Below, one piece after another: positions 1-64,000 of a stretch of DNA of 64,000 nucleotides. Within the stretch, counting starts at the first letter, position 1; every line of letters begins with the position of its first letter. The stretch lies in assembly GCF_054482525.1 (NCBI RefSeq), contig NZ_CM137006.1; one strand, 5' to 3'. A program made the position numbers and the translations under genes. A model generated the notes under the pieces. It worked only from the letters and a program-made list of their open reading frames with translations. It did not search any database and was not told the origin of the DNA.

Positions 1-25
1 CAAGACTTGCAGAGTAACTGATCGT

Positions 26-442
26 ATGACACGTCTTGCAGAGATCCTCGACCAGATGTCCGCTGTGCTTAACGATCTCAAAACGGTAATGGATCAAGAG
101 CAGCAACATCTCTCTATGGGGCAGATCAACGGCAGCCAGTTGCAATGGATTACAGAACAAAAAAGCTCACTGCTGGCGACGCTGGATTACCTCGAACAGT
201 TACGCAGGAAAGAACCCAATTCAGCAAATAGCGTTGATATTAGTCAACGCTGGCAGGATATTACTGTGAAAACGCAGCAACTACGCCAAATGAATCAACA
301 TAACGGCTGGTTACTGGAAGGACAGATTGAGCGCAATCAACAGGCGCTGGAAATGTTGAAACCGCATCAGGAACCGACGCTATATGGAGCGAACGGTCAG
401 ACCTCAACAACTCATCGCGGCAGTAAAAAGATTTCGATCTGA
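26..442 (+). CDS. flgN: flagellar export chaperone FlgN
   Basis: 138-aa ORF; translation recognised as FlgN (MTRLAEILDQMSAVLNDL...); full length. Confidence 0.9.
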   Translation: MTRLAEILDQMSAVLNDLKTVMDQEQQHLSMGQINGSQLQWITEQKSSLLATLDYLEQLRRKEPNSANSVDISQRWQDITVKTQQLRQMNQHNGWLLEGQIERNQQALEMLKPHQEPTLYGANGQTSTTHRGSKKISI

Positions 443-451
443 AGATTATCT

Positions 452-473
452 CCGGCCTGCACTGCAGGCCGGA
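452..473. terminator. GC-rich hairpin between convergent flgN and murJ (likely bidirectional terminator)
   Basis: inverted repeat ccggcctgca/tgcaggccgg seen directly between the two stop codons. Confidence 0.5.
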
Positions 474-481
474 ATACATTG

Positions 482-2104
<1,623 letters not shown>

Positions 2105-2126
2105 CTACCGCCAGATGTTACAGGGT

Positions 2127-3050
2127 TTATTCACTCATCGCATCGCGCCAGATCTTGTCAACGATACGTTGCGCCAGCACTGCCTGTTCGCCGGCGGTTT
2201 GCGGAACTGTCTGATTTTGCACACATTCAATGAAGTGCCGCGCACAGCCGACAAATCCACGTTGCTCAAGCGTACTCTGCCAACCAGGAATCGGTTTATG
2301 CACTACGCCCTGCCCGCGCTCCTCACGCCATTCGCGCATATCTGTAATGTCGATGAGCGCACCGTCAGTCACGGCCTGCACGGTTTCACGCTGACTTCCG
2401 GCACGGCGATGCATACAGGTGGTGATCTGCAAAGGACCGACCGAAAAATGGTGCTCGGCAAACAGCATTTCGCCAGCGTCATTAGTCAGTAGCGTACCGC
2501 CATCCAGAGAGGCTTTACCGCCCGACAACCACAGCGCGGTATCCACCACATGCAGATAATCATCCAGCAACGTGAAATAAAGATCGTGTGGCCCGACGCT
2601 ATTGCTACGATGTTTATCCATTCTTAGCGAGGCTGCGGTGGCGAGTTGCGTTTTTAACTCACCGTAGAGTGGTGCGAAACGACGGTTAAAACCGACCATC
2701 AACGTCAGTTTTTTCCGCGCCGCAAGTTCCACCAGCCGTTCAGCATCGCGCAGATTTTCTGCCAGCGGTTTATCGACACAGACATGTACCCCCGCATTGA
2801 GTAACGTACTGACCACGTCAAAGTGGCTGGCGGTGCTGGAATGCACAAAAACCGCATCGCAACTGGCGGCAAGGCTGGATAACGAATCGGCATAAGGAAT
2901 GCGCCAGCTGTCACAAATTGGCAAGGCTTTCGCGCGCGTAGGCGACCACGCACCTTGTAACGTCCAGTCAGACGCTGCCGCCAGCACCGGTAACCACGCC
3001 TTTTGCGCGATGCCGCCTAACCCCACTACGCCGATACGTAATTTTTTCAC
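2127..3050 (-). CDS. yceM: putative NAD-binding oxidoreductase YceM (MviM)
   Basis: ORF 2127..3083; GTG start (VKKLRIGVVGLGGIAQ...) with GGAG 6-8 nt upstream gives 307 aa; Gfo/Idh/MocA-type N-terminus. Confidence 0.8.
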   Translation of the reverse strand: MKKLRIGVVGLGGIAQKAWLPVLAAASDWTLQGAWSPTRAKALPICDSWRIPYADSLSSLAASCDAVFVHSSTASHFDVVSTLLNAGVHVCVDKPLAENLRDAERLVELAARKKLTLMVGFNRRFAPLYGELKTQLATAASLRMDKHRSNSVGPHDLYFTLLDDYLHVVDTALWLSGGKASLDGGTLLTNDAGEMLFAEHHFSVGPLQITTCMHRRAGSQRETVQAVTDGALIDITDMREWREERGQGVVHKPIPGWQSTLEQRGFVGCARHFIECVQNQTVPQTAGEQAVLAQRIVDKIWRDAMSE

Positions 3051-3051
3051 T

Positions 3052-4294
<1,243 letters not shown>

Positions 4295-4529
4295 TCTATA
4301 CCTACTCCTTCCCGTAACGTCTTTAATACGCTGTAAGTATTACTATACCTGCGCAACCAGACCCTGTGAAAAGTCCAGAATGCCATTTTCTGCATTATTC
4401 ACATATTTGATAAAAACTCTCTATCAAAGCGACGTTTTGATAAAAAAATATTGTCCCCGAAGTGATGGGAAAAGTCTTAGCGGCAATGCAGAATAGAAAG
4501 TGCTCATCTTTTATTTCCCGGGAGGGGAA

Positions 4530-5738
4530 ATGTCCCGCGTGTCGCAGGCCAGGAACCTGGGTAAATATTTCCTGCTCATCGATAATATGCTGGTCGTGCT
4601 GGGGTTCTTTGTTGTCTTCCCGCTGATCTCTATCCGCTTCGTTGATCAAATGGGCTGGGCCGCCGTCATGGTCGGTATTGCCCTCGGCCTACGCCAGTTT
4701 ATTCAGCAAGGTCTAGGTATTTTCGGCGGAGCAATTGCCGACCGCTTTGGTGCCAAACCGATGATTGTTACCGGTATGCTGATGCGTGCCGCCGGATTCG
4801 CCACAATGGGTATCGCCCACGAACCGTGGCTACTGTGGTTTTCATGCCTGCTTTCGGGACTCGGCGGCACGTTGTTTGATCCTCCGCGTTCGGCGCTGGT
4901 GGTGAAATTAATCCGTCCACAGCAGCGTGGTCGTTTTTTCTCGCTGTTGATGATGCAGGACAGTGCCGGTGCGGTCATTGGCGCATTGTTGGGGAGCTGG
5001 CTGTTGCAATACGACTTTCGCCTGGTCTGCGCCACAGGGGCAGTTTTGTTTGTGCTGTGTGCAGCGTTCAATGCGTGGTTGTTACCGGCATGGAAACTCT
5101 CCACTGTACGCACGCCCGTTCGCGAAGGCATGACCCGCGTGATGCGTGACAAGCGTTTTGTCACCTATGTCCTGACGCTGGCGGGTTACTACATGCTGGC
5201 TGTACAAGTGATGCTGATGCTGCCAATTATGGTCAACGACGTGGCGGGCGCGCCCTCTGCCGTTAAATGGATGTATGCCATTGAAGCGTGTCTGTCGTTA
5301 ACGTTGCTCTATCCTATCGCCCGCTGGAGTGAAAAGCATTTTCGTCTGGAACACCGGTTGATGGCTGGGCTGTTGATAATGTCATTAAGCATGATGCCGG
5401 TGGGCATGGTCAGCGGCCTGCAACAACTTTTCACCCTGATTTGTCTGTTTTATATCGGGTCGATCATTGCCGAGCCTGCGCGTGAAACCTTAAGTGCTTC
5501 GCTGGCGGACGCAAGAGCTCGCGGCAGTTATATGGGGTTTAGCCGTCTGGGTCTGGCGATTGGCGGCGCTATTGGTTATATCGGTGGCGGCTGGCTGTTT
5601 GACCTGGGCAAATCGGCGCACCAGCCAGAGCTTCCGTGGATGATGCTGGGCATTATTGGCATCTTCACTTTCCTTGCGCTGGGTTGGCAGTTTAGCCAGA
5701 AACGCGCCGCGCGTCGTTTGCTGGAACGCGACGCCTGA
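4530..5738 (+). CDS. mdtH: MFS multidrug efflux transporter MdtH
   Basis: ORF 4500..5738; start at [14 protein letters not shown] gives 402 aa; 12-TM MFS pattern. Confidence 0.9.
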
Positions 5739-5801
5739 TTTGATACTCCCCCCTGACTCCTCCATACTGAAAGTGAACTGACAGCCAAATGGAGGAGTCA
5801 C

Positions 5802-6449
5802 GTGAAGCTATACATTTACGATCACTGCCCTTACTGCCTCAAAGCCCGCATGATTTTCGGCCTGAAAAATATCCCCGTCGAATTACATGTTCTGCTCAAC
5901 GACGACGCAGAAACACCCACCCGGATGGTCGGTCAAAAACAGGTTCCCATTCTGCAAAAAGAAGACAGCCGCTATATGCCAGAAAGCATGGACATCGTTC
6001 ACTACGTCGATAAACTCGACGGCAAACCGTTACTGACCGGCAAACGTTCCCCTGCCATTGAAGAGTGGTTGCGCAAGGTCAATGGCTACGCCAACAAACT
6101 GCTGTTGCCGCGTTTTGCCAAATCGGCATTTGATGAGTTTTCTACTCCCGCCGCGCGCAAATATTTCGTCGACAAGAAAGAGGCCAGCGCGGGTAATTTT
6201 GCCGACCTGCTGGCCCACTCTGACGGTCTGATTAAGAATATCAGCGATGATTTACGTGCACTGGACAAACTGATCGTCAAACCGAACGCCGTGAATGGCG
6301 AACTTTCGGAAGATGATATTCAGCTTTTTCCGCTACTGCGTAATCTGACGCTGGTAGCCGGAATCAACTGGCCAAGCCGCGTTGCTGATTACCGCGATAA
6401 TATGGCGAAACAGACACAAATCAATTTGTTATCATCAATGGCGATTTAA
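5802..6449 (+). CDS. grxB: glutaredoxin 2
   Basis: 215-aa ORF with CPYC active site near N-terminus (MKLYIYDHCPYCLKARM...). Confidence 0.9.
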   Translation: MKLYIYDHCPYCLKARMIFGLKNIPVELHVLLNDDAETPTRMVGQKQVPILQKEDSRYMPESMDIVHYVDKLDGKPLLTGKRSPAIEEWLRKVNGYANKLLLPRFAKSAFDEFSTPAARKYFVDKKEASAGNFADLLAHSDGLIKNISDDLRALDKLIVKPNAVNGELSEDDIQLFPLLRNLTLVAGINWPSRVADYRDNMAKQTQINLLSSMAI

Positions 6450-6582
6450 TCCTGACCCGCCGCGGCAGCCTGTATTCGCGGGTTGCCGCCGTTTTCAGTT
6501 TTTTCTGCTGGCGCGTTTATCGCTGGTGACACATGCTGCGTTGTGTCAGGATATTGACGCAGATTTCATGTCGAGGACTACC

Positions 6583-7143
6583 ATGAACAAGTTTTTATTT
6601 GCCGCTGCATTGATCGTCAGTGGCCTGCTCGTTGGCTGTAATCAACTCACCCAATACACCATCACCGAACAAGAAATTAACCAGTCGCTTGCGAAACATA
6701 ATAATTTCTCAAAAGATATCGGTTTACCCGGCGTGGCTGACGCCCATATTGTTCTGACAAACCTGACCAGCCAAATTGGTCGCGAAGAGCCGAATAAGGT
6801 TACCCTAACCGGAGACGCCAATCTGGACATGAACTCCCTGTTCGGTAGCCAGAAAGCGACCATGAAACTGAAGCTGAAAGCGCTGCCCGTGTTTGATAAA
6901 GAAAAAGGTGCGATCTTCCTGAAAGAGATGGAAGTGGTCGGTGCGACGGTACAACCGGAAAAAATGCAAACGGTGATGCAAACGTTGCTCCCCTATTTGA
7001 ACCAGGCATTACGCAATTACTTTAACCAGCAACCAGCTTACGTCCTGCGCGAAGATGGCAGCCAGGGCGAAGCAATGGCGAAGAAACTGGCGAAAGGCAT
7101 TGAAGTGAAGCCAGGCGAAATTGTCATTCCGTTTACTGATTAA
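6583..7143 (+). CDS. yceB: lipoprotein YceB
   Basis: start at MNKFLFAAALIVSGLLVGC (lipobox LVGC) inside ORF 6382..7143; 186 aa. Confidence 0.85.
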   Translation: MNKFLFAAALIVSGLLVGCNQLTQYTITEQEINQSLAKHNNFSKDIGLPGVADAHIVLTNLTSQIGREEPNKVTLTGDANLDMNSLFGSQKATMKLKLKALPVFDKEKGAIFLKEMEVVGATVQPEKMQTVMQTLLPYLNQALRNYFNQQPAYVLREDGSQGEAMAKKLAKGIEVKPGEIVIPFTD

Positions 7144-7148
7144 TCACG

Positions 7149-7175
7149 AGGGCGCATTCGCGCCCTTTATTTTTC
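7149..7175 (+). terminator. rho-independent terminator after yceB
   Basis: hairpin gagggcgc-attc-gcgccct followed by T-run. Confidence 0.6.
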
Positions 7176-7248
7176 GTGCAAAGGAAAACGTTTCCGCTTA
7201 TCCTTTGTGTCCGGCAAAAACATCCCTTCAGCCGGAGCATAGAGATTA

Positions 7249-8295
7249 ATGACTGCACCATCCCAGGTATTAAAGATCCGCCGCCCAGACGACTGGCACC
7301 TTCACCTCCGCGATGGCGACATGTTAAAAACTGTCGTGCCGTATACCAGCGAAATTTATGGACGGGCTATCGTAATGCCCAATCTGGCTCCGCCCGTGAC
7401 CAGCGTTGGGGCCGCCGTGGCGTATCGCCAGCGTATTCTTGACGCCGTACCTGCCGGGCACGATTTCACCCCGCTGATGACCTGTTATTTGACAGATTCA
7501 CTAGACCCTAATGAGCTAGAGCGCGGATTTAACGAAGGCGTGTTCACCGCTGCAAAACTTTACCCGGCAAACGCAACTACTAACTCAAGTCACGGCGTGA
7601 CGTCAGTTGACGCAATCATGCCGGTACTTGAGCGCATGGAAAAAATCGGTATGCCGTTACTGGTGCATGGTGAAGTGACACATGCAGATATCGACATTTT
7701 TGATCGTGAAGCACGCTTTATAGAAAGCGTGATGGAACCGCTGCGCCAGCGCCTGACTGCGCTGAAAGTCGTTTTTGAGCACATCACCACCAAAGATGCT
7801 GCCGACTATGTCCGTAACGGAAATGAACGGCTGGCTGCCACCATCACTCCGCAGCATCTGATGTTTAACCGCAACCATATGCTGGTTGGTGGCGTGCGTC
7901 CACATCTGTATTGTCTACCCATCCTCAAACGCAATATTCACCAACAGGCATTGCGTGAACTGGTCGCCAGCGGTTTTAATCGCGTATTCCTCGGTACGGA
8001 TTCTGCGCCGCATGCACGTCATCGCAAAGAGAGCAGCTGCGGCTGCGCGGGCTGCTTCAACGCCCCAACCGCGCTGGGCAGTTACGCTACCGTCTTTGAA
8101 GAGATGAATGCTCTGCAGCACTTTGAAGCATTCTGTTCTGTAAACGGCCCGCAGTTCTATGGCTTGCCGGTCAACGACACATTCATCGAACTGGTCCGCG
8201 AAGAACAACAGGTTGCTGCAAGCATCGCACTGACTGATGACACACTGGTGCCATTCCTCGCCGGGGAAACGGTACGCTGGTCCGTTAAACAATAA
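7249..8295 (+). CDS. pyrC: dihydroorotase
   Basis: 348-aa ORF recognised as PyrC ([26 protein letters not shown]...). Confidence 0.95.
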
Positions 8296-8329
8296 AAATC
8301 GTAGCTTCCTGTTGTCATTAGGTTATTTT

Positions 8330-8349
8330 ACCTGTATAAATAACCAGTA
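8330..8349. promoter_or_regulatory. LexA (SOS) box upstream of dinI
   Basis: acCTGTataaataacCAGta matches the CTGT-N8-ACAG LexA consensus, about 20 nt upstream of the dinI ATG. Confidence 0.75.
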
Positions 8350-8368
8350 TATTCAACAGGGGGCTATT

Positions 8369-8614
8369 ATGCGAATTGAAGTCACCATAGCGAAAACTTC
8401 TCCATTGCCAGCTGGGGCTATTGACGCCCTGGCTGGCGAACTTTCCCGCCGTATTCAGTATGCGTTTCCTGATAATGAAGGCCACGTATCGGTACGTTAT
8501 GCCGCAGCGAATAATTTATCGGTTATTGGCGCAACAAAAGAAGATAAACAGCGCATTAGCGAAATTCTCCAGGAAACGTGGGAAAGCGCCGATGACTGGT
8601 TTGTCAGCGAATAA
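8369..8614 (+). CDS. dinI: DNA damage-inducible protein I
   Basis: 81-aa product MRIEVTIAKTSPLPAGAIDALAGEL... inside ORF 8237..8614; LexA box upstream. Confidence 0.9.
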   Translation: MRIEVTIAKTSPLPAGAIDALAGELSRRIQYAFPDNEGHVSVRYAAANNLSVIGATKEDKQRISEILQETWESADDWFVSE

Positions 8615-8635
8615 TATGCAGTGATTTTTGTTTTT

Positions 8636-8662
8636 GCCGGGTCGCCCCGGCTTTTTTATTTT
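8636..8662 (+). terminator. rho-independent terminator after dinI
   Basis: hairpin gccggg-tcg-ccccggc followed by ttttttatttt. Confidence 0.65.
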
Positions 8663-8903
8663 ACTTACAAATTTTGAGTACAAAATTTCTACACTTCCTC
8701 AAAATAATTGCACAATATGCTAAAAAAATATGAATGACATGCTGTTTTATTGTTCATATAAATCTTAAAAGCAAAAATTTATCTGTTCCCCCCTTTAAAA
8801 ATTCGGTGAATACCCTTACTTATTGGTATACTGAAGTTGCTTCAGATAAAAACGCATTGAACCTCGAATAACGTTGTCTAGTAACACGAATTAGGGGGCC
8901 ATG

Positions 8904-9158
8904 ATGGAAAAAAATAATGAAGTCATTCAGACTCATCCGCTCGTAGGGTGGGACATCAGCACCGTTGATAGTTATGATGCGCTGATGTTGCGTTTGCACT
9001 ACCAGACCCCAAATAAGTCCGAGCAGGAAGGGACTGAAGTTGGTCAGACGCTCTGGTTAACCACTGATGTTGCCAGACAATTTATTTCGATATTAGAAGC
9101 AGGAATCGCCAAAATTGAATCCGGTGATTTCCCGGTAAACGAGTATCGGCGTCATTAA
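8904..9158 (+). CDS. bssS: biofilm regulator BssS
   Basis: 84-aa product MEKNNEVIQTHPLVGWD... (ORF 8901..9158 has a tandem Met start). Confidence 0.85.
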   Translation: MEKNNEVIQTHPLVGWDISTVDSYDALMLRLHYQTPNKSEQEGTEVGQTLWLTTDVARQFISILEAGIAKIESGDFPVNEYRRH

Positions 9159-9272
9159 CATGACATGACCATCCACCCAAAAGGCACCTCACCGGTGCCT
9201 TTACCATTTCTGGGTTGTATATCTGCATTCAGTTAATTACTCTGCTTAAACCATGAGAGCAGAGAGAAAAAA

Positions 9273-10391
9273 ATGAAATACGATCTCATCATTATTGGCA
9301 GCGGTTCCGTAGGCGCTGCCGCCGGGTATTATGCAACCCGTGCCGGTTTAAACGTGCTAATGACCGACGCCCATATGCCACCACATCAACACGGCAGCCA
9401 CCACGGCGATACGCGATTAATTCGCCATGCTTATGGTGAAGGCGAAAAGTATGTCCCGCTGGTTCTTCGCGCGCAAACGCTGTGGGATGAACTCTCCCGC
9501 CACAACGAAGAAGATCCCATTTTTGTACGCTCTGGCGTCATTAACCTTGGCCCGGCTGATTCCACATTTCTCGCCAACGTCGCCCACAGCGCCGAACAAT
9601 GGCAACTCAACGTTGAAAAGCTCGATGCGCAAGGGATTATGGCCCGCTGGCCGGAAATACGCGTCCCGGACAACTACATCGGCTTATTTGAGACTGATTC
9701 CGGTTTTTTGCGCAGCGAACTGGCGATTAAAACCTGGATCCAACTGGCGAAGGAAGCGGGCTGTGCGCAGCTGTTCAACTGCCCGGTCACCGCAATTCGT
9801 CATGACGATGATGGCGTAACTATTGAAACGGCTGACGGTGAGTATCAGGCGAAAAAAGCGATTGTCTGCGCGGGAACATGGGTAAAAGACCTGCTCCCGG
9901 AGTTGCCTGTCCAGCCCGTACGCAAAGTATTTGCCTGGTATCAGGCCGATGGGCGCTATAGCGTGAAGAATAAATTCCCGGCGTTTACCGGTGAACTGCC
10001 CAATGGCGATCAATATTATGGTTTTCCGGCAGAAAACGACGCGTTGAAGATTGGCAAACATAACGGAGGCCAGATTATCCATTCAGCGGATGAACGTGTT
10101 CCGTTTGCGGAAGTGGTCAGCGATGGTTCGGAAGCCTTCCCGTTCTTGCGCAATGTCTTGCCGGGTATCGGTTGCTGCCTGTACGGCGCTGCCTGCACCT
10201 ATGATAATTCGCCTGACGAAGATTTTATTATCGATACTCTACCCGGCCACGATAATACACTGCTCATTACCGGCCTGAGCGGGCACGGTTTTAAATTTGC
10301 GTCAGTTTTAGGGGAAATAGCTGCCGATTTTGCGCAAGACAAAAAAAGCGATTTTGATTTGACGCCATTCAGGCTTTCCCGCTTCCAATAA
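9273..10391 (+). CDS. solA: N-methyl-L-tryptophan oxidase
   Basis: 372-aa ORF with FAD-binding GxGxxG N-terminus ([20 protein letters not shown]...). Confidence 0.9.
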
Positions 10392-10411
10392 TCATCATTA
10401 CGGCCTCCAGA

Positions 10412-10552
10412 ATGAGGCCGTTTTTACAGGAGTATTTAATGCGTCGGCTGTTGCACTATCTCATCAATAATATTCGCGAGCATCTGATGCTTTATCTTTT
10501 TCTCTGGGGATTGTTGGCAATTATGGATCTGATCTATGTGTTTTATTTTTAG
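10412..10552 (+). CDS. yceO: small membrane protein YceO (46 aa)
   Basis: ATG at 10412 to TAG at 10550 gives [46 protein letters not shown]; below the ORF-track size cut-off, read by hand. Confidence 0.55.
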
Positions 10553-10812
10553 TTTTCCGCACTGACATAAACTGACAAATATTTAATCTCCCTTTCATTT
10601 AGCGTGAAAAATTGAATGAGATTATTCCTGCTTCTACAGTACTCACCAGACATCTCTGATGCTGAACCCACTAAACTTATGAAGATTCTTTCATTATTAA
10701 TTCAAAATTATTGAAATAAAAATAAATATCATTCAATTTGTTTTTTTTGTGTTGCAATTCACTCTCCGACACGCCATTTTCTTTCTCTCGCAAATTCGTT
10801 TTGGATGCACTT

Positions 10813-11379
10813 ATGTCATTCACAAATACCCCTGAACGCTATGGTGTTATATCTGCGGCCTTCCATTGGCTAAGCGCAATTATTGTCTACGGCATGTTTG
10901 CTTTAGGTCTGTGGATGGTCACGCTCAGTTATTACGATGGCTGGTATCACAAAGCACCCGAACTGCATAAAAGCATCGGTATTTTGTTAATGATGGGGCT
11001 GGTTATTCGCGTTCTGTGGCGCGTCATATCTCCACCGCCGGGTCCGCTGCAGAGTTATTCGCCCATGACTCGTCTTGGCGCAAAGGCTGGACATCTCGCA
11101 TTGTACTTATTGCTGTTCGCCATCGGCATCAGCGGCTATCTGATCTCAACTGCCGATGGTAAACCGATCAGCGTTTTTGGCTGGTTTGACGTCCCCGCGA
11201 CCCTCGCCGACGCTGGCGCACAGGCTGACTTTGCCGGTGCCCTGCATTTTTGGCTCGCGTGGAGCGTCGTAGTACTGTCCGTTATGCACGGATTTATGGC
11301 CCTGAAGCATCATTTCATCGATAAAGACGACACTCTGAAGCGCATGCTGGGAAAGTCGTCATCTGACTATGGAGTATAA
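10813..11379 (+). CDS. yceJ: cytochrome b561-family membrane protein YceJ
   Basis: start at MSFTNTPERYGVISAAFHW inside ORF 10738..11379; 188 aa. Confidence 0.85.
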   Translation: MSFTNTPERYGVISAAFHWLSAIIVYGMFALGLWMVTLSYYDGWYHKAPELHKSIGILLMMGLVIRVLWRVISPPPGPLQSYSPMTRLGAKAGHLALYLLLFAIGISGYLISTADGKPISVFGWFDVPATLADAGAQADFAGALHFWLAWSVVVLSVMHGFMALKHHFIDKDDTLKRMLGKSSSDYGV

Positions 11380-11382
11380 AAA

Positions 11383-11958
11383 ATGAAAAAAAGCCTGCTT
11401 GGTTTAACCTTCGCTTCCCTGATGTTCTCTGCCGGTTCAGCGGTTGCCGCCGATTACAAAATTGACAAAGAAGGTCAGCACGCCTTTGTTAACTTCCGCA
11501 TACAGCACCTTGGCTATAGCTGGTTATACGGCACCTTTAAAGATTTCGACGGTACTTTTACCTTTGATGAAAAAAATCCAGCTGCCGATAAAGTGAATGT
11601 GACAATTAACACCACCAGCGTCGATACTAACCACGCCGAACGCGATAAACATCTTCGCAGTGCGGATTTTCTCAATACCGCAAAATATCCACAGGCAACA
11701 TTCACCTCCACCAGCGTGAAGAAAGACGGTGACGACCTGGATATTACCGGCGATCTGACGCTGAATGGCGTAACCAAACCCGTCACGCTGGAAGCGAAAT
11801 TAATTGGTCAGGGCGACGACCCGTGGGGCGGTAAACGTGCAGGCTTCGATGCCGAAGGCAAAATTAAGCTCAAGGACTTCAATATCAAAACAGATTTAGG
11901 TCCAGCTTCTCAGGAAGTGGATCTGATTATTTCAGTGGAAGGCGTACAGCAGAAGTAA
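11383..11958 (+). CDS. yceI: periplasmic polyisoprenoid-binding protein YceI
   Basis: 191-aa ORF with signal peptide; recognised as YceI. Confidence 0.85.
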
Positions 11959-11999
11959 GCGTGAAATGTTGCCGGATGGCACGCATCCGGCAATGATAT

Positions 12000-13052
12000 T
12001 TATTCTGTTGGATCAGGAATGCCCAGTGTTGTATTCAGACGTCCACGAGACTTATTAAAGATCTTATTGCCATTTTCACGTCCTGCCCGACGGCGTCGCT
12101 GTTCTTCAGGCGGTAACGCGCTTTCTTCGCAGCAAATCTCACTACAACAACCTTTGTATTTTTCCGCACATACTGGACACTGAATAAAAAGCAGGTGGCA
12201 GCCATCATTTTTACAGTTGGTATGGCTGTCGCACGGCGCACCGCACTGGTGGCAATGCGCGATAATCTCATCAGAGATACGTTCGCCCATCCGCTCGTCA
12301 AAAACAAAATTTTTGCCAATAAAACGCACCGGCAAGCCCTGCTCGCGCGCCTTACGGGCGTATTCAATAATTCCGCCCTCGATATGCCAGACTTTGTTGA
12401 ATCCGTTATGTTTCATCCAGGCACTGGCTTTTTCACAACGAATGCCGCCGGTGCAGTACATGACGATTTTTTTATCTTTATGTGCCTGCATCATCTCGAC
12501 TGCTTTTGGCAGCTGCTCACGGAAGGTATCTGCCGGAATTTCCAGCGCGTTTTCAAAGTGCCCCACTTCATACTCATAGTGGTTACGCATGTCGATAAAC
12601 AATGCATCGGGATCGTCAAGCATGGCGTTCACTTCCGCCGCTTGCAGATACTCACCCACATTGCTGGCATCAAAGTGAGGATCGTCAATACCGTCGGCAA
12701 CGATACGATCGCGGACCTTCATGCGCAGTACCCAGAAGGATTTCCCGTCATCATCCAACGCGATATTCAGGCGTAAGCCCTCTAAAGCCGGGTCGAAGGC
12801 ATAAAGCTGCGCGCGAAATGTTTCAACATTGCTCGCAGGTACGCTGATTTGCGCGTTAATGCCCTCATGCGCCAGATACACTCGCCCAAAAACATCCAGC
12901 GCGGTAAACAGCTGATATAAAGCGTCACGGGTCGCCTTAGGATCGGCGATGTGGAAATACTTATAAAACGAAATGGTGGTTCGCGGTTCGCTCTCAGCCA
13001 ACATTTTGGCTTTTAACGCGTCGTTGGAAATGCGGTTGTGTAACACTGGCAT
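12000..13052 (-). CDS. trhO: tRNA uridine(34) hydroxylase (rhodanese-domain; YceA)
   Basis: ORF 12000..13106; start at [16 protein letters not shown] gives 350 aa; C-terminal Cys-rich tail. Confidence 0.85.
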
Positions 13053-13276
13053 GGTGTACGGTTCCTGCGAGATGGGAAAGTAAAAATCCGCGGCATGATA
13101 TAGCAATTATCGATAATTAACATCCACACATTTTACGCTACATTTGCGCATTAAAAATTATTTGTTATTTACAAGCGCGGCAATTTCGCCCAGTCTTCAG
13201 TCACAAATTTTGGTTGCGGGCGAAAAAATGCGACAATACATACAATTGCCCGTATAGGTTGAAAAACAGGATTGAT

Positions 13277-14197
13277 ATGACGAATCTACCCAAGTTCTCC
13301 ACCGCACTGCTTCATCCGCGTTATTGGTTAACCTGGTTGGGTATTGGCGTACTTTGGTTAGTCGTGCAATTGCCCTACCCGGTTATCTACCGCCTCGGTT
13401 GTGGATTAGGAAAACTTGCGTTACGTTTTATGAAACGACGCGCAAAAATTGTGCATCGCAACCTGGAACTGTGCTTCCCGGAAATGAGCGAACAAGAACG
13501 CCGTAAAATGGTGGTGAAGAATTTCGAATCCGTTGGCATGGGACTGATGGAAACTGGCATGGCGTGGTTCTGGCCGGACCGCAGAATCGCCCGCTGGACG
13601 GAAGTGATCGGCATGGAACACATTCGTGACGTGCAGGCGCAAAAACGCGGCATCCTGTTAGTTGGCATCCATTTTCTGACCCTGGAGCTGGGTGCGCGGC
13701 AGTTTGGTATGCAGGAGCCGGGCATTGGCGTTTACCGCCCGAACGATAATCCACTGATTGACTGGCTACAAACCTGGGGCCGTTTGCGCTCAAATAAATC
13801 GATGCTCGACCGCAAAGATTTAAAAGGCATGATTAAAGCCCTGAAAAAAGGCGAAGTGGTCTGGTACGCACCGGATCATGATTACGGCCCGCGCTCAAGC
13901 GTTTTCGTCCCGTTGTTTGCCGTTGAGCAGGCTGCGACCACAACCGGAACCTGGATGCTGGCACGGATGTCCGGCGCATGTCTGGTGCCCTTCGTTCCAC
14001 GCCGTAAGCCAGATGGCAAAGGGTATCAGTTGATTATGCTGCCGCCAGAGTGTTCTCCGCCGCTGGATGATGCCGAAACCACCGCCGCGTGGATGAACAA
14101 AGTGGTCGAAAAATGCATCATGATGGCACCAGAGCAGTATATGTGGTTACACCGTCGCTTTAAAACACGTCCAGAAGGCGTTCCTTCACGCTATTAA
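13277..14197 (+). CDS. lpxL: lipid A biosynthesis lauroyltransferase
   Basis: start at [17 protein letters not shown] inside ORF 13214..14197; 306 aa. Confidence 0.9.
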
Positions 14198-14368
14198 ATC
14201 TCCCAAGCCGGATGCTTGAGAATGGCATCCGGCATTCCCACAGCAAATCCCCCTGATTTAGCGATAAAAGCTCTCTGGATTGCGCCCCCTGGAAGTCGGG
14301 CGCATAATTAGTGTGCTTATCTTTTCTTCTTATGTTCACCGCGCCTGGCGCACCAACAGCGGATTGCT

Positions 14369-15595
14369 ATGTCACCCTGTGAAAATGACACCCCTATAAA
14401 CTGGAAACGAAACCTGATCGTCGCCTGGCTAGGCTGTTTTCTTACGGGTGCCGCCTTCAGCCTGGTAATGCCCTTCTTACCCCTCTACGTTGAGCAGCTT
14501 GGCGTTACGGGCCACTCCGCCTTGAATATGTGGTCCGGTATTGTCTTCAGCATTACATTTTTATTTTCGGCCATCGCCTCACCGTTTTGGGGTGGACTCG
14601 CCGACCGTAAAGGCCGAAAACTCATGCTATTACGCTCTGCCCTCGGCATGGGCATCGTGATGGTGTTGATGGGGCTGGCACAAAATATCTGGCAGTTTTT
14701 GATCCTGCGGGCGCTTCTTGGGTTACTTGGCGGATTTGTCCCCAACGCTAATGCTCTTATCGCCACACAAGTACCGCGTAATAAAAGCGGCTGGGCGCTG
14801 GGGACGCTTTCCACAGGCGGCGTTAGCGGTGCGTTGCTCGGCCCAATGGCTGGCGGCCTGCTCGCCGATAGCTACGGCTTACGTCCGGTATTCTTTATTA
14901 CCGCCAGTGTGCTCATACTCTGCTTTTTCGTCACCCTGTTTTGCATCAGAGAAAAATTCCAGCCGGTCAGCAAAAAAGAGATGCTGCACATGCGTGAAGT
15001 GGTGACATCACTTAAAAACCCGAAACTGGTACTCAGCCTGTTTGTCACCACGTTAATCATCCAGGTGGCAACGGGCTCAATTGCCCCCATTCTGACGCTG
15101 TATGTCCGCGAACTGGCGGGTAACGTCAGTAACGTCGCCTTTATCAGTGGCATGATCGCCTCGGTGCCAGGCGTAGCTGCTCTGCTGAGTGCACCACGAC
15201 TCGGCAAACTTGGCGATCGAATCGGCCCCGAAAAGATCCTGATTACGGCGCTGATCTTTTCTGTACTGCTGTTGATCCCAATGTCTTACGTTCAGACGCC
15301 ATTGCAACTTGGGATTTTACGTTTTTTGCTCGGTGCCGCTGATGGTGCACTACTCCCCGCCGTACAGACACTGTTAGTTTATAACTCGAGCAACCAGATC
15401 GCCGGGCGTATCTTCAGCTATAACCAGTCGTTTCGTGATATTGGCAACGTTACCGGACCATTGATGGGAGCAGCGATTTCAGCGAACTACGGTTTCAGAG
15501 CGGTATTTCTCGTCACCGCTGGCGTAGTATTATTCAACGCAGTCTATTCATGGAACAGTCTACGTCGTCGTCGAATACCCCAGGTATCGAACTGA
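14369..15595 (+). CDS. mdtG: MFS multidrug efflux transporter MdtG
   Basis: 408-aa ORF recognised as MdtG (YceE). Confidence 0.9.
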
Positions 15596-15677
15596 TTTTT
15601 CGCCTTTCATACTTGCAAAAGCGGAGAATCAGCTATCCTTTTCCCTGAAACCTCATCAACACAAAGGGAGAATCGTG

Positions 15678-16052
15678 ATGACCATGTACGCAACGCTTGA
15701 AGAAGCCATTGACGCTGCACGCGAAGAATTTCTTGCAGACAACCCCGGCATCGACGCCGAAGACGCGAATGTGCAACAGTTCAATGCCCAAAAATACGTT
15801 TTGCAGGACGGCGACATCATGTGGCAAGTTGAGTTTTTTGCCGACGAAGGGGAAGAAGGTGAATGTTTACCTATGCTTAGCGGTGAAGCCGCGCAAAGTG
15901 TCTTTGACGGCGACTATGATGAGATAGAGATCCGCCAGGAGTGGCAAGAAGAGAATACATTACATGAATGGGACGAGGGGGAATTTCAGCTTGAGCCACC
16001 GCTGGATACCGAGGAAGGACGCGCAGCAGCTGATGAGTGGGATGAACGTTAA
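15678..16052 (+). CDS. msyB: acidic protein MsyB
   Basis: 124-aa highly acidic product MTMYATLEEAIDAAREEF... Confidence 0.85.
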   Translation: MTMYATLEEAIDAAREEFLADNPGIDAEDANVQQFNAQKYVLQDGDIMWQVEFFADEGEEGECLPMLSGEAAQSVFDGDYDEIEIRQEWQEENTLHEWDEGEFQLEPPLDTEEGRAAADEWDER

Positions 16053-16280
16053 TCACTCATACGGGCCATGATGAATGTCGATCGGCAGCAGTAAAGTATC
16101 AAAAACCAGGGAGAATGGCAGATCAAGGATCGTGACATAACGCCAGGCGGAGTCACGCACATCCCATTGCACACCGGGATAATATTGGTTGCCATGCCCC
16201 TGCCCCGGTATAGTGCGACTAATAATGCTGCCACAGCCACTCAGCAAGGTCACCATGATGCTCACCACAATTAAACGCAT
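16053..16280 (-). CDS. yceK: lipoprotein YceK
   Basis: 75-aa ORF with lipobox (LLSGC); convergent with msyB, stops abut. Confidence 0.8.
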   Translation of the reverse strand: MRLIVVSIMVTLLSGCGSIISRTIPGQGHGNQYYPGVQWDVRDSAWRYVTILDLPFSLVFDTLLLPIDIHHGPYE

Positions 16281-16344
16281 TTGATACCTCTTCCGTAAAA
16301 AAATACCGGCATAACGCCGGTATTTTTATTGGCTCGTTGTTTTT

Positions 16345-16445
16345 GCCAGATGTGGCGTGAACGCCTTATCCGACCTACAAAATCTTGCAAAATCAACACA
16401 TTGCAGGAGCGATGTAGGCCTGATAAGCGTAGCGCATCAGGCAAC
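16345..16445. repeat. pair of REP elements in inverted orientation (BIME-like)
   Basis: gccagatgtggcgtgaacgccttatccgacctac ... gtaggcctgataagcgtagcgcatcaggc, typical REP palindromic units. Confidence 0.7.
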
Positions 16446-16452
16446 TACGTTT

Positions 16453-20635
<4,183 letters not shown>

Positions 20636-20917
20636 TCAGCACGCTGGCTCATGGATTAAGCACCTGATTGCAACCGTTTTCACTTTCCGTGCTTCTCCTA
20701 AAGACAGAAGCATCGACTTCGTGTAGGGTTTGCCAGCAAATTTATTTATCAACCGTCTTACAGACGCTTCCATTCTGGTTAGTGGTAGCGATGATGCTAT
20801 GCATAAAAACCTTGAAGCCTGCGCCTGGCGCGGTCAGGTCGGTGTCGCTATGGCAACAAGCCTAAAGGCATAACCCGACAGGGATAAGACGAAAAATCCG
20901 AGATTAGTTAACCATAT

Positions 20918-22075
20918 ATGAATCCAGTACCCGCGCAACGTGAATATTTCCTCGACTCCATCCGCGCCTGGCTGATGTTGTTAGGGATCCCTTTTCATAT
21001 TTCTTTAATCTATTCGAGCCATACATGGCATGTGAATAGCGCCGAACCGTCATTGTGGCTGACCCTTTTTAATGACTTCATCCACTCGTTCCGCATGCAG
21101 GTATTTTTCGTTATATCCGGGTACTTTTCCTACATGCTTTTTTTACGCTATCCCTTGAAAAAATGGTGGAAAGTACGTGTCGAACGTGTAGGTATCCCGA
21201 TGTTAACAGCCATCCCCCTACTGACATTACCGCAATTTATTATGCTGCAATACGTCAAAGGGAAAGCGGAAAGTTGGCCTGGACTGTCATTGTATGACAA
21301 ATATAATACGTTGGCCTGGGAATTAATATCACACCTGTGGTTTTTACTGGTGTTAGTGGTCATGACGACGCTGTGCGTCTGGATATTCAAACGTATCAGA
21401 AATAATTTAGAAAATTCTGATAAAACGAATAAAAAATTCTCGATGGTAAAACTATCGGTGATTTTTTTGTGCCTCGGCATCGGTTATGCGGTAATAAGAA
21501 GAACAATTTTTATTGTGTATCCGCCCATTCTGAGTAACGGCATGTTCAATTTTATTGTCATGCAAACGCTATTTTATTTGCCGTTCTTTATCCTCGGCGC
21601 ACTGGCTTTCATTTTCCCTCATCTTAAAGCCTTGTTTACCACGCCGTCTCGTGGCTGTACCTTCGCAGCAGCATTGGCATTTGTCGCTTACTTACTCAAC
21701 CAGCGCTATGGCAGTGGCGATGCCTGGATGTACGAAACCGAGTCTGTGATCACCATGGTCCTCGGTCTGTGGATGGTGAATGTGGTCTTCTCCTTCGGCC
21801 ACCGTTTGCTTAACTTCCAGTCAGCGCGGGTGACTTACTTTGTTAATGCATCGCTGTTTATCTATCTGGTTCACCACCCGTTAACGCTGTTTTTCGGCGC
21901 GTACATTACACCGCACATCACCTCCAACTGGCTTGGTTTTCTCTGTGGCCTGATATTCGTAGTAGGGATTGCGATAATTCTGTATGAAATTCATTTACGC
22001 ATCCCGTTACTGAAGTTTTTGTTCTCTGGTAAACCGGTTGTTAAGCGTGAGAACGATAAAGCACCAGCCCGTTAA
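20918..22075 (+). CDS. opgC: OPG succinyltransferase OpgC (MdoC), acyltransferase-3 family
   Basis: 385-aa multi-TM ORF recognised as OpgC. Confidence 0.85.
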
Positions 22076-22082
22076 GCCGCGT

Positions 22083-23573
22083 TTACAATAACCATTCCAC
22101 AGGCAATATCGACGCCAGTCTGACCATAACCCGCTTCCAGAAACTGGTGGCGGGTTCTTTTTTGAGAACAATCTCTTTCTTTGCATGACGATCAACCCAG
22201 TTGATCCGTCCCCACCTGTCCAGACGGAGCTGCCAGGCCGCATCATACTGGCTCTGAATAAAGCGTTTATCAATTAACTGTGCCAGCGTTTCGCTCTCTA
22301 TCACGAAACCCATTTCAGTATTGAGCAATGTTGAACGCGGATCGAAATTGAAAGAGCCGATAAACACCGTTTTACCATCGATGCTAAAGGTTTTAGCATG
22401 CAGGCTGGCACCGGAATTACCGGTTATGCCGCGATCGTGTAACGTACTACTTTGTTCACGCGTCGGCTTGAGTTCATATAATTCCACGCCGTAGCGGAGC
22501 AATTTTTTGCGCCAGCGCGCGTATCCGGCATGGACGACAGCAACATCGTTAGCGGCAAGAGAATTGGTTAGGATCGCAATCTTTACCCCTTTTCTCACCA
22601 TCCGTAAGAGTTGCGCCACACCTGCGCGTGTCGGTACAAAATAGGAAGAGATAATATCGATGCGTTCACTGGGTAAGCCCATGATATCGAACAGGCGCTG
22701 CGGTAACAGTGAATGCCGTTTTGCCTTGCCCTCCCCTTTCGCCGGATCATCACTTAATAAACGTGTTTTCGCCCAGATAAGCGGCAACGTTCCATCAACC
22801 AGATGATTTATAAACGGGCTGGATTCCATTTTGCGTAAATAACGATGCGTCATGGCATCGTTGTGCCAGGATGCTGGTAACTCGATGCGATCCGCCATTT
22901 CACCTTCCGGGACATCCAGCACCTGCTGTAAGGGTGAAACCGATTTGCAATACCAGTAGCGGGCGAAATCATCGGCAACGTCCTCTACAACTGGTCCTAT
23001 TGCCATGACATCTAAATCCGAAAAAAGTGGCTCTTCCCCTGCCCCAAAATAGGCATCACCAATATTTCGTCCTCCCACCAGGGTAACCACGCCATCAACA
23101 GTGAAACTTTTATTGTGCATACGGCGATTGAGACGGGAAAAGTCGGTGATATAACCAAGCGGACGTAGCAAGCGAAACGAGAAAGGATTAAAAAGCCGGA
23201 CTTCAATGCGGGGATGACTGTCAAGCAAGCGTAAAATGTCGTCAAGTCCGGGTGTATTGTTGTCGTCCAGCAACAAACGGACGCGAACGCCACGCTTTGC
23301 TGCGGCTAACAGGGCGGAAAACAGTAACCGACCCGACATATCGTCCTGCCAGATGTAATACTGAACATCCAGCGTATGCTCTGCCATTTCGGCCAGACGA
23401 TACCGGGCGGCAAACGCATCCAGACTTTTCTCCAGAGGGAAAAGGCCACACTGACCGGGATGTTGCGAACACAGTGGCAGCACCGCGCTCGCCAGCCGGG
23501 GCAAATCATTCATCTCCTTGTTGGGTAAGGAGTCTTTCGTAGAGGTGGGTGTTTTCTTCATCATAACAGACAA
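22083..23573 (-). CDS. clsC: cardiolipin synthase C (phospholipase D family; YmdC)
   Basis: 496-aa maximal ORF; start uncertain (alternative Met at 23513 gives 476 aa); the maximal ORF overlaps the ymdB 3' end. Confidence 0.7.
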
Positions 23574-24039
23574 AGTATACCTGTTCGGGTAAAGCGTGAC
23601 GGGTAATAAATTCTGAAACGGTTTTTACTGCGATTTCAGCCGCTGCCGCACGAGGGTAACCATAAACCCCAGTACTGATTGCAGGAAATGCCACTGACGT
23701 ATAGCTGTTTGCCGCCACCAGTCGCAGACTATTGAGATAGGCATCCTGCAAAAGCTGGTCTTCGTTTTGTTCACCACCACGCCAGACTGGCCCGACGGTG
23801 TGCACTACGGCTTTAGCGGGAAGATCGCCTGCAAGCGTAATAACGGCATGCCCCGTAGGGCAATCGCCCTGCTGTTGCCTGACTTTTAAACAGGCATCCA
23901 GCAGAGCCGGACCCGCTGCGCGATGAATGGCCCCATCGACGCCGCCGCCTCCCATTAATGACGGATTAGCCGCATTCACAATCACATCAACGGCCAGTTT
24001 GGTAATATCACCCTGCACAACATGAATACGCGTTTTCAT
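23506..24039 (-). CDS. ymdB: macrodomain O-acetyl-ADP-ribose deacetylase YmdB
   Basis: 177-aa ORF with macro-domain motifs ([23 protein letters not shown]). Confidence 0.9.
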
Positions 24040-24133
24040 AACGCCTCCTTACACCTTCTTGTTTCTTAAGTGTACAGCAGGCTTTTTGGTTAAATCGCAT
24101 TTTTCTGCTCAGCAAGGTGAGTTGTTCAGAAAC

Positions 24134-24513
<380 letters not shown>

Positions 24514-24514
24514 C

Positions 24515-24786
<272 letters not shown>

Positions 24787-24841
24787 GGTGATGCTGCCAA
24801 CTTACTGATTTAGTGTATGATGGTGTTTTTGAGGTGCTCCA

Positions 24842-25117
24842 GTGGCTTCTGTTTCTATCAGCTGTCCCTCCTGTTCAGCTACTGACGGAGTGGTGCGTAA
24901 CGGCAAAAGCACCGCCGGACATCAGCGCTATCTCTGCTCTCACTGCCGTAAAACATGGCAACTGCAGTTCACTTACACCGCTTCTCAACCCGGTACGCAC
25001 CAGAAAATCATTGATATGGCCATGAATGGCGTTGGATGCCGGGCAACCGCCCGCATTATGGGCGTTGGCCTCAACACGATTTTACGTCACTTAAAAAACT
25101 CAGGCCGCAGTCGGTAA
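24842..25117 (+). CDS. insA: IS1 protein InsA
   Basis: 91-aa product [30 protein letters not shown]... recognised as InsA. Confidence 0.95.
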
Positions 25118-25539
25118 CCTCGCGCATACAGCCGGGCAGTGACGTCATCGTCTGCGCGGAAATGGACGAACAGTGGGGATACGTCGGGGCTAAATCGCGC
25201 CAGCGCTGGCTGTTTTACGCGTATGACAGGCTCCGGAAGACGGTTGTTGCGCACGTATTCGGTGAACGCACTATGGCGACGCTGGGGCGTCTTATGAGCC
25301 TGCTGTCACCCTTTGACGTGGTGATATGGATGACGGATGGCTGGCCGCTGTATGAATCCCGCCTGAAGGGAAAGCTGCACGTAATCAGCAAGCGATATAC
25401 GCAGCGAATTGAGCGGCATAACCTGAATCTGAGGCAGCACCTGGCACGGCTGGGACGGAAGTCGCTGTCGTTTTCAAAATCGGTGGAGCTGCATGACAAA
25501 GTCATCGGGCATTATCTGAACATAAAACACTATCAATAA
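25036..25539 (+). CDS. insB: IS1 transposase InsB reading frame (expressed as an InsAB' fusion by -1 frameshift)
   Basis: 167-aa ORF overlapping the insA 3' end; recognised as InsB. Confidence 0.9.
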
Positions 25540-25554
25540 GTTGGAGTCATTACC

Positions 25555-25563
25555 CTCTGCATA
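25555..25563. repeat. 9-bp target-site duplication (ctctgcata), right copy
   Basis: identical to 24778..24786. Confidence 0.85.
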
Positions 25564-25675
25564 GACAAGATTGAGTAAGAGTGACTTCAGGAATAATGGT
25601 GTACATATCCCCTTGCTGGGTCGTATTAAAGGTTATCTGACTGGAAAGTGCCGCAAGGAGTAATAACGCATTCAT
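25555..25675 (-). pseudogene. csgC: csgC 5' fragment (signal peptide plus ~20 residues), reads into IS1 and terminates
   Basis: MNALLLLAALSSQITFNTTQQGDMYTIIPEVTLTQSCLCR then a stop inside the IS1 right end; the two fragments minus the 9-bp duplication make 333 nt, i.e. 110 aa plus stop. Confidence 0.85.
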
Positions 25676-25733
25676 ATTCTTCTCCCGAAAAAAAACAGGG
25701 CTTGCGCCCTGTTTCTTTAATACAGAGGATGTA

Positions 25734-26189
25734 TTAGTACTGATGAGCGGTCGCGTTGTTACCAAAGCCAACCTGAGTGACGTTAACGCTGGAGTTAGAT
25801 GCAGTCTGGTCAACAGCAGCACCGTTACCGCCACCGAACTGTTTAACAGTCATAGTAGAATCTTTACCATTCCACTGATCAAGAGTAGCGCTGTTGCCGA
25901 AACCACGCTGAGTCAGATCGATTGAGCTGTCATCAGAACCTTGGCCAACATCTGCGCCGTTACCGCCGCCGTGCTGGGTAATGGTCAGATCAGAGTTACG
26001 GGCGTCAGCTTGCAGAGCAAGAGCAGAGTTACCGCCACCGTACTGGTAAATGTTCAGCTCTGAATTTGGGCCGCTATTATTACCGCCACCACCGTGGTTA
26101 CCGCCGCCGCCGTACTGAGGAACAACACCTGCCAGAGCGCTACCAGAGAATACGATTGCTGCAATTGCTGCTACTTTTAAAAGTTTCAT
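25734..26189 (-). CDS. csgA: major curlin subunit CsgA
   Basis: 151-aa ORF with signal peptide and five imperfect S-x5-Q-x-G-x-G-N repeats. Confidence 0.95.
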   Translation of the reverse strand: MKLLKVAAIAAIVFSGSALAGVVPQYGGGGNHGGGGNNSGPNSELNIYQYGGGNSALALQADARNSDLTITQHGGGNGADVGQGSDDSSIDLTQRGFGNSATLDQWNGKDSTMTVKQFGGGNGAAVDQTASNSSVNVTQVGFGNNATAHQY

Positions 26190-26229
26190 GTAAAACCCCC
26201 ATCGGATTGATTTAAAAGTCGAATGGAAA

Positions 26230-26685
26230 TTAACGTTGTGTCACGCGAATAGCCATTTGCGACTGTCTCTGCACTACAATTGCCGTTTTTTGAGTACCAT
26301 ACTGTGTAATATTTGCTTTATTACCAGAACCTTTCTGGATAATCATCGCAGTATTACCATAAGCACCTTGCGAAATACTGGCATCGTTGGCATTGCCCGC
26401 CTGATCAATATATGCAAGGTTATAATCTCCTGTCTGGTCAATCTTTGCCCGGTTGCTACTACCTTCTTGCGCAACAACCGCCAAAAGTTTTGAGCCTCCC
26501 TGCCGTACCTGAGTACTATTATTAGTCCCAGCTTGACCAATTATGGCTGCCTGATTAAATGAAGACTTACTCAATTCATTTACCGCGAAGTTATATTCTG
26601 AATTAGCTAAATCATAACCTGCTGCGGCTGCAATCCCAGGCGCACCCAGTATTGTTAACATCATAAATAACAATTTGTTTTTCAT
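26230..26685 (-). CDS. csgB: minor curlin nucleator CsgB
   Basis: ORF 26230..26712; start at MKNKLLFMMLTILGAPGIAAA gives 151 aa. Confidence 0.9.
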   Translation of the reverse strand: MKNKLLFMMLTILGAPGIAAAAGYDLANSEYNFAVNELSKSSFNQAAIIGQAGTNNSTQVRQGGSKLLAVVAQEGSSNRAKIDQTGDYNLAYIDQAGNANDASISQGAYGNTAMIIQKGSGNKANITQYGTQKTAIVVQRQSQMAIRVTQR

Positions 26686-27439
26686 GTTGTCACCCTGGAC
26701 CTGGTCGTACATTTAAGAAATTAAATCATTTCAACTTGGTTGTTAACGCAACCTGTATTTTGTTAACGCTGCGTTACGATGGAAAGTATGTCTGCGGAAA
26801 TATTTTTAATAACTCACCCGCGCGTTGTATTTTTCTTTTTTTGTTCATACCAAAGTATTAAAACCCACGTAAATACGCTGTTATCTACGCAAAAAAATAT
26901 TTTGTTTTCTTTTAAATCTCCATTTTCCGCAATCAAAAATCACCAGACAGCCATTCTTCTTGCCCGTCGCTGATTGCTGCGATATGTCTTGCGCACAAGC
27001 CGTGACAAACCTCGTCTTTTTGCAGTAAAAAATTGTCCACGGAGGTGTGAAGAAAAAACAACAACGTTTTACATGACGAAAGGACTACACCGAAATATTT
27101 TTTATATGCATTATTAGTAAGTTAGCACCATTTGTATGATTTTTTAAAATTGTGCAATAAAAACCAAATGTACAACTTTTCTATCATTTCTAAACTTAAT
27201 AAAACCTTAAGATTAACATTTTAATATAACGAGTTACATTTAGTTACATGTTTAACACTTGATTTAAGATTTGTAATGGCTAGATTGAAATCAGATGTAA
27301 TCCATTAGTTTTATATTTTACCCATTTAGGGCTGATTTATTACTACACACAGCAGTGCAACATCTGTCAGTACTTCTGGTGCTTCTATTTTAGAGGCAGC
27401 TGTCAGGTGTGCGATCAATAAAAAAAGCGGGGTTTCATC
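26686..27439. promoter_or_regulatory. csgBA / csgDEFG divergent intergenic control region
   Basis: 754-bp AT-rich ORF-free region between divergent csgB and csgD; known to hold the curli promoters and several regulator sites; individual sites not mapped here. Confidence 0.6.
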
Positions 27440-28090
<651 letters not shown>

Positions 28091-28094
28091 AGCC

Positions 28095-28484
28095 ATGAAA
28101 CGTTATTTACGCTGGATTGTGGCGGCAGAATTTCTGTTCGCCGCAGGGAATCTTCACGCCGTTGAGGTAGAAGTCCCGGGATTGTTAACTGACCATACTG
28201 TTTCATCTATTGGCCATGATTTTTACCGAGCCTTTAGTGATAAATGGGAAAGTGACTATACGGGTAACTTAACGATTAATGAAAGGCCCAGTGCACGATG
28301 GGGAAGTTGGATCACAATAACGGTCAATCAGGACGTTATTTTCCAGACTTTTTTATTCCCGTTGAAAAGAGACTTCGAAAAAACTGTCGTCTTTGCACTG
28401 ATTCAAACTGAAGAAGCACTAAATCGTCGCCAGATAAATCAGGCGTTATTAAGTACGGGCGATTTGGCGCATGATGAATTTTAA
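28095..28484 (+). CDS. csgE: curli secretion specificity factor CsgE
   Basis: 129-aa ORF recognised as CsgE. Confidence 0.9.
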
Positions 28485-28508
28485 ATAAAAAATTGTTCGG
28501 AGGCTGCA

Positions 28509-28925
28509 ATGCGTGTCAAACATGCAGTAGTTCTACTCATGCTTATTTCGCCTTTAAGTTGGGCTGGAACCATGACTTTCCAGTTCCGTAATCCAAACTT
28601 TGGTGGTAACCCAAATAACGGTGCTTTTTTATTAAATAGCGCCCAGGCACAAAACTCGTATAAAGATCCGAGCTATAACGATGACTTTGGTATTGAAACG
28701 CCATCAGCGTTAGATAACTTTACCCAGGCCATCCAGTCACAAATTTTAGGTGGGCTACTGTCGAATATTAATACCGGTAAACCGGGCCGCATGGTGACCA
28801 ACGATTATATTGTTGATATTGCTAACCGCGATGGTCAATTGCAGTTGAACGTGACAGATCGTAAAACCGGACAAACCTCGACCATCCAGGTTTCGGGTTT
28901 ACAAAATAACTCAACCGATTTTTAA
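28509..28925 (+). CDS. csgF: curli assembly component CsgF
   Basis: 138-aa ORF recognised as CsgF. Confidence 0.9.
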
Positions 28926-28951
28926 GCCCCAGCTTCATAAGGAAAATAATC

Positions 28952-29785
28952 ATGCAGCGCTTATTTCTTTTGGTTGCCGTCATGTTACTGAGCGGATGCT
29001 TAACCGCCCCGCCTAAAGAAGCCGCCAGACCGACATTAATGCCTCGTGCTCAGAGCTACAAAGATTTGACCCATCTGCCAGCGCCGACGGGTAAGATCTT
29101 TGTTTCGGTATACAACATTCAGGACGAAACCGGGCAATTTAAACCCTACCCGGCAAGTAACTTCTCCACTGCTGTTCCGCAAAGCGCCACGGCAATGCTG
29201 GTCACGGCATTAAAAGATTCTCGCTGGTTTATACCGCTGGAGCGCCAGGGCTTACAAAACCTGCTTAACGAGCGCAAGATTATTCGTGCAGCACAAGAAA
29301 ACGGCACGGTTGCCATTAATAACCGAATCCCGCTGCAATCTTTAACGGCGGCAAATATCATGGTTGAAGGTTCAATTATTGGTTATGAAAGCAACGTTAA
29401 ATCGGGCGGGGTTGGGGCAAGATATTTTGGGATCGGTGCCGACACGCAATACCAGCTTGATCAGATTGCCGTGAACCTGCGTGTCGTCAATGTGAGTACC
29501 GGTGAGATCCTCTCCTCGGTGAACACCAGTAAGACGATACTTTCCTATGAAGTTCAGGCGGGGGTCTTCCGCTTTATTGACTACCAGCGCTTGCTGGAAG
29601 GAGAAGTGGGTTACACCTCGAACGAACCCGTTATGCTGTGCCTGATGTCGGCTATCGAAACAGGCGTCATTTTCCTGATTAATGATGGTATCGACCGCGG
29701 TCTTTGGGATTTGCAGAACAAAGCAGAACGGCAGAATGACATTCTGGTGAAATACCGCCATATGTCGGTTCCACCGGAATCCTGA
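28952..29785 (+). CDS. csgG: curli secretion channel lipoprotein CsgG
   Basis: 277-aa ORF with lipobox (LLSGC); recognised as CsgG. Confidence 0.95.
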   Translation: MQRLFLLVAVMLLSGCLTAPPKEAARPTLMPRAQSYKDLTHLPAPTGKIFVSVYNIQDETGQFKPYPASNFSTAVPQSATAMLVTALKDSRWFIPLERQGLQNLLNERKIIRAAQENGTVAINNRIPLQSLTAANIMVEGSIIGYESNVKSGGVGARYFGIGADTQYQLDQIAVNLRVVNVSTGEILSSVNTSKTILSYEVQAGVFRFIDYQRLLEGEVGYTSNEPVMLCLMSAIETGVIFLINDGIDRGLWDLQNKAERQNDILVKYRHMSVPPES

Positions 29786-29849
29786 TAGATAAAAATGCCG
29801 GAATTAATAATCCGGCATTTTACTGTTTAAGCGAAAGCGTGAGTGCCCC

Positions 29850-30341
29850 TCACGCTTTATTTTTGATTTGCTGCTCACGGTGAGCGGTCTTCGTACTACG
29901 CGCCGCCAGCCACAGGCCGCTGTTTTTCATTGCGTAACCAAATATCAACCCGAGCGCCAGCGAAGGTAACACCAGTTTCCAGTCACCCTGCCCGGCAAAC
30001 GTCGCGCATGCGCCTATAAACGTTCCCGGAACAAATGAAAGCAGCAGCTGTTTGGCCTGAATACACATCAGAAACGCGACAATACCGGTTATGACATAAC
30101 CGAGAATTTCCAGATGTGGTGCCAGTGCACTACCGTAAATAATGACCATCGCCCACACCACGCCACTAAGCAGGGTTGCAGCGGAGATCGCCAGCCCTTT
30201 CAGCCCACCTTGCGGGCAGGCAAAGTAGGCCGTACAGCCCAGGAAGCCCGCCCAGCTTAGTAAGCCCAGGGAAACAGCCACCCATCCCCAGATACCGGAG
30301 AGAATGCCTGTTGTGATTGCAATAGAGAGAAGTATGTTCAT
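29850..30341 (-). CDS. ycdZ: inner-membrane protein YcdZ (DUF1097)
   Basis: ORF 29850..30389; start at MNILLSIAITTGIL gives 163 aa. Confidence 0.8.
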   Translation of the reverse strand: MNILLSIAITTGILSGIWGWVAVSLGLLSWAGFLGCTAYFACPQGGLKGLAISAATLLSGVVWAMVIIYGSALAPHLEILGYVITGIVAFLMCIQAKQLLLSFVPGTFIGACATFAGQGDWKLVLPSLALGLIFGYAMKNSGLWLAARSTKTAHREQQIKNKA

Positions 30342-30442
30342 GCCGCGCATGATAGCAGAAAACGCGGCCATGAATGAGATCGAGCACACATTTTATGCAA
30401 CAACAAATTATCTGTTGCAGTTATGAGTGATGCAGATCACAT

Positions 30443-30997
30443 TTACTCTTCAGGATCTTCTTCCAGCTCGTCCCACATTGCACTAATGGCATCGCGGGTT
30501 AGCGGTGCCATGGTGCGCCAGAAAGGCGTGGTTGCATGGGCCTCCACTTTACCGAGGAACGCACCACACCAGGGTAACAGATACTCACTGAACAGTGTTT
30601 CCAGTGCTTCGCTCTCATCTTCCGTTGACTGATCTTCCAGCCAGGAAGCCGCGAGCAGCAATGTGCCGATGTGATCGGCTGGCGTATCCGCTAATGGCAT
30701 CCCCCGTTCGGAAAGAAAAGCGCGCACTTCCGCTTCCGTCGCGCCCTCAACCCATGCGCTACGATATGGCGGCACAGCACATTCATCGCCGATAAACAAC
30801 GCATTGTAATCGGCAGAGACTTGCGCCATATCACAGCTTTTCTGTAAACGCGTCAGTAACTCATCCTGCTCCAGTGGCCAGTTCGCAGCCAGTTTCCCCT
30901 CACGAATCAGGGTAAACAGCGGCACCAGTAAAGGATCTTGCGGTTGGCGGTAATAGAGCGAACCCAGCACACGACAGAGGATAGAAAACTCGTTCAT
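30443..30997 (-). CDS. ycdY: TorD-family redox enzyme maturation chaperone YcdY
   Basis: 184-aa ORF recognised as YcdY. Confidence 0.85.
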   Translation of the reverse strand: MNEFSILCRVLGSLYYRQPQDPLLVPLFTLIREGKLAANWPLEQDELLTRLQKSCDMAQVSADYNALFIGDECAVPPYRSAWVEGATEAEVRAFLSERGMPLADTPADHIGTLLLAASWLEDQSTEDESEALETLFSEYLLPWCGAFLGKVEAHATTPFWRTMAPLTRDAISAMWDELEEDPEE

Positions 30998-31020
30998 TAA
31001 TATATTTCCATTACTAGTAA

Positions 31021-64000: not shown

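Follow-up and report, generated by a model that had tools for sequence, protein, structure and literature searches.

The LexA (SOS) box of dinI, ACCTGTATAAATAACCAGTA, occupies positions 8330-8349 of the 64,000-nt stretch of DNA analysed here (the window), upstream of dinI, and is assigned to neither strand. The evidence consists of the sequence itself, a leave-one-out weight matrix (PWM), identity to a published site and the orthologues, and it places the probability that the chromosomal E. coli dinI gene has this box as its single LexA operator at about 97%. Binding of LexA to the site in this strain is predicted from the DNA. The dinI operator is already known; it is real, functional and ordinary. 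It has little weight as a discovery, given that it has been in compiled lists of LexA sites for decades and that its promoter is a standard SOS locus. The box sequence quoted in the initial annotation is exact in the window. A true operator proved recognisable from the raw letters.

Layout of the operator and its gene

The box comprises a left arm, CTGT (8332-8335), a spacer, ATAAATAA (8336-8343), and a right arm, CCAG (8344-8347). All eight spacer positions are A or T, forming the (AT)4-like A/T-rich centre of such sites. CTG (8332-8334) and CAG (8345-8347) are located 10 nt apart and constitute the CTG-N10-CAG core of the gammaproteobacterial LexA box. The site had initially been described as a canonical LexA box that fits CTGT-N8-ACAG. 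It is a true dinI box with the CTGT arm and the CTG-N10-CAG core, but its right arm departs from the pattern by one mismatch, and "canonical" is generous wording for a box that agrees with the 20-nt consensus TACTGTATATATATACAGTA at 15 of 20 positions. Of the other 17 accepted boxes, six share the CCAG arm (recN, ruvA, uvrD, cho, uvrB and dinB), which indicates that the strict CTGT-N8-ACAG form is not defining.

The dinI coding sequence (81 aa and a stop codon at 8612-8614) extends from 8369 to 8614 on the + strand. Exactly 19 nt (8350-8368) separate the box from the ATG at 8369, a small correction to the earlier estimate of about 20 nt. A ribosome-binding site, AGGGGG, is located at 8358-8363 on the + strand, 5 nt before the ATG, as judged by sequence and orthologue conservation. 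The naming of the downstream gene as dinI is confirmed by the open reading frame, annotation and Pfam. Its product matches the Pfam DinI profile PF06183 with E = 2.1e-29 and 102.1 bits (cut-off 24.2) across profile positions 1-63 of 63 and belongs to the DinI family, and the E. coli PCN033 record (NZ_CP006632.1), which is 100% identical here, annotates the gene as dinI (WP_001217754.1, DNA damage-inducible protein I). For the dinI transcript, an intrinsic terminator spans 8636-8661 on the + strand and consists of GCCGGG-TCGC-CCCGGC and, after it, TTTTTTATTT. This hairpin (8636-8651) with its T-run is the sole + strand terminator-like site that the terminator scan returned in 8200-8900.

Identity with the known E. 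coli operator

The published 25-mer of the dinI LexA box, TTACCTGTATAAATAACCAGTATAT (PMC3009722, Table 4), is letter-identical to window positions 8328-8352. It originates from a UV tiling-array study in which dinI was one of the UV-induced genes from which the LexA motif was derived (PMC3009722). Over its full length the window aligns colinearly with PCN033 (99.95-99.99% identity, 99.97% overall), bar one 767-bp insertion. A 1-kb query around the box is 100% identical to PCN033, where the genes beneath it are annotated pyrC and dinI and the neighbourhood reads mdtH-grxB-yceB-pyrC-dinI-bssS-solA. The dinI box is also said to be listed by Fernandez de Henestrosa et al. in 2000 and by Courcelle et al. 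in 2001.

Of 5,426 complete E. coli genomes, 5,425 carry the dinI region. In 3,736 of these, including the K-12 derivatives DH1 and TG1, a B derivative and O157:H7, the 85 bp at 8296-8380, which contain the promoter, the box and the start codon, match with 100% identity. Because these 85 bp are identical in K-12 derivatives, regulation data obtained in K-12 transfer to the cis element of this strain. Three variants were sampled: box position 19 is changed from T to C in strain 510016, box position 9 from A to G in strain KBN10P04869, and the ribosome-binding site is altered in strain ET358. CTG and CAG are untouched in all three. E. coli ST2747 (NZ_CP007394.1) is without dinI and carries a 516-bp deletion equivalent to window 8333-8848, which begins within the LexA box just past ACC and stops ~50 nt short of bssS, such that pyrC is directly followed by bssS.

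Strength of the match against chance

With up to one mismatch allowed, CTGT-N8-ACAG has 16 matches in the 64-kb window compared with 17.3 ± 4.1 expected from shuffles, and the dinI site itself is one of the one-mismatch matches through its CCAG arm. The short pattern was rejected as evidence on account of this chance-level frequency and replaced by the leave-one-out PWM. Alone, it has zero discriminating power; the full 20-position model or conservation is needed to set the dinI site apart from the window's other 15 matches, which are due to chance. The count, together with surroundings that consist of AT-rich promoter DNA, favours the reading that the box is a chance short degenerate palindrome in AT-rich intergenic DNA with no operator function. 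This reading is nevertheless exceedingly improbable, as the matrix scores and the orthologues described below argue against it.

The matrix was symmetrised and built from 17 E. coli LexA boxes in PMC3009722 Table 4, which lists 18; dinI was left out. The dinI box scores 21.09 bits, the best value in the window and 7 bits clear of the next, and lies between the lowest (13.2 bits) and the highest (28.5 bits) of the 17 reference sites. The exact per-position probability of such a score is 5.4e-8, equivalent to 0.0034 expected sites per 64 kb or ~0.26 per 4.9-Mb genome, and is still 2.5e-7 with the background set at 36% GC. None of 300 first-order-Markov simulated windows reaches 21.09 bits (simulated maximum, 19.2). 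The leave-one-out Berg-von Hippel heterology index is 4.95, compared with a published value of 4.8 for dinI (Courcelle et al., 2001, as tabulated in PMC11228462, Table 1). Comparison with compiled LexA sites, a check named in the initial annotation, gave this score and index and the identical 25-mer of PMC3009722.

The next PWM match, CACTGGTTAATTAAACAGGC (14.2 bits, 43791-43810), lies within the 5' end of putA, and the third, CGCTGTGTGTAAATACACTT (13.3 bits, 52434-52453), lies within rutF. Both were dismissed as LexA boxes: chance alone predicts 0.2-0.3 matches of this strength per 64 kb, and both lie inside coding sequence. The PWM gave no second dinI operator, with no other position in 8280-8360 above 0 bits.

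Conservation across Enterobacteriaceae

Species-representative genomes were scanned, which provided 80 dinI loci from different Enterobacteriaceae species (Escherichia, Citrobacter, Salmonella, Enterobacter, Lelliottia, Kosakonia, Kluyvera, Buttiauxella, Atlantibacter, Cedecea and other genera). The box is kept at all 80. At 78 loci, a box of 19.5 bits or more lies no further than 150 nt from the ATG. The box-ATG gap measures 19 nt at 65 loci, 18 nt at six, 20 nt at four and 21 nt at one, which places 76 loci at 18-21 nt. In the two loci outside the 78, from Buttiauxella gaviniae and B. brennerae, GACTGTATAAATATCCAGTA is retained at a greater distance upstream. A small descriptive addition of the present analysis is that the arrangement of box, 19 nt and ATG recurs in almost all of the Enterobacteriaceae and in the majority of dinI copies carried by phages.

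In the two Buttiauxella loci (L068 and L086; locus about 1340-1480), an insert of ~120 nt lies after the box and before the ribosome-binding site. We take this insert (…GAGCTTACATAGGTAAGTGATTCGGGTGAGTGAACGCAGCCAACAAAGGGGCAACTTGAAGTATGACGGG…) to resemble an enterobacterial repeat of the ERIC/IRU type. A different insertion of ~40 nt is observed at the same spot in two Trabulsiella loci.

Information content was calculated from 63 distinct orthologous upstream sequences aligned on the ATG. The mean is 1.50 bits in the -35 hexamer, 0.43 bits in the spacer between the -35 and the box, 1.73 bits in the LexA box and 1.88 bits in the ribosome-binding site segment (8359-8364). Upstream of dinI, no segment is better conserved than the -10 hexamer, whose mean reaches 1.95 of 2 bits. 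As read from these alignments, the pattern is a textbook phylogenetic footprint. Retention of the box in 80 of 80 species while the adjoining spacer drifts is at odds with a chance palindrome.

The Escherichia box has C at positions 2 and 15 and, at 21 bits, is among the lowest-scoring of the 80 orthologues; its low score is due to the CCAG right arm and the C at position 2. Most genera have AACTGTATAAATAAACAGTA, the Citrobacter or Enterobacter form, or a similar box of 25-27 bits. It is conceivable, if rather doubtful, that the Escherichia operator is a weakened ancestral enterobacterial box, lowered to 21 bits by its two C residues where most other genera reach 25-30 bits. Combined with the lack of an intrinsic terminator after pyrC, an earlier or leakier dinI response, or a LexA roadblock to pyrC read-through, might follow. 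If true, the weakening would be a lineage-specific retuning of SOS timing and not a new kind of element.

Promoter anatomy and proposed repression

A predicted -35 hexamer, TTGTCA (8312-8317, + strand), matches TTGACA at five of six positions, and a predicted -10 hexamer, TATAAA (8335-8340, + strand), matches TATAAT at five of six. The hexamers were assigned by eye in the sequence, with orthologue conservation as support. The -10 lies 17 nt after the -35 and wholly within the LexA box, such that the operator overlaps the predicted TTGTCA-17-TATAAA promoter. The implied transcription start, some 7 nt past the -10 at ~8347-8348, would also fall inside the box. No + strand promoter was returned at dinI by the built-in promoter scan, which demands T at the last -10 position and consequently passes over TATAAA; its two weak minus-strand matches (8375 to 8346 and 8318 to 8289) are at chance level (2 versus 1.7). 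A mapped E. coli dinI transcription start was not found in the literature searched. The -35, -10 and start-site assignments in E. coli, and with them promoter occlusion as the mode of repression, are inferred with support from conservation and from the Klebsiella orthologue.

A LexA dimer would bind the imperfect palindrome CTGT-N8-CCAG; in-vitro binding of LexA to the E. coli dinI site was reportedly described by Lewis et al. in 1994. Since the predicted -10 and the likely start of this near-consensus sigma-70 promoter are inside the operator, bound LexA would occlude the promoter and exclude RNA polymerase. Upon DNA damage, RecA filaments would trigger LexA self-cleavage, the operator would empty and the strong promoter would fire. 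The resulting transcript would be short, carry dinI alone and end at the 8636-8661 terminator. Its product, DinI, modulates RecA filaments, a role reviewed in PMC6590174. Both lexA and recA are located outside the 64-kb window, and the mechanism presupposes that the SOS circuit of this strain is intact.

The block could also be read as the core promoter of dinI only, with an extended -10, in which the palindrome is incidental and damage induction is exerted by another regulator. The position of TATAAA within the block, as its most conserved part, is consistent with such a reading, as is the 2.3-fold contribution of SspA to dinI induction (PMC11228462, Table 1). CTG and CAG, however, barely overlap the -10 and serve no promoter function, yet neither triplet varies among the orthologues, and the phage dinI paralogues keep the CTGT...ACAG symmetry despite different spacers and -35 regions. 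These observations, and the LexA dependence reported in the literature, leave a promoter-only block with next to no probability.

Published regulation of dinI

In E. coli MG1655, AZT induces dinI 49-fold, and dinI expression under AZT falls 39-fold when LexA is non-cleavable (lexA3); the two values rank with the highest of the regulon (PMC11228462). The proposal of the initial annotation that dinI is tightly LexA-repressed fits these values, and the lexA3 effect argues against a block that acts as a promoter only. The Salmonella dinI gene is induced 22.8-fold by nalidixic acid (PMC8072944). In Klebsiella pneumoniae, the dinI LexA box overlaps a start site mapped by dRNA-seq, LexA ChIP occupancy of the dinI promoter drops after mitomycin C, and dinI expression rises in response to mitomycin C, ciprofloxacin and UV (PMC10907235). 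The ChIP signal at the Klebsiella orthologue is likewise contrary to the promoter-only reading, and published LexA-dependent induction in E. coli, Salmonella and Klebsiella opposes a chance palindrome. A LexA operator that overlaps the dinI promoter is the reading preferred here, and no observation contradicts it.

Bound LexA may in addition act as a roadblock to read-through from pyrC and insulate dinI from pyrimidine-regulated transcription. The pyrC stop codon (8295) ends 34 nt upstream of the box. Between it and the dinI start (8296-8368), no intrinsic terminator or stable RNA structure was detected by the terminator scan and the fold z-score, and the predicted fold of RNA 8270-8345 is no more stable than that of shuffled sequence (z = 0.04). 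The pyrC transcripts may end by another route or read into dinI. The roadblock is, on the other hand, purely inferential; it would be irrelevant if termination is Rho-dependent or read-through is low, and promoter occlusion alone explains the published dinI dynamics. We consider this additional role improbable.

Other features of the window

The single large difference from PCN033 is an IS1 copy of 767-768 bp in csgC, the curli chaperone gene, at 24788-25554 (approximate ends 24786-25553). The flanks carry a 9-bp direct duplication, CTCTGCATA, and matching sequences of other genomes bear the annotation IS1A/IS1B transposase. The best E. coli matches are split into three pieces, which indicates that none of the genomes among the matches listed has IS1 at the exact csgC position; HS and ST540 are among several genomes with IS1 close to csgC or ymdA.

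From phoH to tRNA-Ser (window about 33160-33850; PCN033 1176535-1177221), the reference annotates only a DUF2726-domain gene. In K-12, a pgaABCD/ycdT block presumably lies near phoH, and the content of this strain there seems different. A gene for a 447-aa hypothetical protein is located between putP and efeU at about 40280-41625. The yceH gene (window about 3050-3700) is annotated as a frameshifted pseudogene in the PCN033 record (1205909-1206560).

Comparison with known systems

The nearest known system is the dinI box of E. coli K-12, which has the same 25 nt, the same gene, the same pyrC-dinI-bssS synteny and a heterology index of about 4.8-4.95. No difference exists at the site, which represents this element as it occurs in a further E. 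coli strain, most similar to PCN033.

In Salmonella enterica Typhimurium (STM14_1331), the dinI box is located 19 bp from the ATG, as in the E. coli window, and has a heterology index of 4.00 (PMC8072944). A second, very weak box reported at 42 bp in Salmonella (heterology index 17.6) has no counterpart in window 8280-8360. The box of S. enterica subsp. arizonae, AACTGTATATATATACAGTA, scores 29.8 bits and is nearer the consensus than the Escherichia box.

The dinI-DinR locus of Klebsiella pneumoniae shares a LexA box at the dinI start and damage inducibility. It differs in an extra stretch before the terminator, described as Klebsiella-specific, from which the ftsZ-targeting sRNA DinR is produced (PMC10907235). 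In this window, by contrast, the terminator starts 22 nt after the dinI stop codon.

Prophage-borne dinI homologues belong to the same small DinI family and usually have the box 19 nt before the ATG. In the 77 phage-borne DinI loci from IMG/VR with sufficient upstream sequence, whose proteins are ~50% identical, a strong box is present at about 72 and is located exactly 19 nt from the ATG at 46. This agrees with the LexA boxes of the Gifsy-1, -2 and -3 prophage dinI copies in Salmonella (PMC8072944). The phage-borne boxes, typically TACTGTTTATTTATACAGTA with a median of 28 bits, are nearer the consensus than the E. coli box, and their -35 and spacer differ from those of E. coli.

Follow-up and report, generated by a model that had tools for sequence, protein, structure and literature searches.

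Members of the REP/BIME repeat family at three intergenic sites of an Escherichia coli chromosome segment: a BIME-1, a single y REP and a BIME-2 remnant

The literature on REP and BIME elements goes back some 40 years. REPs of the E. coli y, z1 and z2 types are imperfect palindromes of 30-40 nt. The BIME-1 type is made up of a z1 and a y REP, occurs as a single copy, and carries a long conserved L linker in which an IHF site is often present (PMC3333891). In the BIME-2 type, y and z2 REPs alternate in tandem with short linkers and in variable copy number (PMC3333891), and gyrase cleavage takes place mainly at the y REPs (PMC6379681). Spread and rearrangement of REPs proceed through a REP-associated tyrosine transposase (PMC3333891), and IS1397 has been shown experimentally to insert into REPs in a loop-specific manner (PMC1525189). 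REPs that lie within 15 nt of a stop codon cause ribosome stalling, according to the work of Liang et al. 2015 as cited in PMC12306157. Two RNAs described from Shigella are also of importance for comparison: ES036, which is CssrF, an RNA of ~290 nt between dacB and yhbZ that was observed by northern blot in Shigella flexneri, and naRNA4 (CssrE), a REP-derived RNA described from yggN/yggL (PMC3071730).

The DNA analyzed here (the window, 64 kb in full) is a segment of the E. coli chromosome that is collinear with strain 19KM1776 (NZ_CP151009.1) at 99.99% identity. The sole interruption in the alignment is one 768-bp insertion, an IS1; the IS1 in csgC is the only IS in the window and is unrelated to the REPs. 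The orientation is opposite to that of the K-12 map, with flgN, murJ, pyrC, yceK-opgH, csg, phoH-efeB, putA, rut and cbpAM-torD. A first-pass annotation had placed REP-type palindromes at three intergenic sites, and both the gene contexts and, to within 1-3 nt, the three coordinate ranges that it gave are correct. Site 1 lies between yceK (16053-16280, minus strand) and opgH (annotated as mdoH; 16453-18996, minus strand), site 2 between phoH and efeB, which are both on the minus strand, and site 3 between the convergent genes cbpM (plus strand) and torD (minus strand). REP elements were said to cluster at the three sites. They do exist, but the word is a loose one for separate loci that are 19 and 24 kb apart.

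Profile HMMs for y and z1 REPs were built from 65 copies of other genomes and a z2 profile was built from the arrays in other strains; nhmmer was run with the three profiles on the complete 64 kb of the window, all filters being switched off. This gave four strong full-length REP matches, all of them at sites 1-3: the y REP (16344-16378, plus strand, E 9e-11) and z1 REP (16414-16443, minus strand, E 4e-12) of site 1, the y REP of site 2 (35696-35730, plus strand, E 3e-12) and the z2 REP of site 3 (59911-59947, plus strand, E 7e-14). REP-type palindromes are thus present at all three sites, with profile E values of 1e-10 to 1e-14 and, for site 1, an alignment in register with 68 copies. The runner-up in the whole window is a degenerate z-like palindrome at 35762-35786 with an E value of 0.005. 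No further full-length REP was found in the 64-kb window, where the remaining nhmmer matches have E >0.001. Since there are only four strong matches and all lie at sites 1-3, the list of the earlier reader comprises every REP in the window.

The four REPs match the family profiles end to end, including the loops, the asymmetric internal mismatch and the CTAC tail. At the foot of the stem the conserved tetranucleotide GTAG/CTAC reads CTAC in the two y REPs and GTAG in the z1 REP. The y REPs of sites 1 and 2 are 92% identical over 38 nt. The elements fold as the expected hairpins, with energies of -13 to -21 kcal/mol and z scores of -3.2 to -6.4 against shuffles. All REPs are extragenic, in spacers between annotated genes, and no T-run was found directly 3' of any of them, which sets the REPs apart from intrinsic terminators as these are defined. 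The architecture fits the published BIME-1 and BIME-2 types (PMC3333891), and the palindromes are, as had been stated, an ordinary enterobacterial feature. The three sites hold textbook REP/BIME repeats; because they are genuine copies of such long-known repeats, the original observation is correct but ordinary.

Several other searches were carried out. A fixed-spacing IUPAC REP pattern gave no matches in the window because loop lengths vary among REP types, and half-site fuzzy scans, in which the 5' arm alone gave many chance matches in genes, were dropped and replaced by the profile HMMs. Tandem repeats were not detected in the window. REP features were sought at all three spacers in the K-12 record NC_000913.3, which lists only CDSs there. 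With respect to covariation, the REP stems of 66 unique copies are nearly invariant and the linker pairs are fixed by the search pattern, and the counts are uninformative on structure. The substitutions in both y REPs of the window give G-U wobbles on the mRNA-sense (minus) strand and mismatches on the plus strand. This strand bias was set aside as an anecdote, as both one-sided kinds of substitution are about equally frequent across the family.

By its layout site 1 (16344-16443) is a complete BIME-1 (RIP/RIB), in which a y REP, a 35-nt L linker and an inverted z1 REP follow each other. The earlier description of an inverted pair holds for the y and z1 REPs, which are indeed inverted, but it is incomplete for a y-L-z1 BIME-1 with a conserved linker. 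The y REP (TGCCAGATGTGGCGTGAACGCCTTATCCGACCTAC) agrees with the consensus at 32 of 35 positions and forms a hairpin of -15 kcal/mol (z -3.7), the stem of which is weakened on the plus strand by the three departures. At 27 of its 35 positions the linker (16379-16413) has the consensus base of the family, the consensus being that of 65 other unique copies. The z1 REP (TGCCTGATGCGCTACGCTTATCAGGCCTAC on the minus strand) is a 30/30 consensus match with a hairpin of -13.2 kcal/mol (z -4.1). The CTAC of the y REP and the GTAG of the z1 REP both point toward the linker. The copy as a whole is 89% identical to the BIME-1 family consensus, compared to 86-98% for the other members. Site 1 shares with BIME-1 the inverse y and z1 REPs, the long conserved L linker with an IHF core consensus, the single copy, the extragenic location and, judged by position, the 3' end of a transcription unit. 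There is no structural difference; the only deviations are the three y-REP substitutions and ATCAA in the IHF core, where most family members have TTCAA.

The relation of site 1 to a family was examined with a pattern that comprised only the linker core and GTAGG (21 specified bases) and left out the y REP. The scan covered one genome per species for 100,044 species, that is both strands of 298 Gb, for which about 0.14 chance matches were estimated. It gave 68 matches in 56 stretches, which are in register with site 1 over 100 nt, and a y REP is present at equal distance in all 68. In this set of one genome per species the matches are confined to Escherichia and Pseudocitrobacter, those in Escherichia being from E. 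albertii, E. whittamii, two assemblies named E. coli, sp. E1V33 and sp. MOD1-EC7003. Two copies, one from E. whittamii and one from Escherichia sp. E1V33, are orthologous to site 1, with msyB, yceK, the spacer and opgH aligned at 90% identity. All other copies align solely to 16332-16459 of the window, and this defines the edges of the repeat. With a 28-mer word requirement, a 472-nt query around site 1 found 117,063 places in 5,425 E. coli genomes (median, 17 per genome), which identifies site 1 as a member of a dispersed repeat family. About 5,389 of 5,426 E. coli genomes covered at least 80% of this query, at 96-100% identity. In the sampled genomes the length of the spacer is constant (471-472) except for one IS200C insertion. 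Site 1 is single-copy and nearly fixed in E. coli.

The linker contains a small palindrome, TGCAA..TTGCA, and at 16391-16403 the sequence AATCAACACATTG, which fits the IHF core consensus WATCAANNNNTTR. In the whole window the IHF core pattern occurs six times against 3.0 expected, i.e. there is no enrichment, so that the case for IHF rests on the place of the match within the conserved linker. From this position the site-1 linker is a predicted IHF site. The first-pass annotation had overlooked this IHF-type linker.

The near fixation of site 1 in E. coli and its orthologous presence in two other Escherichia species could also be explained if the element were kept mainly for its action as DNA, for example as an insulator or a domain boundary, bent by IHF, that separates opgGH from yceK, with any effects on RNA being incidental. 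The z1 REP and the linker core are invariant between K-12 and the window, in agreement with such a role. However, seven of the eight differences between K-12 and the window in the site-1 spacer are located in the y REP and linker, including variable positions of the IHF core, and this looks like relaxed constraint. Retention may also reflect the absence of a deletion mechanism for a single-copy BIME-1. We regard conservation mainly as a DNA element as unlikely, and we prefer to view site 1 as a regular BIME-1 for which the published functions of the family, on RNA as well as on DNA, are proposed.

A different reading of the linker is suggested by Rfam. The ES036 model (RF02751) matches 16379-16421 on the plus strand with 45.7 bits, above its gathering score of 37.6, and a northern blot has revealed the RNA, CssrF, in Shigella flexneri (PMC3071730). 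The linker could in that case be a copy of a small-RNA gene, ES036/CssrF, with the REPs as mere flanks. The described RNA of ~290 nt, however, comes from a different locus, between dacB and yhbZ, and no promoter-like site was found in 16000-16700. The plus strand at site 1 is, furthermore, antisense to both opgH and yceK. Of 14 unrelated paralogous BIME-1 loci that were scanned, 13 have a linker matched by the 43-nt ES036 model, and a single tandem array gave five matches. Since paralogous linkers are matched generally, the model reports the repeat and not a gene at yceK-opgH. A small-RNA gene at this position is therefore very improbable, and the ES036 match is best treated as a signal of the BIME-1 repeat family. 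The naRNA4 (CssrE) model remained below threshold at site 1 (34.7 vs 59.5 bits).

The position of site 1 in the transcript follows from the order of elements along the minus strand. After the opgH stop codon (16453-16455) there are 9 nt and then the z1 hairpin, succeeded by the linker, the y hairpin, a separate hairpin with seven U residues, and the ribosome binding site region and start (16280) of yceK. This order would place the BIME-1 inside the 3' UTR of opgGH, upstream of a probable intrinsic terminator. The separate hairpin (16297-16329, minus strand), with a stem TACCGGC/GCCGGTA and a loop of 5 nt, is not a REP and lies between the BIME-1 and the yceK start. It is flanked by an A-run and, at its opposite end, by a T-run, and it reads as a terminator both ways. 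Folding of the opgH 3' region at minimum energy gives it 12 pairs, and the 173-nt opgH 3' stretch folds into the hairpins listed above with -61.3 kcal/mol (z -5.1). A terminator consensus scan did not include 16297-16329 in its minus-strand list, probably because the scan takes the longest stem, T-run included, and the fold was relied on instead. From its hairpin and U-tract we suggest that 16297-16329 is probably an intrinsic terminator.

At site 2, where efeUOB ends and the promoter region of phoH follows, the window has a single y-type REP (35696-35730, plus strand; -17.6 kcal/mol), to which the y REPs from five other strains could be aligned. It is found 68 nt 3' of the efeB stop codon (35799-35801) and ~50 nt upstream of CTGTCATCACTCTGTCAT (35626-35643, minus strand), a Pho-box-like sequence of phoH. 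The range reported for this site includes the y REP but not a second, degenerate palindrome at 35760-35787, which reads ATGCCCGATGCGCAGGTTTATCGGGCAT on the minus strand and is the runner-up of the profile search (z1 profile, E 0.005, 13 bits; hairpin -14.5 kcal/mol, z -3.2). This palindrome is z-REP-like with a compensated C-G pair, lacks the CTAC tail and a T-run, and stands where K-12 has an inverted z2 REP. A terminator function was considered for 35760-35787 and rejected in view of the missing T-run, the absence of any terminator-like site from the scan of the site-2 spacer, and the weak match to the z1 profile.

The site-2 allele of the window is rare. An identity of at least 99% was found in 3 of 5,423 matching records, PCN033 being among these. 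In K-12 and four other strains the y REP of site 2 is joined through a 16-nt linker to an inverted z2 REP, and a degenerate REP is present as the third. Divergence from K-12 is limited to 35669-35835, where identity is 51-58%, and the flanks are 96-100% identical. Strains of the B2 group, such as Nissle 1917, match the window only as far as 35730, which is the last base of the y REP. The end of this match at the REP places the REP at a recombination or replacement boundary.

Site 3 carries two hairpins. The first, TGCCGGATGTGATGACGCATCCGGCA at 59873-59898, is perfect (-19 kcal/mol, z -5.4), begins 8 nt past the cbpM stop codon (59862-59864), and matches the REP profiles at positions 1-11 only, on both strands. 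The second is the z2-type REP TGCCTGATGCGACGCTAAACGCGTCTTATCAGGCCAAC (59911-59948, plus strand; -21.3 kcal/mol, z -6.4), which ends 8 nt from the torD stop codon (59957-59959, minus strand). Its tail (59945-59948) is CAAC, with one mismatch to CTAC; other strains have CTAC or CCAC. The earlier claim of REP elements at this site is correct for this one intact REP, but the other hairpin is only a deletion-fusion remnant. The window lacks 59 bp that in K-12 stand between GACGCATC, a part of the first REP, and the GCCGCATC with which the inverted y REP ends. Read against K-12, the hairpin at 59873-59898 is the 5' arm of one REP fused by a 59-bp deletion to the 3' end of the neighboring inverted y REP. 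The terminator scan gave no terminator-like site in the cbpM-torD spacer.

In other strains z2 and inverted y REPs alternate in the cbpM-torD spacer with a period of 101 bp, and the number of REPs is 7 in KKo009, 5 in AZ 189 and 3 in K-12. The z2 REP of the window is homologous to the last z2 of these arrays. From the 5,420 matching records 40 were sampled at even intervals. The matched span at site 3 was 451 bp in 14, 510 bp in 16, 512 bp in 2, 613 bp in 3 and 714 bp in 4, and one record was partial. The window has the shortest form. On comparison with these arrays, site 3 is an eroded remnant of a BIME-2 array with one intact z2 REP.

As compared to BIME-2, both of these window loci are reduced. 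The cbpM-torD spacer with 3, 5 or 7 REPs in other strains, and the y and inverted z2 REPs at efeB-phoH in K-12 and four other strains, are BIME-2 by definition. In the window site 3 has one z2 and no intact y REP, and site 2 has one y and no z2 REP; the y REPs preferred by gyrase are missing from site 3. The window therefore holds BIME-2 remnants and not BIME-2. The earlier reader did not notice that other strains have larger BIMEs at sites 2 and 3, of which the window retains reduced forms. The comparison of REP copy number between strains that had been proposed together with the annotation gave variation at sites 2 and 3 and a single copy at site 1. Being length-polymorphic, sites 2 and 3 are usable as strain markers; site 1 is fixed.

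The account that we favor, which assigns the elements at all three sites to the REP (palindromic unit) family of E. coli and proposes for them the published functions of that family, is very probably correct. By analogy, the G+C-rich hairpins would be transcribed as the tail of the upstream mRNA, where they could block 3'-to-5' exonucleases and thereby set and stabilize the 3' end of the mRNA. The statement that the REPs mark transcript ends is consistent with their positions, after opgH and efeB and 8 nt from the stop codons of cbpM and torD. The hairpins following opgH, cbpM and torD are less than 15 nt from the stop codons, and because of this distance they may stall terminating ribosomes and lower translation. 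At 8-9 nt they resemble the described stop-proximal stabilizing or stalling REPs in position only, and site 2 differs from these in being 68 nt from the efeB stop codon. On DNA the L linker of the BIME-1 would serve as an IHF site, and y REPs in BIME-2 arrays would be gyrase sites. Changes in copy number and spread could occur via recombination between REPs and via the REP-associated tyrosine transposase, and the REP loops would be specific targets of IS1397.

One could go further and consider the stop-proximal hairpins of opgH, cbpM and torD as dampers of translation and mRNA decay whose strength depends on the strain, with the REP copy number at cbpM-torD as a heritable tuning knob. The hairpin next to cbpM indeed differs by allele, being the deletion-fusion in the window, a degenerate y-like REP in K-12 and a z2 REP in the 5- and 7-REP arrays. 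The torD gene faces a z2 REP in every allele compared, and the alleles differ in their y-REP gyrase targets. If true, the knob would act mainly on expression of CbpA/CbpM and possibly of TorCAD. We consider this extension doubtful.

Two further palindromes with REP-like arms are present in the window. The first, TGCCGGATG-GCACG-CATCCGGCA at 11970-11992, lies between the convergent genes yceI and trhO and matches profile positions 1-11 only; it is akin in sequence to the outer REP stem, yet it is not a full REP. It is single-copy and of fixed length across about 5,421 genomes. The second, GCCGGATGC-TTGAGAATG-GCATCCGGC at 14207-14233 between lpxL and mdtG, was not a full REP in the profile scan either and is likewise single-copy and of fixed length across about 5,420 genomes. 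Such unique, fixed hairpins, single-copy in the genome, and the location of all palindromes at gene 3' ends, raise the question whether the palindromes of sites 1-3 could be locus-specific terminators or stabilizer hairpins that resemble REPs by chance or convergence. This is extremely unlikely. The four elements fit the family profiles over their full length, with loops, internal mismatch and CTAC tail, and none is followed by a T-run. The site-1 query matches at a median of 17 places per genome, and copy number at sites 2 and 3 shifts by whole-REP units. Full-length paralogues elsewhere in the same genome already refute a locus-specific origin of the four REPs.

In view of the above, the value of the analysis is chiefly one of annotation, with a BIME-1 at yceK-opgH, a single y REP at efeB-phoH and a BIME-2 remnant at cbpM-torD. 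The refinements are the assignment of site 1 to BIME-1, the recognition that its Rfam match is repeat-derived, and the finding that sites 2 and 3 are reduced here. The comparison also shows, in clear natural cases, how a short deletion between two REP halves erodes a REP and how IS1397 inserts into REP loops.

The proposal that such sites can be hotspots for IS insertion or rearrangement is borne out by individual cases. The window itself carries no IS at any of its three REP sites and no tnpA-REP gene, and thus differs in both respects from the IS1397 and REP-associated tyrosine transposase systems. In strain Nord122 an IS200C is inserted at site 1, between the positions corresponding to 16331 and 16332 of the window, just past the terminator hairpin; the y REP is 12 nt away. 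Copy-number change is seen at sites 2 and 3. At site 3 of strain 536 the last z2 REP is split in its loop by an IS1397, and in strain N3 an IS1397 with a short target duplication is found in the hairpin loop at the position of 14207-14233. Both the z2 loop of strain 536 and the REP-arm loop of strain N3 fit the published target preference of IS1397.

In the yceK-opgH spacer of E. coli Nord122 (locus L005), an IS200C copy is found at the position equivalent to 16331/16332 of the window, immediately past the terminator hairpin at 16297-16329, with the y REP of the BIME-1 beginning 12 nt further on. In two other strains, insertion sequences are found at the counterparts of two hairpins of the window that are formed by the outer REP arm (GCCGGATG...CATCCGGC) and have no REP core. 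One lies between yceI and trhO (11970-11992) and is adjoined by an IS3-family element in strain CUPF12; the other lies between lpxL and mdtG (14207-14233), and its loop is occupied by IS1397 in strain N3. Each of these hairpins is single-copy and of constant length across about 5,420 genomes.

The window itself carries an IS1 that disrupts csgC (24787-25554), is 768 bp long, has canonical ends and contains the InsA and InsB reading frames. Its 9-bp target site, CTCTGCATA, is duplicated (24778-24786 and 25555-25563), and strain 19KM1776, which is otherwise identical, does not have this insertion. The right end of this IS1 contains one of the window's matches to the IHF consensus (25531-25543).

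In Escherichia sp. MOD1-EC7003, BIME-1-type units composed of a y REP, the L linker and a z1 REP occur in tandem arrays (L070, 1-941; L066, 13901-14685; also the loci L065 and L071), whereas BIME-1 of K-12 is described as single-copy. The repeats comprise 8.2 copies of 115 bp and 4.8 copies of 162 bp, and both arrays are truncated by contig ends. When 100,044 species representatives were scanned for the exact L-linker pattern, every match came from an Escherichia species or from Pseudocitrobacter (loci L016-L071), and none from Salmonella, Citrobacter or Klebsiella; because the pattern was exact, these counts are lower bounds and the absences are soft.

The REP in the efeB-phoH spacer lies in a divergent patch of about 165 bp (35669-35835) that comprises the REP region and the final codons of efeB. 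Its identity to K-12 is 51-58%, with 96-100% in the flanks. Just three of 5,423 records reach 99% identity to this allele. The y REP at 35696-35730 shares the variant CCGACCTAC with the window's other y REP, at 16344-16378. In both, the substitutions give mismatches on the plus strand but G-U wobbles in the minus-strand hairpin, which has the mRNA sense. Since family-wide counts revealed no general strand bias of such substitutions, this pattern in the two y REPs is probably due to chance.

Gene content around this spacer also differs from K-12. There, pgaD adjoins phoH (K-12 locus L074); its place in the window, at about 33160-35200, is taken by a DUF2726 gene and a tRNA-Ser, and the window gene list contains no pga genes ahead of ghrA. 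As a result, the distance between phoH and opgH is about 9 kb shorter than in K-12. Additional DNA, which includes a gene for a 447-aa hypothetical protein, separates efeU from putP (about 39100-41770). The gene list of K-12 lacks it and has putP directly beside efeU; the K-12 alignment ends at 39264.

Three further Rfam matches scored above threshold, all on the plus strand. Ysr251 reached 192.8 bits at 34418-34611, where it runs antisense to the 3' portion of phoH; ES056 (27293-27384) extends across the boundary between csgD and csgE; and the third match is the PyrC leader (7199-7248).

Follow-up and report, generated by a model that had tools for sequence, protein, structure and literature searches.

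The window, a 64,000-nt stretch of contig NZ_CM137006.1 (NCBI RefSeq assembly GCF_054482525.1), was analysed around a minus-strand region, 25734-26685, that is bounded exactly by the csgA stop codon and the csgB start codon. The genes that make and export the curli fibre lie in the window as follows.

25734-26189, minus strand: csgA, major curlin subunit; open reading frame of 151 aa plus stop
26230-26685, minus strand: csgB, minor curlin subunit and nucleator; open reading frame of 151 aa plus stop
27440-29785, plus strand: csgDEFG, the divergent operon encoding the regulator and the secretion machinery; open reading frames of 216, 129, 138 and 277 aa

The two curlin genes are separated by 40 bp, and csgB was taken to start at MKNKLL within a longer open reading frame that reaches 26712. 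The last gene of the csgBAC operon, csgC, lies downstream of csgBA and is split by an IS1 element, which is the one unusual feature in the neighbourhood; the other six of the seven genes of the curli system are intact. The window thus contains a curli locus in which a single accessory gene has been inactivated.

Both curlin subunits were recognised over their full length by their NCBIfam equivalog models, CsgA by NF007470 (239 bits against a curated cut-off of 160, coverage 1-151 of 151 aa) and CsgB by NF007506 (269.3 bits against a curated cut-off of 165, coverage 1-151). The Pfam family Curlin_rpt (PF07012) matched CsgA in five stretches with an E-value of 3.9e-28 (97.5 bits, cut-off 20.7) and CsgB with an E-value of 1.8e-24, and the repeat regions of the two proteins share roughly 30% identity. 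At the DNA level, csgA is 100% identical to csgA of Escherichia coli SCU-102, and csgBA was found at 100% identity in two complete E. coli genomes and at an identity of at least 95% in nearly all of the 5,382 E. coli genomes with a match. The protein allele is unchanged in SCU-102, where CsgA is WP_000771435.1 and CsgB is WP_016232937.1. Nothing contradicts the csgBA identification, and we regard it as practically certain that 25734-26685 is the canonical E. coli csgBA pair.

The CsgA chain is divided into a leader, a secretion segment and a repeat core, and each unit of the core is an exact match to the repeat motif.

CsgA aa 1-20: signal peptide, a hydrophobic leader read straight from the sequence
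CsgA aa 21-42: N22 segment
CsgA aa 43-151: repeats R1-R5
25995-26063, minus strand: CsgA R1 (aa 43-65), SELNIYQYGGGNSALALQADARN, exact motif match
25929-25994, minus strand: CsgA R2 (aa 66-87), SDLTITQHGGGNGADVGQGSDD, exact motif match
25860-25928, minus strand: CsgA R3 (aa 88-110), SSIDLTQRGFGNSATLDQWNGKD, exact motif match; last residue D110
25794-25859, minus strand: CsgA R4 (aa 111-132), STMTVKQFGGGNGAAVDQTASN, exact motif match; carries T112
25737-25793, minus strand: CsgA R5 (aa 133-151), SSVNVTQVGFGNNATAHQY, exact motif match

The first-pass annotation of this DNA had described CsgA as five imperfect repeats of the type S-x5-Q-x-G-x-G-N-x-A-x3-Q, which is the motif reported for CsgA (PMC5135000), and exactly five exact matches were found, starting at aa 43, 66, 88, 111 and 133 with a spacing of 23, 22, 23 and 22 residues. 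The two peptides that it quoted as examples, SELNIYQYGGGNSALALQ and SDLTITQHGGGNGADVGQ, are both present verbatim, and the repeat motifs that it gave are the published ones (PMC5135000). In a six-frame scan of the 64 kb, the five units of CsgA were the sole matches to the motif, and even one match was seen in just 2 of 20,000 residue shuffles of CsgA. Seven columns are invariant among the five units, namely S1, Q7, G9, G11, N12, A14 and Q18.

The autocorrelation of the CsgA repeat core under BLOSUM62 had peaks at lags of 45, 23 and 22 residues (z = 11.2, 6.3 and 5.9, respectively). The strongest self-similarity of the core (25737-26063) was therefore found at a lag of 45 residues, with 47% identity, and not at 22-23. 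R2 and R4 are 61% identical over 18 positions, and R3 and R5 are likewise 61% identical. Because of the lag-45 peak and the likeness of R2 to R4 and of R3 to R5, the alignments suggest that the CsgA core may have descended from a duplicated two-repeat unit.

CsgB had been said to carry a related set of repeats, and this was borne out by five units with a strict period of 22 residues, starting at aa 45, 67, 89, 111 and 133.

26290-26553, minus strand: CsgB R1-R4 (aa 45-132), four units, each 22 residues long, of the type A-x3-Q-x-G-x2-N-x-A-x3-Q
26233-26289, minus strand: CsgB R5 (aa 133-151), KTAIVVQRQSQMAIRVTQR, degenerate unit

The autocorrelation of CsgB had peaks at lags of 22 and 11 residues (z = 9.0 and 8.9), giving a half-period of 11 residues. 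Across the five units, Q7 and Q18 are invariant, and G9 and N12 are conserved in all but one. CsgB has been described as four A-x3-Q-x-G-x2-N-x-A-x3-Q repeats followed by a fifth, degenerate one that bears four positive charges (PMC5135000). R2, R3 and R4 match this motif exactly and R1 matches it except for Thr58 at the Ala position (codon 58, 26512-26514; WP_016232937.1), so that strict matches in the R1-R5 register are limited to R2-R4 because this Thr replaces Ala in R1. A fourth strict match, AKIDQTGDYNLAYIDQ, is half-shifted and spans R2 and R3, which is explained by the 11-residue half-period of CsgB. In the fifth unit the G and N positions are missing, and the four positive charges are K133, R140, R147 and R151.

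The repeat architecture of both proteins, the textbook R1-R5, is already known, and the curlin periodicity here is at the protein level only. That it is instead a tandem repeat of the DNA, left by a recent duplication or forming a slippage-prone contingency array rather than a conserved protein repeat, has next to no probability, since the DNA self-identity does rise modestly at the repeat lags (csgA, 53% at lag 135; csgB, 44-47% at lags 33, 66, 99 and 132), but the unit-to-unit DNA identity of roughly 45-53% is far under the level of a recent duplication, Tandem Repeats Finder detected no DNA tandem repeat in 25600-26800 at a minimum score of 30, and repeat number and sequence are fixed in E. 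coli, nearly all of several thousand genomes showing a full-length identity of 95% or more. Among the 5,360 E. coli genomes with a full-length csgBA match, no variation in the copy number of the repeat units was found. The repeats are maintained by selection on the fold and are not the product of a recent duplication of the DNA. The periodicity at 25734-26685 should not be flagged as unexplained, and it is of little importance of its own.

In curli, both CsgA and CsgB begin with a Sec signal peptide, which is followed by a short secretion segment at the N-terminus and then by five imperfect repeats, each about 22 residues long. Every repeat adopts a strand-turn-strand fold and supplies one rung of a β-solenoid. 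The conserved Ser, Gln, Asn and Ala residues are stacked rung on rung, by which monomers are added end to end into the cross-β curli fibre, and the charged, degenerate R5 of CsgB anchors this subunit at the cell surface, where CsgA is nucleated. To our knowledge, no structure of E. coli CsgB has been solved. One rung per repeat, the Q/N/S/A ladders and surface nucleation by CsgB are established knowledge that we would carry over by homology to the two proteins encoded here.

A sequence search of the PDB matched CsgA aa 21-151 to the solved E. coli CsgA fibril (8ENQ and 8ENR) with an E-value of 4e-77, and aa 21-42 to the N22 peptide in chain S of 6L7C with an E-value of 2.5e-6. The view that the periodicity is the known curlin cross-β repeat is in agreement with these fibril matches as well as with Curlin_rpt and the NCBIfam equivalogs. 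In the paper on 8ENQ, CsgA is described as a signal peptide, N22 and the five imperfect repeats R1-R5, which form a β-solenoid with a strand spacing of 4.8 Å, in which neighbouring molecules meet through R1 and R5 (PMC11005368). We infer that the repeats of this CsgA allele would form the rungs of such a cross-β solenoid fibre. Asp and Gly are contained in R2-R4 of this allele (GADVGQGSDD, SSIDLTQ...TLDQ and GAAVDQ), and apart from T61A, N110D and E112T the sequence would be that of K-12 CsgA. According to PMC11414021, which cites Wang 2010, Asp and Gly gatekeepers in R2-R4 dampen the amyloid tendency of those repeats.

CsgB matched a curlin-repeat fibril protein (PDB 8C50) in five stretches with an E-value of 1.4e-30. 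In an AlphaFold2 single-sequence model of CsgB (pLDDT 65, pTM 0.60), ten strands were arranged in five pairs, in register with R1-R5. A Foldseek search of this moderate-confidence model against the PDB gave no significant match, 8ENQ being ranked eighth with an E-value of 0.23, and the top of this non-significant list was occupied by β-helix and functional-amyloid folds, including FapC, ice-binding proteins and bactofilin. The model is consistent with the known fold, as agreement rather than proof.

The disruption of csgC, which the first-pass annotation had also reported, was traced to an IS1 element inside the gene with a 9-bp target-site duplication.

24787-25554, plus strand: complete IS1 of 768 bp with 23-nt terminal inverted repeats; Pfam InsA and DDE_Tnp_IS1
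24842-25117, plus strand: IS1 insA
Up to 25539, plus strand: IS1 insB' frame
25093-25099: A6C frameshift site of IS1
24778-24786 (left) and 25555-25563 (right): 9-bp target-site duplication, CTCTGCATA, a perfect direct repeat
25555-25675, minus strand: 5' fragment of csgC, codons 1-40; positions 1-36 of the Tafi-CsgC profile and 1-40 of the NCBIfam CsgC model
24566-24786, minus strand: 3' fragment of csgC, codon 38 to the stop, with the duplicated 9 bp included; positions 41-99 of the Tafi-CsgC profile
25689-25718, minus strand: G+C-rich hairpin with a run of eight U, an inverted repeat that follows the csgA stop and precedes the ribosome-binding site of csgC

All of the IS1 hallmarks that we tested were found, that is, the 768-bp length, the inverted repeats of about 23 bp, insA and insB', the A6C site and the 9-bp duplication, and the element in csgC accounted for the only IS1 end in the 64-kb window. 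Translation of the 5' fragment of csgC would continue through one extra Gly codon and halt at a stop within the terminus of IS1, for a predicted product of 41 aa. Since CsgC has a seven-stranded Ig-like fold (PMC5135000), this product would be far too short to form it. When IS1 and one copy of the duplication were removed in silico, a 110-aa CsgC identical to WP_000992814.1 of SCU-102 was restored, and the surrounding 8.9 kb were then 100.000% identical to SCU-102. The insertion could in principle be an artefact of the assembly; the perfect 9-bp duplication favours a real transposition.

Over its whole length the window shares 99.99% identity with SCU-102, which was isolated as a human commensal; besides IS1, seven substitutions and one single-base deletion separate the two. 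Because of this near-identity, the source is E. coli and the IS1 insertion in csgC is very recent. Searched against 5,426 complete genomes of E. coli, the same IS1/csgC junction gave no single-piece match; the six records that covered at least 80% of the junction query were IS1 copies at other nearby sites.

Elsewhere in the window, rutG (52720-54074), which encodes a pyrimidine-utilisation transporter, has a frameshift relative to SCU-102, in which GGGG is shortened to GGG at about 52907-52910 and the gene is split into open reading frames of 71 aa (52720-52935) and 379 aa (52935-54074). The shift may reflect a genuine pseudogene or an error in sequencing the homopolymer. A Shigella origin of the DNA, IS-disrupted curli loci being typical there, was also considered and was ruled out by the identity to SCU-102 and one IS1 end.

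Other E. coli strains carry IS1 close to the same genes. In E. coli HS it lies between ymdA and csgC (1709-2406 in the coordinates of its own locus, as for the following strains). The copy in cS76a (848-1545) cuts off the 3' end of csgC, leaving 97 aa, and that in B-1109 (848-1545) is located immediately downstream of csgC and has a rearranged flank. In 98218 (3353-4050), the element occupies the intergenic region of csgD and csgB. These four insertions are independent events around the same locus. The transposase is encoded on the strand opposite csgBAC in all four strains and in the IS1 of the window.

What the loss of csgC would mean for the fibre depends on the position of the insertion. 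IS1 cannot be polar on csgB or csgA, because csgC lies downstream of both. The four open reading frames of csgDEFG are intact and 100% identical to the annotated SCU-102 genes, and the 754-bp csg regulatory region is likewise unchanged relative to SCU-102 (100% identity). Curli should therefore still be made, the insertion being downstream of csgBA and csgDEFG being intact. A recent IS1 transposition after codon 40 has knocked out csgC, and the strain would still make curli but would have lost one of the several means by which amyloid is kept out of the periplasm. We infer that curli production would continue and that the cost of the csgC loss would be mild.

The hairpin between csgA and csgC folded as RNA with -23.4 kcal/mol (z = -4.1), and 0 of 200 shuffles were as stable. 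It is absent from the list of the consensus terminator scan, which probably takes the U-run into the stem. Judged from its position and predicted fold, it is likely a terminator or an attenuator that would keep CsgC sub-stoichiometric.

CsgC is a periplasmic inhibitor that acts sub-stoichiometrically and holds CsgA in a disordered state (PMC12205649; PMC5135000). A costlier outcome, in which the loss of CsgC would lead to toxic periplasmic amyloid of CsgA and CsgB, with a strong phenotype that is selected against or compensated, is unlikely. CsgC does block the periplasmic aggregation of CsgA, cells deleted for both csgG and csgC accumulate SDS-insoluble CsgA (bioRxiv 10.1101/2024.12.25.630354), and CsgC has been described as a shield against cytotoxic intracellular aggregates (PMC12205649). 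Deletion of csgC alone, however, causes a marginal change in the accumulation of CsgA-sfGFP, with Spy, CsgE, Prc and DegP/Q as redundant back-up and with Rcs and Cpx feedback lowering csg expression under stress (bioRxiv 10.1101/2024.12.25.630354). Furthermore, csgE, csgF and csgG are intact here, and therefore CsgA should leave the periplasm quickly.

It is still far less probable that IS1 silences the whole fibre operon, which would make the repeats of csgA and csgB relics in a strain without curli. Loss of curli by insertion is known, an example being IS1 in csgB of O78:K80 isolates (La Ragione 1999, cited in PMC6173799), and other E. coli genomes have IS1 in the csgD-csgB intergenic region. 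In the window, on the other hand, the element lies in the last gene of csgBAC, beyond the terminator-like hairpin; csgB, csgA, the regulatory region and csgDEFG all show 100% identity to their counterparts in a strain whose locus is intact, and the insertion, very recent as judged by the near-identity to SCU-102, therefore leaves no time for decay. The preferred reading is a strain that would still produce curli, at a mild cost. The repeats had been said to matter because csgC is disrupted; the disruption stands, and its relevance to the repeats is weak given a non-polar insertion, the marginal effect of a csgC deletion alone and an intact csgG. The modest value of the locus lies rather in a strain-specific, very recent csgC knock-out in an otherwise intact curli locus, that is, a natural csgC-null background.

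Relative to the K-12 sequence, CsgA presumably carries T61A, N110D and E112T, none of which is at a conserved motif position. CsgB presumably carries A58T, L60V and S98N, of which A58T removes the Ala of the motif in R1. At aa 102-110 (25860-25886) and 111-112 (25854-25859), the CsgA allele of the window has the sequence D-Q-W-N-G-K-D-S-T. A client motif for CsgC, D-Q-Φ-x0,1-G-K-N-ζ-E, has been proposed, for which the stretch in CsgA is D-Q-W-N-G-K-N-S-E (PMC6173799); the counterpart in α-synuclein is 98-DQLGKNEE-105 (PMC4605646). The 63-bp stretch encoding D110 and T112 was found exactly in 1,670 of the 5,426 complete E. coli genomes (about 31%), and csgC was intact in the genomes with this stretch that were checked. 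Because of this frequency, D110/T112 is a common natural polymorphism, the client motif is not conserved within E. coli, and the D110/T112 pair is not special to this strain.

In a later view, inhibition by CsgC is electrostatic and not sequence-specific (PMC5135000), and an allele that breaks the motif in about 31% of the genomes would fit this view. If the allele were less dependent on CsgC, or if the loss of CsgC altered envelope stress or the output of curli in a way on which selection could act, the strain would be a natural test of CsgC in vivo. That this isolate, with its recent loss of CsgC, intact csgBA and csgDEFG and a CsgA deviating from the client motif, is indeed such a ready-made test we consider quite improbable.

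Among known systems, the closest are CsgA and CsgB of E. coli, which the proteins of the window resemble in length, signal peptide, N22 and five repeats with all of the motif positions, and the E. coli curli locus, with which they share the divergent csgBAC/csgDEFG arrangement. FapC and FapB of Pseudomonas are similar in forming a secreted functional amyloid from imperfect repeats with a Q/N-x10-Q/N spacing and in having a major subunit and a nucleator (PMC5135000). They differ from curli in having another repeat motif and three repeats, and they form a separate family without sequence relationship. Curli loci disrupted by insertion sequences are also found in Shigella. The IS1-disrupted csgB of the O78:K80 isolates is comparable in that IS1 lies within the csg locus, here with a 9-bp target duplication, and the present case differs from it in that the target is the inhibitor gene csgC and not a fibre, regulator or secretion gene.
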